Positions 1 through 64,000 of a stretch of 64,000 nt of DNA are shown here, in pieces. The notes beneath the pieces were generated by a model, which did not search any database, was not told where the DNA came from, and worked only from the letters and a program-made list of their open reading frames with translations. The stretch covers positions 5,803-69,802 of the forward strand of contig JAJZNK010000052.1 of assembly GCA_021811735.1 (NCBI GenBank), in the 5' to 3' direction. This DNA comes from Nanobdellota archaeon. Lineage in GTDB: Archaea; Nanobdellota; Nanobdellia; Parvarchaeales; Parvarchaeaceae. Position numbers and translations under genes: made by a program. Each line of letters begins with the position of its first letter. Position 1 is the first letter of the stretch.

Positions 1-181
1 GTCTTTTGGAAAAAAACCCGTACGCTTGGAGTCTGAAATCTTGCATCCATTTTGGTTCATTTTTTAGGTTTGATATATCTTTTACAACCTCTTCGGATAG
101 ACCTTCATTGAAGATTATTTTATATTTTGCAGTTGGATTTTTAAAGTTATACTTATTATAATCAAATTCAATTTTTTCCAT
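1..181 (-). CDS. sufB: Fe-S cluster assembly protein SufB, N-terminal fragment (gene runs off the window start)
   Basis: Hand translation of the minus strand from the ATG at 181-179 gives MEKIEFDYNKYNFKNPTAKYKIIFNEGLSEEVVKDISNLKNEPKWMQDFRLQAYGFFSKR. This matches the conserved SufB N-terminus (GLSEE.V..IS..K.EP.WM..FRL.A). It starts directly after the sufC stop codon. Confidence 0.8.
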   Translation of the reverse strand, partial: MEKIEFDYNKYNFKNPTAKYKIIFNEGLSEEVVKDISNLKNEPKWMQDFRLQAYGFFSKR

Positions 182-919
182 CTATAGTATCTCATTGTAT
201 CCTTTTTCTCTGATCTCTTTTATCAGGCTATGATCTCCTGTTTTCACTATTTTTCCATGTTTCATCACACTCACCAAACCTGGTTTAACATAATCAAGTA
301 CGTGGTCATTATGTGTTATCATTAAAAAGCTAGTCGTGTTCAATAAGTGTTTCGTCGTCTCCCCTAAGAATTTCACACTGTCTATATCCATACCCGAGTC
401 TATTTCATCTAGTATTGCAACTTTGGGTTTTAATAGCATTACCTGTAATAATTCGAATCGTTTCTTTTCTCCACCGGAAAATCCTTCATTTAGTGATCTT
501 TTCAAGAAATTTTCAGGCAAATTGAGCTCTTTCATGTCTCTTTCAATTTCTTTTCTCAGTTCTGCATTTCTGCCGTTGAGATTTGTGTAGACTGTAGTAA
601 GAAAATTCATTACATTAACTCCAGGGATCTCTACAGGTTCCTGGAACGCTAGAAATATGCCTTTTTTTGCTCGTTCATTTACCTTTAATTTTAATATGTC
701 TTCTCCATTAAGAATGGCAGATCCAGCCGTTACATTGTATTTTGGATTTCCCATTAACACATTTGCAAGTGAACTTTTTCCACTTCCATTTGGGCCCATA
801 AGGATGTGAATGTCCTTTTCACGTATGGATAGGTTAATTCCATTCAATACTTTTTTCCCTTTTACATCCGCTTCAAGTCCGTTAATATTCAATATTTCCA
901 TATTAATTTTTTCTTGCAA
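182..919 (-). CDS. sufC: Fe-S cluster assembly ATPase SufC
   Basis: Walker A GPNGSGKSS, ABC signature FSGGEKKR and Walker B AILDEIDSGMDID. The overall sequence is SufC-like and sufB lies immediately downstream. Confidence 0.93.
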   Translation of the reverse strand: MQEKINMEILNINGLEADVKGKKVLNGINLSIREKDIHILMGPNGSGKSSLANVLMGNPKYNVTAGSAILNGEDILKLKVNERAKKGIFLAFQEPVEIPGVNVMNFLTTVYTNLNGRNAELRKEIERDMKELNLPENFLKRSLNEGFSGGEKKRFELLQVMLLKPKVAILDEIDSGMDIDSVKFLGETTKHLLNTTSFLMITHNDHVLDYVKPGLVSVMKHGKIVKTGDHSLIKEIREKGYNEIL

Positions 920-1265
920 TCTCTAAAAGACATAAAAATTCTTTTATCTCATTTTCTCCTATTACGTTCATTTTTCTAGCATTTTTGCAAATCTCACAGG
1001 TTTTCATATTTATGTCTAAGTTATTTTTGTAGACAAGCTCAGTTAGTTTGTCAAGATAATCTACAAATGGCCTGTTTTTTTGCATTTTTTCGGTTATTAG
1101 CCCTCTCATGCCACTTTTATACTGTGAGATTGCTGGCTGTGTTATCTTAAGTATCTCTGAAACATTTTTCTGAGTCATGCCTTTCTTTAGCAGATTAACG
1201 GCTATTACCGATCTGGCCGAAGGGGTTATCTCAGATATCACCTTTGAACAAAAAAGTTCTGACAT
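903..1265 (-). CDS. Small HTH transcriptional regulator with four cysteines, linked to suf
   Basis: HTH-like segment GMTQKNVSEILKITQPAISQYKSG. Cysteines at positions 6, 90, 93 and 112 (CEIC pair). Its 3' end overlaps the sufC start by 17 nt. Confidence 0.65.
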   Translation of the reverse strand: MSELFCSKVISEITPSARSVIAVNLLKKGMTQKNVSEILKITQPAISQYKSGMRGLITEKMQKNRPFVDYLDKLTELVYKNNLDINMKTCEICKNARKMNVIGENEIKEFLCLLEIARKN

Positions 1266-1394
1266 ATTCTCAGTAGAATGTTATTGTTTATAAATATAAC
1301 GGCGTTATACTTTATACTCAGAATGAATAATTTCGACAAAATTTTTTATCCATTTGATTATCTGTATACTTTCAATTCACGTAATTCTATCAGA

Positions 1395-2069
1395 CTACCA
1401 CAGTTTCAACAAATATGTTACAATTATAAAAATCACAAATGTAATGAAAAGTAAAAATGCTATAGAATAGTTTATGATGCTTAGTATCCCTATAACAAGC
1501 AAAAAAAGGAGGGTAATCGAATATAGTATAACATTATGATAAATGAGATTCGTACCATTAAATTGTTTTTCCGGTAGAAAATCAACTAATACAAATATGG
1601 CCAGCGCTATGCCAGAGATAAGAAACGCGTTTTCGTTGAAACGTGTCCATAGGCTTATGAATATAAATGACACAAAAAGCAACATCAAAGATGAAATAAA
1701 AGTTATCTCCCATTTTTCATGTAGTTTTACTTCTCCTTTTTTAATTCCTTTTATTGTATTTACTCTTTCGTAATTGTTGTAGCTTATTACAGGGATTGGT
1801 ATCGGAATTCCAAAGCTTGATGCAACAAGCGTCGATATCGCTGAGAATATCCAACCAGATAGCCAGAATTTACCACTTACTTTTATGTGGAAAAGGCTGG
1901 CAACCCAATTTTTTGTAAGAAATATTAGAAGCGAAGATAGCAGTATAAGCACCGCATATAAAAAAATCTGGTTTACATGCAAGTAATAGAAATTCAATGC
2001 GAAGACAATTATAATGTCTATAACTACATATAAAAAAAATCTAAAGTTTCTTTTATTTATGAATTCCAT
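1395..2069 (-). CDS. Polytopic membrane protein, unknown function
   Basis: 224-aa ORF made almost entirely of hydrophobic helices. It overlaps the upstream gene's 3' end by 17 nt. Confidence 0.6.
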   Translation of the reverse strand: MEFINKRNFRFFLYVVIDIIIVFALNFYYLHVNQIFLYAVLILLSSLLIFLTKNWVASLFHIKVSGKFWLSGWIFSAISTLVASSFGIPIPIPVISYNNYERVNTIKGIKKGEVKLHEKWEITFISSLMLLFVSFIFISLWTRFNENAFLISGIALAIFVLVDFLPEKQFNGTNLIYHNVILYSITLLFLLVIGILSIINYSIAFLLFITFVIFIIVTYLLKLW

Positions 2070-3141
2070 TTTTTTTGTTACCTTTTTTTCTTCCCAGTTT
2101 CATGTGGATTAGAACTAATAAAAATACAGCGGCAAGTGTAAATATTGCGTAACCGAGATTATTCACGATGTAAGGTAAAGATAGCTTAAATGGCTGCGTA
2201 GGTGCGGTAAAAACAGATTCGGTTATCGTAGATGAGTTGCTTCCACTATAAGACACCTGCACATTTTCAACCGTGCTTTTAGGCAGAAAAACTTGTATCT
2301 CCGTTGCATTTACTGGGAGAACATAGTTCTTCGTGTAGTACAATGTGCTGCCATTTACATTCAGGGTGAACTTTAAAAACAAAGTCACGGGAACATTGTT
2401 GTAGTTTCTTATATACGAAGTCCAAAGTTGTACGGTTGTGTTCACTTTACTTATATTTATGTTGTAGAAAGACATGTTTACGTTCGGTTTTATAAAATCT
2501 GTGTAATAATATTTCGTTGCAAAGTAGTTCTCGTAAGTTCCTGTAAAAGCAAATGACACGTTATTCTGATATCCTTTGCCAAGAGTAAGGTTAATTGGTA
2601 TTGTTTTATTCTCTCCTGGAGAGATAGCGAAGTTTTGCTGATAGTTGACCGATATAGAGATATTTCTTAGTATCGGCAGCGTCCAGTTCATATAAAGCGG
2701 CGTGTTGCCTACATTTTTTATCTTTATATCAAGATAAGAGTAGTTCTTAGTTATTTCTGTTATGTTAGTGTCTCCTATAAAAATGAAATTGGAAAGTTGG
2801 TTTACATAGAGCTTATTTGATGAACTTAGCCTTAAGTTGAACGCGGAAAAATACACGTCTGAGTTATATCTTCCATATGGTATATCGCTCACATTATAAC
2901 CTATAATATTGTATTTGCTGTCATTAGCAGAGATGTTTCCAGACATAATTGCAGTGTTGTTCAGGAAGATAGTATAGTTTGTCTGGGTAGGGAAATCAGC
3001 GGAGATATTGAAATAAATTAACTGATTTATGGAAACAGTGCCGTTTACAATATTAAACGATGCGGATACTGACGAGGCGTGCGCGGTTCCCAGCATCGTT
3101 AAAAGTGCTAAAACGATTAATATAACGGTTTTTGGCTGCAT
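2053..3141 (-). CDS. Secreted, C-terminally membrane-anchored protein, likely heavily N-glycosylated
   Basis: N-terminal signal peptide (LALLTMLGTAHASS), about 20 N-X-S/T sequons counted by eye, and a C-terminal TM helix followed by a basic tail (KLGRKKGNKKNGIHK). Confidence 0.7.
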   Translation of the reverse strand: MQPKTVILIVLALLTMLGTAHASSVSASFNIVNGTVSINQLIYFNISADFPTQTNYTIFLNNTAIMSGNISANDSKYNIIGYNVSDIPYGRYNSDVYFSAFNLRLSSSNKLYVNQLSNFIFIGDTNITEITKNYSYLDIKIKNVGNTPLYMNWTLPILRNISISVNYQQNFAISPGENKTIPINLTLGKGYQNNVSFAFTGTYENYFATKYYYTDFIKPNVNMSFYNINISKVNTTVQLWTSYIRNYNNVPVTLFLKFTLNVNGSTLYYTKNYVLPVNATEIQVFLPKSTVENVQVSYSGSNSSTITESVFTAPTQPFKLSLPYIVNNLGYAIFTLAAVFLLVLIHMKLGRKKGNKKNGIHK

Positions 3142-3240
3142 TAAAATTTAAATCAACTTTTAAATATAAGCTTAATAATATCTGCTTTAAGCAATAATCT
3201 GCCGTGAAAATCTTTTTAATGATGAGCTTTTTAACTTAGT

Positions 3241-3603
3241 ATGGGCGTAGATTTTGCACTCTTCGGATTGTTGATTTTAGTATCGATCGCCGTATGGGTT
3301 TTTCTTATAAAATTATCCGATTTTCTAAGCCCAAGGACAGTAGCGGTCGGTAGAGGAAGTGCACCAATAGAAAGCGGCGAAAGAACAATACTAGGAATGA
3401 GAACAGTAGGTTTTCAATATTTTTTTTATGCACTTATATTTGTCATCCTCGAAGCTATTTTTTTGTTGGTTTTTCTCTGGGCCGAGACCGCCAGGTTTTT
3501 GGACGCATTCATATCCCTGTCTGTCATAATATCCCTTCTATATATAGTGATAATTGTCAGGTACCTCCTTAAGATAGGGGATAAAATATCAGAGGGGGAG
3601 TGA
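3241..3603 (+). CDS. nuoA: NADH-quinone oxidoreductase (complex I-like) subunit A
   Basis: 120 aa with three TM helices, first gene of a nuoABCDHI string. A TATA-like box is centred about 25 nt upstream of the ATG. Confidence 0.85.
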   Translation: MGVDFALFGLLILVSIAVWVFLIKLSDFLSPRTVAVGRGSAPIESGERTILGMRTVGFQYFFYALIFVILEAIFLLVFLWAETARFLDAFISLSVIISLLYIVIIVRYLLKIGDKISEGE

Positions 3604-4124
3604 TGGAAGATTCAAATGATTTTTCTTATCCAGGGATGTATGAGATAATCTTCATGAAATCCCAGAAATTCATAAATGCCGTTCTAAACTGGGGAAGGAG
3701 CAATTCTCTCTGGCCGCTTACCTTCGGAACTTCTTGCTGCGCAATAGAAATGATGACTGTTGGGGCCACAAAAGTGGATTCTGACCGGTTGGGAGTCCTT
3801 TTTGTGGGAGATTCGCCAAGACAGTCAGATCTGATAATGGTTAGCGGAACTATAACTAAAAAAATGGCAAGGAGGCTTTTAACTGTTTATGAGCAGATGC
3901 CAGACCCGAAATATGTCATAGCTGTCGGAGCCTGTAACGTTAGCGGTGGTCTTTATCATGACAGTTATAACACTATAGAAGGGATAGACCGAATAATGCC
4001 AGTCGATGTTTTTATCCCAGGATGTCCTCCACGTCCGGAGCAGTTCTTAGATGCAGTAAAGGTTCTACAGAAACTTATAAGAGAGAATAAATCAAAGGCG
4101 CAAACACATGGAAAATCTATCTGA
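3603..4124 (+). CDS. nuoB: NADH-quinone oxidoreductase subunit B (20 kDa, N2 cluster)
   Basis: Conserved motifs [18 protein letters not shown] and [12 protein letters not shown] 3603 overlaps the nuoA TGA (TGATG). The track's 3600 start is a GTG one codon upstream. Confidence 0.93.
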
Positions 4125-4575
4125 AAAGCTCAAGAACGAATTTAAAAAAGATATAGAGCCGATAGCCGGCCAAGATAATCTCATGATTATAAAATTGAAT
4201 AAAAAAAGCCTTATTAAGAAGTTAAGCTGGGAAATAAAGCGCTATTTTGATTTACTCTACTGCTTGACGGTTGTGGATTACGCTCCTGTATTTGAATTGA
4301 ACTATGTATTTTCAAACTATAGGAACAATGATGTACTTGTAATAAAGGTTAACATAGACCAGAAGGATTTTAACATAGACTCCATAAGCGACATATTTGA
4401 TTCAGCAAACTGGGAAGAAAGGGAGGCTTACGATCTCTTTGGGATAAAATTCGATGGCCACCCAGATCTAAGAAGGATACTCTTACCGGAAGACTGGCCA
4501 GGACACCCTATGAAAAAAAGTTTCAAAGTAGACGACGAAATAAGGAACTGGACCGGTTTGGACATGAAATTCTAA
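4108..4575 (+). CDS. nuoC: NADH-quinone oxidoreductase subunit C (30 kDa)
   Basis: Motif [33 protein letters not shown]. Overlaps the nuoB 3' end by 17 nt. Confidence 0.9.
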
Positions 4576-4576
4576 A

Positions 4577-5677
4577 ATGGAACACAAAGAAAGAATACGA
4601 TTAAACATAGGGCCAGTGCATCCTGCAATGCACGGGGTCTTGAAGCTTATACTAGATGTGGAAGAGGATACAATAGTCAAGGCACAGACTGAGCTTGGAT
4701 TCCTACACAGATCCAGTGAAAAGATTGCAGAGAGCAGGTTTTTTTCTAATTACTATCCAATTATGGATAAGTTGGATTATGTATCGGCGCTGAATATGGA
4801 AATATTGTATGCTTCGACTGTAGAAAAAGCCGCCAACATCGAGATACCTGCAAGAGCCATTTACATGCGCACTATTATGGCAGAGATTCAGAGAATAATG
4901 AGTCACCTCATTTTTATCGGCAGCTTCGGTGAGGATATAGGAAATATCACTGGATTTATCTGGGCACTTAGAGAAAGAGAGCTTCTAATGAACGTGGTCG
5001 AGAAAATAAGCGGAGGCAGACTGGCGCCCATGTATATGTGCAATGGTGGAATGTTCTATGATTTCCCAGAGGGCATAGACAACGAAATTCTTAACGTATT
5101 ATCAACAATAGAGAACAAGGTTAGCCATGAGTACTCTGCGATGTTTACAAAAAACCAGATTTTTATCTCGAGAACTAAAGGTATTGGCGTACTGACTAAA
5201 GACATGATTAAAAAATATGGCATAACCGGCCCCATAGCCAGGGCATCTGGGATACAGAGAGACTTAAGGAAAGTTTCTCCTTATCTTGCGTATGATAAAG
5301 TAGAGTTTGACGTGCCAGTTGCTGATGCAGGGGATACTTATTCTAGGTTTATTGTAAGAACGAAAGAAATATTAGAATCTATAAAAATAATCCGGCAGTG
5401 TTTAAAGGATATTCCCCCTGGCCCGTATAAAACGGTAGTACCATGGGTTATGAGAATCCCTAAAAAAGATACTTTTGTAAAGCAGGAGAGTCCAAGGGGA
5501 GAGATGGGGATATTTCTTGTAACAGACGGTAGTGACAAACCATATAGACTAAAATTGAGAAGCCCAACGTTCTTTGCGTTGCGTGCTCTAGAAGAGCTAC
5601 TTGTCAATATAAGAGTAGCCGATGCATTTGCCATTGTCGCAAGTATGGACCCTGTTATGGGCGAGGTGGATAGATGA
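4577..5677 (+). CDS. nuoD: NADH-quinone oxidoreductase subunit D (49 kDa)
   Basis: N-terminal NIGPVHPAMHGVL and C-terminal SMDPVMGEVDR signatures of NuoD / NiFe-hydrogenase large-subunit-like proteins. Confidence 0.93.
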   Translation: MEHKERIRLNIGPVHPAMHGVLKLILDVEEDTIVKAQTELGFLHRSSEKIAESRFFSNYYPIMDKLDYVSALNMEILYASTVEKAANIEIPARAIYMRTIMAEIQRIMSHLIFIGSFGEDIGNITGFIWALRERELLMNVVEKISGGRLAPMYMCNGGMFYDFPEGIDNEILNVLSTIENKVSHEYSAMFTKNQIFISRTKGIGVLTKDMIKKYGITGPIARASGIQRDLRKVSPYLAYDKVEFDVPVADAGDTYSRFIVRTKEILESIKIIRQCLKDIPPGPYKTVVPWVMRIPKKDTFVKQESPRGEMGIFLVTDGSDKPYRLKLRSPTFFALRALEELLVNIRVADAFAIVASMDPVMGEVDR

Positions 5678-6672
5678 TATTCGATTATATATATAATACC
5701 GTTTCGGCTTTTGTTTTTTCCCCATTGTCATATATAATAAGTTTCGTAATAACTGCAATTTTGGCTGTCACGCTCACAGGAATAATTCCTGTATTCATAG
5801 GCTGGGTCGACCGGAAATATTCAGCAAGGATACAGTCGAGATATGGACCGGTCTATGTCGGGCCTTTTGGGCTACTTCAGAATTTTGCTGATATAACAAA
5901 GCTTCTTGGAAAAAGATTCATTTCTACAAACGTCGATAAGCTTTCGTTTAACTTTACTCCAGTGGCAGTTGCTGCGGCTTCCTTTGCCATGCTGCTTATA
6001 GTTCCTCTCGGAGGGCCAGGGCTGGAATTTATATCAATTCCATACTCATTGCTTTTTATTTACACTCTATTGGCGATATCTCCCCTCTTTCTTCTGGTTG
6101 CAGGATGGGGTGAAAACAACAAATATGCACTTATAGGGGGGTTTAGGGGAGCGGCACAGATAATCAGTTATGAGCTTGCTCTAGTAGTCGTATTGTCCAG
6201 CGTAGCTCTGCTTTCCGGCAGCTATTCGATAATATCGATTGTAAACGGGCAGTCATCAATCTGGTACGCCGCGTATCTTCCAATTACACTAATAGTTTTT
6301 GTGATAGCTGGCTTGGCCATAATAGAAAGAGAACCTTTTGATGTCCCCGAAGCTTCGCAAGAACTACAAGCAGGCTGGAAAGTAGAATACAGCGGAATAA
6401 GATATGGGTTCTTTTTAATAGGCGACTACGTACGTGTCACAGTAATAGCTATGCTGGTTACATACCTCTTCTTAGGAGGATGGTTAGGGCCGTTTCTCCC
6501 AGGCATAATATGGTTTATAATAAAAACCGCAGTGGTCCTGATGATAATACTTACACCAAGATGGATATTTGGGAGGCCGCGGATAGACCAGCTTATAAAG
6601 TTCGGATGGAACTGGCTTCTTCCTCTTTCGATACTCAACTTAATATTGGTGGAGTTGTTTGTGATACTATGA
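5674..6672 (+). CDS. nuoH: NADH-quinone oxidoreductase subunit H (membrane, quinone site)
   Basis: Polytopic protein with NuoH/ND1-like motifs (DRKYSARIQSRYGP, EREPFDVPEASQELQAGW). ATGA overlap with the nuoD stop. Confidence 0.92.
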   Translation: MIFDYIYNTVSAFVFSPLSYIISFVITAILAVTLTGIIPVFIGWVDRKYSARIQSRYGPVYVGPFGLLQNFADITKLLGKRFISTNVDKLSFNFTPVAVAAASFAMLLIVPLGGPGLEFISIPYSLLFIYTLLAISPLFLLVAGWGENNKYALIGGFRGAAQIISYELALVVVLSSVALLSGSYSIISIVNGQSSIWYAAYLPITLIVFVIAGLAIIEREPFDVPEASQELQAGWKVEYSGIRYGFFLIGDYVRVTVIAMLVTYLFLGGWLGPFLPGIIWFIIKTAVVLMIILTPRWIFGRPRIDQLIKFGWNWLLPLSILNLILVELFVIL

Positions 6673-7205
6673 GCATAAAGGAAACTGTAAAAATATTCGG
6701 ATACGGTATAAAGGAAGCGGCAAGCAAAAGGTCGACATATCCTTATCCAGATAAGCCGCTACCGATACAAAAAAGGAGCAGAGGGATGTTAAGTCTAGAT
6801 TTGGAAAATTGTATAGGCTGCGAGCTGTGTTTTAAGATATGCCCATCTGATGCTATAAGAATGCAAAAGCTAGATTCTAAAGAAGCAGGCTTCCATACAA
6901 ACGCCAGAAGCGAGGCTCCGTCAATAGATTTTAACAAGTGCATATTCTGTGGGCTGTGCAGTGAGATATGCCCTCCAAAGGTTCTGCATCACACGCACAA
7001 GTATGATATATCTACAGACAATAGGGTGGAGCTGATCTACACTCCTTTCCAGCTAAAGGATGCCTACGAAAAACTCGTAAAACCTTTTGAAAGCGAGTAT
7101 GATATTATAAAATTTCAGAAGGCTGGAACTCCGCCAGCTTCTACAAGTAAACCACTGGAAACAGACAATACCGACGGAAAAAAAGAAAAAGGCCCAGGTG
7201 TCTGA
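6669..7205 (+). CDS. nuoI: NADH-quinone oxidoreductase subunit I (2x[4Fe-4S] ferredoxin) with a C-terminal tail
   Basis: Two ferredoxin motifs, CIGCELCFKICP and CIFCGLCSEICP. ATG 6669 forms an ATGA overlap with the nuoH stop. The track ORF start at 6480 is an out-of-frame read-through of nuoH. A low-complexity tail of about 50 aa (TPPASTSKPLETDNTDGKKEKGPGV) follows. Confidence 0.88.
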   Translation: MSIKETVKIFGYGIKEAASKRSTYPYPDKPLPIQKRSRGMLSLDLENCIGCELCFKICPSDAIRMQKLDSKEAGFHTNARSEAPSIDFNKCIFCGLCSEICPPKVLHHTHKYDISTDNRVELIYTPFQLKDAYEKLVKPFESEYDIIKFQKAGTPPASTSKPLETDNTDGKKEKGPGV

Positions 7206-7270
7206 CGTCGTCCAACCAATCCGGCATTTAAAGTGCAATATTTAAATTCAGGAAATTCTTTGTATCTTAT

Positions 7271-10036
7271 ATGACATTTTCTAAAGAGGGATTACTCGAT
7301 AGTTTCAATCTTGACAATAATACTGTAAACTACTATTCACTTCCCAAACTAGAAGGAAAAGGCTACAAAGTTTCGGCTTTGCCTTTTTCGATCAGAGTAG
7401 TCTTAGAGTCACTTATCAGGAATATGGATGATAAAAGCGTAAAGGAAGCAGACGTTGTTAACATAGCCGGCTGGGATCCTTCCAGGCCAAATGATAATGA
7501 CGTTCCATTCAAGGTTTCCAGAGTTCTTATGCAGGATTTTACCGGCGTTCCTGCTGTTGTAGACATCGCAGCGATAAGAAGCTATTTTTCCACGAAAGGA
7601 AAGAATCCAGCTTTGGTCGAACCATTGATGAAAGTGGACCTGATAATAGACCATTCCGTACAGATAGATGCTTTTGGCACAGAAGATGCATTTAAGATAA
7701 ACCAAGAAAAGGAAGTCGAGAGAAATAGTGAACGCTACAAGTTGCTTAAATGGGCAAGTCAGGCATTCAAGTCTTTTAATGTGTTTCCGCCATCAGCGGG
7801 AATATGTCACCAGATTAATCTTGAATATCTCGGTGAGGTCGTTCATTTCGACAGTGAAAGTGGCTACGCCTATCCAGACACATTAGTGGGAACGGATTCG
7901 CATACCACAATGATAGACGGGCTTGGAATCGTAGGTTTTGGAGTAGGAGGTATAGAGGCAGAGGCCGCCCTTCTAAATCAGCCAGTTTCATTCACAACTC
8001 CAAGAGTTTTAGGCGTTAAGCTTAAAGGAAAACTCGGAGAAGGAATAACCGCGATGGACCTCTCTCTAACTTTGACAAGAAAACTAAGGGAAAGAGGAGT
8101 AGTTGGGTGGTTTATAGAATTTTATGGTGATGGCCTTAAGAACCTGTCGTTGCCAGACAGGGCGACTATATCCAACATGTGTCCTGAATACGGTGCAACA
8201 ATCTCGTTTTTCCCAGTGGACGAAGAAACCCTTGATTACATGAAGCAGACTGGAAGAGACGAAAAACAGATACGACTCGTAAGGGAATATTATAAAGCCC
8301 AGAAAATGTTCGAACTCGATTATTCAATCATTCGTTTCTCGGATGTTCTGGAATTAGATCTTTCAACCGTCGAATCATCGGTTTCCGGGCCAAGCAATCC
8401 AAAGCAGGCGGTTCCATTATCTAAGGTCCCGTCTACTTTCATAGACGCCTTTATAAAAGGTGATGATGGGAAGCAACTTTCGGCAAAAGAGGAAGCGAGA
8501 CTCGGTAGTGAAAGCAACCTCGTGGAGCCTGAAAGCATAGATTTCGAAAGAGGAAATCCTAACGTCAAAAAAACTAAGATTAAGATAGGCGGGAAGGGGG
8601 AAGAATTCTCCGATGGAGACATCGTGATATCTGCTATAACAAGTTGTACGAATACTAGTAATCCGGTTGCAATGGTCGCTGCAGGGCTGCTCGCCAAGAA
8701 TGCAGTGGATAAAGGGCTTACTGTAAACAAAAAAGTAAAGACAAGTCTGGCACCTGGATCCAGAGTCGTTACTGAGTATCTACAAAAGGCAGGCCTTGAC
8801 AAGTATCTTGACATGTTAGGCTATTCTCTCGTTGGATACGGCTGCACAACATGCATAGGCAACAGCGGTCCTTTGATTCCAGAAGTATCTAATGCAATAA
8901 AAGAGAACGGTATAGCGACCGCCAGTGTATTGTCTGGCAACAGGAATTACGAAGCCAGAATACATAACGAGGTAAAAGGCAATTATTTAATGTCACCTCC
9001 TCTCGTGGTGGCTTTCGGGATAGCCGGTTCAATCCTCAAAGACCTTAACAAAGATGCGTTGGGTAAAGACAAAGATGGAAAAATGGTTCATCTAAAGGAT
9101 ATATGGCCTTCTAATGAAGAAATAAGAAAGATTGTAGATGCAACGCTTTCTTCCGATGAGTTCAAGGAAAAGTATAAGGATAATTTGAGGGATGTCAACC
9201 CTTATTGGAATGCGCTTCCAGCTGCAACTGGTTTATTATATGACTGGGAGGACAAAAGCACCTATATACGACTGCCCCCTTTCTTTAATGAGTTCAATCC
9301 GGAAGCACAGGTTACTTTGGGTTCTATAACCAATGCTGCAGTTCTCGCAGTATTTGGAGATTCGATATCAACGGATCACATATCACCTGCTGGGAGTATC
9401 CAGAAAAACAGTCCGGCTGGACTGTATCTTATAGATAACGGAGTAAAACTTGAGGATTTCAATACTTATGGTTCTAGAAGGGGAAATCACGAGGTTATGA
9501 TGCGCGGCACGTTTGCTAATACAAGAATAAAGAACCTGCTTTTAGAAGGTGTTGAAGGAGGATATACTATTCATTTCCCAAGCAAAGAAAAGGATTTCAT
9601 ATACAATGCTGCAATGAAATACAAGAAGGAAAATAGGCCTTTGGTTGTATTTGCAGGGGCAGAATATGGGAGTGGAAGTTCGAGAGACTGGGCGGCTAAA
9701 GGACCGGCCCTTTTAGGGGTAAAGGCAGTTATTGCTAAGAGCTTTGAAAGAATACACAGGAGCAATCTTGTGGGCATGGGGATATTGCCTCTCCAGTTTA
9801 GGAACAATGAAGATGCTCTTTCTCTTAAGGTAGATTTCTCTAAGCCAATAGAAATAGAAGTAGGTGAGGACTTCAAACCGAGATGCGAATTGACGATGAA
9901 ATACTATTCGAAGGATGGGACCCAGGAAAAAACCAAAGTGGTTACAAGAGTAGATTCTGAGATAGAGATGGAATACTACAGATATGGTGGTGTTCTCAAC
10001 TATGTAATAAAGAGGATGATAGAAGATGGAAAATGA
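7271..10036 (+). CDS. acnA: Aconitate hydratase (AcnA/IRP type)
   Basis: 921 aa with motifs GTDSHTTMIDGLG, SCTNTSNP and CTTCIGNSG (Fe-S ligands), and a C-terminal swivel domain (YGSGSSRDWAAKG). Confidence 0.95.
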   Translation: MTFSKEGLLDSFNLDNNTVNYYSLPKLEGKGYKVSALPFSIRVVLESLIRNMDDKSVKEADVVNIAGWDPSRPNDNDVPFKVSRVLMQDFTGVPAVVDIAAIRSYFSTKGKNPALVEPLMKVDLIIDHSVQIDAFGTEDAFKINQEKEVERNSERYKLLKWASQAFKSFNVFPPSAGICHQINLEYLGEVVHFDSESGYAYPDTLVGTDSHTTMIDGLGIVGFGVGGIEAEAALLNQPVSFTTPRVLGVKLKGKLGEGITAMDLSLTLTRKLRERGVVGWFIEFYGDGLKNLSLPDRATISNMCPEYGATISFFPVDEETLDYMKQTGRDEKQIRLVREYYKAQKMFELDYSIIRFSDVLELDLSTVESSVSGPSNPKQAVPLSKVPSTFIDAFIKGDDGKQLSAKEEARLGSESNLVEPESIDFERGNPNVKKTKIKIGGKGEEFSDGDIVISAITSCTNTSNPVAMVAAGLLAKNAVDKGLTVNKKVKTSLAPGSRVVTEYLQKAGLDKYLDMLGYSLVGYGCTTCIGNSGPLIPEVSNAIKENGIATASVLSGNRNYEARIHNEVKGNYLMSPPLVVAFGIAGSILKDLNKDALGKDKDGKMVHLKDIWPSNEEIRKIVDATLSSDEFKEKYKDNLRDVNPYWNALPAATGLLYDWEDKSTYIRLPPFFNEFNPEAQVTLGSITNAAVLAVFGDSISTDHISPAGSIQKNSPAGLYLIDNGVKLEDFNTYGSRRGNHEVMMRGTFANTRIKNLLLEGVEGGYTIHFPSKEKDFIYNAAMKYKKENRPLVVFAGAEYGSGSSRDWAAKGPALLGVKAVIAKSFERIHRSNLVGMGILPLQFRNNEDALSLKVDFSKPIEIEVGEDFKPRCELTMKYYSKDGTQEKTKVVTRVDSEIEMEYYRYGGVLNYVIKRMIEDGK

Positions 10037-11051
10037 AAAGAAGTGGAAGGTTGCAATTATAAAAGGGGATGGCGTCGGCCCAGATGTTGTAGATGCTGCG
10101 TTGCTCGTTCTAGATGCAGTGAAGGAAAAGTTTAACTTAAACCTTGAATACGTGCCTACCGAAGCTGGACTGAGCTGTGTAGAAAAATATGGCACAAATC
10201 TTCCAAAGGAAACACTGGAGACGTTAAAACAGACAGATTGCGTTTTAAAAGGCCCGACCACAACACCAGAAGGAGCAACTTCATTTCCAAGTGCAAATGT
10301 AGGGATTAGAAAATATTTTGATTTATATGCAGATGTAAGACCTAATAAAACACTTCCGAACGTTCCGAGCATAAAGCCTGGCGTTGACATGGTTATAGTC
10401 AGAGAAAATACGGAAGGAATGTACTCTGGCCTTGATTTTAGGGTAAACAATGAGACGACCGTTGGTTTAAGAATAATAACCAGAAAGGCGTGCGAACGAA
10501 TAGTAAAATACGCATTCGAGCTTGCTAAGAGCAGGAAGAAGCACGTGACATTTGTTCATAAAGGGAATGTCCTGAAGGTCTCAGACGGTATGTTCAAAGA
10601 GATATTCTATGATGCAGCTAAAAACTATCCTGATATTAAGGCGGATGATGCGCATGTCGATGCGATTACACAGTGGTTTATAAAGCAACCAGAATTCTAT
10701 GATGTAGTGGTGACTGAGAACCTCTTTGGCGACATAATATCTGATGAGGCAGCAATGATTGTTGGAGGGATAGGCACTGGGGCTTCTGCTAATATAGGCG
10801 AAAGATACGCAATGTTTGAACCAATACATGGTTCGGTACCGAAATACACTGGTATGGATAAAGTAAACCCTATAGGCACGATAATGTCCGTTAAGATGAT
10901 GATGGATTGGATGGGATATAAATCCGCGGGCAAATCAATAGAAAAAGCAGTAAATTCAGTGCTACAGGAAGGAAAAATCTTAACTTATGACTTGGGCGGA
11001 ACTGCGAAGTGTTCCGAAGTAGGGAGAGAGATAGCGAACAAAATAGTTTAG
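10026..11051 (+). CDS. Beta-decarboxylating dehydrogenase (isocitrate / isopropylmalate / homoisocitrate dehydrogenase family)
   Basis: Motifs IIKGDGVGPDV, RENTEGMYSG, ENLFGDIISDEAA and HGSVPKYTG. At 341 aa it is closer in size to LeuB/HICDH than to long NADP-IDH. It overlaps the acn 3' end by 11 nt, so substrate is not resolved. Confidence 0.85.
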   Translation: MENEKKWKVAIIKGDGVGPDVVDAALLVLDAVKEKFNLNLEYVPTEAGLSCVEKYGTNLPKETLETLKQTDCVLKGPTTTPEGATSFPSANVGIRKYFDLYADVRPNKTLPNVPSIKPGVDMVIVRENTEGMYSGLDFRVNNETTVGLRIITRKACERIVKYAFELAKSRKKHVTFVHKGNVLKVSDGMFKEIFYDAAKNYPDIKADDAHVDAITQWFIKQPEFYDVVVTENLFGDIISDEAAMIVGGIGTGASANIGERYAMFEPIHGSVPKYTGMDKVNPIGTIMSVKMMMDWMGYKSAGKSIEKAVNSVLQEGKILTYDLGGTAKCSEVGREIANKIV

Positions 11052-11077
11052 ATTAAATATAAGAGTTATTATAGTTT

Positions 11078-11554
11078 TCAGGCTTCCCATTTCTTTAGAT
11101 AAGATACTGGACAAGCCTCTTTATTCTCATGACCGCAAAATCCTCCTCTATTTATCATATCTTGGAAAGCCCCGTACGCATAACCGTCAAATTCATTCAC
11201 TTTCTTAAAGGTGACTGTTTTATTCTTTGACAGACTATACGCTTTTACTGTTAACAGGCACCCAAAAGAAATATTTTTTCCATTTATATCAATTACTACC
11301 TTAGAATTAGGATACTTTGGTTTCCCATAATATCGTTCAAGAACGAACAGTGGGGAGTTTAGTCTCTCATATACTAATTGCATGGCTTTTTTGTCGCTAT
11401 TGTTCAGGCGTTTTAATTCCTTTGCTACATCTTCATCATCTATTATTATCCCTTCATAATAAAGTGGACCAGGCACTCCAACCTCCCACATCTCCACTCC
11501 GTTTTGCACAACTCTATTAATGAGCTCTTCGAGTTTCATTAGATATATATTCAA
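11078..11554 (-). CDS. Hypothetical protein
   Basis: 158-aa ORF with no motif I recognise. C-terminal Cys pair (GGFCGHENKEACP). Confidence 0.5.
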   Translation of the reverse strand: MNIYLMKLEELINRVVQNGVEMWEVGVPGPLYYEGIIIDDEDVAKELKRLNNSDKKAMQLVYERLNSPLFVLERYYGKPKYPNSKVVIDINGKNISFGCLLTVKAYSLSKNKTVTFKKVNEFDGYAYGAFQDMINRGGFCGHENKEACPVSYLKKWEA

Positions 11555-11667
11555 TTCAACTAAATAAATGTTTCTATGCCTCCAACACTCTAATCTTCGA
11601 TGTTACCTAATTTTATTATTCTGAAATACAATGACAAATATATAAGCCCGATTTTATTATATTAAAT

Positions 11668-13128
11668 ATGCGAGTCAATCAGCATGATAAAGATAATTCC
11701 ACAGCATTCTTGATGACCAGGTCAGGTCAATCAGCACTAGAGTACATGATGACCTATGGTTGGGCCATCTTAATCATAGTCATCGTAGCAGTAATCCTCT
11801 ACAGTATGGGTATCTTCAGCCCATCCTCGTCCATAACAACATCCTCCTCAGGCTTCTCCCCGTTCATAGTGTCATCAGCAGTATGCAGCCAGGCAGGACT
11901 AAGCATAGCAGTAACAGCAGGAGGCTTACCAAATAATGCCGTTTCAGCAACTCTATCAAGGATATTCATCCAATCCAATACGGGAACTACAGCAATGACA
12001 GGAAAAGAGTACAACATAACACCAGTAACGTTAGCATCAGGCCATTCCACAGTCATAACAGTACCAGGAGTGGCATGCATCTCCACTGGCATCAAGTTCT
12101 CCCTATCATCCAAGCTCCAGTATAGCTATTCAACAGCAGTCGGCAGCGTAGCAGCCAATGCGACAGGGACTATAGCAGGAACCACATCCTCTCCATCCAT
12201 AACAAACTACGTTCCATTGACTATAACCTCCTCTACAGCCACTCCTTCACCCTTCCAGCAGATGATAATAGTAAACATGAACACTTACAGCTCGTACGCC
12301 TCATCCAACCTGGAAAACATAGAATTCACCTATCCAAACGGCACAATAATACCAAGCTGGAGGGAAAACGGCACTTCCAATGCCCAGACAGTCGTTTACT
12401 GGCTCAAGTTAGGTAGTTTCACCAGCCTAACAGTCCATATGGACTTCTTCCCCACAGGCGACAATGTCCTTAACCCTGTAAACACCGGCGAGGCTCCACA
12501 ACTTTCCGGCACATATGCACAGTACGACAACGGAGTTAACGTGTTCAATTATTACACAAATTTCGCAGGCACGAGTTTGCCGAGCGGATGGACAGAAACA
12601 CATTATCAATCAGGCAATTCTTATACAGTAAGCAACGGAATTATGATTAGCGCACAAAGTTCTACTTCTATGGCCTTGCAAAATAATAATAGTTATAACC
12701 CTCAAACAGATATTTTGGAGACTTTTGGATATGCAGAAAATCAGGGTTTTGGAGGCTGGGGATACACACTTGAGGGAGGATACCCGTCAGCGACATCTGG
12801 TAGCATAGTAATACTTGTAGATACTCCTATTGGAGGTTATTATCTCGTTCGGGCATCTGGAAACACGGAAACAAGTATGGGAGTAGCAATTGGGACCACA
12901 CCCTACGTTTTTTCTGTCTGGGAAACCACCTCCGAAATGTATGGGCAAATTGATTATCAGCATCAAACTACTACCTCAATAGGTTTTGTATCCGAAACTT
13001 CTTTATACCCTGGAATTGCATTAGCGCAACGTAGTGGGACTGATTATCTGTTTTCTCAGTGGATGCGCACTCGTGCCTATCCACCAAACGGAGTGATGCC
13101 TTCTATCGCTTTCGGCAGCGTTTCTTAG
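11668..13128 (+). CDS. Pilin-like protein with a class III (type IV prepilin) signal peptide and a large beta-rich C-terminal domain
   Basis: N-terminus ...MTRSGQ/SALEYMMTYGWAILIIVIVAVILY is a classical archaeal prepilin peptidase site plus hydrophobic helix. A Ser/Thr-rich region follows, then a DUF2341/LamG-like segment (NLENIEFTYPNGTIIPSWRENG...VVYWLKL). The start could instead be Met16 at 11713. Confidence 0.8.
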   Translation: MRVNQHDKDNSTAFLMTRSGQSALEYMMTYGWAILIIVIVAVILYSMGIFSPSSSITTSSSGFSPFIVSSAVCSQAGLSIAVTAGGLPNNAVSATLSRIFIQSNTGTTAMTGKEYNITPVTLASGHSTVITVPGVACISTGIKFSLSSKLQYSYSTAVGSVAANATGTIAGTTSSPSITNYVPLTITSSTATPSPFQQMIIVNMNTYSSYASSNLENIEFTYPNGTIIPSWRENGTSNAQTVVYWLKLGSFTSLTVHMDFFPTGDNVLNPVNTGEAPQLSGTYAQYDNGVNVFNYYTNFAGTSLPSGWTETHYQSGNSYTVSNGIMISAQSSTSMALQNNNSYNPQTDILETFGYAENQGFGGWGYTLEGGYPSATSGSIVILVDTPIGGYYLVRASGNTETSMGVAIGTTPYVFSVWETTSEMYGQIDYQHQTTTSIGFVSETSLYPGIALAQRSGTDYLFSQWMRTRAYPPNGVMPSIAFGSVS

Positions 13129-13309
13129 ATATAAGTATTATATCTTTTGGTTTACTAAAATTACTTCATAGAAATATAGTTCATTTTTGAAAAGAATTGA
13201 CAAATAACAAATATAAATATACAGAACTAAATAAAAATATATTGGTGGTGTGTGGGTTCGGATATACCTAAATAAAGCATATCTACAATCAGTACATTAT
13301 ATATTTTTG

Positions 13310-14128
13310 ATGGAACAAGAGACACTTATTGAAAAGATAGAGCAAGTAAAAAATAAGATATCAGAATTTGAAAAAGCGCTTAATATAAACACATTAGGCC
13401 TTGATAGAATAGTTCTGAATCAAAATAATGATATAATCCAGCAGATATCCAATTACAAAAAACGTATAGATACTATAGAGAAAGATGTTATTCAACAGGA
13501 AAAGGCTAACTATCCAGTTGAATCAAAACAATTATCCATTATAAATAATATAAAACCTGCAGAATTCAGGAGTGAACTAAAAAAAGTTGAACCATCACCA
13601 GCATTTCGTGCTAAAATTACGGAAGTAGCTACAAATAACTTAGATAACGATAACTCAGAAAAAAGCGGAATAAAACAAACTCTAGACAGAGTTAAAAAAG
13701 AAGCTGAGGAGGTAGAGCACATAAGCAATATGATTGATGAAATAAAAGAGAATATAAGCTCAAAAAAGCCTTCTTCTGAAACGGTTTCGTCTATACGTTC
13801 TGTAGAAAAGACAACCGTAACAAATGGTGTAAAAGAAAAGATAACTACGCCAGAATCTGAAATTAAATCGCTAGGCAATGTTAGTTATACTTCTACAAGT
13901 AGAAAAAATCCTGCTGTGACGAATCAGGTTAATGTCACAGAAAATGATATTCATTCTATATCCGAGCTCATCTCAAAGCTTGATGAACTTTTAAGGTCAA
14001 ATAAAGAACTATCAGATAAACTTAATGAGTTAATTGTCCTTCAGAAAGAATCAAATGTGAATGCAAACAATGGCAAGACTAGCGAGCTAATAAGGAGACT
14101 TGCAGTATTTGGTGCAAATTTGCAGTAA
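13310..14128 (+). CDS. Coiled-coil protein, unknown function
   Basis: Heptad-rich, Lys/Glu/Asn-rich sequence. ATG 13310 (MEQETLIEK...) is preferred over the track's upstream non-ATG start at 13250. Confidence 0.5.
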   Translation: MEQETLIEKIEQVKNKISEFEKALNINTLGLDRIVLNQNNDIIQQISNYKKRIDTIEKDVIQQEKANYPVESKQLSIINNIKPAEFRSELKKVEPSPAFRAKITEVATNNLDNDNSEKSGIKQTLDRVKKEAEEVEHISNMIDEIKENISSKKPSSETVSSIRSVEKTTVTNGVKEKITTPESEIKSLGNVSYTSTSRKNPAVTNQVNVTENDIHSISELISKLDELLRSNKELSDKLNELIVLQKESNVNANNGKTSELIRRLAVFGANLQ

Positions 14129-14169
14129 ATATCTAAGTTTTAAATATTTTAATCGTTATCTTTATTATA

Positions 14170-15429
14170 ATGGTAGGAGTTAATAAGACGGTTTTTATAA
14201 TTGTTGACGGGATGGCTGATCTTCCCATTAAGGAATTAGGTAATAAAACCCCTTTGGATTATGCTATAAAGAATAACCTGCATAAATTTTTAAGACATTC
14301 TGAACTTGCTTATCCCACTGTGCTTGGGAAGATGGCACCACAAAGTGATGCTGGTGTGATGGCAGACTTAGGTTATGACCCTATAAAATATTCTACAGGG
14401 AGAGGATGGTTTGAATGTTTAGGCCTGGGAATGAAACCTGAAACCGGGCAGCTGAGTATTAGGATAAATTTCGGTTCTGTTTACAATGGCATGCTTAAGG
14501 ACGTGAGGGTTTATATGCAAGAAGATGAACTAGAAGAACTTTCAAACGAGATTAATGACAGGGTCAAAATTTCGGCAGATTTTGATTTTAAGGCAGGAGT
14601 TGGTTACAGGGCAGGACTTGTTTTGAGAAACGGTGGTGGGAGATTTTCGCATTTCGTTTCAAACAACGAACCAGGGTACACAGCCAAGTTTTTTGGAAAT
14701 AAAATTAAGCTGAGCTTTGCAACTGAAATAAATAATCGTAGAATACAGAAAATAAAAGCAATTAGAAACGAGGCAGCGTATACCGCTGAAGTGCTGAACG
14801 ATTTCATACTCAAAGCCTCTAAAGTGATTAAGAGTTCAAAAGTGTATAATGAAAGGGTAAAAAAAAGGCTACCTGTCCCAAATTATCTTTTCCTTAGAGA
14901 TGCAGCGGACAGTGATCCTGGGTTGGAGGATATAAACAGGAAATATGGTAGAAAATGGGTTACAGTCGCAGGTATGCCTCTGGAAAAAGGCATTGCATTA
15001 TCAGCAGGAATGTCAGTTCTGAACGTAAATGAAAATAAGAACATAAAAGAGGACTTTGAGGAAAAAATTAAAAAAATCACCTATGCGATTTCAAAGTTTG
15101 ATGCAGTTTATGTTCATATAAAACAGACAGATTCACTTTCCCATCTTGGAAAGTTTATTGACAAGTATGCAGTTATAGAAGCTATGGATAAGATAATAAT
15201 ATCAGGACTTTCAAGAGTCATGGATCCAAATAAGGACACGCTTGTTTTAACTTGTGACCATGCAACTTCAAGCAAATTAAAACGTCATATTAATTCAAAC
15301 ATCCCTGTAATGATAGCGAATGATAGGTTTAGATCTCATACGAGCTTTGATGAATCTTCATGTCGAACGGATGGTAATAAGAGCATTAAAAAAGCAGTGG
15401 ATATAATGCCGTTTGTTATGAAACTTTAG
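14170..15429 (+). CDS. apgM: 2,3-bisphosphoglycerate-independent phosphoglycerate mutase, archaeal type
   Basis: N-terminal VFIIVDGMADLP, HIKQTDSLSH and CDHATS, typical of ApgM (alkaline-phosphatase superfamily). Confidence 0.88.
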   Translation: MVGVNKTVFIIVDGMADLPIKELGNKTPLDYAIKNNLHKFLRHSELAYPTVLGKMAPQSDAGVMADLGYDPIKYSTGRGWFECLGLGMKPETGQLSIRINFGSVYNGMLKDVRVYMQEDELEELSNEINDRVKISADFDFKAGVGYRAGLVLRNGGGRFSHFVSNNEPGYTAKFFGNKIKLSFATEINNRRIQKIKAIRNEAAYTAEVLNDFILKASKVIKSSKVYNERVKKRLPVPNYLFLRDAADSDPGLEDINRKYGRKWVTVAGMPLEKGIALSAGMSVLNVNENKNIKEDFEEKIKKITYAISKFDAVYVHIKQTDSLSHLGKFIDKYAVIEAMDKIIISGLSRVMDPNKDTLVLTCDHATSSKLKRHINSNIPVMIANDRFRSHTSFDESSCRTDGNKSIKKAVDIMPFVMKL

Positions 15430-15465
15430 TATTAAACTTATTAATAAAGTTCTCTTAATACTCTT

Positions 15466-17175
15466 ATGATTTCAAATAAAGATCTGGCCGATAAACTTTA
15501 TGACATCGCAGATATATTGGAGATCCAGAATGCAAAGTGGGAACCACGTGCATATAGGAATGCGGCATTGACAATATCTGGCCTTTCGGACGATATAACC
15601 GTTATTTATAAGAAGGGGAAGCTCTTGGAACTCGAAGGAGTAGGTAAGTCAATTGCCGGTTCAATAAAGGAATATATAGAGACAGGTAAAATAAAAAAGT
15701 ATGAAGAGTTAAGAAAAAAGTATCCAATAGACTTTACCACGTTCAGAAAAATAAGAGGGCTCGGTCCAAAACGGGTATATTCTCTTTATAAAAATCTCAA
15801 TATAAAAAATGTGCATGACCTAAAGACCTCAATAGATAAACATAATATAAGGGGGCTAGAGGGGTTTGGGCCGAAAAGTGAAGAAGACATCATGAAAAAT
15901 CTTGAATCCTTCATGAACGTTAAAAATGATAGGTTGCTCCTGGGTTATGTAATAGACTATGTTGACAATCTTATAAATAAACTGCTGAAAAGTGGTCTGT
16001 TTGAAGATGTGAAGGTTGCGGGGTCTATACGCAGGATGAAGGAAACAATAGGAGATATAGATATACTTGCAATATCCAACAAACCAGATAAAGGTATGGA
16101 TTTTTTCTCAAGAATGGATGAAGTAAAGGAAGTTATAGTTAAGGGGCCTACAAAAACGACTGTTAGTCTCGGAATAGGCACGACTTGTGATATAAGAATA
16201 TTACAAAAAAAGTCTTTCGGTGCTGCAATGCAGTATTTTACCGGTAACAGGGAGCATAATGTAAAAGTGAGAAAAATAGCCATTTCGCGAGGATTGAAAC
16301 TCAACGAGTATGGTCTTTTCGACGGCAAGAAAGCAGTATCTGCCGAGGACGAAAGGGAAGTATACAAAAAACTAGGGATTGATTGGATACCTCCAGAACT
16401 CAGAGAAAACACTGGAGAGATAGAAGCAGCACAATCCCACAGTCTTCCAAAAGTTGTAGAATACGATGAATTAATTGGTGATATGCATGTTCATACAAAG
16501 GACAGTGATGGTATGAACTCACTGGAAGAAATGGCAATGGCAGCCGAAAAAAACGGTTCTAAATATATTGCTTTAACTAATCATAGCAAAAGTTTACCAG
16601 TTGCACGTGGTTTGGATGAAAAAAGATTCAACGAGTTTAATATACAGATAGATAAATTCAACGATTCTGAAAGGCAAATAAGGCTATTAAAGGGAGTAGA
16701 GATAGAGATCTTGAAAGATGGTTCACTCGATTTGAATGACTCTTGCCTTGCAGGCATGGATTTCGTAATCGGCGCATTGCATCAAAATCTAAGGATGGGC
16801 TCTAAAGAACTCACTAATAGGCTAATAAAGGCCATAAACAGTGGCAGGATTAATACCGTTGCACATCCTATGGATAGATTGATAGGGGAGCGGGAGAAGT
16901 TAAAACTTGATTTCGAAAGGGTCCTGGAAGCATGCAAAAAGAATGACGTTTTATTGGAGATAAATGGTTATCCTGAGAGATCTGATTTACCGTTTGACTT
17001 GGTGAGAAAAGCGAAAGAGTTTGGCGTAAAATTCTCCTTAGGCAGCGATTCGCACAGGATAGAACATTTGAGGTTTATGAAACTGGCCGGTGCAATTGCG
17101 CGTAGGGGCTGGCTGGAAAAAAATGATGTTATAAATACTTTAGGGTATAAAGACATTTTGAGGCTTAAAAGGTAA
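15466..17175 (+). CDS. polX: Family X DNA polymerase with C-terminal PHP domain
   Basis: HhH motifs (GVGKSIAG, GLGPKR, GFGPK), a Pol-beta NTase core (GSIRRMKETIGDIDILA) and PHP motifs (DMHVHTKDSDG, ALTNHS, GSDSH). Confidence 0.92.
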   Translation: MISNKDLADKLYDIADILEIQNAKWEPRAYRNAALTISGLSDDITVIYKKGKLLELEGVGKSIAGSIKEYIETGKIKKYEELRKKYPIDFTTFRKIRGLGPKRVYSLYKNLNIKNVHDLKTSIDKHNIRGLEGFGPKSEEDIMKNLESFMNVKNDRLLLGYVIDYVDNLINKLLKSGLFEDVKVAGSIRRMKETIGDIDILAISNKPDKGMDFFSRMDEVKEVIVKGPTKTTVSLGIGTTCDIRILQKKSFGAAMQYFTGNREHNVKVRKIAISRGLKLNEYGLFDGKKAVSAEDEREVYKKLGIDWIPPELRENTGEIEAAQSHSLPKVVEYDELIGDMHVHTKDSDGMNSLEEMAMAAEKNGSKYIALTNHSKSLPVARGLDEKRFNEFNIQIDKFNDSERQIRLLKGVEIEILKDGSLDLNDSCLAGMDFVIGALHQNLRMGSKELTNRLIKAINSGRINTVAHPMDRLIGEREKLKLDFERVLEACKKNDVLLEINGYPERSDLPFDLVRKAKEFGVKFSLGSDSHRIEHLRFMKLAGAIARRGWLEKNDVINTLGYKDILRLKR

Positions 17176-17206
17176 GTTAATAAATTCAGCACGATATACT
17201 CAATAT

Positions 17207-17902
17207 ATGATTGAAAAAGTTAAAAGCGGTATAAGCGGTTTTGATGCGATAGTCAGTGGTGGATTTGTCAAAAACAGTGTAGTTACTATATACGGTTCCC
17301 CTGGTGCTGGGAAAAGTATCTTCTGTACAGAGTTTCTTAGAGAGGGACTAAAGAACGGTGAAAAGGTCTTTTATATAAGTATGGAACAGGACATAGATTC
17401 CTTCCTAGAGCAGTGCGACTCCTTCGGATTCAAGGAATTCCGAGAAAATTTAAATTCAAATTTTGTGTTTACCAGGATGAGTGGACACGACTTTAAGAAT
17501 TTTTTATCTATAGAACTTCCGAAAATACTTCAAAACAGAAAAGAGAAGCATTCAAGAATTGTCATAGATCCATTGACGCCGTTTCTTTGGGAAGTAAAGG
17601 ACCCCTCTCTTCAGAGAAATGTACTTACAGACACGTTTAAAATGCTCAGGGAATTTGGAACCAGTTTGGTGACAATAGAACGATATGGGGATATAAATAG
17701 GATGGAATTATTGGAAGATATAGCAATCCCGATTTACTTATCTGATATGGTAATCCTTCTTTCAATGGTGTTCAATCAAAATTTCTATCAAAAGGCTATA
17801 TCTATCGTCAAAATGCGATTTTCGTCACACAGCGCGGGTATGCACCCATTTGATATTGGAAACAACGGAATAAATATATTCCAAGATCAACCCGTATTCT
17901 AG
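17207..17902 (+). CDS. Single-domain KaiC/RadA-like RecA-superfamily ATPase
   Basis: SGISGFDAIVSGGF...TIYGSPGAGKSIFCTEF (Walker A) and RIVIDPLT (Walker B-like). At 231 aa it is one KaiC-type domain. Confidence 0.8.
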   Translation: MIEKVKSGISGFDAIVSGGFVKNSVVTIYGSPGAGKSIFCTEFLREGLKNGEKVFYISMEQDIDSFLEQCDSFGFKEFRENLNSNFVFTRMSGHDFKNFLSIELPKILQNRKEKHSRIVIDPLTPFLWEVKDPSLQRNVLTDTFKMLREFGTSLVTIERYGDINRMELLEDIAIPIYLSDMVILLSMVFNQNFYQKAISIVKMRFSSHSAGMHPFDIGNNGINIFQDQPVF

Positions 17903-18657
17903 TTGATTTCAACGTAAACAGGTACGTGGTCAGAACCGTCTTTTTCCTTTATTATTCCCGCTGATGTCACTTTATTCTTCAATTCTCCAGACACAAAAAA
18001 GTAATCTAGTCTCCAGCCTATATTATTCTGTCTTGCGCTCTTGTATATGTATGTCCACCATGTATAATTTCCGCTATTTTTGTTGAATAAACGGAAAGTA
18101 TCGAGGTATCTTTTTTCTATCATCAGATTGATAAAACTTCTTTCTTTTCCAGTGAAACCTGCACTTTCCTCATTTTGATTTGGTCTGGCAATATCTAATG
18201 CGGTATGTGCTACATTAAAATCCCCACCTATTATTACTGGTTTTATCCTCCTCAATCTTTCCATAAAGTCAAGCACTTTATAATTAAATTCCATTTTGTA
18301 GTCTAATCTACTTAAGTCCCTTCTGGAATTTGGGAAATATGCGTTCATTAGAAAATAATCTTCAAATTCCAATGTGAGTATTCTTCCTTCATCATCAAAT
18401 TTTTTATCTCCGATTCCGTATATTATATTTAAAGGCGCTTTCTTTGACAGTGTTAATACTCCACTGTATCCTTTTTTTGAGACGGCAGGCATTATGAATC
18501 TGAAGTAGCCTATCTCATTCAACTCCTCGTCGAGTTTGTCTATTTTTATCTCTTGTAGCAAAATGGCCTCATATTCCTTCGAAGTTATGACCTCCTGAAG
18601 GGACTCTTTCCTTAATACACTTCTTAAACCATTTACATTCCAGGATATTATCTTCAT
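17899..18657 (-). CDS. xth: Exodeoxyribonuclease III / AP endonuclease
   Basis: MKIISWNVNGLRS, LLQEIK, GGDFNVAH and GSDHVPV. Its stop codon shares the CTAG tetranucleotide with the convergent KaiC-like gene's stop. Confidence 0.93.
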   Translation of the reverse strand: MKIISWNVNGLRSVLRKESLQEVITSKEYEAILLQEIKIDKLDEELNEIGYFRFIMPAVSKKGYSGVLTLSKKAPLNIIYGIGDKKFDDEGRILTLEFEDYFLMNAYFPNSRRDLSRLDYKMEFNYKVLDFMERLRRIKPVIIGGDFNVAHTALDIARPNQNEESAGFTGKERSFINLMIEKRYLDTFRLFNKNSGNYTWWTYIYKSARQNNIGWRLDYFFVSGELKNKVTSAGIIKEKDGSDHVPVYVEIN

Positions 18658-18793
18658 ATATAACCTCTAATACATAAAGGCACTTTTATAGTATATTAAT
18701 GGATTATAAAATTGGCTTTGTAGATATCGCTAGGTATATTATCTCTTTGCTATAAGATAATATGATGTGAATTTTTCGAAGAGAATATTATAT

Positions 18794-18868
18794 TGCCCCC
18801 GATGGGATTTGAACCCACAACCATCAGATTAGAAGTCTGCCGCTCTGTCCAAGTTGAGCTACGGGGAC
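18794..18868 (-). tRNA. tRNA-Arg (anticodon TCT)
   Basis: Hand-folded cloverleaf with acceptor GUCCCCG/CGGGGGC, anticodon loop CUUCUAA and T-arm GUGGG-UUCAAAU-CCCAU. 75 nt. There is one G-A mismatch at the top of the anticodon stem. CCA is not encoded. Confidence 0.85.
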
Positions 18869-18923
18869 TATTTTATATAAATCCAGACATTTTAGATTTA
18901 TAATCCTTATTTGTTTTATGATT

Positions 18924-19328
18924 TTACTTATAATACAGCTTGAGTGCATCATCTAATATGTTATGGTGGTCAAATGCTAGATCTGGGAGTTCTTTAATAT
19001 ACCACCACTTTGCTTCCTTCGCATCATCTCCACCTTTTTCTTTTCCTTTTATATCCGTTAAAAGGTAAGCAATTGAAACAACATGTTTTCGCGGGTCTCT
19101 GTCTGGATCAGAATAAACACCGATTAATCCGTCAATTTTTGCTTCTAGTCCAGTTTCTTCTTTTATCTCTCTTATCACAGCGTCTTCAGTTTTTTCACCG
19201 TACTCTACAAACCCACCTGGTATGGCCCATTTATCCTTATATGGTTCATTTCGTCTCTTGATTAATAAGACCTTGTTGTCTTTTATTATGACTCCATCGA
19301 CCGTTAATGACGGGCTTTTGTATTCCAT
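18924..19328 (-). CDS. Nudix hydrolase
   Basis: Nudix box GGFVEYGEKTEDAVIREIKEETGL. Confidence 0.88.
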   Translation of the reverse strand: MEYKSPSLTVDGVIIKDNKVLLIKRRNEPYKDKWAIPGGFVEYGEKTEDAVIREIKEETGLEAKIDGLIGVYSDPDRDPRKHVVSIAYLLTDIKGKEKGGDDAKEAKWWYIKELPDLAFDHHNILDDALKLYYK

Positions 19329-19343
19329 ATAGATATAACTACC

Positions 19344-19475
19344 TTATTTTTTAAATTCTTTTTTAAAGCATTCGTTACAGACTACCTGCATTTTTCCGCT
19401 CTTTTTTATATAATTTCCCCGTATCTTGCCCAAAAAAGTGGTTTCTATTTCCTTTCCACAGCTGCTACATTTCAT
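19344..19475 (-). CDS. Small zinc-ribbon protein (43 aa), absent from the ORF track
   Basis: Hand translation gives MKCSSCGKEIETTFLGKIRGNYIKKSGKMQVVCNECFKKEFKK, with CxxC...CxxC. Its ATG overlaps the srp54 TGA as ATGA. Confidence 0.6.
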   Translation of the reverse strand: MKCSSCGKEIETTFLGKIRGNYIKKSGKMQVVCNECFKKEFKK

Positions 19476-20785
19476 ACTTTTATACCAAATCTCCTTAGTA
19501 AACCTGAGAGTTGCCTGTTGTTTGACATTTTCATCACAGTTTTCATTTTCCTATACTGTTCGAGAAGCTCTCTTACTAAATCATCAGAAGTCCCGCTTCC
19601 AATTGCTATACGGTTTATTCTCTTTGCATCTATAACTTTAGGGTCTTCTAATTCCCCTTTAGTCATTGAATCCATTATATTTATGAATTTTCCAATGTTT
19701 TCTTCCTGTCTTTCAAGAAGTTCTTTCGTTTTTCCCGAAGAAGGTATTCCTGGCATTAATTCAGCTATTTTCTGTGGCGAACCTATCTTATTTGCCGAGG
19801 AATATTGCTCATAAACATCCATGAGGTCAAATTCTCCTTTTATAACCCGTTTTGCACTTTCTTCATTTACTGTAACGTTTTCTTCCTTAGCTTTTTCAAG
19901 TAGTGATTCAAGGCCTTCCAATCCAAGTAGTTTTGATACGAATTTCTTCGGGTCAAACGCTTCAAAATCGTTTATTTTTTCACCCGTGCCTATAAAAGTT
20001 ACCTTCGCTCCACTTAGATATGCAGCTGTCAAAGCTCCGCCCCCATTTGCCGTTCCGTCGGTCTTTGTAAGGATAATATTGTTTATATCTAATAACTCAT
20101 GAAAACCCTTTACTTGTATAGAAGCATTCTGTCCCAAATCTGCGGGTATAACTAAGGTAACATTGTTTGGTTTTAATGTTTCTTTTACGGCTTTGATTTC
20201 TCCGACAAGCTCGTGGTCCAATATATCCCTCCCGGCACTGTCAGCTATAACAATATCAAAGTTTTTGAATGAATCTATTGTGGATTTTATGACTTTTACA
20301 GGGTCGTTGCCCCCTCCAGTTATTTTTACATTAATCTGTTTTGAAAGCTGTTCAAGCTGTTGATAGGCCGCCGGCCTAAAAGTATCTAACCCAAGAAGAA
20401 GTACTCTGTATCCCCTCTTTTTGTAATAATTTGCAAGTTTTGCCGCGGTGGTGGTCTTACCAGAACCAAATAGTCCGACTAATAATATCTTAAATGGTAT
20501 CGAATTAACATCGATCTTGGTTTCTTCGTTTCCGACGATTTCGACTAGATTATTATATATTACATCTGCGACTTTTTCCCTAGTGACAAGCCCTTTTCCT
20601 TTATTGGCCTTTATGTCTTCCCTTATTTTTTTCATTAATTTTTCTATTGTGTTTTTGTCTACGTCGCCTTCTATAAGTGCTTTCTGTATATCCTGTAGAA
20701 CTTCCTCTATCTTTTCATTTCCTGTAGAATTAAGGAGCTTCTTTATTCCATCTTTTAATCTGTTCGACAGTCCTTCAAATGCCAT
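19472..20785 (-). CDS. srp54: Signal recognition particle 54 kDa protein
   Basis: N domain followed by a G domain (GLFGSGKTTTAAKLA, DTFRPAA, ADSAGR, TKTDG), then a Met-rich M domain. Confidence 0.95.
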   Translation of the reverse strand: MAFEGLSNRLKDGIKKLLNSTGNEKIEEVLQDIQKALIEGDVDKNTIEKLMKKIREDIKANKGKGLVTREKVADVIYNNLVEIVGNEETKIDVNSIPFKILLVGLFGSGKTTTAAKLANYYKKRGYRVLLLGLDTFRPAAYQQLEQLSKQINVKITGGGNDPVKVIKSTIDSFKNFDIVIADSAGRDILDHELVGEIKAVKETLKPNNVTLVIPADLGQNASIQVKGFHELLDINNIILTKTDGTANGGGALTAAYLSGAKVTFIGTGEKINDFEAFDPKKFVSKLLGLEGLESLLEKAKEENVTVNEESAKRVIKGEFDLMDVYEQYSSANKIGSPQKIAELMPGIPSSGKTKELLERQEENIGKFINIMDSMTKGELEDPKVIDAKRINRIAIGSGTSDDLVRELLEQYRKMKTVMKMSNNRQLSGLLRRFGIKV

Positions 20786-20821
20786 TATTCAATTAAAACA
20801 ATACATTATATAAAAGAATGA

Positions 20822-21001
20822 TTAATACCTAATTTTCTTCACCGTTATCGGAAGAACACCTTTTTCTAATTCTCTTTTCGCTACGTTGATATAAGTATCT
20901 TCTTTTTTATTTATCTTTACAAGAGTTGGCGCTCCCAAAGAAAGTTGCAGTGCTCTCGCGCCTACAAGCCTTGCTTTTTCAAATTTATTATATTCTTCCA
21001 T
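20822..21001 (-). CDS. rpoK: DNA-directed RNA polymerase subunit K (Rpo6), absent from the ORF track
   Basis: Hand translation gives MEEYNKFEKARLVGARALQLSLGAPTLVKINKKEDTYINVAKRELEKGVLPITVKKIRY. It carries the conserved ARALQL..GAP and G.LPIT motifs. It starts 1 nt after the rrp42 stop. Confidence 0.85.
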   Translation of the reverse strand: MEEYNKFEKARLVGARALQLSLGAPTLVKINKKEDTYINVAKRELEKGVLPITVKKIRY

Positions 21002-21002
21002 A

Positions 21003-21764
21003 TTAACTATCTATATCATTCATAAGTATTTTAAACCTTTCTTCTCTCAATTCTATAGCTTTTCCAATACACATATCAACTTCTTCAGGACTGAAAAACC
21101 CATTTCCGCCTTTTTGGAGGGAATTTACTTTATCACTTAATCCGATGCTTAATCTCGCATCTGCAACATTATCCTCTTCTGCACTTGGATCAAAGAACAA
21201 TGTACCATTTATCTTTGTAAAAGTGTGGCTGATAGCGAGCTTCGTCCTGTCAATTGGGAGTGAAAGTTTTTCTTCTTTTCCCCCTATACTGTATTTGGCA
21301 TTCAATAATGCTCTCAGTGCAGCGATATTTGCAGCATCGAAAAGGTTCCCTTCATTGTTAAGACATACTATATCAACGTAAACAAAGGATACGGTTTTTC
21401 CTTCCTCAATTACTAGTTTTGTCAGGTCTATAAGGTTAGATTCTCTTATGCCTCTGTCTGTTACCCTTCCAACTTCTATAGAATAGTTTATCCTGTCTTC
21501 GTGGTATCTTGAAGTGAGTTCAGACAATTCAAAATTCACTATGAGAGCACCATCTGCAGGTCTATCTGGGAATGGCACTCCATTTAGAACTTTTACTCCA
21601 GCTATTACCTTTGTTTTTCCTAGTTCAACGTACGCTGAACCGTCAGAATGGTTTATAACGTTGTCCTTTATTACTATTTTTCTGCCCTCAAACTCTTTAC
21701 GTTGGTCCAGTCTCTGCTTTTTTCCCGCTAATTCTCTTATGTAATTATAGTTTTCAAGAGTCAT
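21003..21764 (-). CDS. rrp42: Exosome complex subunit Rrp42 (RNase PH-like, non-catalytic)
   Basis: RNase PH fold sequence (RLDQRKEFEGRKIVIKDNVINHSDGSAYVELGKTKV), with the expected partner genes in the same operon. Confidence 0.88.
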   Translation of the reverse strand: MTLENYNYIRELAGKKQRLDQRKEFEGRKIVIKDNVINHSDGSAYVELGKTKVIAGVKVLNGVPFPDRPADGALIVNFELSELTSRYHEDRINYSIEVGRVTDRGIRESNLIDLTKLVIEEGKTVSFVYVDIVCLNNEGNLFDAANIAALRALLNAKYSIGGKEEKLSLPIDRTKLAISHTFTKINGTLFFDPSAEEDNVADARLSIGLSDKVNSLQKGGNGFFSPEEVDMCIGKAIELREERFKILMNDIDS

Positions 21765-23077
21765 AATTTCTTCATCTCACTTACTACTTTCGAAAGTTCG
21801 TCCTTTAATTCTTCACTTATTTCACCTTTTTTGTTAAGTTTTTCCAGTCTATCCTCATTTTGGACTTTGATCTCTTCTCCTTCCCTCTTTGCTATTATGT
21901 CAAAAGTTATTATTTTTGCAAATTTAGGAAAGATTTCTGGTTTTATTATAAGCATCCTTTCCTTTTCACCGTTTTTCAGCACTTCCATGTATTCGCTGTC
22001 CTTATCTATAGTATATGTCCTATCTCCCCAGTCACTTCTTGTTTTTATTGATAGTTTTTGAACCTCATTGTTTTTGATTTCCATATCAGAAACAATTCCG
22101 TCAATTTTAAATGAAGTACCGTTAAGTCTTGTGAATGCTATCCTGTAAAGCTTCTCCTTTACCGGGCCGTACCTAAGAAGTACTTGGTTTATTTTTTCAG
22201 TTATTTCATCATCTGAGTATTTGTCAAGTAAATTTTCTGCAAAATCTGTCAATATAGTATAACCCGCAGATTTAAGTTTGTGATGGTTTATTATTGTAGG
22301 CATCACTCCTTTCCTTATACTATCAAGTTCATTCTTATCTTCCCCATCGAACAGTATAAAATATTTGTTCATGCCCTCATACAATATGCTAGGTTCATTA
22401 CAATTGTTGAAACTTTCATTTATCTCAGACTCTTTTTTCTGCAGTTCCTCAAGCTCTTTTTTCAAAACTTCTTCCTCTCGGTCTTCTGCACCCTGTACCC
22501 AAAGAATACCCCAGTCTTTTAAGTTTAACCCTTTTGCTATCTCATAAAGCTTTGTTTTTCCTTCGTTTGAGTGTATCCCCTTACTCATTTTTGTGAACCC
22601 GTTTTTTATTATTATTATATTGTCACCAAAAATCCTTAATTGAGTAGATAGCATTATTTTACCATCATATGTTCCTTTTGACTGCACAAGTATTTTTGCA
22701 CCAGGTTTTACGTACCCCCAAAAACTTTTTAAATCAAGCACACCTTCTTCATCTCCAGGTAAGGATATTACTATTGATTTTGATTTTTGATCAGTGTTCT
22801 TTATTATTCCACAGTATATTTTTCCAATCTCTTCTCTGTAGAAAATACTCATCTTCAGTCTTTTTCTCATTATGTCGACTATCTTTTCAACGTTATTTCC
22901 ATAGAGGTATACTCCTTCTTTAGTTTCGGTATCCTCAATTACGACGTCAGGCTTGCTTTCATCGTTTATTTTAAGGGCTTCTTTTAACGCATCTGCTGCC
23001 TGCGTTATCTCAACTTTTTCGTCAAGTAGAAGCTTACTTATAGCAGTTGAATAAATTCCTCTAACTTTTACTTTCAT
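21761..23077 (-). CDS. fau-1: FAU-1 / RNase E-G-like RNA-binding protein (DUF402 family)
   Basis: MKVKVRGIYSTAISKLLLD..., WGILW and PTIINHHKLKS match the conserved FAU-1 pattern. ATG 23077 is preferred because GAGGAGG lies just upstream. The track start at 23116 would overlap rrp41 by 56 nt. Confidence 0.75.
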   Translation of the reverse strand: MKVKVRGIYSTAISKLLLDEKVEITQAADALKEALKINDESKPDVVIEDTETKEGVYLYGNNVEKIVDIMRKRLKMSIFYREEIGKIYCGIIKNTDQKSKSIVISLPGDEEGVLDLKSFWGYVKPGAKILVQSKGTYDGKIMLSTQLRIFGDNIIIIKNGFTKMSKGIHSNEGKTKLYEIAKGLNLKDWGILWVQGAEDREEEVLKKELEELQKKESEINESFNNCNEPSILYEGMNKYFILFDGEDKNELDSIRKGVMPTIINHHKLKSAGYTILTDFAENLLDKYSDDEITEKINQVLLRYGPVKEKLYRIAFTRLNGTSFKIDGIVSDMEIKNNEVQKLSIKTRSDWGDRTYTIDKDSEYMEVLKNGEKERMLIIKPEIFPKFAKIITFDIIAKREGEEIKVQNEDRLEKLNKKGEISEELKDELSKVVSEMKKL

Positions 23078-23777
23078 TTGAAAACCTCCTCTTAAGAGCC
23101 TTCTTTTCAAGCTCATAAATCTTCATTGCGCCTTCCTTCCCAATCTCGACTATTTTTTTCAAGTCTTCCTTACTAACTCTTCCATCGAGTTGAAGAAGTA
23201 CTATCTCATTTTTTGATGGTAGGAACGCTATTGGAACATCAGTTGCTCCTTCTCCTTCATGGAAATCTTCCTCTTCTTTTGTAAGATCGAGACATACACT
23301 GTCCCCAATTTTTCCAGCAGCGACCGCCGCAACGAGATCCCTCATTGGTAGACCAGCATCTGCGCATGCCATAGACGCAGCTGTAAGACTTGCACATCTC
23401 GTACCTGCATCCGCCTGTGTTATATATACTCTTATGTTTATCATGGCTCTTGGCATCTCTTCTAAGATTATTGCCCGATTAAGCGCATTCGTTATAACCT
23501 GACTAATTTCGATATCTCTTCTATCCATCCCTGGCTTTGCTCTATCAGGAACCGAAAACGGAAGCATGTCATATTTACAGAGTATAACTGCTCTATCTGC
23601 CTTCTCTATATGTCTCGGTTTCACTTCTTCTGGGCCGTAGACTGCAGCCACAGCTTCAGTGTTACCTATTCTAAATCGTGCGCTCCCTTTAGCATTTGGC
23701 ACAATACCTGTTTCGGCCTCCATTGGCCTCAGTTCATTAAAGTTTCTCTTATCAAATCTTTCCGTGTACATCTTCAA
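23061..23777 (-). CDS. rrp41: Exosome complex exonuclease Rrp41 (RNase PH catalytic subunit)
   Basis: RFDKRNFNELRP...GSARFRIGNTEAVAAVYGP...DAGTRCASLTAASMACADAG, an RNase PH family sequence. Confidence 0.92.
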   Translation of the reverse strand: MKMYTERFDKRNFNELRPMEAETGIVPNAKGSARFRIGNTEAVAAVYGPEEVKPRHIEKADRAVILCKYDMLPFSVPDRAKPGMDRRDIEISQVITNALNRAIILEEMPRAMINIRVYITQADAGTRCASLTAASMACADAGLPMRDLVAAVAAGKIGDSVCLDLTKEEEDFHEGEGATDVPIAFLPSKNEIVLLQLDGRVSKEDLKKIVEIGKEGAMKIYELEKKALKRRFSNESKS

Positions 23778-24426
23778 GTAACCTCCTGACCTTCTCTGTA
23801 AGATCTGTATCTACATAATTCTCGTCTATGAATTTTATTGCGGATAAAGCAACTGATCTACTGCTTTCATCGCCATCTACCCACACTATTCCATTTTGTC
23901 CTACAAGTATATCACATTTTGTCGCCTCTTTTATCATATTTATCATGGCACCTTCTTTTCCAATTAGCCTTGGAAGCTTTACGGAATCTATTCGTGTTAT
24001 CATTTTAGACTCTAGTTTTCCGTATCTAGTACCTCTCATTGAAATATCCGCAGCATTGTTAGGGTACACTCTGAAAACTCTTGCGTATATCATATCTCCA
24101 ATCTCGATATATTTATCAAGTTCACCCAGTTCAGCTCTAAAATTTACATCTCTTACATCTAACCTAGTATAGAAAGGGGCATTTATATCAACTACCCAGT
24201 ATTTGGATGAAATCTCGGTTACTTCTCCTATTATATCATCACCCTCGCTAGGATAGTAATTTCCAGTTAAAGGGTTCACGCTAATTCCTCTATCTGAAAT
24301 CTGTATCATCCCAAGAAATTTTGAGTAAATCTTATTATCCTCTTCATATGTTCCATTTCCTCCATTTCTTTCGTCGGAAAGTAGTTCACCAGGCGTTACT
24401 ATATCAAAGTTTTTTACATTTATCAT
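23752..24426 (-). CDS. rrp4: Exosome RNA-binding subunit Rrp4 (S1 + KH)
   Basis: An N-terminal domain followed by S1 (GDDIIGEVTEISSKYWVVDI) and KH (PRLIGKEGAMINMIKEATKCDILVGQNG) domains. Confidence 0.9.
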   Translation of the reverse strand: MINVKNFDIVTPGELLSDERNGGNGTYEEDNKIYSKFLGMIQISDRGISVNPLTGNYYPSEGDDIIGEVTEISSKYWVVDINAPFYTRLDVRDVNFRAELGELDKYIEIGDMIYARVFRVYPNNAADISMRGTRYGKLESKMITRIDSVKLPRLIGKEGAMINMIKEATKCDILVGQNGIVWVDGDESSRSVALSAIKFIDENYVDTDLTEKVRRLLEDVHGKI

Positions 24427-25097
24427 ATTTTTCTTATGTTAACACTGCCATGCGTTACGCTTTTTAGCTTGCTAAGCAGTTCATTTTCATTTCCAGCCTT
24501 TACTGAAAAATTCACAACAAGTAAATTATTATTTCTTGTATTATCTTTTATGTTTGTCAACCTTTTTAAATATAACATTACGTCATTTGCATATTGAATT
24601 GGCACTTCAACTGAGTAATTGAACTCCCCAAGTTTTATTGGAAGTATCTTTTTAAGCTTTTGTAGCACTTCATCAAACTGCTCGTTTTCCGGTTTGTTTA
24701 CATCAAAATTATGGTGAACATCTTTCATTGCTAGCTCTATTCTTTGCCTAGGTATCGGAAGGTTTGTATTAATATCTATTGCCATTCCAGCTATTTTGTT
24801 GATTATCCTATTTTTTAACATTTCTGCCTGTTTTTGTCGGTATGAGGTGCTTAGTTGCACTTCTCCTTCCTTTATTATCTTAAGAGCTATCTTCCTTACA
24901 TCTTCGGTCCCAAGTTCTCTTTGAAGGTTTCCTGCAACTTCTCCTTTCTTAATATCTTTGAATACTTTATCAACCAACAGGGCAGAATCTATATCTGAAC
25001 TCCTACCTTCTCTTATTTCTATGGCTTTATCACAGTCTACTTCGATCTCGTACCTTTTGCCATTTTTTTCTAACCTGGCAGTTACTCTATCTACCAT
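24423..25097 (-). CDS. SBDS (Shwachman-Bodian-Diamond) family ribosome maturation protein
   Basis: ARLEKNGKRYEIEVDCDKAIEIREG...VFKDIKKGEVA is typical of archaeal SBDS. It has an ATGA-type overlap with rrp4. Confidence 0.88.
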   Translation of the reverse strand: MVDRVTARLEKNGKRYEIEVDCDKAIEIREGRSSDIDSALLVDKVFKDIKKGEVAGNLQRELGTEDVRKIALKIIKEGEVQLSTSYRQKQAEMLKNRIINKIAGMAIDINTNLPIPRQRIELAMKDVHHNFDVNKPENEQFDEVLQKLKKILPIKLGEFNYSVEVPIQYANDVMLYLKRLTNIKDNTRNNNLLVVNFSVKAGNENELLSKLKSVTHGSVNIRKI

Positions 25098-25101
25098 GTG
25101 T

Positions 25102-25812
25102 CTATTTTATATATTTCGTTATCTCTTCTTTGCTAAGCTTACGAAATCCGTTCTTGTCTATTACAGCAACTTCAAATCTTTCAGGAGAGTTTTTACTTTC
25201 GTCAGATTTTATAGCTCTCATACCAAGATTAGTAAGTTCTTCAGCAGTCATGTCAGGCTTGTACTCCTTTTCAAGCGTCTTGTTTATAACTTCAGAGTTT
25301 CCGCCTATTGCTATGGCTTTATACTGAAAGAAAGAACCACTTGGATCAAGCATATAAAGATAGGTTTTATCTCCTTTTATTCCGCCAAATAATATGCTAA
25401 CCCCAAAAGGTCTTGCTCCTCCATATTGTGTAAGGGCCTGCATTTCTGCACTTATTCCTTTTACAATAAGAAGGATATCAGCCGGCTGATTATACGTCAT
25501 CTTATATTCTTGTGCGTTATTCTGTGCTTTATCAATAAGCGTTCTTCCATCTGCTATCATCCCAGATATCGCAGCTACCATGTGCGAATCTATTTGAAAT
25601 ATTTTCTCTATACTTTCAGATATTATCAATTTTTCAAGTTCATGTGCCTTTCTGTCGGCTACAAAAACTATACAGTTCTTTCCGGTTAGTCCAACTGCAG
25701 ATAAACCAAGCGAAACCGTCCTCTTAGCGTACTCTACTTGCAGTATTCTCCCGTCAGGATTGAAAAGAGTTATTGCCCTATCGTATCCCATTAAATCCCC
25801 TGGTGGTTCCAT
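25102..25812 (-). CDS. psmA: Proteasome subunit alpha
   Basis: GYDRAITLFNPDGRILQVEYA signature and the overall alpha-subunit pattern. Confidence 0.95.
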   Translation of the reverse strand: MEPPGDLMGYDRAITLFNPDGRILQVEYAKRTVSLGLSAVGLTGKNCIVFVADRKAHELEKLIISESIEKIFQIDSHMVAAISGMIADGRTLIDKAQNNAQEYKMTYNQPADILLIVKGISAEMQALTQYGGARPFGVSILFGGIKGDKTYLYMLDPSGSFFQYKAIAIGGNSEVINKTLEKEYKPDMTAEELTNLGMRAIKSDESKNSPERFEVAVIDKNGFRKLSKEEITKYIK

Positions 25813-25821
25813 TTTTACCTC

Positions 25822-26130
25822 CTAAAATTTAAAAGATTTTATCTTTTTTATATTTCCACTATTGCATATTGTAAGCAAGTTTACTTTATAAAACTTACTG
25901 ATTAAAGAAAGGATGAATATGACTTTATATTTGTATTCATTGTTTACAGCCACGACGAAAAAAACTTCGTCGCCGTTCTGTTTTGTAAGTTCTTTTATAA
26001 CGCGGAAATTTGAGCGTATTGCGAGAAAAGGCTCCATTCTATTAATCATAGCGTAGAGCAGTCTTTCGGGATTTTCCTGGTCTTTTTCACCCACTATTCT
26101 AATAAGAAAATATCTTTTTTTGTATCGCAT
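25822..26130 (-). CDS. rnp2: RNase P protein component 2 (Pop5 homologue)
   Basis: KKRYFLIRIV near the N-terminus and SGNIKKIKSFKF at the C-terminus resemble archaeal Pop5. Its position upstream of psmA in the superoperon also fits. Confidence 0.7.
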   Translation of the reverse strand: MRYKKRYFLIRIVGEKDQENPERLLYAMINRMEPFLAIRSNFRVIKELTKQNGDEVFFVVAVNNEYKYKVIFILSLISKFYKVNLLTICNSGNIKKIKSFKF

Positions 26131-26132
26131 GC

Positions 26133-26345
26133 TTATCCTTTGTCAAAGATTCTTATAGCATAAACAATAAGAAACGATGCAAGTATGCCAAGAAACGTAA
26201 GCATAGGTATACCAACTATCACACCAAACACAGTGTCTACCCAGCTATAAAGCAGCGAAACAAGACCTATAAACAATACTATACCAACTATAACTTCCTC
26301 AATTATTCTTTCCCACTCTTGTTTTTTAACTTGGGTATATTCCAT
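26133..26345 (-). CDS. Small two-TM membrane protein
   Basis: 70-aa ORF with two hydrophobic helices, 2 nt upstream of the pop5 homologue. Confidence 0.45.
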   Translation of the reverse strand: MEYTQVKKQEWERIIEEVIVGIVLFIGLVSLLYSWVDTVFGVIVGIPMLTFLGILASFLIVYAIRIFDKG

Positions 26346-26404
26346 AAGTAATATTCTATCAGTATTTATCTATATATAGCTTTTTAGCTGTTAATACTTT
26401 ATGG

Positions 26405-27925
26405 TCAGTCTTTGAACAGGCCGCTATATGGTTTTCCAAGGTCTTTAGCGCCAAGATTAAATATTATTGTTTTTATATTTGTCATTTCCTCTATACTGTA
26501 CCCTACGCCTTCTTTTCCAGCTCCAGAATCTTTGACACCCCCAAATGGAAAGTATGCAGTGCCATGCGAAGGTGCGCCATTCAATGTAACATTTCCAACT
26601 TGTAGTGCTTTCACTATTCTCCACACCCTATAGAAATCGTTTGTGAATACTGCAGAATCTAGACCGTAATTGGATTTATTTGCCACGGCAATCGCTTCTT
26701 CTTCATCCTTTACTCGTATCATAGTTATTACTGGTCCAAATGTTTCTTCCGTTGCTATCGCTGATTCCAGTGATACATCTTCAAGAACTGTTGGTTCATA
26801 GTAGGAGTTTTTGTATTTCCCCCCTGTGATGATTTTTGCGCCCTTTTTGATGGCATCCTGAACCATTGAATCAATTCTTTCCGCAGCCTTCTCGTTTATT
26901 ACTGGCCCGATATTTACGCCATTATTAAGTGGATTTCCGAATTTGTAATCCTTTAGATGCTCCCGTATTTTTTCATAAAATCTATCAGCTATTGAATTAA
27001 CTATAAGTATCCTGCTTATGGCATCGCACCTTTGTCCCGCAAGCTCCAAAGAACCTTTTACACACTCTTTCGCCGCCAAATCAAGATCAGCATCATCTAG
27101 TATAATTGCAGTGCCTTTGCCACCCAGTTCCAGATGTATCTTTTTTAACCCAGCAACCTGTGCTATATGTTTGCCAACTGTAGTGCTGCCAGTAAAGCTT
27201 ACCATGTTTATTCCATTATTTTCTATAAGGTAGTCGCCTGCGACACTACCACTGCCAGTTATAACTTGTATTGTTCCGGCAGGAACACCTACTTTCCTGA
27301 ATATCTCAGCGCACATCAAAAGAGATATCGGATCCGAACTAGGCGGTTTTATGATTACTGAATTCCCAGATAATAATGCAGGTAATATTTTGGCTATTGA
27401 GGTGTAAACAGGATAATTGAATGGTGAGATACCAAGCACCACTCCCAAAGGCTCTCTTATCACAAGTGCTATTTTTCTGGTCGTATCACTTGACCAGTCT
27501 CCAGGTATATATTCTCCCATTATTTTTCTTGAATCTTCCATGCTTAATCTTAGCCTTTCAATGGTTGCGGTTATCTCGCCGTTCGCCGAATTGTACGCTT
27601 TGCCGGCCTCTTTCATAAGTACGTTGACTATCTCCTCTCTGTGGTTTTCTATTTCTTGTCTAATCTTGTTAACAAGTTCCAGCCGGTCTATCGCAGCCAT
27701 ATCTCTTATTTTATGCTTATTCTCATTTGCTGATTTTATAGCTAAATCAAGGTCTTTCTTGTTTACTGAGCCTATTTCTGCGATTTTACTCTCATCTACG
27801 CTGCTTATCAAGTCGAATTTTTCACTTGTCTTTACCCATTTTCCATCTATGAATACTTTGAACCTAGGATATTCTCCATCCTCATAAACCTCTGAAAAAT
27901 AATCACTTAGCTTTAATTTTTCCAT
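26405..27925 (-). CDS. gapN: Aldehyde dehydrogenase, GAPN-like (non-phosphorylating glyceraldehyde-3-phosphate dehydrogenase type)
   Basis: ALDH motifs REPLGVVLGISPFNYP, FTGSTTVG, ELGGKG and AGQRCDA. The C-terminal YFPFGGVKDSGAGKEG and overall similarity resemble archaeal GAPN. Substrate is inferred. Confidence 0.75.
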   Translation of the reverse strand: MEKLKLSDYFSEVYEDGEYPRFKVFIDGKWVKTSEKFDLISSVDESKIAEIGSVNKKDLDLAIKSANENKHKIRDMAAIDRLELVNKIRQEIENHREEIVNVLMKEAGKAYNSANGEITATIERLRLSMEDSRKIMGEYIPGDWSSDTTRKIALVIREPLGVVLGISPFNYPVYTSIAKILPALLSGNSVIIKPPSSDPISLLMCAEIFRKVGVPAGTIQVITGSGSVAGDYLIENNGINMVSFTGSTTVGKHIAQVAGLKKIHLELGGKGTAIILDDADLDLAAKECVKGSLELAGQRCDAISRILIVNSIADRFYEKIREHLKDYKFGNPLNNGVNIGPVINEKAAERIDSMVQDAIKKGAKIITGGKYKNSYYEPTVLEDVSLESAIATEETFGPVITMIRVKDEEEAIAVANKSNYGLDSAVFTNDFYRVWRIVKALQVGNVTLNGAPSHGTAYFPFGGVKDSGAGKEGVGYSIEEMTNIKTIIFNLGAKDLGKPYSGLFKD

Positions 27926-27942
27926 ACTCTATCTCAATTAAT

Positions 27943-28485
27943 TTAAAGTTTTCCATCTATAAACGTTTTATCATAAAGTTTATTTATAAAGGGTATAAGC
28001 GCAAGTGTCGTCGCATTTGCAAATTCTTCTTCCCTCCCCATCTTCCCTTCAGTTAAGAACGAGATTGCCCCTCCCTTTTGTTTCGAATTCTTATCATGAG
28101 AAAATTCATCGACTATGACACCGAGTTCCTTGCCTTTTTTTATTTCTTCTACGAATATCTTAGGTAACAATACTGCAGAGGATTTCCCCATGCCAATTTT
28201 ACCATTTTTGTCAAGTATAACTACTATTCCCTCAAGAAAATATTCGCCGTTAAATTCTTCGCATCCTCCTTCTAGTCCAACTGCAAAGTCCGCGCGAGTT
28301 TCTTTAAGTGCATATCCTGCTCGATTTTTTGCGCCTTGGAACATCTCATCAAAAGACATTGGCATGTCTGTCACACCAGATGAGGAAACTACTGAGTTGA
28401 CTTTAAACTCGTTAAAAAACGTGGAAAAGGCCTTTTTAACAGCGTTTATCTTTACAGGGTTGTTGGATCCGATTGCAATTTCCAT
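27943..28485 (-). CDS. Non-canonical purine NTP phosphatase (YjjX / inosine-xanthosine triphosphatase family)
   Basis: MEIAIGSNNPVKINAVKKAF...GVTDMP...GAKNRA...FAVGLEGG matches the YjjX pattern. Confidence 0.8.
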   Translation of the reverse strand: MEIAIGSNNPVKINAVKKAFSTFFNEFKVNSVVSSSGVTDMPMSFDEMFQGAKNRAGYALKETRADFAVGLEGGCEEFNGEYFLEGIVVILDKNGKIGMGKSSAVLLPKIFVEEIKKGKELGVIVDEFSHDKNSKQKGGAISFLTEGKMGREEEFANATTLALIPFINKLYDKTFIDGKL

Positions 28486-28709
28486 ATAGTTATCTGATTT
28501 TACGTTATTATAGTAAGTTTCCTCCTCATTATATAATTAGCTAGCCATCGTTTGTGATAGAAAGAAGGTTAGAGAAACAATTTGTAGCAGTACATCAATA
28601 TTAGTATAATGTTATCACTAGATTTTATTATCTATTTTGTATAAATATGCCAAAATATGTAAATTTTATATCTTTTATATATAAAGCCTGAAATGGATAC
28701 CTTATAGAT

Positions 28710-28783
28710 GCTCCTGTAGTCTAACTTGGACAGAACGCAGGCCTGCGAAGCCTGATATCTGGATTCAAATTCCAGCAGGGGCA
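28710..28783 (+). tRNA. tRNA-Arg (anticodon GCG)
   Basis: Hand-folded cloverleaf with acceptor GCUCCUG/CAGGGGC, anticodon arm CAGGC-CUGCGAA-GCCUG and T-arm CUGGA-UUCAAAU-UCCAG. 74 nt. One imperfect D-stem pair. Confidence 0.85.
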
Positions 28784-28797
28784 ATTTATTCATTAAC

Positions 28798-29289
28798 TTA
28801 GCCTATGTAATGTTCCTTTTTGTTTTCCTTTTTTTCTTTTTTGAAGTTTTCCAGCGCTCCAGAAATTATTGCATTTACATTCTCTTTTGTTTTTTCTAGG
28901 TTTTCAAAAATCTCATTGTGTATATCTACTAATTCATCTACAGTATACTCCTTTAATGAGGTAAGTATGTCAAGAAGGTAAATCGATTTTTCAGTGCACC
29001 CATCAACAAGCTTCAATACCTCTTCGCCTTTGTTCTCTTCCTTAAGGAATTTATTTATTACAATATTTTGTTCTGATGAAGGGCTTGAATATACCGAAAA
29101 AAGTAGGTCGCCCATAGATCTGAACTCTGCATAATCCCATTCTATCAACCAGTTCATGAACACTTTTTCATCCGGAAACGATTCATTTTTTGAAGAGGGA
29201 AAGAATCTTTGGTTGTTAAACCTTTTTATATCCAATCCTTTTTTGTCCAGTTTTTCAAGATAATAATCAACGTTTTTGTCTTCTTCCAT
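28798..29289 (-). CDS. Hypothetical protein (acidic, helical)
   Basis: 163-aa ORF with no motif I recognise. It ends 15 nt from the tRNA-Arg 3' end. Confidence 0.5.
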   Translation of the reverse strand: MEEDKNVDYYLEKLDKKGLDIKRFNNQRFFPSSKNESFPDEKVFMNWLIEWDYAEFRSMGDLLFSVYSSPSSEQNIVINKFLKEENKGEEVLKLVDGCTEKSIYLLDILTSLKEYTVDELVDIHNEIFENLEKTKENVNAIISGALENFKKEKKENKKEHYIG

Positions 29290-29405
29290 CCTTTAATCTG
29301 CCGACGATTAGATTAATATATTATTGTTTCTTATTTTCTTGAGTTTTATTCTATCACGAAGGCATGTATAAGACCAAACTGCTATATTGTATCTGCAGAA
29401 CATAT

Positions 29406-30155
29406 TTAAGAGACAGACAATGAATGTACATTTATGTACATATAACCTATTTCACCATTATTTGTTACGTTTGCATTTAGACTCAACATTATTTCAGTAG
29501 AAGGGCCATTTACCGGTTCTCCGACTATAAATGACAGACTGTTAATTATTTCAGTAGATGATGAATTTCCAACGGGAAAATCAAGTGTATATTTTGTAAC
29601 TTTCATATTCACACCTCCCATATTTTCGGTATACGTGCTATTTGATAGAGAATGATATACAGTAACATTATGTGGAATGGTTGAAAGAAGCGTTCCGTTT
29701 AGAGTGGATATAAATCCTAAAGCGGCTGCAGATTCTATGTAATTCTTCATTGCGTTTTCATTACTTAGATTCACTATTGTTGCCATATAATTGCCGTCAA
29801 CGCTGCCATTACTATATAAATAAATAACCGAACTAAACTGAGATGTAGAATTTGAACTGATTATACTCATCCCGTAGAGCTCATTACCACTTACGTTGAT
29901 TGTCTTTATTCTTTCATAATTAATGTTTTCATTTAGCGTGCTACTAGATCCTGTCGTAAAATTCACACTCATTGAAAGCGAAGGAAATGTATTGATTATA
30001 CTACTCACTGAAGATTTATAGAGTATCGGAATCGATGAAACTAATCTATAGGAGGCAATAGGACTTGGCAATTTTAACGAATGGGATAAAAACAGAACAG
30101 AAATGGCGGCCACTATTACTACTATGGCAACAACTGCAATAAATGCTCCCTTCAT
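29406..30155 (-). CDS. N-terminally anchored extracellular protein, sequon-rich
   Basis: N-terminal TM/signal anchor (AFIAVVAIVVIVAAISVLFL) followed by a Ser/Asn-rich domain with many N-X-S/T sites. Confidence 0.6.
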   Translation of the reverse strand: MKGAFIAVVAIVVIVAAISVLFLSHSLKLPSPIASYRLVSSIPILYKSSVSSIINTFPSLSMSVNFTTGSSSTLNENINYERIKTINVSGNELYGMSIISSNSTSQFSSVIYLYSNGSVDGNYMATIVNLSNENAMKNYIESAAALGFISTLNGTLLSTIPHNVTVYHSLSNSTYTENMGGVNMKVTKYTLDFPVGNSSSTEIINSLSFIVGEPVNGPSTEIMLSLNANVTNNGEIGYMYINVHSLSVS

Positions 30156-30237
30156 TCCTAGTTTATTCTAGAATATAATATAACTTTAATGTAACCAGTT
30201 GGTAATTACTAATTAACAGGTCTTTTTAAAAGATTCG

Positions 30238-30765
30238 TCATCGCTTCCTTGCAAATATACAAATCCATATATCCCCATCCGGGTCTTTCAGGTTAATATA
30301 CGATTCTTCGACAAAAAAGCCTGCTTTTTTCACAAAGTCTTCTATCTTTTTTTTGGGATAAAAATGGATAAATTTTTTTGTGCCATCAGGATAAACTTTT
30401 ACAGTTTCTTTTTTCCCTTTTTTAGTGCTTAAGAAAAGTAACCCCTCCTTTCTTAGTATTCTTGAAAATTCTTTCAATGAAGTACACACCTCTTTATCAT
30501 CTAAATGGAGAAAAACGGCACTGCAGAATATTCCATCAAACTCTTTGGCTTTTAACTTCAGATTAGTTATACTCATTTTGTAAAATCTACCATTTGGCAC
30601 CCTTTTCTTTGCTTCTTTTAGCATCCCTTCAGATAAGTCTATACTTGTTACATTAAAGCCTTTTTTGATTAGAAAGTCGGTATAAATACCAGGACCGCAG
30701 CCTGCATCGAGTATCTTTCCACTCACGCATTTTTTGATGAATTCCTTCTTTTCATTCGATAGCAA
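30238..30765 (-). CDS. Class I SAM-dependent methyltransferase (5' end uncertain or damaged)
   Basis: Motif I ILDAGCGPG and the post-I acidic residue (SIDLS). The track start is a TTG. The frame stays open 18 codons further upstream (GKLNKIASKYADKHWRTN) with no ATG/GTG/TTG. See the finding at 30766-30884. Confidence 0.75.
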   Translation of the reverse strand: MLSNEKKEFIKKCVSGKILDAGCGPGIYTDFLIKKGFNVTSIDLSEGMLKEAKKRVPNGRFYKMSITNLKLKAKEFDGIFCSAVFLHLDDKEVCTSLKEFSRILRKEGLLFLSTKKGKKETVKVYPDGTKKFIHFYPKKKIEDFVKKAGFFVEESYINLKDPDGDIWICIFARKR

Positions 30766-31283
30766 ATTGGTGCGCCAGTGTTTATCTGCGTATTTTGATG
30801 CTATCTTATTCAGCTTTCCTTATTTTTATGTTTCTGCGCCCAGAAATCTTCATTGTGCAATGGGCTGTCGCTGGCTCTTAGCATTTCAACTGCCTTCTTT
30901 TTTAAACCTGTAGTAAGTCTGTAGGGTGCGGACAATCTATGGTGGAAACATTCATCTCGCTGAAAATTCTAATAACTTAGTAGTCTTTCAGTGTATTAAT
31001 TCTACAGTGGCGTTGTTGATGAGCATACGGAAATACATGTTCAGTCAGAGCAGCCAAATTCTTTGGACCAACAACCACCTGCAAATGGGCGCAATGAACA
31101 ACAGGCTCAGCAAAAAGCAGGCGAACAGCCACAGAATGGCAGTAACGAGACTTCTCCAGAACGACCAACGCAAAATCAAGAGAATCAACAGTAGCTTCGT
31201 TGCAAACGTTAGCAATGGATTTGCTTCTCAGTTGATTTTTTGGTATTTAAAAGCTTTTATATTAAGTGTAATCATAATTTTCA

Positions 31284-31994
31284 ATGAAGCAATTCATACG
31301 AAAGAACCTAGAAGCGGTTTTGAATATACTTGCGGATAAAAATGCATTAATACCTCAGATACTTCCGGAAAACGAGGCAGGCCTTGATAAAGATGACATT
31401 AATTTCGTTTACCGTAGAATTTCAGATGTAGTTGGGGAAAGAAAGGCACTTTTGATAGGAGGAACTGCCCTTCAAAGGTACTCACACCATAATCCAAAGG
31501 ATATAGACGTATTAGTTCCTGACAATTTAAAGAGTTACCTTAGCGGGCTTGAGAAAAAAGGGTTTTATGGAATATATGAAAAAACCTTAAAGCCTTTCTT
31601 TAGCTCGGAGATTTATGTGTCACATTATAACCTAAATGGTAAAAGAATTCGCGTTGAATTTTACTCTGCGAAAGGCATACTCGATAAGGATATTACTATT
31701 GATTATGCTATATCTAAAGCAAGGTCTGATAAATCCAAATACGGAGATGTATACTACGCAGATCCATATACCCTTTTAATATCTAAATATAATTCATGGA
31801 AAAATCGACTTTTCAATGGGCGAGCTGACAAGGATCTTATAGATCTTAAGGAAGCTAATTTTGATATTTTAGATACAGAAATAACTAGGAAAATTAAAGA
31901 AGCGTATGCCCCAAATATAGTGTCAAGAATGGAATCACTTATGAGTGATCTTGTTCGCTTAGTATATAGAAACGTCCATAAAGAAGAATATTAA
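31284..31994 (+). CDS. Nucleotidyltransferase-fold protein (minimal NTase, GGTA...DIDV)
   Basis: KALLIGGTALQRYSHHNPKDIDVLVP is a Pol-beta-superfamily NTase signature (G-[GS] followed by D-x-D). A TATA-like box lies about 25-30 nt upstream. Confidence 0.6.
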   Translation: MKQFIRKNLEAVLNILADKNALIPQILPENEAGLDKDDINFVYRRISDVVGERKALLIGGTALQRYSHHNPKDIDVLVPDNLKSYLSGLEKKGFYGIYEKTLKPFFSSEIYVSHYNLNGKRIRVEFYSAKGILDKDITIDYAISKARSDKSKYGDVYYADPYTLLISKYNSWKNRLFNGRADKDLIDLKEANFDILDTEITRKIKEAYAPNIVSRMESLMSDLVRLVYRNVHKEEY

Positions 31995-32032
31995 TTTGGG
32001 GCATAATCTTTCTGTGTTGTTAGCTATTTAGT

Positions 32033-33388
32033 TTATTTGCAGTTTAAGGTTCTTTGAACAGTATAAAGAGACTTATTAAAGTTACTAAATTGGCTTTTTG
32101 CAAAATCCGCCCCAATTTCAAAACAGAGGGTGTTATTCGATTGGTATAAAGAAATAGATGCGTAGTAAAATGGTATTCTAGTTATATTGAAAATTACGCT
32201 TTGGTTATATACAATGTTTATTCCTACGTGATTTGACATGTTAACAACCAGCAATTGGGATGGTAAGTATTTTCCAAATTCCTTATCATAAGTTAGGTTA
32301 GAATATACATAGTGTGTTATGTTTATTGGAAAACTTGAATTTACAGAAGTTATATTTATTTCTTCTAGGTAATATTTCAGTTTTGATGGAGATAAAGCAA
32401 ATAAACTCTCGTTATACGTGGAATTTAACCTCTGAAAACCTATCATTTGCATATAGAAATTACGAAGAGGGGGGAATTTGTCTTCAAAATACCTCCTTGC
32501 AAAAGATGCATTTCTGCCCTTTGTGTAATAACTTATGTTTATACTGTTGATGTTGGATATAAAAGCAGGAGCATTGCCTATTGTCGCAAGTATAAATGAA
32601 TTGGGCAGAAGTATGTTTAAATTTGTATTTCCGAGCAGCTTACTTACGTTTGTTTGGTTTAATGAATTGTTAGTTACAGAAAAAGCAGCAGTGGTGTGAG
32701 ATATTAATCCAGTTAAATTAACATTTATTGAATTTAAGGGGTAACTATAGCTCAAAGTGGTGTAATTCACTGTTCTAATCCCTTGACTACCAACTAATAT
32801 TGAGAAAAACGATGAACCTCCCACAGATGAGATAGAAGAAAGTTGCAGGGGAAACAACATGTAAAATGTTGTAAACACTAGAAATATTACGAAACTTGCG
32901 GCTATGAAATACCCTACACCTGGCATTACTTCTTCTAATCCACCAGTCATTCTATTCCAGTTTAACAGCACTGATAATATGACTATTGTAAAAAGCAATA
33001 AGAAAATATATATAACATCTCCTAATAGCGTAAGATTGAGGAATATCTCAAATATGACAAATAGGAAAAGCGAGGAGGAAGCTAACAAGATGGCAAGCAA
33101 CCCACCACGCTTTTTGTTCTGTCCTAGCCATTTTTTACTAGTGTAAAACAGTTTGCTCGTTATTATCGCCGCGAGGCCAAAAACTATCATAAGTCCGTCA
33201 ACAAAACTTATATCTTGGGGCAATAATCCTAAAACTATATACTTTGGAAGGATAGAAATTAACAGATTCGAACCTATGAACGTAAGCAAGCCTGCTAAAA
33301 GCGTTATAACTCCTGCTATTAACAATGCCGTTCCTACAATCAAAAAAATAGTTCTAGCCACAAGAGCATTGCCAAAATCTGCCATCAT
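32033..33388 (-). CDS. Polytopic membrane protein with a sequon-rich extracellular C-terminal domain
   Basis: About 6 N-terminal TM helices, then a roughly 250-aa Asn/Ser-rich domain with many N-X-S/T sites. Confidence 0.6.
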   Translation of the reverse strand: MMADFGNALVARTIFLIVGTALLIAGVITLLAGLLTFIGSNLLISILPKYIVLGLLPQDISFVDGLMIVFGLAAIITSKLFYTSKKWLGQNKKRGGLLAILLASSSLFLFVIFEIFLNLTLLGDVIYIFLLLFTIVILSVLLNWNRMTGGLEEVMPGVGYFIAASFVIFLVFTTFYMLFPLQLSSISSVGGSSFFSILVGSQGIRTVNYTTLSYSYPLNSINVNLTGLISHTTAAFSVTNNSLNQTNVSKLLGNTNLNILLPNSFILATIGNAPAFISNINSINISYYTKGRNASFARRYFEDKFPPLRNFYMQMIGFQRLNSTYNESLFALSPSKLKYYLEEINITSVNSSFPINITHYVYSNLTYDKEFGKYLPSQLLVVNMSNHVGINIVYNQSVIFNITRIPFYYASISLYQSNNTLCFEIGADFAKSQFSNFNKSLYTVQRTLNCK

Positions 33389-33422
33389 ATTTATAACAAT
33401 TTTCAGTATATATCTTATTTCT

Positions 33423-33929
33423 TCACTTGGATATCAATCGCGATATCTCTTTTTCGATATAGTTTTTTCTACTGAGTTCTGGTAATCCTTCGATTCTTCG
33501 CAGCGCATTTAACCTGGAAAGTGCCTCTCTTTCTAATGAACTATGGATTTTTTTATGTTTTCTTTTTCTATAATTTTTGCTAGTTTCTATCAAATCTTTT
33601 CTTTCTATGTGCAATAGCTCATGAATTATGATGCTTTTTATGATTTCTTCCCTAAAATTTTCATTTTCTATCTTTAAAAATAGCCTATTTATTTTTATAT
33701 AGAACTCTTTATTTCTTATTTTTCTTCTTACAGTAGTTACTACATGTCTCTTAAATAGTCCAGTTGTTCTTTTCGTTCTAGTTATTTCAATTTCCGCAGT
33801 CACCCTACCAAGTACAGTTTTCGGCAGGTCGTAATAACCTATATTTATATATGCGCCTCTTAATGGAGAAACTACTTTTAGGCAGTCATTTAAAAAATCA
33901 AGACACTCGTCATTTCCACTCGTTTCCAT
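33423..33929 (-). CDS. Putative zinc metallopeptidase (HExxH; SprT/DUF45-like)
   Basis: IIIHELLHIERKD contains HExxH in the context typical of small SprT/YgjP-like proteins. The C-terminus is basic. Confidence 0.5.
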   Translation of the reverse strand: METSGNDECLDFLNDCLKVVSPLRGAYINIGYYDLPKTVLGRVTAEIEITRTKRTTGLFKRHVVTTVRRKIRNKEFYIKINRLFLKIENENFREEIIKSIIIHELLHIERKDLIETSKNYRKRKHKKIHSSLEREALSRLNALRRIEGLPELSRKNYIEKEISRLISK

Positions 33930-33981
33930 ACATGATACTTATTTATAATGCTACTTTTTATTAAAGATATCAAATATTTTA

Positions 33982-34506
33982 ATGGAATCTGTCATGAGTC
34001 ACTATAAAGATACACATAAAGACCTCCGAGATTTAACACTGTGCTACCTCGTCGACAAAGAAAAAGGACTAGTGTTGATAGCTATGAAAAAACGTGGTTT
34101 TGGTGTCGGAAAGCTGAATGGTGTAGGTGGAAAGGTAAAACAAGATGAAACAGTAATCGCAGCAATGCTGCGCGAAACGGAAGAAGAGATAAACGTTGTA
34201 CCAAAAAACTTCGAAAAGGTTGCAGAGATACGTTTCTATTCCAAAGACAACCCAAATGATACGGATATGAATCAGATAGCGCACGTTTTCCTTGCTTATA
34301 CCTGGAGAGGTAAACCAGAAGAAAGCGAAGAAATGGCTCCCCAATGGGCTGAAATTGATAATTTACCGCTTGAAAAGATGTGGGAGGATGACAGATATTG
34401 GTTACCGAAGATATTAGACGGAAAAAAATTGAAAGCCTCATTTTTATTTGATGACAAAAATATAATAGTGAATAAAGAGGTATACGAAGTCGATAATTTT
34501 GATTAA
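33982..34506 (+). CDS. Nudix hydrolase (MutT/MTH1-like)
   Basis: Nudix box GVGGKVKQDETVIAAMLRETEEEINV. Confidence 0.85.
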   Translation: MESVMSHYKDTHKDLRDLTLCYLVDKEKGLVLIAMKKRGFGVGKLNGVGGKVKQDETVIAAMLRETEEEINVVPKNFEKVAEIRFYSKDNPNDTDMNQIAHVFLAYTWRGKPEESEEMAPQWAEIDNLPLEKMWEDDRYWLPKILDGKKLKASFLFDDKNIIVNKEVYEVDNFD

Positions 34507-34569
34507 AATTCTTTAGAGAGATTAACACCTTTTACACTGTTCGCGATTTTTGTTAAATTCTGCTGTTGT

Positions 34570-35127
34570 TTATTGTTTGTGGAGCCTAATTGCCCATTCA
34601 GCTAGTTTCTCTATAAGGTTTTTTATCAATTCAACTGTATCATCTTCTATAAATATGCCATTCTCTATTTTCTCACCAGCGCCACCTATGAAAACCTGTG
34701 GTCTTTCCAACGGATGGGCATTTAGGAATGAAAATATCTGTCTAAGGTGATATTGTGCGAGGGCAGTCCCTATTATAGCACCACCGCTTGCTCCTATCGT
34801 TGCTACTGGCTTATCATCAAAGGAATTATCACCATATGGTCTTGATGCCCAGTCAATTGCATTTTTAAGCACCCCTGGAATAGACCTATTATATTCTGGA
34901 GTAGCTATAAGGATAGCATCAGCGTTTTTTATAGAATTCTTGAATTTTTTCACGCTTTCTGGCATATTTGTTTCCTTATCCTGATCGTATAATGGTATCT
35001 CATTTAAATCAAGCACTTCTATCTTAATGTTTTCAGGGGCGTATTTTTGGGCAGTGTTTATTATTGCCCTGTTAAACGAATTTTTCCGAAGACTTCCTGC
35101 GAATGCAGCTATAGTTATCTTTTCCAT
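34570..35127 (-). CDS. NADPH-dependent FMN reductase family flavoprotein
   Basis: ITIAAFAGSLRKNSFNR and ILIATPEYNRSIPGVLKNAIDW are typical of the family. Confidence 0.88.
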   Translation of the reverse strand: MEKITIAAFAGSLRKNSFNRAIINTAQKYAPENIKIEVLDLNEIPLYDQDKETNMPESVKKFKNSIKNADAILIATPEYNRSIPGVLKNAIDWASRPYGDNSFDDKPVATIGASGGAIIGTALAQYHLRQIFSFLNAHPLERPQVFIGGAGEKIENGIFIEDDTVELIKNLIEKLAEWAIRLHKQ

Positions 35128-35700
35128 TTTAGACTATTAACCGCATCATATTTAAATTTTTCTATGATATCGTATTTACGATATTATATCTCTAGTTTCA
35201 AATGCTTATTTTTATACCTTTAAACTCGTCCAGAATGAATCGTCGTTTTTATTCGAGATTCAAACCAAATGCGGAAAAGAACTCTTGGTATGATTCAATC
35301 TTTCTACAGTGTGCCCATAATGTATATAATCTGTTATGATGTGCCGTATTTTATATGGTGTGGAGAAAATAATAAAGTGCTTTTTATATTTTAGGAGTTA
35401 GTAAGTTTTTTATAAATAAAGATACGATGGATGACAAATATATAAATTAGCATCCACACTATTGTATTTTTTACTGAACTTGAACGTTTCTAGTATCTCA
35501 TTATGAATATTACATCACTCTTAAACTTTTTTTATGATGTTTCTAGTGATAAGCAACGGTTCAGCTGCATTAATTTTGCCAAGTCTCGGAACCAATTCAC
35601 CATTATAAGCGCTACAGTATCTTTACTTATATTGTTATTTACAATCCTTTTTTAATATTTTTTGAGATAGATGTATATACACTAAATTTATAATTAATTA

Positions 35701-36906
35701 ATGAAAAAAAACGCAACCGTGAACAGTACATTCAAGTTTTTTCTTCTTTCCAGAGCTACACGAAGTGTATCTTTGATATTTGTCACGTTATCATTACCGT
35801 TATACCTTTTTGCACTTAATTATGGTATAATCTCCATAGGAATAATCTATTTTGTTATAATGACATTCAACGCTTTGCTGGCTATTCTACTAGGGGCTAT
35901 AGGAGATAGAGTAGGTTATAAAAAAGCTCTTATTATAGGAGAGGTCTTTCCAATAGTGGCTTTGGCTATGCTTGCAATTTCTACAAATTTTTTCGTAATA
36001 ATTTTCGCTGCTGTAATAGGGGGAATAGCAGGCGTCGCAGGTGGAATGAGAGGCGTATTCTCCCCTGGTTCTACAGCGTTGATAGCCAGTAACTGGCAAG
36101 ATCAGAAGGAAAGAATTAAAAAGGTGGCGGAGATGAACTATGTTGGATCTGGATTTGCAATTATAGGCAGTCTGTTACTCTATTCCAGGTCTTTTCTTAT
36201 AGGTTCAGCCGGAACAATAGGAAGTTTCCGGTTACTTTTTGCGCTATCAGCTTTCCTCGTTCTGGTTTCTATGTTTTCATTATTCTTTGTAGAAGAAGTA
36301 AATCGACCAGAAAAAACAACGAAGATAATGAAGACGGAAAGTGCAAAATATTCGCTAAGAATGATGGTCGCCAATTTTTTTAACGGTGTAAGTCTGGGAT
36401 TAGCACTTCCTCTTCTTCCGCTGTGGTTTGAACTCAAATTTGCCGTTCCAATAAGTATGATAGGGATAATCTATACTATGTCTTATATCGCAACTGCAAT
36501 GGGGTCTTATTTTACAGCCAAAAATGCTTACAGAGCGAAATTTTCAATATTATTTATAGCATCTTCTACAAGGACACTTCAAGGGATTATGCTTATGGTT
36601 ATAGCATTTTCACCATTATTTTTTATTTCCTCAGCTTTTTTCATAACAAGATCATTCATCGCCGGATTAGGGTCTCCTTCAAGAAGTGTAATGAATATGA
36701 AAGGAGTCAATTCCCAAGATTATGGTACGGCTTTTAGTTTTATTGGTCTATCTAATCGTTTATCACAGACCAGTACTGGTATAACAGGGTATTTAATGGA
36801 TATATCTTTACCTGTTCCAATTATTTTGGGAGGATTACTGCAGACAATAGGTGGTTTTATTTACTTTAAAGTGCTCTCTCCGAAAAAAAATAGGCCTTAT
36901 AAGTAA
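35701..36906 (+). CDS. MFS transporter
   Basis: About 12 TM helices, with the GAIGDRVGYKK loop motif between TM2 and TM3. Confidence 0.8.
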   Translation: MKKNATVNSTFKFFLLSRATRSVSLIFVTLSLPLYLFALNYGIISIGIIYFVIMTFNALLAILLGAIGDRVGYKKALIIGEVFPIVALAMLAISTNFFVIIFAAVIGGIAGVAGGMRGVFSPGSTALIASNWQDQKERIKKVAEMNYVGSGFAIIGSLLLYSRSFLIGSAGTIGSFRLLFALSAFLVLVSMFSLFFVEEVNRPEKTTKIMKTESAKYSLRMMVANFFNGVSLGLALPLLPLWFELKFAVPISMIGIIYTMSYIATAMGSYFTAKNAYRAKFSILFIASSTRTLQGIMLMVIAFSPLFFISSAFFITRSFIAGLGSPSRSVMNMKGVNSQDYGTAFSFIGLSNRLSQTSTGITGYLMDISLPVPIILGGLLQTIGGFIYFKVLSPKKNRPYK

Positions 36907-36924
36907 GCTGATTTTATAATTAGA

Positions 36925-37491
36925 ATGGGTTTGGATTCTATTCTAGATGTAGCCAAAAGTAGTAAGGGAGAAAAGCATTTAAACTCTTATCTCAAAAAAG
37001 CATCTGAAGGTGTAAAGAATTTTTACAAAACTAATTTGTCGGTTAAATTCAAGCTATTATACGAAAGTGCAGCTATGTTTTCTGATAGAATCTTAACCTT
37101 TCTAGGCATAGAATATAGAGTAAGTAGTGAGTCAAATCCTATCATGGCAAGACTTTTTAATTACGCAGGAGTAATACCTGTGGAGGTGGCCAGTTACATG
37201 GCTGCAAATGTGTTATTGTATTATTTTACCAGCAAGATTCACAAGAAAATAGGATTAAAACCTAGGGAAATGCTTGGTAGCGTATACCTTGGATTGGGCG
37301 GTGCAGAATCGCTTGTTTCATTACACAATTATCTTCTTATAAATAATTATAATGACGCCATTTCCAATATGACATATACTCAGTCATTGTTTCCAATAGG
37401 ATTAATCATAGCAGCGCCGTTTACGTATTATCTCTACAAGGATTACCGTCTCAAAAAAGTAAATAGGGAGAAAAAGGCTCCAAAAATATGA
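36925..37491 (+). CDS. Membrane protein, unknown function (possibly DUF5658-like)
   Basis: 188 aa with SDRILTFLG...ESNPIM followed by TM helices. The family assignment is tentative. Confidence 0.5.
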   Translation: MGLDSILDVAKSSKGEKHLNSYLKKASEGVKNFYKTNLSVKFKLLYESAAMFSDRILTFLGIEYRVSSESNPIMARLFNYAGVIPVEVASYMAANVLLYYFTSKIHKKIGLKPREMLGSVYLGLGGAESLVSLHNYLLINNYNDAISNMTYTQSLFPIGLIIAAPFTYYLYKDYRLKKVNREKKAPKI

Positions 37492-37551
37492 AAATGTATT
37501 CTTACTTAATGGTTAGTAAGGGTATATAAGCCAATAACTAGTATCGTTGAT

Positions 37552-38193
37552 ATGGTGTTTGTAGATTCACTGTCTCTAGAACTGTTTACGCTTGCACTTG
37601 TCGGAGCACTTATCGATTACGTTGTTATAGGGATGTACAAAGACTATAGGGCAAAGTACGTTAAAAAATCCGCTCCGAAAATAAATGTTGAATCACGTCT
37701 TGAAGATTCCGTTTTTATATTGGGGTCAATAACCTTATTTATACTTGTCATGGGATTTTATGGCGAAATGACCTGGAATTTGCCAGGAGCATACAACCTT
37801 CTCTTCTATGATCCATATATAATGTTGGGGATAATATTGCTGGGACTTGTAATGTCAGTAAAACATAAGCACAAACTACAATACGTCGGACTTATCGCTT
37901 TATTTACAGGATTTATACTTGTAGAATATGGAATAGCAGGGTATAACTTACATTATACTCAGTCTCCGCTGGACTTGCTAGGATTATATCTTTCGTTTGG
38001 ACTTGCAGGAATCTTCGCATATCCTATGACTCTAATAATCGATAAATACAGAGCAAACGGTGGTAATAAGCCACTACCGGGAAAATGGATAGTCTGGATA
38101 ATATTGTTTCTTATATTTATGACCTTGGGCGTGGGTTTGGCAGCGTTTACTGGGGCAACATCGATACTTTCACACCTAGCAGTCCCACCTTAA
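37552..38193 (+). CDS. Polytopic membrane protein, unknown function
   Basis: 213 aa with about 6 TM helices. Confidence 0.55.
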   Translation: MVFVDSLSLELFTLALVGALIDYVVIGMYKDYRAKYVKKSAPKINVESRLEDSVFILGSITLFILVMGFYGEMTWNLPGAYNLLFYDPYIMLGIILLGLVMSVKHKHKLQYVGLIALFTGFILVEYGIAGYNLHYTQSPLDLLGLYLSFGLAGIFAYPMTLIIDKYRANGGNKPLPGKWIVWIILFLIFMTLGVGLAAFTGATSILSHLAVPP

Positions 38194-38254
38194 ACTACCT
38201 CTCCTTATAGCGTTTGAAAGTTTTCTATAAATATAATGAGTCATATAAGTTACC

Positions 38255-39103
38255 ATGGAGATGAAGGAGTTTAATAATATTCATCAAAAAATTTCTATAC
38301 TTGGGGTTGGCACATGGGAATTGAGTGAAAATGTGTCCGAAAACGTAAAAGCAATAAAGTACGCTCTGGACAACGGTGTTAATTTTATTGACACTGCAGA
38401 GATATACAACACCGAACCTATAGTTGCACAGGCGATAAAAGGATATGACCGAGAAAAATTGTTTATAGCAAGCAAAGTCTGGCCAACGCACTTTCATTAC
38501 GATGACATTCTAAAGGCATGTGAAAGTAGCCTCAAAAATCTGGGAACAAGTTATCTAGACCTTTATCAGTTACACTGGCCTAATAAGTCCATAAATATAA
38601 GAGAGACGGTAAGTGCAATGGAAAAACTGGTCAAAGATGGTAAAATAAGGAATATAGGGATAAGCAATTTTTCGCTCGAGGAAATGAAAGACGCCGTGTC
38701 TGTAATGTCAAAATATGAACTTGCATCGAATCAAGTGGAATACAGTTTGGTCACAAGAGATGTAGAGAGTGACGGAATTTTTGATTACTGCAAGGAGAAT
38801 AAGATATCCCTTATAGCATACAGTCCGCTTTCACATGGAAAGATATTCAAAAATGATGGATTGGTAGCAGATATCTCGTCTATAGGTAAGAAATATGGAA
38901 AAAGCCCGGCACAGATAGCTATAAGTTGGCTTCTTCACAAAGAAAACACTTTCCCAATCCCTAAAGCAAGTAATTTAAGACATATGGCAGAAAATATCGA
39001 AGCGATTAATATCAAACTTACTATGGAAGACCTGTCATTTCTTTCGGAACTTGAACAAAAATATCACTTCGAGCCAATTTCGAAAACGCATAAAAAAACA
39101 TGA
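38255..39103 (+). CDS. Aldo/keto reductase
   Basis: GVGTWE, NFIDTAEIY, LDLYQLHWP and IGISNF motifs. Confidence 0.92.
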   Translation: MEMKEFNNIHQKISILGVGTWELSENVSENVKAIKYALDNGVNFIDTAEIYNTEPIVAQAIKGYDREKLFIASKVWPTHFHYDDILKACESSLKNLGTSYLDLYQLHWPNKSINIRETVSAMEKLVKDGKIRNIGISNFSLEEMKDAVSVMSKYELASNQVEYSLVTRDVESDGIFDYCKENKISLIAYSPLSHGKIFKNDGLVADISSIGKKYGKSPAQIAISWLLHKENTFPIPKASNLRHMAENIEAINIKLTMEDLSFLSELEQKYHFEPISKTHKKT

Positions 39104-39181
39104 AGACTGTGTAAATAACTATAATTTTGGGCGATAATGGTCCAATTAAAGACATAAAAATAAACAAATGAATAAGTAACC

Positions 39182-39532
39182 ATGGAATGCAAAACCCTAA
39201 ATTTTTTAAATATACTCGGTAAAAAATGGGATGCGACCGTCCTAGAAGAGATAGGTGGTGAAGATGGTATAAACTTTGACAAATTAGTAAGTATGAATCC
39301 GAATATTTACCCTAAAACACTTGATAAGGCATTGAAGGATTTGGTTAACAATGGACTTGTAAACAAAAAGATATTCTATTTAAATAAAATAAAGCATAGT
39401 CAGTATTCGATCACTTCTTTGGGAAAACGGCTACTTGCTTCATTTGAGACTTTCAAAAATGTGAACTGCTTGGACAGCACGAACCAGGTTAAACAGTGTG
39501 GAGACTGTGAATCCGGCCCAAACAAACTATGA
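39182..39532 (+). CDS. HxlR-type winged-helix transcriptional regulator
   Basis: C..LNFLNILGKKWDATVLEEI...FDKL...IYPKTLDKALKDLVNNGLVNKK fits the HxlR pattern. Confidence 0.7.
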   Translation: MECKTLNFLNILGKKWDATVLEEIGGEDGINFDKLVSMNPNIYPKTLDKALKDLVNNGLVNKKIFYLNKIKHSQYSITSLGKRLLASFETFKNVNCLDSTNQVKQCGDCESGPNKL

Positions 39533-39586
39533 TACTAACTACACAGTTACCTAAAACTATAAAAATAATATCAATAGTATAAAATT

Positions 39587-41047
39587 ATGAACAATAACCG
39601 CGATAAAGCTCAATCTAGCGGACAAAACGGTTTAAGAGAGCTATTAAGGCCACTATCAGGATTATTACAAGATCAGTATATAAAATATGTTCCTTCCTAC
39701 GGTAACAGCTTTTTCTTTACAATAGGGATTTATCTGCTGGAACTTTTTGTCATATTGGCTCTAACTGGTATAATAATGGTTATATTCGGACCTTATTGGT
39801 GGGATACTACTGCGATAGGAACTTTATTCAGGAGTATCCATTTATGGGCAGCAGAGGCATTCGTAACCCTGATGTTCATTCATTTACTAGTGAATTTTTC
39901 CACATCCGCCTTTAGGAAAAAGAAACTAGTGTGGGTTATAGGCAGTATTCTTCTTCTACTTGTACTTTTTGAATTTGCATTTGGAGTTGGAGTGGAAGGT
40001 GGTCTGGTCTCACAATGGAATGATAAGGCTGGCGCAGATTTGTGGAACGGGATGGGGCTAGGTTTCTGGCTGAATCCGTTAAACCAAGGTGCGGTGTTTG
40101 GTTGGCACATTGCAATCTTTCCAATTTTACTTGCTTTAATGATTTTTATGCATTACTCACTTGTAAAAAAGAGTGGTTTGAGCAAACCTTACAGAAAGGA
40201 TATACCATATAAGATGGTAAATGCAGATCATAAAAAAATGTATAGGAGAATGATTTACATTTTCGTAATGGTGCTTATTTTTTCATTTGTATTTAGTTCC
40301 CCATATATAGCACCACTTACAATAAGTCAAGTGGCACATTCAAATCCCTCAAATATAGCGACTACTTTGCTGCAAGAATATAATTTCTCATCTGGAACGG
40401 CTACGTACACTAACACTGTAAACCCATACGTTTTCAGCACAAGAGATGTTTATTTTATCACACCATATTCTGAATATGTTACATTTTCAAATAAAACGAA
40501 TGAGTTATTAGCCTACGATGCAGAAAATAGCTCCGTCCAAGGACAAAATTTTATAAGTGCATACAGTTACTTTGCCAATAATGGCTCAATTTTAAAAGCC
40601 TTAAGTTCAACAAATCCATTAATAGTGGCCACAGCACAGCTTACTGAGATGGCACAGAGTGGCGAATACCAATTAGTAATCCAAAATGAAAGTGCAAGTG
40701 GGCTTGATGAAACTTACGTTCTAAGGTTCCTATACGACACCGGTTCACTTGCTATAGCAGCCAAGAGTTTTGGATTGAGAACTTCACAGTTCGGAATGCT
40801 TAAAGTTGGTGCTCCACCGTGGTCGGTACAATACTGGTTGATACCTTATAATATACTAGAATTAACCACATCAAATATATCTTGGTGGGGAGATTTAGAA
40901 AATGGATTAACCGCAATGACGATTTTCCTTATTTTGATGCTGTTCCCATTTATACCTGGACTAAGAGACTTACCAGATAAATTAAAGATGTATAAACTGT
41001 TCTGGAACAAATACACGAATCCAGAAATGCGTAAAATAAAGAAGTAA
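39587..41047 (+). CDS. Di-haem cytochrome b (bc-complex type) with a long non-canonical C-terminal region
   Basis: Two His pairs are spaced 14 residues apart in TM helices (SIHLWAAEAFVTLMFIH and WHIAIFPILLALMIFMH). A mostly hydrophilic segment of about 230 aa follows, then a final TM helix. Confidence 0.8.
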   Translation: MNNNRDKAQSSGQNGLRELLRPLSGLLQDQYIKYVPSYGNSFFFTIGIYLLELFVILALTGIIMVIFGPYWWDTTAIGTLFRSIHLWAAEAFVTLMFIHLLVNFSTSAFRKKKLVWVIGSILLLLVLFEFAFGVGVEGGLVSQWNDKAGADLWNGMGLGFWLNPLNQGAVFGWHIAIFPILLALMIFMHYSLVKKSGLSKPYRKDIPYKMVNADHKKMYRRMIYIFVMVLIFSFVFSSPYIAPLTISQVAHSNPSNIATTLLQEYNFSSGTATYTNTVNPYVFSTRDVYFITPYSEYVTFSNKTNELLAYDAENSSVQGQNFISAYSYFANNGSILKALSSTNPLIVATAQLTEMAQSGEYQLVIQNESASGLDETYVLRFLYDTGSLAIAAKSFGLRTSQFGMLKVGAPPWSVQYWLIPYNILELTTSNISWWGDLENGLTAMTIFLILMLFPFIPGLRDLPDKLKMYKLFWNKYTNPEMRKIKK

Positions 41048-41059
41048 TCCGATTTTAGA

Positions 41060-41647
41060 TTATTTCCAAATGTTTATTATATTATCAGTGCTTAGAACAT
41101 CGAAAAGTTTTTTCATGTTCAAAAGAGACCGTTCATGTGCTTCTTTATCACTAGAGGATGAAGAGTCCGAGCATACAACTGTATAAAACCCCCTATTTCC
41201 AGAGTCTCTTGCTGTTGATTCCACCCCTATTTCAGTCGCTATGCCTGCTATAACCAACGTTTCAATACCAGCATTTCGAATCATTAATTCGAAATTAGTA
41301 CCTATAAAAATGCTTGCAGTGTTTTTATTTATTATTATCTCATTTTCCTTCGGCAGCACCGTCAATTCGAACATTTCCTTTGGTATTTGTGACAGCCTAA
41401 ATTTCATTTTACTTGATGAATATTTTCTCGATGGAGATTCAAATTCTGTGGGCAGAGGAGTTATTTTTGTAAAGAATACTGGAATTTTCTTTTCCCTCGC
41501 TACGGTTATTAATTTCTCAAGATTTAATAAGAAATCCTCTTTATTATATAAATTATTTACTAGCATTTTCTGTACATCCCATACAATTAGAGCAGTGTGA
41601 TTAGGATCAATCACCTCATTTATCTCACTGTAAACTTTTCTTTCCAT
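41060..41647 (-). CDS. Isochorismatase-family hydrolase
   Basis: ALIVWDVQ and GIATEIGVESTARD. The position usually held by the catalytic Cys (..CVEST..) is Gly here. From memory this also occurs in PhzD/EntB-type members. Confidence 0.8.
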   Translation of the reverse strand: MERKVYSEINEVIDPNHTALIVWDVQKMLVNNLYNKEDFLLNLEKLITVAREKKIPVFFTKITPLPTEFESPSRKYSSSKMKFRLSQIPKEMFELTVLPKENEIIINKNTASIFIGTNFELMIRNAGIETLVIAGIATEIGVESTARDSGNRGFYTVVCSDSSSSSDKEAHERSLLNMKKLFDVLSTDNIINIWK

Positions 41648-41775
41648 TTACGGTGTAATACTGCAAGATTTATAAAGTTTTTTAGTCGGTGTTGTAAAAT
41701 TACTTGTATTATATCATTTTTGCTATTCGTTAGCCATACTACAAAATTTTAATAATATGCCAAATTAAATATAAG

Positions 41776-44505
41776 ATGGATTTAACAAAAAACATACTTA
41801 TAAAAGCCAACCCAGGAACCGGTAAAACGACATCTCTTGCAGACAGAGTCATTGAACTTATAAAAAACGGAGTAGATGAAAATGAGATACTTTGCCTGAC
41901 ATTTACAAATAAAGCAGTTGATGAAATGTTTGATAAGATAACTTCTAAATTCGTGCAAAATGGGATAGGAGTAGCAAGAATAAATAATTTAGGTATATCG
42001 ACTTTTCACAGTTTTTGTAACAATTACTTTTCGGAAGAAGGTAGGGGCTATGAACTTGTAAGCAATAATTTCATAAGATTTGCTATCTATAAAAGCCTAG
42101 AGAAAAACAATGCATTTAATTATGAAAGAGATTACATAGTGCAGGATTTAATACCAAAAATAGAAAATTCGATAAGATACATAAAAAGCTTTAACGTGTT
42201 TCCAAGCAGAATAGACCTAACAGCAACAAAGGGAGACTTAATGAATAGTTCTTTTCTTGAAAATATGAGTGGGATACGTGTTGATGAAATATTGGCATTC
42301 TTGGATTATTTTATAACAGCATTCGAAGATTATGAACGAGACAAAGGTGATAAAAAAATAGATTATAATGACCTATTAAGTAAATTTTTGATAGAATATG
42401 ATCCATTGAAAAAGCACTATAAATATGTACTCGTTGACGAGTTACAGGATCTAAACGACGTCGAAGCGGCTATAGCGCGTATGTTAGGAGATTATCTCTT
42501 CTTAGTAGGGGACAGGAAACAATCTATATTCGGATTTCAAGGAGGGAGTTTAAAAAATTTTATGGAATTAGAGAAATTACCAAACCTGGAAAAAAGTACG
42601 AAGACTCTGAACTATAGAAGTTATAATCGAATATTGGACTATTCTAAGAATTATTTTCTTAGTAAGACAAAGGACAAAACTTACAATGAAGAACTAAATG
42701 ATTTTAGAGGTAATCTTGGCGCTGGTGGAGAAGTATTGCAGATTGTCGGGAGCAATGTTAATAATATTGCAGTTAAGCATGCAATGGATTTGCTTTACAA
42801 TGGTAAAAAAGTTGCAATAATTTCAAGGACAAATGAACAGATATTGGACATATCAAGGCTACTAGATGCGAAAAATCTGAAATATGCAACAACTACAAGT
42901 GCATCTGTGTCTCAAAGAGCCAAAAATTCGGTTATAGATTTTATAAAAGGATTATTTTATAGAGATGAAAGAGACATCTTGAAGGCACTTTTCACACCAT
43001 TCTCGGGTATACCTCTAAGAAAAGCATTTGAAATTGAAGAAAAACTCAGAAAAAAAGAGATAACTTTTGATGAGGTGAAGAGACTGGCAAAACCATTTTT
43101 TGACAGCCTTCAAAAATCATTCGATATTTATGGTATAAATAAGGTTTTCAATGAGATAATACTTCCCATCTCTATGGCACTGGATAAGGATTATTATATA
43201 AGTGCGTCGGCAATTCTTGAAAATTTGAATGACTATTTTGGAAACGCGGATATACCCAATTTAGATGATATGTTGATATATCTTTCTGCAGCAGAGGATA
43301 GTTACCAGTCCGATAACACTGAGGAGAACTTGATCCTGACAACCGTCCATAAGGCAAAGGGACTGGAATTTGACAACGTTATTTACATACCAAAAAAACA
43401 AAACACTCGAACAAGCTTTATCGATCTGATAACAAATTCTATAATAAAACAGGCGAAGGGAGTGGATGTAAAGGAAGAACTATCCGAAGAAAGTATACGT
43501 GTAGACTTCGTTGCATTTACACGCGCAAAGGAGCGGCTTTTGGTTGTTACCAACCCTGTTATTTCAGAGGATTACTATATAGAAGGATTTATCGATAAAA
43601 AGTATGAAGAAATAGAAGACGAACCAGCACCATATAAAAAAAGATATGAGGAAGCGTATTCTCTTTTTGTTAATAAGGAATATGAGGATTCAAAGAAAGC
43701 TTTAGAGGATGAAAACAGGTGGCTATCAGAAAGAATTTATAATTATTTCCAGAATAGCTTGAAAAAGCTTTCTTTTTCGCTTATAGATGCCGCTCAAGAC
43801 CCGACAAGTTTCGTAAAAAGTCATATATTAGGAATAAAGGAAAAAACCACAAGCATAAACTTTGGATCGAGAGTACATGACATAGCAGAGGACTATTTTA
43901 AAAATATTTTAAAGGAGGAAGAACTAGGAACGAATGAGATAAAGGCGCTTGAAAACATAAGAAACGTGATTGGTGAGATAAAAACAAAATATGGTGCTGA
44001 ACAAATTGATTCCGAAAAATCAATAGAACTTCCATTAGAAGCAATATTTCCGGATTTAAAAGAACATATGATGTTTACAGGTAAACTTGATGCTATTTTC
44101 TTAAACAAAGAGAAGAATAAATTATTAATAATAGACTTCAAAACAGACAGATCTGATGAAAACGGTTCAAAACATAGAAGACAACTTGCACTTTACAGGA
44201 GAATGCTTGCGATTGAGAAGAAAATAGACGAGAAAAATATAGACACTGCCATCGCATACATAAATCTGACAGGAAAAATAAACACTGGAAAATTTGACTG
44301 GAAGCTGGACACTCGTAAAGTTAAGGACTCACAAATGGAAACGATACAAAAACACATCATGCAACTGTTCGAATACAAAGAAAATCCGGAAAAATTAATA
44401 GAAAAATTAATAGAAAAACATTATTATTCTGACAGCCTGGGTGAAGAAATTTTCAATAGACTAAATTACGAATATGGACACTCGAAACATTATGATAACA
44501 AATGA
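41776..44505 (+). CDS. UvrD/Rep-type SF1 helicase fused to a C-terminal PD-(D/E)xK (RecB-like) nuclease domain
   Basis: Helicase motifs ANPGTGKTT, VLVDELQDLN, LVGDRKQSIFGFQG, LNYRS, TVHKAKGLEFDNVIY and FVAFTRAKERLLVV. Nuclease motifs GKLDAIF...LLIIDFKTD...RRQLALYRRM. Confidence 0.85.
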   Translation: MDLTKNILIKANPGTGKTTSLADRVIELIKNGVDENEILCLTFTNKAVDEMFDKITSKFVQNGIGVARINNLGISTFHSFCNNYFSEEGRGYELVSNNFIRFAIYKSLEKNNAFNYERDYIVQDLIPKIENSIRYIKSFNVFPSRIDLTATKGDLMNSSFLENMSGIRVDEILAFLDYFITAFEDYERDKGDKKIDYNDLLSKFLIEYDPLKKHYKYVLVDELQDLNDVEAAIARMLGDYLFLVGDRKQSIFGFQGGSLKNFMELEKLPNLEKSTKTLNYRSYNRILDYSKNYFLSKTKDKTYNEELNDFRGNLGAGGEVLQIVGSNVNNIAVKHAMDLLYNGKKVAIISRTNEQILDISRLLDAKNLKYATTTSASVSQRAKNSVIDFIKGLFYRDERDILKALFTPFSGIPLRKAFEIEEKLRKKEITFDEVKRLAKPFFDSLQKSFDIYGINKVFNEIILPISMALDKDYYISASAILENLNDYFGNADIPNLDDMLIYLSAAEDSYQSDNTEENLILTTVHKAKGLEFDNVIYIPKKQNTRTSFIDLITNSIIKQAKGVDVKEELSEESIRVDFVAFTRAKERLLVVTNPVISEDYYIEGFIDKKYEEIEDEPAPYKKRYEEAYSLFVNKEYEDSKKALEDENRWLSERIYNYFQNSLKKLSFSLIDAAQDPTSFVKSHILGIKEKTTSINFGSRVHDIAEDYFKNILKEEELGTNEIKALENIRNVIGEIKTKYGAEQIDSEKSIELPLEAIFPDLKEHMMFTGKLDAIFLNKEKNKLLIIDFKTDRSDENGSKHRRQLALYRRMLAIEKKIDEKNIDTAIAYINLTGKINTGKFDWKLDTRKVKDSQMETIQKHIMQLFEYKENPEKLIEKLIEKHYYSDSLGEEIFNRLNYEYGHSKHYDNK

Positions 44506-44686
44506 GGATTATTTTTACGCATTTTTTGCTGCAGTGATATCGTTTTTTATAGGTTTCTTACTAGTCTTTCTGGTTTATCCTAATTATTTTCAACATGACC
44601 CTTCGAGTCTAGTCATAGCACTTGTAATTTTTATTGAAGTAACCATCTTTTCAGTTTTATTTTTTATTATGCGAAAAAAACGTTAA
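44474..44686 (+). CDS. Small two-TM membrane protein
   Basis: 70-aa ORF with two hydrophobic helices and a basic C-terminus. It overlaps the helicase 3' end by 32 nt. Confidence 0.4.
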   Translation: MDTRNIMITNEDYFYAFFAAVISFFIGFLLVFLVYPNYFQHDPSSLVIALVIFIEVTIFSVLFFIMRKKR

Positions 44687-44690
44687 ATCT

Positions 44691-46142
44691 TTAGTTACTA
44701 TTTTGTCTAGTCTTTTCATTTCCCCTTGTAAGAGACAATATCGCCGCTATAACTAGCATAAATATTAGAAATATGAACGATAAATGCATTCCAGTTATAA
44801 ATCCGTTGGTTATTCCTCCTATAAGTTTTGAAGTTCCTACAAAAATTTCGAAAGCCAAGTATCGTGGTATAGCCATCGTCGCCGTGACTATAACGATTAT
44901 AAAACTTCCCATCATCCCTATACTTCCAAACAGACGAAGCATTCCCGAGGCTGTTCCAAATCTACCGGCTTCGCTGCTTTTCATTACAGCGCTGTTATTT
45001 GCAGGCCAAAACATCGCTCCTCCAATTCCAGTAATAGCAGATCCTAAAAGTACTATATATATTGTAGAATTTACTTGTAGATTAAGGTAGACTGCCACGC
45101 CAGCTATCATCACTAACAATCCGATGGTTGAAAGAAGTCTTGCACCATATTTATCGGAAAGTCTGCCCATAAACGGTGCGAATACACCACTTAATATATA
45201 ACCTGGAAGAAGTAACAGTGAAGCGTAAAAAGGGGAGAAACCTCTTACACCTTGCAGATACATTATAAGCATAAACGCGACGCCCATAAACCCAAGACCT
45301 TGAAACATTGAAGCCAAAATGGAATTGCGGAATATCTTGTTTTTGAACATTGAAAATTTTATTACCGGAGTACTGAAATTTTTCTCTCTGAAATAAAATG
45401 GTATCATAACGAAAAAACCAATTCCAAGTATTACTAAGTTCACAAAATTCAAACCTACTGAGGCGATTTTGACTCCAGAATAAAGTATCATCGAGAGAGG
45501 TACTGCAAGCAGGAGCATCCCCAAGATATCCAGTCTTTCTTTTTCTGTATGATTATATGTGATATATTTAAGCGCAAGTAAAAATAATCCTGCCCCTATA
45601 GGTACATTTATGAAAAAGATATACCGATAGCCTATAAAAGTGGTTATGATACCTCCCAGCACTATCCCAAGCATTGCGCCAACATTCCAACCCATCCCTA
45701 CAAATCCATACGCTTTGCCGAGTCTTTCCCTACGAAAAGTGTCAGCTATTATTGCCCCACTGTTTGAAGTCATCATCGCACCTCCCAATGCTTGGAAGGC
45801 TCTAAAAAGTATAAGACTTGTATCTGAGGGGGCTATTCCGCACATAAAAGAAAATATTGTAAAAATTGCAATCCCCGTATTGAAGACTTTTGATTTCCCA
45901 AATATATCACCTATTCTTCCGAACTGAGTAGACGCTACTGCTGTAATAAGAAGATATATAAGTATCACCCATATTATGGTCGAAAGATTCGAATGTAAAG
46001 CCTGTGTTATTGCTGGAAACGCAAGAAGCACTATGGTGGAATCTATCGATGCCATCAAGACTCCAATGACCAGTACAGCGAGGATTATATTCTCACTTGG
46101 TCCTTTCTTCCCTCTGTTGACAGTATTTTTCATATTTGACAT
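44691..46142 (-). CDS. MFS transporter, 14-TM drug:H+ antiporter (DHA2/EmrB-like)
   Basis: 483 aa with about 14 TM helices, a GRIGDIFGKSK loop motif and a FRAFQALGGA motif. Confidence 0.85.
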   Translation of the reverse strand: MSNMKNTVNRGKKGPSENIILAVLVIGVLMASIDSTIVLLAFPAITQALHSNLSTIIWVILIYLLITAVASTQFGRIGDIFGKSKVFNTGIAIFTIFSFMCGIAPSDTSLILFRAFQALGGAMMTSNSGAIIADTFRRERLGKAYGFVGMGWNVGAMLGIVLGGIITTFIGYRYIFFINVPIGAGLFLLALKYITYNHTEKERLDILGMLLLAVPLSMILYSGVKIASVGLNFVNLVILGIGFFVMIPFYFREKNFSTPVIKFSMFKNKIFRNSILASMFQGLGFMGVAFMLIMYLQGVRGFSPFYASLLLLPGYILSGVFAPFMGRLSDKYGARLLSTIGLLVMIAGVAVYLNLQVNSTIYIVLLGSAITGIGGAMFWPANNSAVMKSSEAGRFGTASGMLRLFGSIGMMGSFIIVIVTATMAIPRYLAFEIFVGTSKLIGGITNGFITGMHLSFIFLIFMLVIAAILSLTRGNEKTRQNSN

Positions 46143-46181
46143 ACGATAAAATCTATACGAAAATCTAATTTAAATTTATAT

Positions 46182-46646
46182 CTATTTGACAATATCTTGA
46201 AGGTTGTTTATAGTCTGTTTTACAACATCATTTATAGCCTGTCTTACAGTATCTTCCCCAAATAACTTAGCCATTTTTCCCAACTCTATTTCAGCCTTCC
46301 AACTTACAATAGTTGAATTTTCCTTTGCATTAATATCAATATATAATGAAATGGAAAATTTAAGTCCTATTGCAGAACCGGTGCCTGCTATTAGAACGTG
46401 TTTATTCTCAGTTTTTTCCTTTATTTCTGCAGAAAATTTGACGTTTAGATTCGATAAATAGCTGGCCCCTATAAATTTTAAAGTATATTTCTTTGCGTCA
46501 ACCTTAAACTGGAGCTGGAAGGCCTCACCACTTACCTCTGTTGCTGTTACGTCTGGCAAACACTTTGCAAATTCGCTAGGATTTGACACTACCCCCCATA
46601 TCTTTTCAACTGTTGAATTCACTTCGAAATTACCTGTGAGTTCCAT
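46182..46646 (-). CDS. SRPBCC-fold protein (CoxG-like)
   Basis: MELTGNFEVNSTVEKIWGVVSNPSEFAKCLPDV is typical of CoxG/SRPBCC. Met13 of the track ORF is preferred because it starts 1 nt after the upstream stop. Confidence 0.65.
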   Translation of the reverse strand: MELTGNFEVNSTVEKIWGVVSNPSEFAKCLPDVTATEVSGEAFQLQFKVDAKKYTLKFIGASYLSNLNVKFSAEIKEKTENKHVLIAGTGSAIGLKFSISLYIDINAKENSTIVSWKAEIELGKMAKLFGEDTVRQAINDVVKQTINNLQDIVK

Positions 46647-46647
46647 T

Positions 46648-47952
46648 CTAACTAAAAAGCCGCCTAGAATATAAGAAGTCAATTACTCCTGAATATATAT
46701 CAGAATATGTTTTTCCAGATGACTCGTTTATAATCTCTAGAAGTATATCTTTGCTTATAGACAATGATTTTGACATCTCATCTATATTTTCCTTTGTTAT
46801 ATCTGGCCAATAAAGTTTAATTTTATCAGTGCTAGAACTTTTACCAGAACCAAGTTTTTTGGTAATAAAATCACCTATATCTCTTGCCATTAATCTAGAA
46901 GTGCTTAATTTTCCCCCAACTATGCTAATTATTCCATTAATATCATCATTTTCAGAATGATCTATTATTCTGAAATCCCTGCTTATTTTTCTACTGTCCT
47001 TTTCATCACCTGCGGCTATCAATGGCCTAACTCCTGCGTAATATCTATAGACTGGATAGTCTGCCAAAGCTGGTATCATTTCACTGCCAGATTTATGAAG
47101 AAAATTTATATCTTCCTTGTCTATATCAAAATGGTCGGGATCATCAATTATAAAGGAAGTTGTGCCTACTATTGAGTCATTGAAAAATGGCACAATTATA
47201 TCACCATCCGATGGTTCTCTTAACCGATTTAATATACTTTTTGTAAATCTCCTATTTATTACGGCCATAGTTCCTGCGGAAAGTATCATGTCTATACTGT
47301 TTATACCCAACTTTTCGTTTAGAAGCTTGGATGTCCAAGCACCACTTGCATTTATAACCAAGTCTGCATTTATTTCCTTTGTTTCTCCATTATTATTCTT
47401 TATCTTTACGCCCCTTACTTCTGTCCCATCTTTTATAAAATTGATGACTTGCGAATTTAGATATACTTTTGCGGATTCTCTTTTTGCAGTAAGAAGCAAA
47501 CTCGTTATAAATCTAAATGAATTTATAGTCTTATCAGGTACTCTATAAGCGACCTTGACATCTTTGCTTAAAAATGGTTCTTCTTTAAGTATTCTAGTAG
47601 GTTCGACCATTTCTGTCGCTATCCCAGCCGCAGCACATCCTTTTTCAAATCTGTCCTGAAATGCCATGTCACTGGAATCCAATGCCACAAAGAGTCCACC
47701 AGTGTTTTCTATACAAAATGGTGCTATGTCTGATATTACTTTATTGTCAGTTATGCTTTCCTTAGCTGCGGCAACGTCATTCATTGCATACCTGGCCCCG
47801 CTGTGCAACATACCATGGAATTTTCCGCTAGTTCCACCGATTATATTCCCCTTTTCTATAACCGTTACATCAAAACCTCTGCTTGCCAGGTCGTGCGTTA
47901 TAAATGAGCCTGTAGCGCCCGCACCTATTACAACTATCTTGGTCGGTGACAT
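46648..47952 (-). CDS. FAD-dependent glycerol-3-phosphate dehydrogenase, GlpA-like
   Basis: VVIGAGATGSFITHDLASRGFDVTVIEKGNIIGGTSGKFHGMLHSGARY closely follows the GlpA N-terminal pattern. Confidence 0.8.
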   Translation of the reverse strand: MSPTKIVVIGAGATGSFITHDLASRGFDVTVIEKGNIIGGTSGKFHGMLHSGARYAMNDVAAAKESITDNKVISDIAPFCIENTGGLFVALDSSDMAFQDRFEKGCAAAGIATEMVEPTRILKEEPFLSKDVKVAYRVPDKTINSFRFITSLLLTAKRESAKVYLNSQVINFIKDGTEVRGVKIKNNNGETKEINADLVINASGAWTSKLLNEKLGINSIDMILSAGTMAVINRRFTKSILNRLREPSDGDIIVPFFNDSIVGTTSFIIDDPDHFDIDKEDINFLHKSGSEMIPALADYPVYRYYAGVRPLIAAGDEKDSRKISRDFRIIDHSENDDINGIISIVGGKLSTSRLMARDIGDFITKKLGSGKSSSTDKIKLYWPDITKENIDEMSKSLSISKDILLEIINESSGKTYSDIYSGVIDFLYSRRLFS

Positions 47953-47995
47953 AACGTTATCAGGTTTCTGATAATTAAATAGTTGTATTTATACG

Positions 47996-48676
47996 CTATT
48001 TTTTCCTCAATATCAACAAAGAATGATCTTTTTGGTAAGGGTATAAATCTATGCTTCGTAATACGTCAAATTTTCCCCTTAACTTATTCGTTTCGTTCCT
48101 GATAATTTCTTTTGGGTTTACAGAAACGTCTATACTCCTAGTTTTTATTGCAAAAACACCTATTTTACCGCTTTTTAGAAACATATCTGCATTCTGAATA
48201 AATATCTCAGTCTGATCCCTCTGTGCTACATCCTGGTATAAAAAATCACATTTTGGGACGGAGGACTTATACAACAAAGGTTTTCTTGCGTCGTTTACTA
48301 TTGGGAATATATTTTTCCTGTTATTTGCAAGCAAAACCAAGTTTACTGCCATTTCTTCAGCTATTTCAATGGCATAAACTTTCCCGTTCGTCCCTATCAT
48401 ATCAGAAACGTGAGAAACTGTAGTTCCGGAAGAGGCTCCTAAATATAGAACAGTATAGGAATTTTTTAAATCGATACTGGTTAACCCCTTGTAAAAAGCC
48501 GCTGCAAATTTGCTCCTATGTGGAATCCATTCTCTGTAGATACTATTGTTGTACCTGAAAATTTTTTCTCCATACACAGAAGCATCCCCATATGCACTTT
48601 GTGTAACCAGTGTTCTCTTGTTCTTGCCGTCATTTAACAGCCAATAAACTCCGTCAATCTCTTTTTTTAATTCCAT
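47996..48676 (-). CDS. flpA: Fibrillarin (C/D box sRNP 2'-O-methyltransferase)
   Basis: YREWIPHRSKFAAA, VLYLGASSGTTVSHVSD and YQDVAQRDQ motifs. Confidence 0.95.
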   Translation of the reverse strand: MELKKEIDGVYWLLNDGKNKRTLVTQSAYGDASVYGEKIFRYNNSIYREWIPHRSKFAAAFYKGLTSIDLKNSYTVLYLGASSGTTVSHVSDMIGTNGKVYAIEIAEEMAVNLVLLANNRKNIFPIVNDARKPLLYKSSVPKCDFLYQDVAQRDQTEIFIQNADMFLKSGKIGVFAIKTRSIDVSVNPKEIIRNETNKLRGKFDVLRSIDLYPYQKDHSLLILRKK

Positions 48677-49412
48677 TTTTATTCTTCACTCGCTTTATGG
48701 CTTCAATCATTTTTGACTTTATTTCCTTGCTTTTGTCAAGTTTTGAAAATACATCCGTTTTTATCGCAATAGAAGTATATGAAGCAACAATTTTCGCAAT
48801 CTTCCCCTTGAGTCCTTCCGGCGCTTCCATAAGAGCGTCATGATTGTATATTATACCGTACTTTGGTGTGGCTTTCTTCCTTCTAGCAGCAAACATTGCC
48901 TTTTCGGCACCCAATACTTGGAGCTTGGAGGAGGTCATTAACGCAAGAAGGCTTGCCTTTTTTCCAAGATATATCATTCTAGCTGCAAGTTCTGGGCCCA
49001 GAACTCCTGTAAGATTAGGGTATTTCTCGCCCATCAGACTGTAAAGCCTTTCATCCACGAATTTTTTAAGATCCGCAATGTTCTTCGCTTCGTTTACAGA
49101 CATAGAAACTATCTGTATATCTTCTTCATCAACATCGTAACCCATACTATCATCACTTATCCCTAAAAGCTTCCCTAGGGAAGTTCGATCGCAAGCACCT
49201 TCCAAGGAGGTTATAAAAGAATCTCTATCTTTCAATATATTGGCTGCTTCTGGATAATAGAGAAAATACAGGTCGTTTAACTGCTCAAAGAGCGTATTTT
49301 CGGATTTTTCTATAGAGTCTGAGAGCATTACCAGTTTTCTTATAAGATCATCTACCAACCAACCTTCTTTTATCTTTTTTCTAGCATTTTCTACAAAAAT
49401 TGAATTGTCCAT
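48654..49412 (-). CDS. nop5: Nop5 (Nop56/58) C/D box sRNP core protein, unusually short form
   Basis: Nop-domain sequence (LTGVLGPELAARMIYLGKKASLLALMTSSKLQVLGAEKAMF...PKYGIIYNH). At only 252 aa there is no obvious N-terminal fibrillarin-binding domain. It overlaps the flpA start by 23 nt. Confidence 0.85.
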   Translation of the reverse strand: MDNSIFVENARKKIKEGWLVDDLIRKLVMLSDSIEKSENTLFEQLNDLYFLYYPEAANILKDRDSFITSLEGACDRTSLGKLLGISDDSMGYDVDEEDIQIVSMSVNEAKNIADLKKFVDERLYSLMGEKYPNLTGVLGPELAARMIYLGKKASLLALMTSSKLQVLGAEKAMFAARRKKATPKYGIIYNHDALMEAPEGLKGKIAKIVASYTSIAIKTDVFSKLDKSKEIKSKMIEAIKRVKNKNGIKKRD

Positions 49413-49495
49413 AATTTTTTTGACAAGGGCAATCTAACCTTGCTAATGAATCCTTAGTAGTTATAGTGATTAATACTTTTTATAGACAGCTTAGC

Positions 49496-51073
49496 TCAAT
49501 CGTCGAATTTCGGGCCACTGCCCTTTTTTGATATGTCCGTCTTCTGCCCGTTAGTTGTTATAGTTATAGGTTCGCCCAGATTGTTCATCGTTTCTAGTGA
49601 TACAGGTATCCCCCACATATCTGATATCCTATTGAGAGCAGTTATAGTTTCTTTATTATAAAGATTGAACATCTGTGCTACCTCTTCCTCGAACTTCTCC
49701 CTCTGCTCCTCTGCGATTATTCCAGTGTATCTTTTTAAGAAACTTAAATCTTGCCTCAGAACCAACCTTGTCCCGTTAAAACTTCCTTTTGGAACGTAAA
49801 CCATCGGCCCATAGTTTTCAGTTTCAAGCAAAAGCTGGAAACGAAATATATTAGGATCTATCTTTGCATTATACTTTTCTTTTATATTGTCTATATCTTC
49901 CGGATATTTGTCTCCATACTGCCTGTCTATCAATGCATTCTTTTTATCTTTAATCTCATCTGCCAGTGCATTAAAAAAATCCGTATCTGCATATAAGAAT
50001 AGGAATTCCCAGTCGGTATATGATTTTACTATCCCTAATGCTTCGGTAAGGCCTTTGTTCTCCATTTTAACATAATTCCTCTTCTCTGCGTCGGAAAGGA
50101 GATTATACAACGGCCCGTGTTTACCTTCATTCCACCTTTTTTCTATATCCTTGAAAAGTCTAAAACCGAGGTAATATGGAAGCTGGGCAGGTGAAAGAAC
50201 ATCAGCTACCTGAAGAATGCCTTTTCTCATCTTAAAAGCAGTTTCTATATCAGTCTTCGCAACTTCCTCGACGTATTTATCTTCAACGAAAGTCGCAAAA
50301 CCCTCATTCATTATTTTTATTCTTACCCTCTTCATGAGCTTGTTTATATCATATTCCATATCGAGCAATTCTCTCTCCCAAGGGTTAAACTTAACATTGT
50401 CCAGCGTGAACTTATATACATCATAAACATCGGAATCCGGATTCGCTTTCTCAGTGTTGTAATATTTATTCTTCTTGTTTCTGTGAAAATCCGGAAACAT
50501 GTCCATCAATCCGCTCAGTGTTTGTGCATGATCATAAAGCTTTTCAACTTGCTCTATGCTCAGATTACTTTCCATTTCACGATATCTACCCCTATAAAAT
50601 GCATGCTTATTCGAATTCGAATCAATTGTCTTGAGGATTCTGTTGTTGTAATGCATATGAAGATGGCCGTATACGTGGGCCATGACGCTTAAAACCTCAT
50701 CGTATGTATCATTTTGGTTTATATAAACCGCCGTGTATTCCTTCTTTTCCAGCGTGTTGTAATAAGGGTGACCGACCATTTCATAAATTACTCCCAGTCT
50801 GTATTTCATCTGGTCTTCTTGCACGAGCTTCTGCTGACCGGCCTCCCACGACGGCAACGGTGTACCATATAGAGCCATTTTCTCAGCAAATTCCTCATTA
50901 TCCAGCATTTTAAACTCTACGTTTCCAAATGATAAACCGAGGCTATTGATCATAAAAGAAGCTATTTTTTTCGCTTCTTTTGTGTATTTCTCATCTATTA
51001 TTGAGCCTCTGGAGACAACTATATTTATCTCATTGCCATCAACCAGCAGCTTTTCAAGAGAGTCATGTGCCAT
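49496..51073 (-). CDS. spoVR: SpoVR/YcgB family protein
   Basis: Size and sequence pattern fit the SpoVR family (EEFAEKMALYGTPLPSWEAGQ, VMAHVYGHLHMHYNN, NEGFATFVE). It is the last gene of the prkA operon. Confidence 0.85.
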   Translation of the reverse strand: MAHDSLEKLLVDGNEINIVVSRGSIIDEKYTKEAKKIASFMINSLGLSFGNVEFKMLDNEEFAEKMALYGTPLPSWEAGQQKLVQEDQMKYRLGVIYEMVGHPYYNTLEKKEYTAVYINQNDTYDEVLSVMAHVYGHLHMHYNNRILKTIDSNSNKHAFYRGRYREMESNLSIEQVEKLYDHAQTLSGLMDMFPDFHRNKKNKYYNTEKANPDSDVYDVYKFTLDNVKFNPWERELLDMEYDINKLMKRVRIKIMNEGFATFVEDKYVEEVAKTDIETAFKMRKGILQVADVLSPAQLPYYLGFRLFKDIEKRWNEGKHGPLYNLLSDAEKRNYVKMENKGLTEALGIVKSYTDWEFLFLYADTDFFNALADEIKDKKNALIDRQYGDKYPEDIDNIKEKYNAKIDPNIFRFQLLLETENYGPMVYVPKGSFNGTRLVLRQDLSFLKRYTGIIAEEQREKFEEEVAQMFNLYNKETITALNRISDMWGIPVSLETMNNLGEPITITTNGQKTDISKKGSGPKFDD

Positions 51074-51074
51074 A

Positions 51075-52136
51075 TCAATTCAAAAGGCTATCGAGCACTT
51101 TTTTAACGTTTTTATAAGATACATCATTACCAGATTTTACAGCATTGGCTTTCTCCCCTCCCATCGATACAAAAGCTTTGTAAAACTGATCAGAATATGT
51201 ATCAACTTGCAGATAAAACGCCTTTGTTAATCTTGGAAAGAGTGTTTTGAGCGTTGAGTAAAGTTCTTCTCCGTTATCACCCGTGTCCCCATCTGTAATA
51301 TGCAAAAGAAAAACATCCTCGCTTTCATATTCGATTTTGCCCCTGGACGCTGAAATAGAATTATAATGTTTACCATCCATCATATCCAATACCATCTGAT
51401 ATGCCGGTTGAAAATAAGTTCCTCCTCCCGCAACAAGTTTAAAGAAGTCCTGACTTTTCTTAGAATCCATTTCGACAGCATCTGTTGTATGTGCTATATA
51501 TCTTATATTGACAACATTATTGTATCTTTGCCTGAGCCAGAACTCTATTAATCCTGCAATAGTTGCCGAAAATTCACCGTAAGAGGACATCGACCCGCTG
51601 ACGTCACGCATTATTACAAACGTTGCAGAAAGATTTGGAAGTTCTTTCTCTTGAATTAAATTATAACGCATATCTTCATCCGTTACATTCACTTTAAATC
51701 CATGCTCTTTAAAATAGCCTGTAGCCATATGTCTTTCGAGCATAGCCTCTATAGTTTTTTCCTGATTTTCGTCTACACCGTTTTCCGCAATCAATAACTT
51801 GTAAAGTTTCTTGGTCTTTTTTCCTGGCTTACTGAAGGATAAACCCCAACTTTGCATCATCTGTTTTAAACGTCTTTTATCTATTCCAAGATTTACTACT
51901 CCTTTTCCTCCCCCACCGTGCCCCTGTCCATCGCCTTGCCCATCGCCTTCTCCTTCGCCCCCTCCTTCTCCAAAGGCACTGTAAGAAATCATAGGATTTC
52001 TTTTTACGGGTATGGTCTTTATAACCGTTTGTCCATCATTTATGTTATGTATATCGATGGAAGAAAGAATTAAATCGTCTTCTTTATCTATTTTTCGCCT
52101 GTATTTGTCTTCTGCATCACCCAACTCGCTAGTCAT
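51075..52136 (-). CDS. yeaH: YeaH/YhbH (DUF444) protein with a vWA-like MIDAS motif
   Basis: Gly/Asp/Glu-rich linker (GEGGGEGEGDGQGDGQGHGGGGKG), then FVIMRDVSGSMS (D-x-S-x-S), then HITDGD. It overlaps the upstream gene by 8 nt. Confidence 0.85.
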   Translation of the reverse strand: MTSELGDAEDKYRRKIDKEDDLILSSIDIHNINDGQTVIKTIPVKRNPMISYSAFGEGGGEGEGDGQGDGQGHGGGGKGVVNLGIDKRRLKQMMQSWGLSFSKPGKKTKKLYKLLIAENGVDENQEKTIEAMLERHMATGYFKEHGFKVNVTDEDMRYNLIQEKELPNLSATFVIMRDVSGSMSSYGEFSATIAGLIEFWLRQRYNNVVNIRYIAHTTDAVEMDSKKSQDFFKLVAGGGTYFQPAYQMVLDMMDGKHYNSISASRGKIEYESEDVFLLHITDGDTGDNGEELYSTLKTLFPRLTKAFYLQVDTYSDQFYKAFVSMGGEKANAVKSGNDVSYKNVKKVLDSLLN

Positions 52137-53931
52137 ACATCAATGTCCCCCTCGTATATACTTTCAATGCTTCTTCAATTGCCCTATCAAAATAACCTAA
52201 ATTACTTTTGAGGAAATTTTTAATATAGTGGTAAAGTTCAGTCGTCTTGTCAATTTCTCCGTCGCCCAGAAAACTGTCATACTTACTCTCTCTTTTTATG
52301 CAGTCAGTACCGGTAAATGTAAGAAAATTGAATATACTCTTGAAGTCGGCAGAATAATTTACAATGCCGAGTGGCACAACTTTTTCTCTAAATTCATTAG
52401 AGTAAGTTTTCAATCTTTCAATATCGAAATACCTGCTAGCATCTGAGAGATATCCGTTAGAATCCTTGAATTCCCGTGACTGTGGGTTTATCAAAGAATT
52501 AAAGTAAGCGCCTATAGTCTGAGTGTACTCTTTAAAGTGATCTCCAAAATAAAATGAAAGTATTGCATAGTCTATGTCGGATTGGACGTTTCTGGTAACA
52601 ACGTCGTCAATATAATCTCTTATTAGGTCATAGTCCTCGATACTTTCCTCATTTCTTTTTAAATATGAAGTTATATCTGAAAAAGACAACTCATTTTTAG
52701 AATTTCCAGAATAATTAAAATCTATTATATTGCTTATTGATCTTATAGAAATGCCTGAACTCCACCCACCTTGATACTCACGTCCACTAAAAATAAACAT
52801 TTTTGCTGCATCGGTGAGGTATTTTTTCCCCACCACATCATATTTTGAATTGCGTGTATCATTTTCAGGTAAAGTATTGTCTATGAATTTTGAAATAGAT
52901 TGTGTCATTTTTCTTTCAAATTCGTCCAACCTTGAAGAGTCATAGTAATCTAATAGTTCAAGAACCTGATTTAAATCTTCATAATCACTACCTAATGCAG
53001 GAATTCTTGAAAGAATATTTATCTTCGCTATATATTCAAAGAAATTAGGTATTGTTTGCTTCATAGGGAGATTGTACTCTTCAATTATCTTAACCTCCTC
53101 AGAATATGACAAATTTCTTCTTACATTTACTTTAATTATCCTATCCAATAAAGGTTTGAATTCTTGAGGTTTATCTTTGGCCAGTGTCTCCATAAACGAT
53201 TCATTACTATGTATTATAACCATGCTGTCGAGAGGTATCCTATTGCCAACAGGGTCAGACAAATTGTTATCATACACATTGCTCATTAACTGGAAAATTC
53301 TCGGATTTATCTCACCCAATTTGATTTTATCCGCACTTATTGTCAAAATTGATCTATTCGAATTTTTCAGTACGTTTACGAAGGAGGGAGAAAGAAAGCT
53401 ATCCCCAAACTCGACTATAGATGATTCGGGGTAAATCCTTTCCAGTCTTATATTTTTGGAAGCATCCAATATCTTCTCCAAGTTTTGTTCGCACTGGTGA
53501 CATATTTCTGGTCTTTTTTGGTTCATCAGAAATTTTTTTGTGTCCAGATTTTCAGTGGAAATCTTTATATCTTTTGGGATGACAGATCTGTAAAGATTGT
53601 ATGGGTTTTCATTATACACACACTGGTGTCCATCTATACTGAGAGTAAATATTTCATTTTCTCGTGCATAAATTTTATAGGAGTGCAGCATGCTGTTTAT
53701 AAGCTCGGTTTTCCCACTCCCACTGGGACCTACAAGCAGCAAAATTGGGATATACCCTTGTCTTGATATAAAAGAAGCTTGTTCAAGAGCGTCCATAAGG
53801 TTCTCTTTCACATCCTTTATGCCATATATCTCCTCAAAAGGAGCATCCCTGGAGAGCATTGCCTTTCTTACTTTCTCAGCGGTAGTTTCCTCTCTCTTCC
53901 CAATCAGTCCTTCCAGACCGGCATCACTCAT
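52129..53931 (-). CDS. PrkA-like AAA+ protein, divergent second copy (600 aa)
   Basis: FEEIYGIKDV...ILLLVGPSGSGKTEL (Walker A) and CVYNENPYNLY. The latter corresponds to the PrkA CP..E.PL motif. Confidence 0.75.
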   Translation of the reverse strand: MSDAGLEGLIGKREETTAEKVRKAMLSRDAPFEEIYGIKDVKENLMDALEQASFISRQGYIPILLLVGPSGSGKTELINSMLHSYKIYARENEIFTLSIDGHQCVYNENPYNLYRSVIPKDIKISTENLDTKKFLMNQKRPEICHQCEQNLEKILDASKNIRLERIYPESSIVEFGDSFLSPSFVNVLKNSNRSILTISADKIKLGEINPRIFQLMSNVYDNNLSDPVGNRIPLDSMVIIHSNESFMETLAKDKPQEFKPLLDRIIKVNVRRNLSYSEEVKIIEEYNLPMKQTIPNFFEYIAKINILSRIPALGSDYEDLNQVLELLDYYDSSRLDEFERKMTQSISKFIDNTLPENDTRNSKYDVVGKKYLTDAAKMFIFSGREYQGGWSSGISIRSISNIIDFNYSGNSKNELSFSDITSYLKRNEESIEDYDLIRDYIDDVVTRNVQSDIDYAILSFYFGDHFKEYTQTIGAYFNSLINPQSREFKDSNGYLSDASRYFDIERLKTYSNEFREKVVPLGIVNYSADFKSIFNFLTFTGTDCIKRESKYDSFLGDGEIDKTTELYHYIKNFLKSNLGYFDRAIEEALKVYTRGTLMYD

Positions 53932-53940
53932 ATAAGAGCC

Positions 53941-56184
53941 TTACTTTGTTATAAACAAGTTATAAGCCACTCTGGCGCATTGGTTGCAGTATCCCATGCT
54001 AATTAACTTGCTTGTTATTCTTTCCTGATCGAGTTCAGTTGCGGTTCCGGCAACAGATGCACTTAGTTTGTCAACGACCGCGTCGGTAAGTTCTGGATAT
54101 CGTTCGATAATTGTAGGAGTCAACATCTCAACGAGTTCATCCACTCCCTTTTTGTTATTTGTTATCGCACTGTCATTTATTATGCTGTATATACTTTCAT
54201 GTATAACGTCACTTCTGATATTTGCCCTTTTTTCTAAATCATTTACGAAGTCATAGTCTATAGGTTGTACAGTACCAAACATAGGTACTCTTACGTTTTT
54301 ATCCTTTTCTCCAGCAGTTTTATTTATGTAATAAACGTTCATTACGTATTTATTTATAAGGCTGTGCACTTTTTTATCCTCGTATTGTACCATCGATACA
54401 TCATTTCTCATCATACGCCTTATCTCGTCGTATGCATCCTGCACTATTACGCTTCCTTCCCCTTTTTCACGAGGCTGTAACCTGGCTTTTGTTTCAGGTG
54501 AGAGATCCTCAAGAGTATTGAGAAAATCCTCTATATACCTCGTTCCATTGAGATTATCCAACAATGTACCAAGACATACTTTTTTATTGAGTTCTTCCTT
54601 AGGTATATACCCTGCCTTTATACCAACATCTCTGCCAAATTCTGCGTAGGCGAGTAATTTTGATGGTGACTTTACCATATCGTCGTATGGCACACCGAGT
54701 TTTACACCCTCCTCAAGTTCTAATATTGGTTTCTGATTCGCTTCACGTACTATATCTTCCAATGATACCTTAACTTCCGGTAGGAATACTCCATTATACA
54801 AGTCTGCTTTATCCTTTAAAGAAATGTTTTCATAATGTGAAATACTGGCTTCAACCCATATTCTTGCAAGCATCCTTAAAAAATGCGGAGGGTAATGTAT
54901 ATTGAGTTCCTTTGAAGCATGGTTGTATATGTCACTAAGTGCGGTTTCTGCGTCTGAAAGTTTGGTCATAGACCGAAAAACGATTATATGCGACCTACGA
55001 AGAAGGTAAGGTTTTATACTGTCAGCTATCTTTTTGTAGTCGTCCATATTTGTTGTACCTATCATTATTGCATCAAATGACTCCTTAAAGGAAGGAGGAA
55101 CTTTCGTTCTTGTATCCTGCACAAAATCAAGCAGGGAATTAGCAAATGATGATGAACCTTTTAGTACCTCACTTATGTAGATTATATTTCCACGCGGAGA
55201 CGGAGCGGATTGGCTGCCAAGTATTCCGAAATCATACGCAAGAACATTGGAATTATCACCGCCAAGTTCATTAAGAACGCTGTAGTGCAGCCGACCACCG
55301 AATATTCCCTTATAATCCAGGTGCTGGTCATCTGCCGCAACGACCGGTTCGGAGATACTTATAACATCATCTCCGGTGGCTTTTTCAACCATTATAAGTT
55401 TTTCTATTATTTTTTGTATTTTATCAGTATCGGGTTTACCATTTTTCTGCATAAACTGGCCTAGTGAATCCTCAAGAGTCATTTTTATCTTGCCCATTGT
55501 AGAACCAACCGCCCCTCTTTTGTTTATGCTCGGTCCTTTCCAGTAATTGTCATCTACATCATCGCTCAAATTATCGACTTTATCACTCAGCACATTGATT
55601 ATTTCTTCTATTTTTGTCTTTTTATTTGTGCCGGCAATTCTTTGAAGTAGATATATCTCATCTTGTATGTTCTCACCGAGCATAAGCTTCCTCTTTCCTC
55701 TTTGGCCAAGTTGCTTTTTAACATCCCTTAAGAACTTATCTTTATCTTGCGTAGACAACTCGCTTAAGGCAGGGTTGTCTTCTAACGAATCCAAATCAAG
55801 TTTAAGTAAGTACTGTGTTCCCAAGTCACTTTCAGAATAGACTCTGAGAGTTTCAGACAAAGTATTAAGAAATTCACTTTTACCGGCCCCGGGAGGAGAT
55901 ATTATAACGGTAAGCTTATTGCGCATGTCACTATTTCTCGCAGCTCTCTTCAAAAATGAAACGAATTCATCAACAAAATTACTTGAATCATACCTTGTTT
56001 TGATATTTCTTTGATCATCTTCTTGTTTCACAAGGAACTGCCACTGTCTGTCTTTTTTGCCATAAGAATATATTGCTGACAGCAGACGTTGCTGCGCATT
56101 ATAAAAAATCTCTGGCCTGTCCTTGCTGAAATCAAGAAATTCATCCAAAGTCATTTTCTGTTTTACTTCTGTTTTTACTCCCAT
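53941..56184 (-). CDS. prkA: PrkA/YeaG family AAA+ serine-kinase-like protein (747 aa)
   Basis: N-terminal LDEFLDF...PEIFYNAQQRL and Walker A IISPPGAGKSEF, followed by a long C-terminal PrkA-type region. It is the first gene of the four-gene string. Confidence 0.85.
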   Translation of the reverse strand: MGVKTEVKQKMTLDEFLDFSKDRPEIFYNAQQRLLSAIYSYGKKDRQWQFLVKQEDDQRNIKTRYDSSNFVDEFVSFLKRAARNSDMRNKLTVIISPPGAGKSEFLNTLSETLRVYSESDLGTQYLLKLDLDSLEDNPALSELSTQDKDKFLRDVKKQLGQRGKRKLMLGENIQDEIYLLQRIAGTNKKTKIEEIINVLSDKVDNLSDDVDDNYWKGPSINKRGAVGSTMGKIKMTLEDSLGQFMQKNGKPDTDKIQKIIEKLIMVEKATGDDVISISEPVVAADDQHLDYKGIFGGRLHYSVLNELGGDNSNVLAYDFGILGSQSAPSPRGNIIYISEVLKGSSSFANSLLDFVQDTRTKVPPSFKESFDAIMIGTTNMDDYKKIADSIKPYLLRRSHIIVFRSMTKLSDAETALSDIYNHASKELNIHYPPHFLRMLARIWVEASISHYENISLKDKADLYNGVFLPEVKVSLEDIVREANQKPILELEEGVKLGVPYDDMVKSPSKLLAYAEFGRDVGIKAGYIPKEELNKKVCLGTLLDNLNGTRYIEDFLNTLEDLSPETKARLQPREKGEGSVIVQDAYDEIRRMMRNDVSMVQYEDKKVHSLINKYVMNVYYINKTAGEKDKNVRVPMFGTVQPIDYDFVNDLEKRANIRSDVIHESIYSIINDSAITNNKKGVDELVEMLTPTIIERYPELTDAVVDKLSASVAGTATELDQERITSKLISMGYCNQCARVAYNLFITK

Positions 56185-56491
56185 AACTCAACCCCCAGTT
56201 TATATAAGAATATAACTCACTTATATATCTTTTCTTCAAAAAATTACAAACTTTAGCCCTATTTTTGATAAAAATTATAGAGTTTAAATGGCATATTTCT
56301 ACTCTTTTATAATGTCAATGCTTATTTTAGAATTTAGCTTGATTTTTATACAGATTACCATATATGAAGAGATTTGGTAAGTCGATTCAATTATTTACCC
56401 GGATGCAAATTTTGATGATTATTTGTTTCTGTTTAATATCTCAAGAAATGTGGGATGAAGAAACCAATTAAATTAACGCCACTGTCAAAAC

Positions 56492-56513
56492 ACTGTCTTA
56501 GTCGAAAGACAGT
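56492..56513 (-). terminator. Putative hisS terminator hairpin
   Basis: Perfect 8-bp inverted repeat ACTGTCTT/AAGACAGT with a 6-nt loop, 12 nt downstream of the hisS stop. On the minus strand it is followed by GTGTTTTGAC. Confidence 0.4.
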
Positions 56514-56525
56514 CTAAAGTTCTTA

Positions 56526-57773
56526 CTATTGGGGATTATAACTTATAATTTTCAGAAGTTCTTTTTCAAGGTTGGTTATATCAAGCTTAATATCTTTTTT
56601 TGCGTCCAGGTCCCTTACAGTTATCTTGCCTTCTTGTATATCTCTATCACCTACAATGATGGCGAACTTTATTTTCTTTGAATTACAGTAATCAAGGCCC
56701 TTTGAAAGTGATACTTTGTCGAGCAGGACATCTGTCACTATACCAGCTTCCCTGAGTTTCATTGTTATGTCTCTTGCTTTTTCAACGCTGTCTATATTTA
56801 TCACGCAAAAACTTTTCTGAAATTCGTTCTTATCATTCTCAAGAATTGTTTCCATAATCACGTCAAATCCTATTGCACCGCCCACTATCTGCAGATCTGA
56901 ATCGAAATTTTTACTCAGCTTGTCATATCTTCCGCCACCAGCCATTACAACACCTTTAAACTTTCCTTCGGTAAATTCGAATTCGAATATAGTGCCATCG
57001 TAATAGTCCTGACCCCTCACAAGAGACCTGTCAAAAATCACATTATCTATACCGTAGCTTTTCTTTAAATCGGAAATCAGCGTAGTAAGTTCATCAAAAC
57101 CATTAAGGTGACTGATATCACTACCAGATAGATATTCCTTGATTTTTTCTGCCTTTTCTACGCCGATTATAGCAGTTATTTTGGTTATAACCTCTTCGAG
57201 CCCGACTTTATGTATTTTGTCTATCTCTCTAAGCACCTGGATGATATCTTCGATTTTAAGTTCAAGTGTCTGCATCAAGGAGGTGAGTATCTTTCTGTTA
57301 CTCACATTTATGATATATCCTTTTACTCCTATCTTTTTAAGAGCAAAATCTATGCACGCTATTATCTCCGAATCATAAAATATACTGGGGGATCCGAATA
57401 CATCTATATCCGCCTGTATAAATTCTCTCCACCTACCCTTCCTAACATCGTCATATCTCCATACATTGCCGATACTGTAGGCTTTCAGCGGAAAAATCAA
57501 TGATTTATCCGAAGAGACTACTCTTAATTTAGACACTGTATGTTCCGGACGCAACGCAAGTTTTTCGCCCTTTTTATCTTCAAAAGAATACAACTGTGAT
57601 TCTATTTCCGGGCCTGATTTATCTGTAAAAAGTGATAGATATTCAAAAGCTGGTGTTTCTATGGGTTCAAAACCGAATAGTTCATAGGTTTTTCTTATTG
57701 TTTCCAGAACCTGTTGCCTGATAAACGCTTTTCTGCCCGTAAAATCTCTCACCCCTTTGACTTTATCAACCAT
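56526..57773 (-). CDS. hisS: Histidine--tRNA ligase
   Basis: Class II motifs LRPEHT, WRYDDVRKGRWREFIQADIDVFG and AGGGRYD, plus a C-terminal anticodon-binding domain. Confidence 0.95.
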   Translation of the reverse strand: MVDKVKGVRDFTGRKAFIRQQVLETIRKTYELFGFEPIETPAFEYLSLFTDKSGPEIESQLYSFEDKKGEKLALRPEHTVSKLRVVSSDKSLIFPLKAYSIGNVWRYDDVRKGRWREFIQADIDVFGSPSIFYDSEIIACIDFALKKIGVKGYIINVSNRKILTSLMQTLELKIEDIIQVLREIDKIHKVGLEEVITKITAIIGVEKAEKIKEYLSGSDISHLNGFDELTTLISDLKKSYGIDNVIFDRSLVRGQDYYDGTIFEFEFTEGKFKGVVMAGGGRYDKLSKNFDSDLQIVGGAIGFDVIMETILENDKNEFQKSFCVINIDSVEKARDITMKLREAGIVTDVLLDKVSLSKGLDYCNSKKIKFAIIVGDRDIQEGKITVRDLDAKKDIKLDITNLEKELLKIISYNPQ

Positions 57774-58026
57774 ATTATCTAATTTCTCCTGATACGTCTA
57801 ACGTCACTTTACCGATAAAGTATCTGCAGATATAACGGATCCGTGACGACTCTTTCCACTGATCTACAGATGCCGAGTTATTTGCAGGTTTATACTCTGT
57901 CAACATATATTTTTATATTTCACTCAGATTATTTATATCTTGTATAATCAGTATATTACCTTTAAATCTCAAAACTAAATCAATGAGCACTCACCCTAAA
58001 TAAAGTTTAGAATCTAAAAAATAAAA

Positions 58027-58048
58027 AGGCTCAAAAAATAAGGAGCCT
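58027..58048 (-). terminator. Putative terminator hairpin plus T-tract
   Basis: AGGCTC-N10-GAGCCT stem-loop about 20 nt downstream of the 58070 stop. On the minus strand it is followed by TTTTTATTTTTT. Confidence 0.45.
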
Positions 58049-58069
58049 CGCAAAAAAATCTGTTTTTGC

Positions 58070-58468
58070 TTATGCAACGGATTCGACATCGTCCTTTTTA
58101 GCTTGTTTGGCCTGTTTTCTGCTCAAATAGAACAAACCAAGAGATACTGCAACTCCTACTGCTCCAAGTCCGAACAGTATATTTGCATCAGTTTGGTATG
58201 CGTTAGCAGTTCTGAGCCAGCCTCCATAAGTATTATAGAAAGCCTGCGTAAATACCTTATTTAACATGCTCTCGCTAGGAAATCTTTCCTTAAGCTGCAA
58301 CATATTATTTTGCCACTCGTAGTCTATACGACTCAAATCGACGTTGTATAGTCCATTATATTTACCATAGAACTCTAGTGCCTTAGACTCCTCATATGCG
58401 CCTCCTCCAATCGAAGCAACGCCAGCACCGCCAAAAACTAGTTCTCCAAGTTTCCTTTTTATTCCCAT
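58070..58468 (-). CDS. C-terminally anchored membrane protein, unknown function
   Basis: 132 aa with a Gly-rich N-terminus, one C-terminal TM helix (ILFGLGAVGVAVSLGLFYL) and a charged tail. Confidence 0.55.
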   Translation of the reverse strand: MGIKRKLGELVFGGAGVASIGGGAYEESKALEFYGKYNGLYNVDLSRIDYEWQNNMLQLKERFPSESMLNKVFTQAFYNTYGGWLRTANAYQTDANILFGLGAVGVAVSLGLFYLSRKQAKQAKKDDVESVA

Positions 58469-58596
58469 ATTACCTCCATTTTTAATTACTTATAATGAAA
58501 CATACTAGTATAAATACTTTACTTTAAGTTTTACGTCGTATACAAATCCTTATTCCAAGAATGCTTAATGTGAGTATCATTCAAAATACAAACTAG

Positions 58597-59304
58597 CTAC
58601 TCTCCAACTATCTTAAGATAAGCCTTTTCAAGGCCCTTATACTTTTTCTGCAGGTTTCTTACGGTGTCCTCTTTCAGTATTTTACCGTTGTTTATAAAAA
58701 TTATACTGTCACAGACTTCCTTTATTTCCTGTATTACATGAGAACTTATCAGAATAAGCCTGTCTTTTTTAAGAGAAAGCACTAATTTCTTAAATTTCGC
58801 ACGTTCGGCAGGATCAAGGCCACTGGTAGGTTCATCCAGTATGAGTATAGGCGGTTCCGATAACAATGCGGCTGCAAGAGAAACTCTCTGTCTCTGACCT
58901 TTTGATAGTCTCCCTATCCTTGAATTTTGTGGGGGAAGGTCCAATAGTTTTTGATATTTCTCTATCTGTCTGTTACTTTCTTTTTTGCTCAGTCCTCTAA
59001 ATTCAGCTGACATTCTAAGCGCTTCGATAACCGTTTGCATCCTGTCAGGTTCCGGAGATTCGATGACAGTGCCCATATTAAGAAGGGCTGATTTTAGGTT
59101 CTTAGTGACATCAAAACCGTTTACGTAGACTGAACCGGATGTCGGCCTAAGCAATCCCGTGAGTATCTTAAAAGTAGTTGTCTTTCCTGCACCGTTTGGG
59201 CCAAGATAACCGATTATACCTTTTCCATTGTGTTTGAAAGAGACATTATCAAGCACCACTTTGCTTCCGTATCTTTTTGTAAGGTTCTTTATGTCTATTT
59301 CCAT
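58597..59304 (-). CDS. ABC transporter ATP-binding protein (ABC-2 type exporter)
   Basis: GPNGAGKTT, LSKGQRQRVSLAAAL and LILDEPTSGLD. Confidence 0.93.
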   Translation of the reverse strand: MEIDIKNLTKRYGSKVVLDNVSFKHNGKGIIGYLGPNGAGKTTTFKILTGLLRPTSGSVYVNGFDVTKNLKSALLNMGTVIESPEPDRMQTVIEALRMSAEFRGLSKKESNRQIEKYQKLLDLPPQNSRIGRLSKGQRQRVSLAAALLSEPPILILDEPTSGLDPAERAKFKKLVLSLKKDRLILISSHVIQEIKEVCDSIIFINNGKILKEDTVRNLQKKYKGLEKAYLKIVGE

Positions 59305-60164
59305 CAGCCCTTTACCTCCTTGCGTTTATATATGAGCATGCTGGCCGTGAAAAATATTATCATGTAACTCAGCATTATTTCTACACCCTCATAAACGTAT
59401 GGCATATATTCTGTTATCGTAAAACTTCCGCCTTTTGTTAGTGCAGGTGCCTTTATCTGTGAATAATGCACGAAGTGCGTGGAAAAAACGGTGTAAACGA
59501 CTTGTCCTCCATAATTCACCAAAAACCAGGGTTCTATAGCGGCAAGGCCCTGCAAAACATTCGATATCATTGGCAGAACTATTATCAACAGAAGAATTAC
59601 CGCAATAGCACTGGTCTGGGGGTTGTTGAACAGTGAACTCAAAAAAAACGCGAACGACATCACTGAAAGGATGAAAAGGATTACCAGCCCTATAGACAAT
59701 AAAAATGCAGAAGATATTTCAGAGAAGAAATAAAGAGATGATACTGCTCCAAAAACATAATATATAAGTGTTATCATGAAAGATGCAAGGAATGCTGCTA
59801 GATATCTGCCTAAAAGAAGGGAGCTTCTCCTTACAGGTTGGACTAAGATATAATAGCTATAATTGGAAGAAAAATCTGTGGCTATTGCATTTCCACCGAA
59901 AAACGCAGCAACAAGCACAACAACGAACGGCAGGTTTTGCATGAAACTGAAAAGGAAGTTGGATGAATTATTGTATTCGGCCGTTATTGTATTTATACCC
60001 GCATGGACTTCAAACGCGAAAACCACTGCTGAAATTAATACCACGACTATCGCCATCGCAATAAAGCGTTTTGTCCTTAGATAAGATTTGAACTGGTATT
60101 TAAAAGAAACAGCTATTTCATTAAGTCTACCGATATCTTTTGAAAATGCCATCTGGTCCTTCAT
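59304..60164 (-). CDS. ABC-2 family transporter permease
   Basis: 286 aa with about 6 TM helices. It has a 1-nt overlap with the downstream ATPase gene. Confidence 0.8.
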   Translation of the reverse strand: MKDQMAFSKDIGRLNEIAVSFKYQFKSYLRTKRFIAMAIVVVLISAVVFAFEVHAGINTITAEYNNSSNFLFSFMQNLPFVVVLVAAFFGGNAIATDFSSNYSYYILVQPVRRSSLLLGRYLAAFLASFMITLIYYVFGAVSSLYFFSEISSAFLLSIGLVILFILSVMSFAFFLSSLFNNPQTSAIAVILLLIIVLPMISNVLQGLAAIEPWFLVNYGGQVVYTVFSTHFVHYSQIKAPALTKGGSFTITEYMPYVYEGVEIMLSYMIIFFTASMLIYKRKEVKG

Positions 60165-60326
60165 TCAATATGTAATATATAATACCTTAAATAAGTATGT
60201 AAACTCTATTGTTTTACAGTCTTTAACATAGACAAGATGGAATTCACGAACGTTATCTAAGATGCACATATCTTGATAAAAGTATAAAGACTTGACCATA
60301 TTCATATCAAGTAGTGGTAATTATAA

Positions 60327-60413
60327 CGCCCCGAGCGGGATTCGGACCCGCGTCAATGCCGTTCTGTTATTCGATTGACAGGGCACTATCCTAGACCACT
60401 AGACTATCGGGGC
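60327..60413 (-). tRNA. tRNA-Asp (anticodon GTC) with a ~14-nt intron after position 37
   Basis: Hand fold: acceptor GCCCCGA/UCGGGGC, anticodon stem GUGCC...GGCAU, loop CUGUCA followed by an insert AUCGAAUAACAGAA (about 60362-60375). Within the insert, ACAG can pair with CUGU of the loop. T-arm GCGGG-UCCGAAU-CCCGC. Total 87 nt. Exact splice junctions are not determined. Confidence 0.8.
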
Positions 60414-60704
60414 TAATACTCTCTGTTTAGAGGATGCCTTGACATTTTATGAAAATAGAAAACGAGCAGAGTTTAAATAGTTTTCAGAACTCGATTTTGT
60501 TAGCCACTACAACTTCTAATAATAAAAGTCTTTCCAAAAGGGCCATGCAAAAGAAAGCGTGGCAGCAGTCTCATAAGGACTCGGTCAGACTTTCAAACCG
60601 CCGATGGCACTGGAAACTTAAACTAGAAGTCCTATATATAGAAATTATAGAAATACTTGCAACGTATGTTGCCTCCGCATTTTTATGGCTTTGGATAAAT
60701 GGAA

Positions 60705-62186
60705 CTAAGCTTTTATATGCAGAACCAGAGAGTTCGACTTTTTTGAATAAGCTTTACCATTTAGATAAAATTTAGAGTCTGCTTTATCAAGTTCAAAGTT
60801 TCCTACTATCCCTATCTTGCTTTTTACCTCGTACATAACTATTATTTCATCTCCAGGATTAAGCTCCTCTTCTTTCCACGAAATTTTCATCATGTCGCCA
60901 TGTTTTGTTACCTTTCCCTCCTTCTGACCAGCCTTTGCTATCTTCAGTGAGTTTGGCGGGATGCTGTCCACTATTTCGATTCCGTGGATCCTTTTTCTTG
61001 CAATGTTTTTCAATCTAAGAGCAATTTTCACGTCTATGACCCCGTCTACAGCCTTGTGCTCTATTACTTCTTTCCTAAAAGTCACCTTCCTGTTAAAGTA
61101 AAGGAAAATTATAATTGCCAGCGCTATTATAAGGACGATAAAATATATTTGGTAGTAGGACACGCTATAGTTTAATGTTATTGACTGACCAGGCAAGAGC
61201 TGGTTTACCGATGGAAAGACAGATCCATTCTGCATTATAGCAGAGCCTACAGATGAGCCTTTAAACGTCACAAACAGTGAATTAAAAGGACTTATGGATA
61301 GGGATAAATTGCTCCTGTTTATAGGAATATTACCGATGTTCTTTATAGTTATCGACGAACTGCCGCCAAATATGTTAAAGCTCGAAGTCTTTGTAACAAC
61401 GGGTTTGTAATAACTTAAAATTTTAACCGGGAAGAAAAGCTTTGAAATGTTCTGATTATAATTAGTATAGACTGATATATTATAGGATCCTGGGGAAAGT
61501 GGAGCGTTGAAGTTGTTTATAGGTATAGTAAAATTAAATGAATTTAGACCGAGGTTGTCTATAACCTCGTTTTTGGAACCGGAATATATAAGTTTGCCAT
61601 TAGAAGAAAGATTGTAGACGAACGGCAAGATTACTCCGACATTGCCCAGTGAATTCATCACGTTTACCTGAAAGTTTATTACATTGTATGGGTAGAATGC
61701 CTTCGAGGAGTTTATCGAATAAAGATATATTGATGTTTTAGCTATGGGGATTATTGCGGCGTATAGCTCGAATGAAGAAGAGACTCCATTCGCAGTATAT
61801 GGTATCTGCATGTTTATTGGGGAGGAGAAAAATACATCCTTGGCCTCGAATGAAAACAAGATAGTCTTTGTCTGATTAGGTAGCAGAGTAAAGCTCTGTG
61901 GGGTTGCCCCTATCCCGTTAAAATAACCGTAATATATTATAGACGCTCTGCCTGTATTTATCGATATATTCTGAGTACTGTTCAGATTGTTATAAAATGT
62001 GAAATTTACATATGAAACCGCATTTGATTGAACTGTAATAGACGTTGGACTAACCTTAAGGGCGTGCGAATTTCCCACAAAGATAAGCATCGACAATAGC
62101 AAAAGAGCAAAAAACACTGCATGCGCATTTGATTTGTTCATAATCATAAAGGTATTTTGGGCGTTAAATAGATTTAAACATTTCAA
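60705..62186 (-). CDS. Secreted or membrane-spanning beta-rich protein (sequon-rich ectodomain, one TM, ~130-aa C-terminal beta-sandwich-like domain)
   Basis: Signal peptide (VFFALLLLSMLIFVGNSHA), many N-X-S/T sites, a TM helix (IYFIVLIIALAIIIFLYF), then a DUF11/CARDB-like tail (IEIVDSIPPNS...NPGDEIIVMYEV). ATGA overlap with the GT4 stop. Confidence 0.65.
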   Translation of the reverse strand: MKCLNLFNAQNTFMIMNKSNAHAVFFALLLLSMLIFVGNSHALKVSPTSITVQSNAVSYVNFTFYNNLNSTQNISINTGRASIIYYGYFNGIGATPQSFTLLPNQTKTILFSFEAKDVFFSSPINMQIPYTANGVSSSFELYAAIIPIAKTSIYLYSINSSKAFYPYNVINFQVNVMNSLGNVGVILPFVYNLSSNGKLIYSGSKNEVIDNLGLNSFNFTIPINNFNAPLSPGSYNISVYTNYNQNISKLFFPVKILSYYKPVVTKTSSFNIFGGSSSITIKNIGNIPINRSNLSLSISPFNSLFVTFKGSSVGSAIMQNGSVFPSVNQLLPGQSITLNYSVSYYQIYFIVLIIALAIIIFLYFNRKVTFRKEVIEHKAVDGVIDVKIALRLKNIARKRIHGIEIVDSIPPNSLKIAKAGQKEGKVTKHGDMMKISWKEEELNPGDEIIVMYEVKSKIGIVGNFELDKADSKFYLNGKAYSKKSNSLVLHIKA

Positions 62187-63319
62187 TTGTGATTGTAGAC
62201 GGATAAAAGCCTGTCGACGGTTCTTTTGATGTCAAACTCCCTCAAAATCTTACCAAACCTATAAACTTCTTTTCTTTCGTATACACGATTTACTTTATCA
62301 ACCAAGTCTCTTATGCTGTTCGGGTTGAATGTTTCACCACATTTGGAATACTTTAAAAGTTCCTCCTGCGCCGTTTTTTCTGGCACTAATATCGGTAACC
62401 CATAAAACGCGGCATATAGGTTCACCAATCCCTGTGTTTCAAATGTTGATGGGTTGCATAGAACATCTGCAGCAGCGTAATAATAGGGTATATTCTCATC
62501 CCTAACAAATCCTGTAAACTTTACATTTTTATTTCCAAGCTTCTTATTCAACAACAAAAAGGTCTTTAAAGATGGCCCGCCACCGGCTATTATTACCTTA
62601 AAATCAGTAGCAGAAAGGAGTTTCGCTGATTTAATCAGTAATTCTATGTTCTTTTCTTTGCTTACCCTCCCGAAGTAAAGGATTACTTTGTCGTTATTTT
62701 CAATACCAAGAAACTTCCTAGCAACGTTTTTACTTTTTTGCGTCATAGATTCGAAATCCAATCCAGTTGGGACAACAGTTACGTTCTTAAGTCCGCTACT
62801 ATTAAGCACCTTTTTTACATAATCTGTAGGTGCAATAACTGAATCGGCCTTTGAATAAAACCACTTTAGGTATTTGAGTAAGAAGTATTTACTGATCTTT
62901 ACGACCGCTCTATTCTTGGCAAAATATGAGGATATTGCCTCTTCTGAGAACACCATAGTATGGAACGTTCCTATAAATTTCGTTCCCATAATAGTGCTGT
63001 CCCAGTACCCGAAAAGGCCCGCACTGAAAGGAGTATGTGCATGTATGATATCTGGCGATATTCCAAGGATACGCAAATTTTTTCTGTTTCTTAAACCCAT
63101 CGTATATTGAGGATATTTATTGAACTTTATCCCCTTGATAACAAACAGATGACTATCTTTTTTAGCAAGCATTGCTGTCTTATTTCCACCTGACGCGAAT
63201 ATGTAGACACTATGTCCTCTCTGCTCCAGTTCTTTCCTAGTGTTCACTATAGAGGTGACTACTCCATCTCTAGACGGCAGATAACTGTCTGTGTAAAAAG
63301 CTATTTTGAGAGTTTCCAT
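62183..63319 (-). CDS. Glycosyltransferase, GT4 family (GT-B fold)
   Basis: N-terminal KIAFYTDSYLPSRDGV and a C-terminal GT1 domain (LYFGRVSKEKNIELL...PSTFETQGLVNLYAAFYGLPILV). Confidence 0.88.
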   Translation of the reverse strand: METLKIAFYTDSYLPSRDGVVTSIVNTRKELEQRGHSVYIFASGGNKTAMLAKKDSHLFVIKGIKFNKYPQYTMGLRNRKNLRILGISPDIIHAHTPFSAGLFGYWDSTIMGTKFIGTFHTMVFSEEAISSYFAKNRAVVKISKYFLLKYLKWFYSKADSVIAPTDYVKKVLNSSGLKNVTVVPTGLDFESMTQKSKNVARKFLGIENNDKVILYFGRVSKEKNIELLIKSAKLLSATDFKVIIAGGGPSLKTFLLLNKKLGNKNVKFTGFVRDENIPYYYAAADVLCNPSTFETQGLVNLYAAFYGLPILVPEKTAQEELLKYSKCGETFNPNSIRDLVDKVNRVYERKEVYRFGKILREFDIKRTVDRLLSVYNHN

Positions 63320-64000
63320 TTATTTAATGGACACCCTCGGTTCTTTTTTATTTCCGAATATTTTTTCGAGGTCCTTTAATTCCTTAACGCCTAAGTTCTT
63401 TGGAAGGTCGGGGATTATATTTATTATCAAGTCTCCTCTCTGACCGCTACTGCCATAAAGGCCTTTTCCTTTAAGTATAACTGGCGAAGATTCACCTGCA
63501 CTGATAGTGATGCGTTCACTTCCCCATGGTACGGGTATCTCCAATTTGATACCGTTGAGAATATCTCTTAAATCAAGATAAAGATTCGTTTTTAGGTTTA
63601 TCCCTACTATATTGTAGGTATCATTTTTCTTAATGTGAAAAACGACGTATAAATCACCATTTGACCCGCCAGCGGAAGGTTCTCCCTTTCCATTCAATAT
63701 TGTGTAATCCCCTTCTTTGATTCCTTTGTGTAATGGGATATGCAGTTCTTCTTCCTCGACTACAAACCCTGTGCCGTTGCATTTATCACATCTTTTCTTC
63801 GTGATAAATCCTGTTCCGCCGCATGTACCACAGGCCGTGTTAAAAACGACATTCGAACCGAACTGATGTATGGTTCTCCGTATCTTCCCAGTGCCATGAC
63901 ATTTAGAGCAGGTTTCCCTTTCTTTTGCGCCCGTTCCAGAACAAATGCCACATACGACCCTGTGTCTTATTTTCATCTTTTTTATCGACGGCTTGAATAC
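63320..64000 (-). CDS. dnaJ: Chaperone DnaJ, C-terminal two-thirds (5' end beyond the window)
   Basis: Four CxxCxGxG zinc-finger repeats (CGICSGTG, CSKCHGTG, CGTCGGTG, CDKCNGTG) plus a CTD (GKGEPS..GGSNGDLYVVF). The frame stays open upstream of the track's Met to position 64000. Confidence 0.9.
   Translation of the reverse strand, partial: VFKPSIKKMKIRHRVVCGICSGTGAKERETCSKCHGTGKIRRTIHQFGSNVVFNTACGTCGGTGFITKKRCDKCNGTGFVVEEEELHIPLHKGIKEGDYTILNGKGEPSAGGSNGDLYVVFHIKKNDTYNIVGINLKTNLYLDLRDILNGIKLEIPVPWGSERITISAGESSPVILKGKGLYGSSGQRGDLIINIIPDLPKNLGVKELKDLEKIFGNKKEPRVSIK

Follow-up and report, generated by a model that had tools for sequence, protein, structure and literature searches.

The four-gene cluster at positions 49496 to 56184 of this stretch encodes two PrkA-like AAA+ ATPases, a DUF444 protein and a SpoVR-like protein, and it raises the question of whether the two ATPases work as a pair and what machine they might form with their partners. 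The window analysed here is the whole 64,000-nucleotide stretch, in which the cluster and its neighbours are arranged as follows.

56526-57773, HisRS, upstream of the operon
53941-56184, minus strand, gene 1 (PrkA1), ORF of 747 aa
52129-53931, minus strand, gene 2 (PrkA2), ORF of 600 aa
51075-52136, minus strand, gene 3 (DUF444), ORF of 353 aa
49496-51073, minus strand, gene 4 (SpoVR), ORF of 525 aa
49413-49495, minus strand, gene 4/nop5 spacer of 83 nt with a TATA-like CTATAAAAAG
48654-49412, nop5, downstream of gene 4 and 83 nt apart from it
47996-48676, fibrillarin, after nop5

The ORF check agreed in full with the coordinates and spacings of the preliminary description, with 9 nt between genes 1 and 2, an 8-nt overlap of genes 2 and 3 (ATGACTAG), and 1 nt between genes 3 and 4. 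The motifs quoted there were also all found, namely IISPPGAGKSE in gene 1, LLLVGPSGSGKTE and CVYNENPYNLY in gene 2, and the Gly/Asp/Glu linker and RDVSGSMS in gene 3. The four genes form a real, tightly packed operon. This is not a chance arrangement, because the ORFs are long in an AT-rich genome and the order PrkA1-PrkA2-DUF444-SpoVR was kept in all complete related loci examined (drawn from about 20 Parvarchaeales species genomes and about 10 other low-GC archaeal contigs). Two conserved elements precede gene 1.

56221-56237, minus strand, candidate archaeal operon promoter, BRE-like GAAGAAAAG and TATA box ATATATAA
56191-56210, minus strand, conserved TTCYTATATAWAC block and GGGGGT site

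The BRE/TATA candidate sits some 41 nt before the ATG of gene 1, and 8 Parvarchaeum-like species share the conserved block GAATTTTTTGAAGAAAA-(G)TATATAA. We infer that it acts as the operon promoter. The TTCYTATATAWAC block (56198-56210) and the Shine-Dalgarno-like GGGGGT site (56191-56196) are both near-invariant columns among relatives, the former being a candidate second TATA, operator or initiator. The four co-oriented genes are predicted to be translationally coupled behind this one conserved BRE/TATA/Shine-Dalgarno candidate promoter, and the data fit the single transcription unit originally proposed.

All three protein families were recognized by profile searches, and the following residues are used below.

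PrkA1 P-loop SPPGAGKS, residues 96-103, nt 55876-55899
PrkA1 key residues, Walker-B Glu E339, sensor-1 N379 and Arg R397
PrkA1 C-terminal Cys triad C537/C733/C736, nt 53977-54576, the sole three cysteines of PrkA1
PrkA2 Walker A GPSGSGKT, residues 68-75, nt 53707-53730
PrkA2 key residues, D201 replacing the Walker-B Glu, sensor-1 N243, Arg R264 and R309
PrkA2 motif RRNLSYSEE
PrkA2 N-terminal Cys triad C104/C144/C147, nt 53491-53622, with the C-terminal triad lost
Gene 3 MIDAS-type pattern D178-x-S180-x-S182 (nt 51591-51605), then T240, then D274
Gene 4 motifs AHVYGHLH (residues 132-139, nt 50657-50680), EGFA (257-260) and PY..G (299-303)

By profile comparison, PrkA1 and PrkA2 are both full-length homologues of canonical PrkA. 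PrkA1 scored 33.4 bits against Pfam AAA_PrkA and 25.2 bits against the PrkA C-terminal domain (gathering threshold 25 for each), and hhalign aligned its residues 21-746 with the canonical PrkA profile (99.9 %, E 6e-38). PrkA2 scored 56.3 bits against AAA_PrkA (gathering threshold 25) and aligned over residues 16-600 (99.9 %, E 2.8e-37). The solved PrkA-type structure PDB 9xip, 'Serine protein kinase', was matched by PrkA1 (E 1.9e-7) and by PrkA2 too. The identification of gene 2 as a second PrkA paralogue therefore stands. However, its description as much more divergent than gene 1 does not, since the canonical-profile scores are nearly equal and gene 2 outscores gene 1 on AAA_PrkA. What differs is the pace of change within the clade, where PrkA2 evolves faster (identity about 58 %, compared with about 80 % for PrkA1 between close species). 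The AF2 model of PrkA1 was poor (pLDDT 64.5). In the model of PrkA2 (pLDDT 79.5, pTM 0.76), D201 ends beta3, N243 ends beta4 and R264 precedes beta5, and Foldseek with this model returned generic AAA+ folds (Lon, RFC, ClpA, BchI, and NorQ). No structural match to the C-terminal halves was found. Relative to bacterial PrkA, PrkA1 contains about 100 inserted aa and has no N-terminal Cys triad, while PrkA2 has neither the N-terminal helical region nor the C-terminal Cys triad. The 'SRL' Arg is lost in PrkA1 and kept in PrkA2.

Gene 3 is confirmed as DUF444, scoring 68.3 bits against the Pfam model (gathering threshold 27) with a complete DxSxS...T...D pattern. NCBIfam YhbH/PRK05325 models matched it below their cut-offs, and VWA_CoxE and VWA_2 below threshold only. 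The protein combines a conserved N-terminal peptide, the Gly/Asp/Glu-rich linker and the MIDAS-type pattern, in which D178, S180, S182, T240, and D274 do not vary across 15 diverse orthologues. Gene 4 is SpoVR-like as proposed (86.7 bits against Pfam SpoVR, gathering threshold 27), with H133, G136, H137, E257, and G258 invariant in 15 orthologues. No solved relative of it was found by sequence.

The cysteines bear most directly on whether the two PrkA proteins act together. Two cysteine triads are conserved in canonical PrkA, and all six Cys are retained in both PrkA1 and PrkA2 of outgroup archaea. In Parvarchaeales, PrkA1 retains the C-terminal triad only and PrkA2 the N-terminal triad only. 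The Walker-B acidic position is Glu in 27/27 canonical sequences and in 13/13 PrkA1 sequences but Asp in 12/13 PrkA2 sequences. The Walker-B and sensor-2-like Arg assignments come from alignments of <20 % identity on which MAFFT and hhalign disagree locally. The PrkA1 clade and the PrkA2 clade each received 200/200 bootstrap support and have mirror topologies, and therefore the pair is old and inherited as a unit; the four genes too are inherited together. In the loci recovered with PrkA2-type queries, PrkA1 precedes PrkA2 in every case, wherever the contig extends that far. Compared directly, the two family profiles align over the P-loop region only. The hetero-oligomeric ring that had been proposed thus gains indirect support from strict co-occurrence in these loci, the mirror phylogenies and the reciprocal triad loss. 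This last supports a PrkA1-PrkA2 hetero-oligomer without proving it.

Taken as a whole, the best explanation, which we hold with little better than even confidence, is a two-PrkA form of the PrkA-YeaH-SpoVR module containing a hetero-oligomeric AAA+ remodelling machine. PrkA1 and PrkA2 would assemble into this one machine, each supplying one Cys3 site, probably metal-binding, of the ancestral two. In both, the P-loop Lys, the sensor-1 Asn and the conserved Arg are intact and the Walker-B residue is acidic. PrkA1, with its higher conservation, would be the main motor, and the faster-evolving PrkA2, with its Glu-to-Asp change, might be a slower or regulatory subunit. The DUF444 protein may link ATPase and client as an adaptor through the MIDAS-type site and the conserved N-terminal peptide, and SpoVR could act as partner, client or regulator. 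In starvation or stress, the machine would use ATP to remodel or degrade target proteins and would not carry out Hanks-type phosphorylation. Pfam detected no protease domain in any of the four proteins.

The same ATPase residues, present in both paralogues, would also suit two separate homo-oligomers that act on different clients or steps and share the operon and the YeaH/SpoVR partners. The restriction of the profile alignment to the P-loop marks PrkA1 and PrkA2 as very different proteins, and a single PrkA suffices in some archaea (L035). However, the reciprocal triad loss coincides exactly with the presence of both paralogues, the outgroup paralogues both being complete, and the constant gene order, mirror topologies and tight predicted translational coupling also argue against independent machines, so that we consider this arrangement possible but doubtful. 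That both PrkA proteins are Ser/Thr protein kinases in a phospho-signalling cascade, with YeaH and SpoVR as accessories, is unlikely. The kinase view draws on the annotation of relatives as 'predicted Ser/Thr protein kinase' and the title under which 9xip was deposited, on a 2026 P. putida preprint that still treats YeaG as a kinase, and on E. coli YeaG, for which Price et al. (bioRxiv 10.1101/072470) cite a report of autophosphorylation and casein phosphorylation in vitro. Neither PrkA here matched Pkinase or another kinase domain in Pfam, however, and AAA+ modules make up the N-terminal halves. B. subtilis PrkA hydrolyses ATP and, as a Lon-like ATP-dependent protease, casein, but showed neither autophosphorylation nor detectable kinase activity (PMC9512850). 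The biochemistry of bacterial PrkA is nevertheless unsettled, because both the protease and the kinase activity of B. anthracis PrkA were negligible in vitro (PMC13001217).

The neighbourhood of the operon offers two further readings. Co-regulation with ribosome biogenesis, in which the module would share one regulon or transcript with nop5-fibrillarin, was suggested by the adjacency, shared orientation and 83-nt gap, all of which hold; the spacer in the window also has no oligo-T run, and the order HisRS-module-nop5-fibrillarin is retained in about 12 close species. However, the arrangement is restricted to this close Parvarchaeum-like clade. In a distant Parvarchaeales clade, nop5 was not detected beside the module and would lie >4 kb away at the nearest, and the module has other neighbours in those non-Parvarchaeales archaea for which the gene context was listed. 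Among relatives, the homologous spacers range from 29 to 215 nt and are poorly conserved and AT-rich, with TATA-like sequence, and most relatives have a TTTT run just past the gene-4 stop. Co-regulation is accordingly improbable, and the adjacency is best read from these comparisons as clade-local synteny outside the system. We give almost no credence to a role of the cluster in anti-virus defence or to its recent arrival by horizontal transfer as a mobile island. AAA+ ATPase and vWA pairs are known from some defence systems, but the PADLOC matches were all E 1e-3 or weaker and confined to the P-loop. The GC content of the module equals that of its surroundings (about 0.32-0.42 throughout the window), its chromosomal place beside HisRS is stable across species, and the congruent paralogue phylogenies point to co-inheritance as a unit.

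The arrangement itself is not new for archaea. All haloarchaea have two adjacent PrkA genes, always with a DUF444 gene and a SpoVR gene, in clusters that were stated to be absent from other archaea (Anderson et al. 2011, PMC3102087), and natural Haloquadratum shows high expression of prkA2 (PMC9684190). The four-gene architecture has been known from haloarchaea since 2011, and the genes are also present in ARMAN-4/-5 assemblies. The haloarchaeal cluster has the same content and is likewise functionally uncharacterised; the claim that the module is uncharacterised in archaea holds, as no functional study in any archaeon was found in the searchable literature. The host here, in contrast, is a tiny, low-GC, non-halophilic, genome-reduced DPANN archaeon, probably an acid-mine dweller. 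Genome matches were in 25/25 cases Parvarchaeum, Parvarchaeota or 'Nanoarchaeota' MAGs, ARMAN-4 and ARMAN-5 among them. No acidic, low-lysine (halophile-type) protein occurred among the top 81 of 120 matches in an exhaustive PrkA2 profile search, and no high-GC locus in the metagenome scan. The haloarchaeal and Parvarchaeales PrkA duplications could be independent. Most of the matching MAGs carry isolate codes resembling those of published acid-mine-drainage surveys.

MoxR-vWA, NorQ-NorD, and BchI-BchD likewise have an AAA+ ATPase gene adjoining a gene with a DxSxS...T...D MIDAS-type pattern, and BchI/BchD offers a precedent in which an active AAA+ partners a degenerate one. BchI and NorQ were among the PrkA2 fold matches noted above. 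The MoxR-type architecture first suggested survives as a functional analogy but not as family membership, since MoxR-type domains (AAA_3/AAA_5) were not matched by Pfam in the four proteins and the vWA models stayed below threshold. Lon-family AAA+ proteases match PrkA2 around Walker A in PDB (E 5e-4 to 3e-5), whereas the Lon S16 protease domain was not detected by Pfam in the module proteins. The closest parallel in bacteria is the PrkA/YeaG-YhbH/YeaH-SpoVR/YcgB triad, with the same three families in the same order but one PrkA copy instead of two; NCBIfam equivalog cut-offs were missed by all (32.7 versus 576 for YeaG and 74.7 versus 388 for YeaH-type models). The bacterial triad is tied to sporulation, nitrogen starvation and nutrient shifts and acts as one genetic unit, with yeaG, yeaH, and ycgB mutually cofit in six bacteria (bioRxiv 10.1101/072470). 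Judged by sequence, the module described here is the Parvarchaeales (DPANN, ARMAN-type) version of this widespread PrkA(YeaG)-YeaH(DUF444)-SpoVR(YcgB) module in a two-PrkA form, and its new detail, the reciprocal cysteine-triad loss, suggests that the two paralogues work as a pair.

The four minus-strand ORFs of the preliminary description were reproduced by ORF analysis with the same boundaries and spacings, and the sequence motifs quoted there were all found in the predicted proteins. The four genes, with families assigned by Pfam, and the two genes that follow them are located as follows.

53941-56184, minus strand: gene 1, PrkA1, 747 aa
52129-53931, minus strand: gene 2, PrkA2, 600 aa
51075-52136, minus strand: gene 3, DUF444, 353 aa
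49496-51073, minus strand: gene 4, SpoVR, 525 aa
48654-49412: nop5, 83 nt downstream of gene 4
47996-48676: fibrillarin, after nop5

From gene 1 to gene 4, the junctions are a 9-nt gap, an 8-nt overlap, and a 1-nt gap. A histidyl-tRNA synthetase (HisRS) gene lies upstream of the module in the window, and the GC content is 0.32 to 0.42 along the whole window, with no compositional island. The profile-HMM check that had been proposed placed genes 1 to 4 above the Pfam thresholds for AAA_PrkA, DUF444, and SpoVR. Against AAA_PrkA (PF08298; cutoff of 25 bits), gene 1 scored 33.4 bits and gene 2 scored 56.3 bits. Gene 3 scored 68.3 bits against DUF444 (PF04285; cutoff of 27), which was matched by 15/15 orthologues, and gene 4 scored 86.7 bits against SpoVR (PF04293; cutoff of 27). 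The PrkA C-terminal domain (PF06798) was matched by gene 1 at a borderline 25.2 bits (cutoff of 25) and had no Pfam match in gene 2. The NCBIfam equivalog cutoffs of the E. coli or Bacillus proteins were reached by none of the four module proteins; for NF011999, the E. coli YeaG equivalog, gene 1 remained below threshold (32.7 bits versus a cutoff of 576) and gene 2 gave no match. This indicates that the module proteins are members of their families, but divergent ones. There was no Pfam match to a MoxR-type AAA+ domain (AAA_3/AAA_5) at an E value of ≤1e-2, no match to the Lon S16 protease domain (Lon_C) in any of the four proteins, and no Pkinase-type Pfam match, i.e., to a Hanks-type Ser/Thr kinase catalytic domain, in the module proteins. 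The resemblance to Lon is limited to the AAA+ P-loop region. A reading as a defense system was rejected, as the PADLOC matches were P-loop noise only. The module is real and was correctly identified.

The region upstream of gene 1 carries blocks that are near-invariant over eight species whose proteins are merely 58 to 80% identical. The conserved elements are the following.

56221-56228, minus strand: TATA box
Upstream of gene 1, minus strand: A-rich BRE-like block
Upstream of gene 1, minus strand: second TTCYTATATAWAC block
Upstream of gene 1, minus strand: GGGGGT Shine-Dalgarno-like site

The conserved upstream blocks and the tight spacing of the genes together support the assignment of genes 1 to 4 to a putative single regulated transcription unit, and the earlier proposal of one unit, likewise made from sequence, fits both features. 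Two further blocks, TRTAAATTTTAT (about -95) and GAATTTTTTGAAG (about -66; window positions 56185-56300, minus strand), are common to the eight close species. In distant Parvarchaeales (related loci L028, L023, L003, and L025), a palindrome-like TTGTAAAAATTACAA lies upstream of a TTATTTAAA TATA box ahead of gene 1. These additional elements are candidates for the binding of a regulator of the operon.

Using hhalign, we compared the two PrkA-like families with canonical PrkA, represented by a profile built from 26 sequences. Both aligned nearly end to end, gene 1 over residues 21-746 (99.9%, E value of 6e-38) and gene 2 over residues 16-600 (99.9%, E value of 2.8e-37), and the C-terminal half was covered in both cases. 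PDB entry 9xip (“Serine protein kinase,” PrkA type) was also matched by the sequences of both paralogues. The near-full-length alignment and the 9xip match indicate that gene 2 is a genuine full-length PrkA paralogue. The identification of gene 2 as a second PrkA-like AAA+ protein is therefore upheld, with AAA_PrkA above its cutoff and the hhalign coverage nearly complete, but its description as much the more divergent of the two is not, since by hhalign its distance to canonical PrkA is no greater than that of gene 1. Aligned head to head, the two families matched only around the P-loop (BLASTP; hhalign, 94% over 68 columns). Within the close clade of Parvarchaeum-like species, gene 1 is the most constrained (about 80% identity) and gene 2 the least (about 58%), with genes 3 and 4 near 70%.

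The AlphaFold model of gene 2 was good (pLDDT, 79.5; pTM, 0.76) and showed an AAA+ alpha/beta core in which D201 closes beta3, N243 closes beta4, and R264 stands immediately ahead of beta5. Its Foldseek matches were generic AAA+ folds only (RFC, RuvBL, ORC, Lon, ClpA, BchI, and NorQ), with no kinase fold among them and no match to the C-terminal half. The AF2 model of gene 1 was poor (pLDDT, 64.5) and gave no Foldseek match at an E value of ≤1e-3; the sole kinase entries were TgCDPK1 at an E value of >1, in a model too poor for judging a kinase fold. PDB entries 9xip, 9xiq, and 9xir represent a solved 692-aa PrkA-type protein (30 chains over the three entries) with the P-loop GPVGSAKS, for which literature searches found no publication. 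The 50 best Foldseek matches to the gene 2 model did not include entry 9xip, which, given that both paralogues match it in sequence, may be missing from the fold library.

Among the partner proteins, DUF444 combines a conserved N-terminal peptide with a linker rich in Gly, Asp, and Glu, and its D178-x-S180-x-S182, T240, and D274 are invariant, with a spacing typical of an integrin-like MIDAS. VWA_CoxE and VWA_2 were matched below threshold (E values of 0.02 to 0.06) in 4 to 5 of 15 members. In SpoVR, the AHVxGH and EGFA motifs are invariant. Profile searches gave no solved PDB relative for DUF444 or for SpoVR.

The closest relatives are named Candidatus Parvarchaeum or Parvarchaeota, with identities of 49 to 62% for gene 2 and 64 to 80% for gene 1. 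A scan for the gene 2 family with one genome per GTDB species gave 25 loci, all from Parvarchaeum (including ARMAN-4 and ARMAN-5), “Parvarchaeota,” or “Nanoarchaeota archaeon” MAGs, most with isolate codes resembling those of published acid-mine-drainage surveys. These relatives and loci assign the window to a Parvarchaeales (DPANN) archaeon, which bears out the impression of a non-halophile-looking archaeon. The order PrkA1-PrkA2-DUF444-SpoVR was found in every complete related locus, both in the close clade (gene 2 identity, 50 to 64%) and in a distant Parvarchaeales clade (31 to 36%). An exhaustive PrkA2 profile search of 1.84 billion cluster representatives recovered full-length gene 2 relatives in only about ten 50%-identity clusters. 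In a second tier of weaker matches (E values of 1e-24 to 1e-52), the AAA+ half alone was matched; the members with readable context were all in PrkA1-PrkA2-DUF444-SpoVR clusters of other low-GC archaea, and one short contig was consistent with this. A metagenome scan with tier 2 PrkA2 gave 9 low-GC loci; the gene order is the same wherever the locus is complete, and loci cut off by a contig end match it over the part that is present. A protein search with a broad PrkA2 alignment, A2, recovered little beyond the Parvarchaeales already found and did not reach haloarchaea, and tblastn searches of plasmids with genes 1 and 4 returned weak Bacillales matches only, with no archaeal comparator. A weaker protein match, P0081, lies in a single-PrkA cluster (PrkA of 573 aa, DUF444, and SpoVR; related locus L035, positions 6014-10191) on an archaeal-looking contig, between gatD and a gatE/gatB-type gene, indicating that one-PrkA and two-PrkA forms both exist in archaea. 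In ARMAN-4 (GG730039.1), gene 1 is split into ORFs of 184 aa and 571 aa and gene 2 is N-terminally shortened, and ARMAN-5 (GG745582.1) has a gene 1 fragment, gene 2, a gene 3 fragment, and then an inverted gene 1 copy. These irregularities are likely sequencing or assembly errors of early assemblies rather than biology.

A neighbor-joining (NJ) tree of 13 PrkA1, 13 PrkA2, and 27 canonical sequences (527 columns) recovered the PrkA1 clade and the PrkA2 clade in 200/200 bootstrap replicates each. The internal topology is identical in the two clades: Parvarchaeales, then loci L030 and L031, then loci L032 and L033, the last four from outgroup archaea. These matching topologies indicate that the pair is older than the split of these lineages and was inherited, or transferred, as a unit. 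Of the phylogeny proposed earlier for the origin of the two copies, this old, co-inherited or co-transferred pair is the part that can be used; the grouping of PrkA1 with PrkA2 as sisters (186/200 NJ replicates) was set aside because of saturated distances and probable long-branch attraction.

Six cysteines are conserved in canonical PrkA and fall into two triads, one N-terminal (C...CxxC) and located within an AAA+ module insertion, the other C-terminal (C...GYCxxC). In the outgroup archaea with listed cysteine positions (L030 and L031), both paralogues have 6/6, and for L032 and L033 the alignment counts are consistent with an N-terminal triad retained in PrkA1. In Parvarchaeales PrkA1 (22/22 examined), the cysteine content is essentially the C-terminal triad alone, and C537, C733, and C736 are the only cysteines of the window protein. 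In Parvarchaeales PrkA2 (21/21 examined), the N-terminal triad is present and the C-terminal triad is lost, with a few scattered extra cysteines at most; in the window protein, C104, C144, and C147 make up the triad, and C544 is additional. Correspondingly, gene 1 has an intact terminal GYCxxC motif, and gene 2 has the degenerate GYFDRA in its place. Neither window paralogue alone has the full set of six, and both triads are present across the pair. This reciprocal loss, as read from the predicted proteins, is a new detail of the present analysis. The P-loop Lys and a conserved Arg (R397 in gene 1 and R264 in gene 2) are universal in canonical PrkA, PrkA1, and PrkA2; the sensor-1 Asn is universal in both paralogues and present in 20/27 canonical sequences (Thr in 6). 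Alignments at <20% identity, which provide a lead only, gave a Walker-B acidic residue that is Glu in 27/27 canonical and 13/13 PrkA1 sequences and Asp in 12/13 PrkA2 sequences, and an “SRL” Arg that is present in 27/27 canonical sequences, lost in PrkA1 (S447), and kept in 13/13 PrkA2 sequences (R309). Loss of the “SxE” Glu in PrkA1 was rejected as evidence, as hhalign shows an adjacent conserved Asp/Glu (SDAE).

Complementary triad loss is expected when two paralogues share one complex, because each ancestral feature is then needed only once. The hetero-oligomeric PrkA1/PrkA2 ring of the preliminary description is accordingly supported by the reciprocal loss, but not proven. In the proposed mechanism, PrkA1 and PrkA2 would form a mixed AAA+ machine, the heteromeric part of which we hold with low confidence; the DUF444 protein, with its MIDAS-type pattern, would be its adaptor, and the machine would act on proteins under starvation or stress. 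A more specific form, tentative and on balance improbable, is that the Parvarchaeales pair is an obligate heteromeric AAA+ machine that arose by reciprocal degeneration, PrkA1 having the catalytic Walker-B Glu and the C-terminal cysteine triad and PrkA2 the N-terminal triad and the sensor-2-like Arg, with its Walker B weakened (Asp). If true, this would be a natural “split” PrkA dividing functions that are fused in the bacterial enzyme, and the fact that archaea with reduced genomes and a presumed dependence on hosts have kept it, under a strongly conserved promoter, would suggest a core role, e.g., survival of host-detached, nongrowing cells. The reciprocal triad loss offers a testable handle on the role of the triads and on mixed PrkA rings.

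The suggested co-regulation with ribosome biogenesis through nop5-fibrillarin was not supported, as the adjacency is confined to the close clade and the spacers are variable and contain TATA-like elements. HisRS-module-nop5-fibrillarin synteny was found in the close clade only; in the distant clade, nop5-fibrillarin was undetected or >4 kb from the module, and in non-Parvarchaeales archaea with listed gene contexts, different genes flank the module. The gene 4-nop5 spacers of relatives are 29 to 215 nt long and poorly conserved, and a TTTT run after the gene 4 stop is present in most relatives and absent from the window. Read-through from gene 4 into nop5 is possible in the window genome, and the adjacency itself reads as local synteny. 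An element of about 40 nt, GAATATATTAATAAGTAAAGTATNCATTAGTAGTATGCT, upstream of nop5 is common to six relatives (L007, L008, L010, L012, L018, and L019) and partial in the window (49413-49495); it could be a nop5 promoter or a small RNA. The nop5 and fibrillarin genes overlap by 23 nt (48654-48676), compared with about 11 to 26 nt in close relatives. HisRS is a neighbor of the module in each of the two Parvarchaeales clades, but the side differs: close-clade loci have it upstream, and distant-clade loci (L003, L013, L020, L021, L023, L025, and L028) have it 0.05 to 3.3 kb downstream. This is probably conserved synteny of small genomes.

PrkA-YeaH-SpoVR is among the most widespread conserved clusters with disputed biochemistry, its PrkA being viewed as a kinase, as a protease resembling Lon, or as an ATPase that does neither. 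B. subtilis PrkA is an ATPase that also showed ATP-dependent proteolysis, without kinase activity (PMC9512850). [quoted passage not shown] The yeaG, yeaH, and ycgB genes are mutually cofit in six bacterial species (bioRxiv 10.1101/072470). Literature searches found no functional study of the module in any archaeon, in agreement with its earlier description as functionally uncharacterized there, and no paper connecting PrkA or SpoVR with DPANN or Parvarchaeales. The 25 genes with the highest expression in a natural population of Haloquadratum include prkA2 (PMC9684190). All haloarchaea have two adjacent PrkA genes, always with DUF444 and SpoVR, in clusters that were then considered absent from other archaea (Anderson et al. 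2011, PMC3102087). No halophile-type composition was found in the top 81 PrkA2-profile matches checked, and no haloarchaeal or high-GC locus was found among the 9 metagenome-scan loci; on these grounds, the DPANN and haloarchaeal duplications may be independent. The view of what the module is remains unchanged, and nothing in it is categorically new, as the architecture was described in 2011; the value of the system lies in its triad loss and conserved promoter, which offer a way into a long-standing question. The two-PrkA form exists well beyond haloarchaea, and its DPANN occurrence is a new case of a known architecture: the two adjacent PrkA genes, DUF444, and SpoVR of the haloarchaeal cluster are likewise present in the window, but here the host is a DPANN archaeon with a reduced genome, in which the unit is kept behind a conserved promoter.
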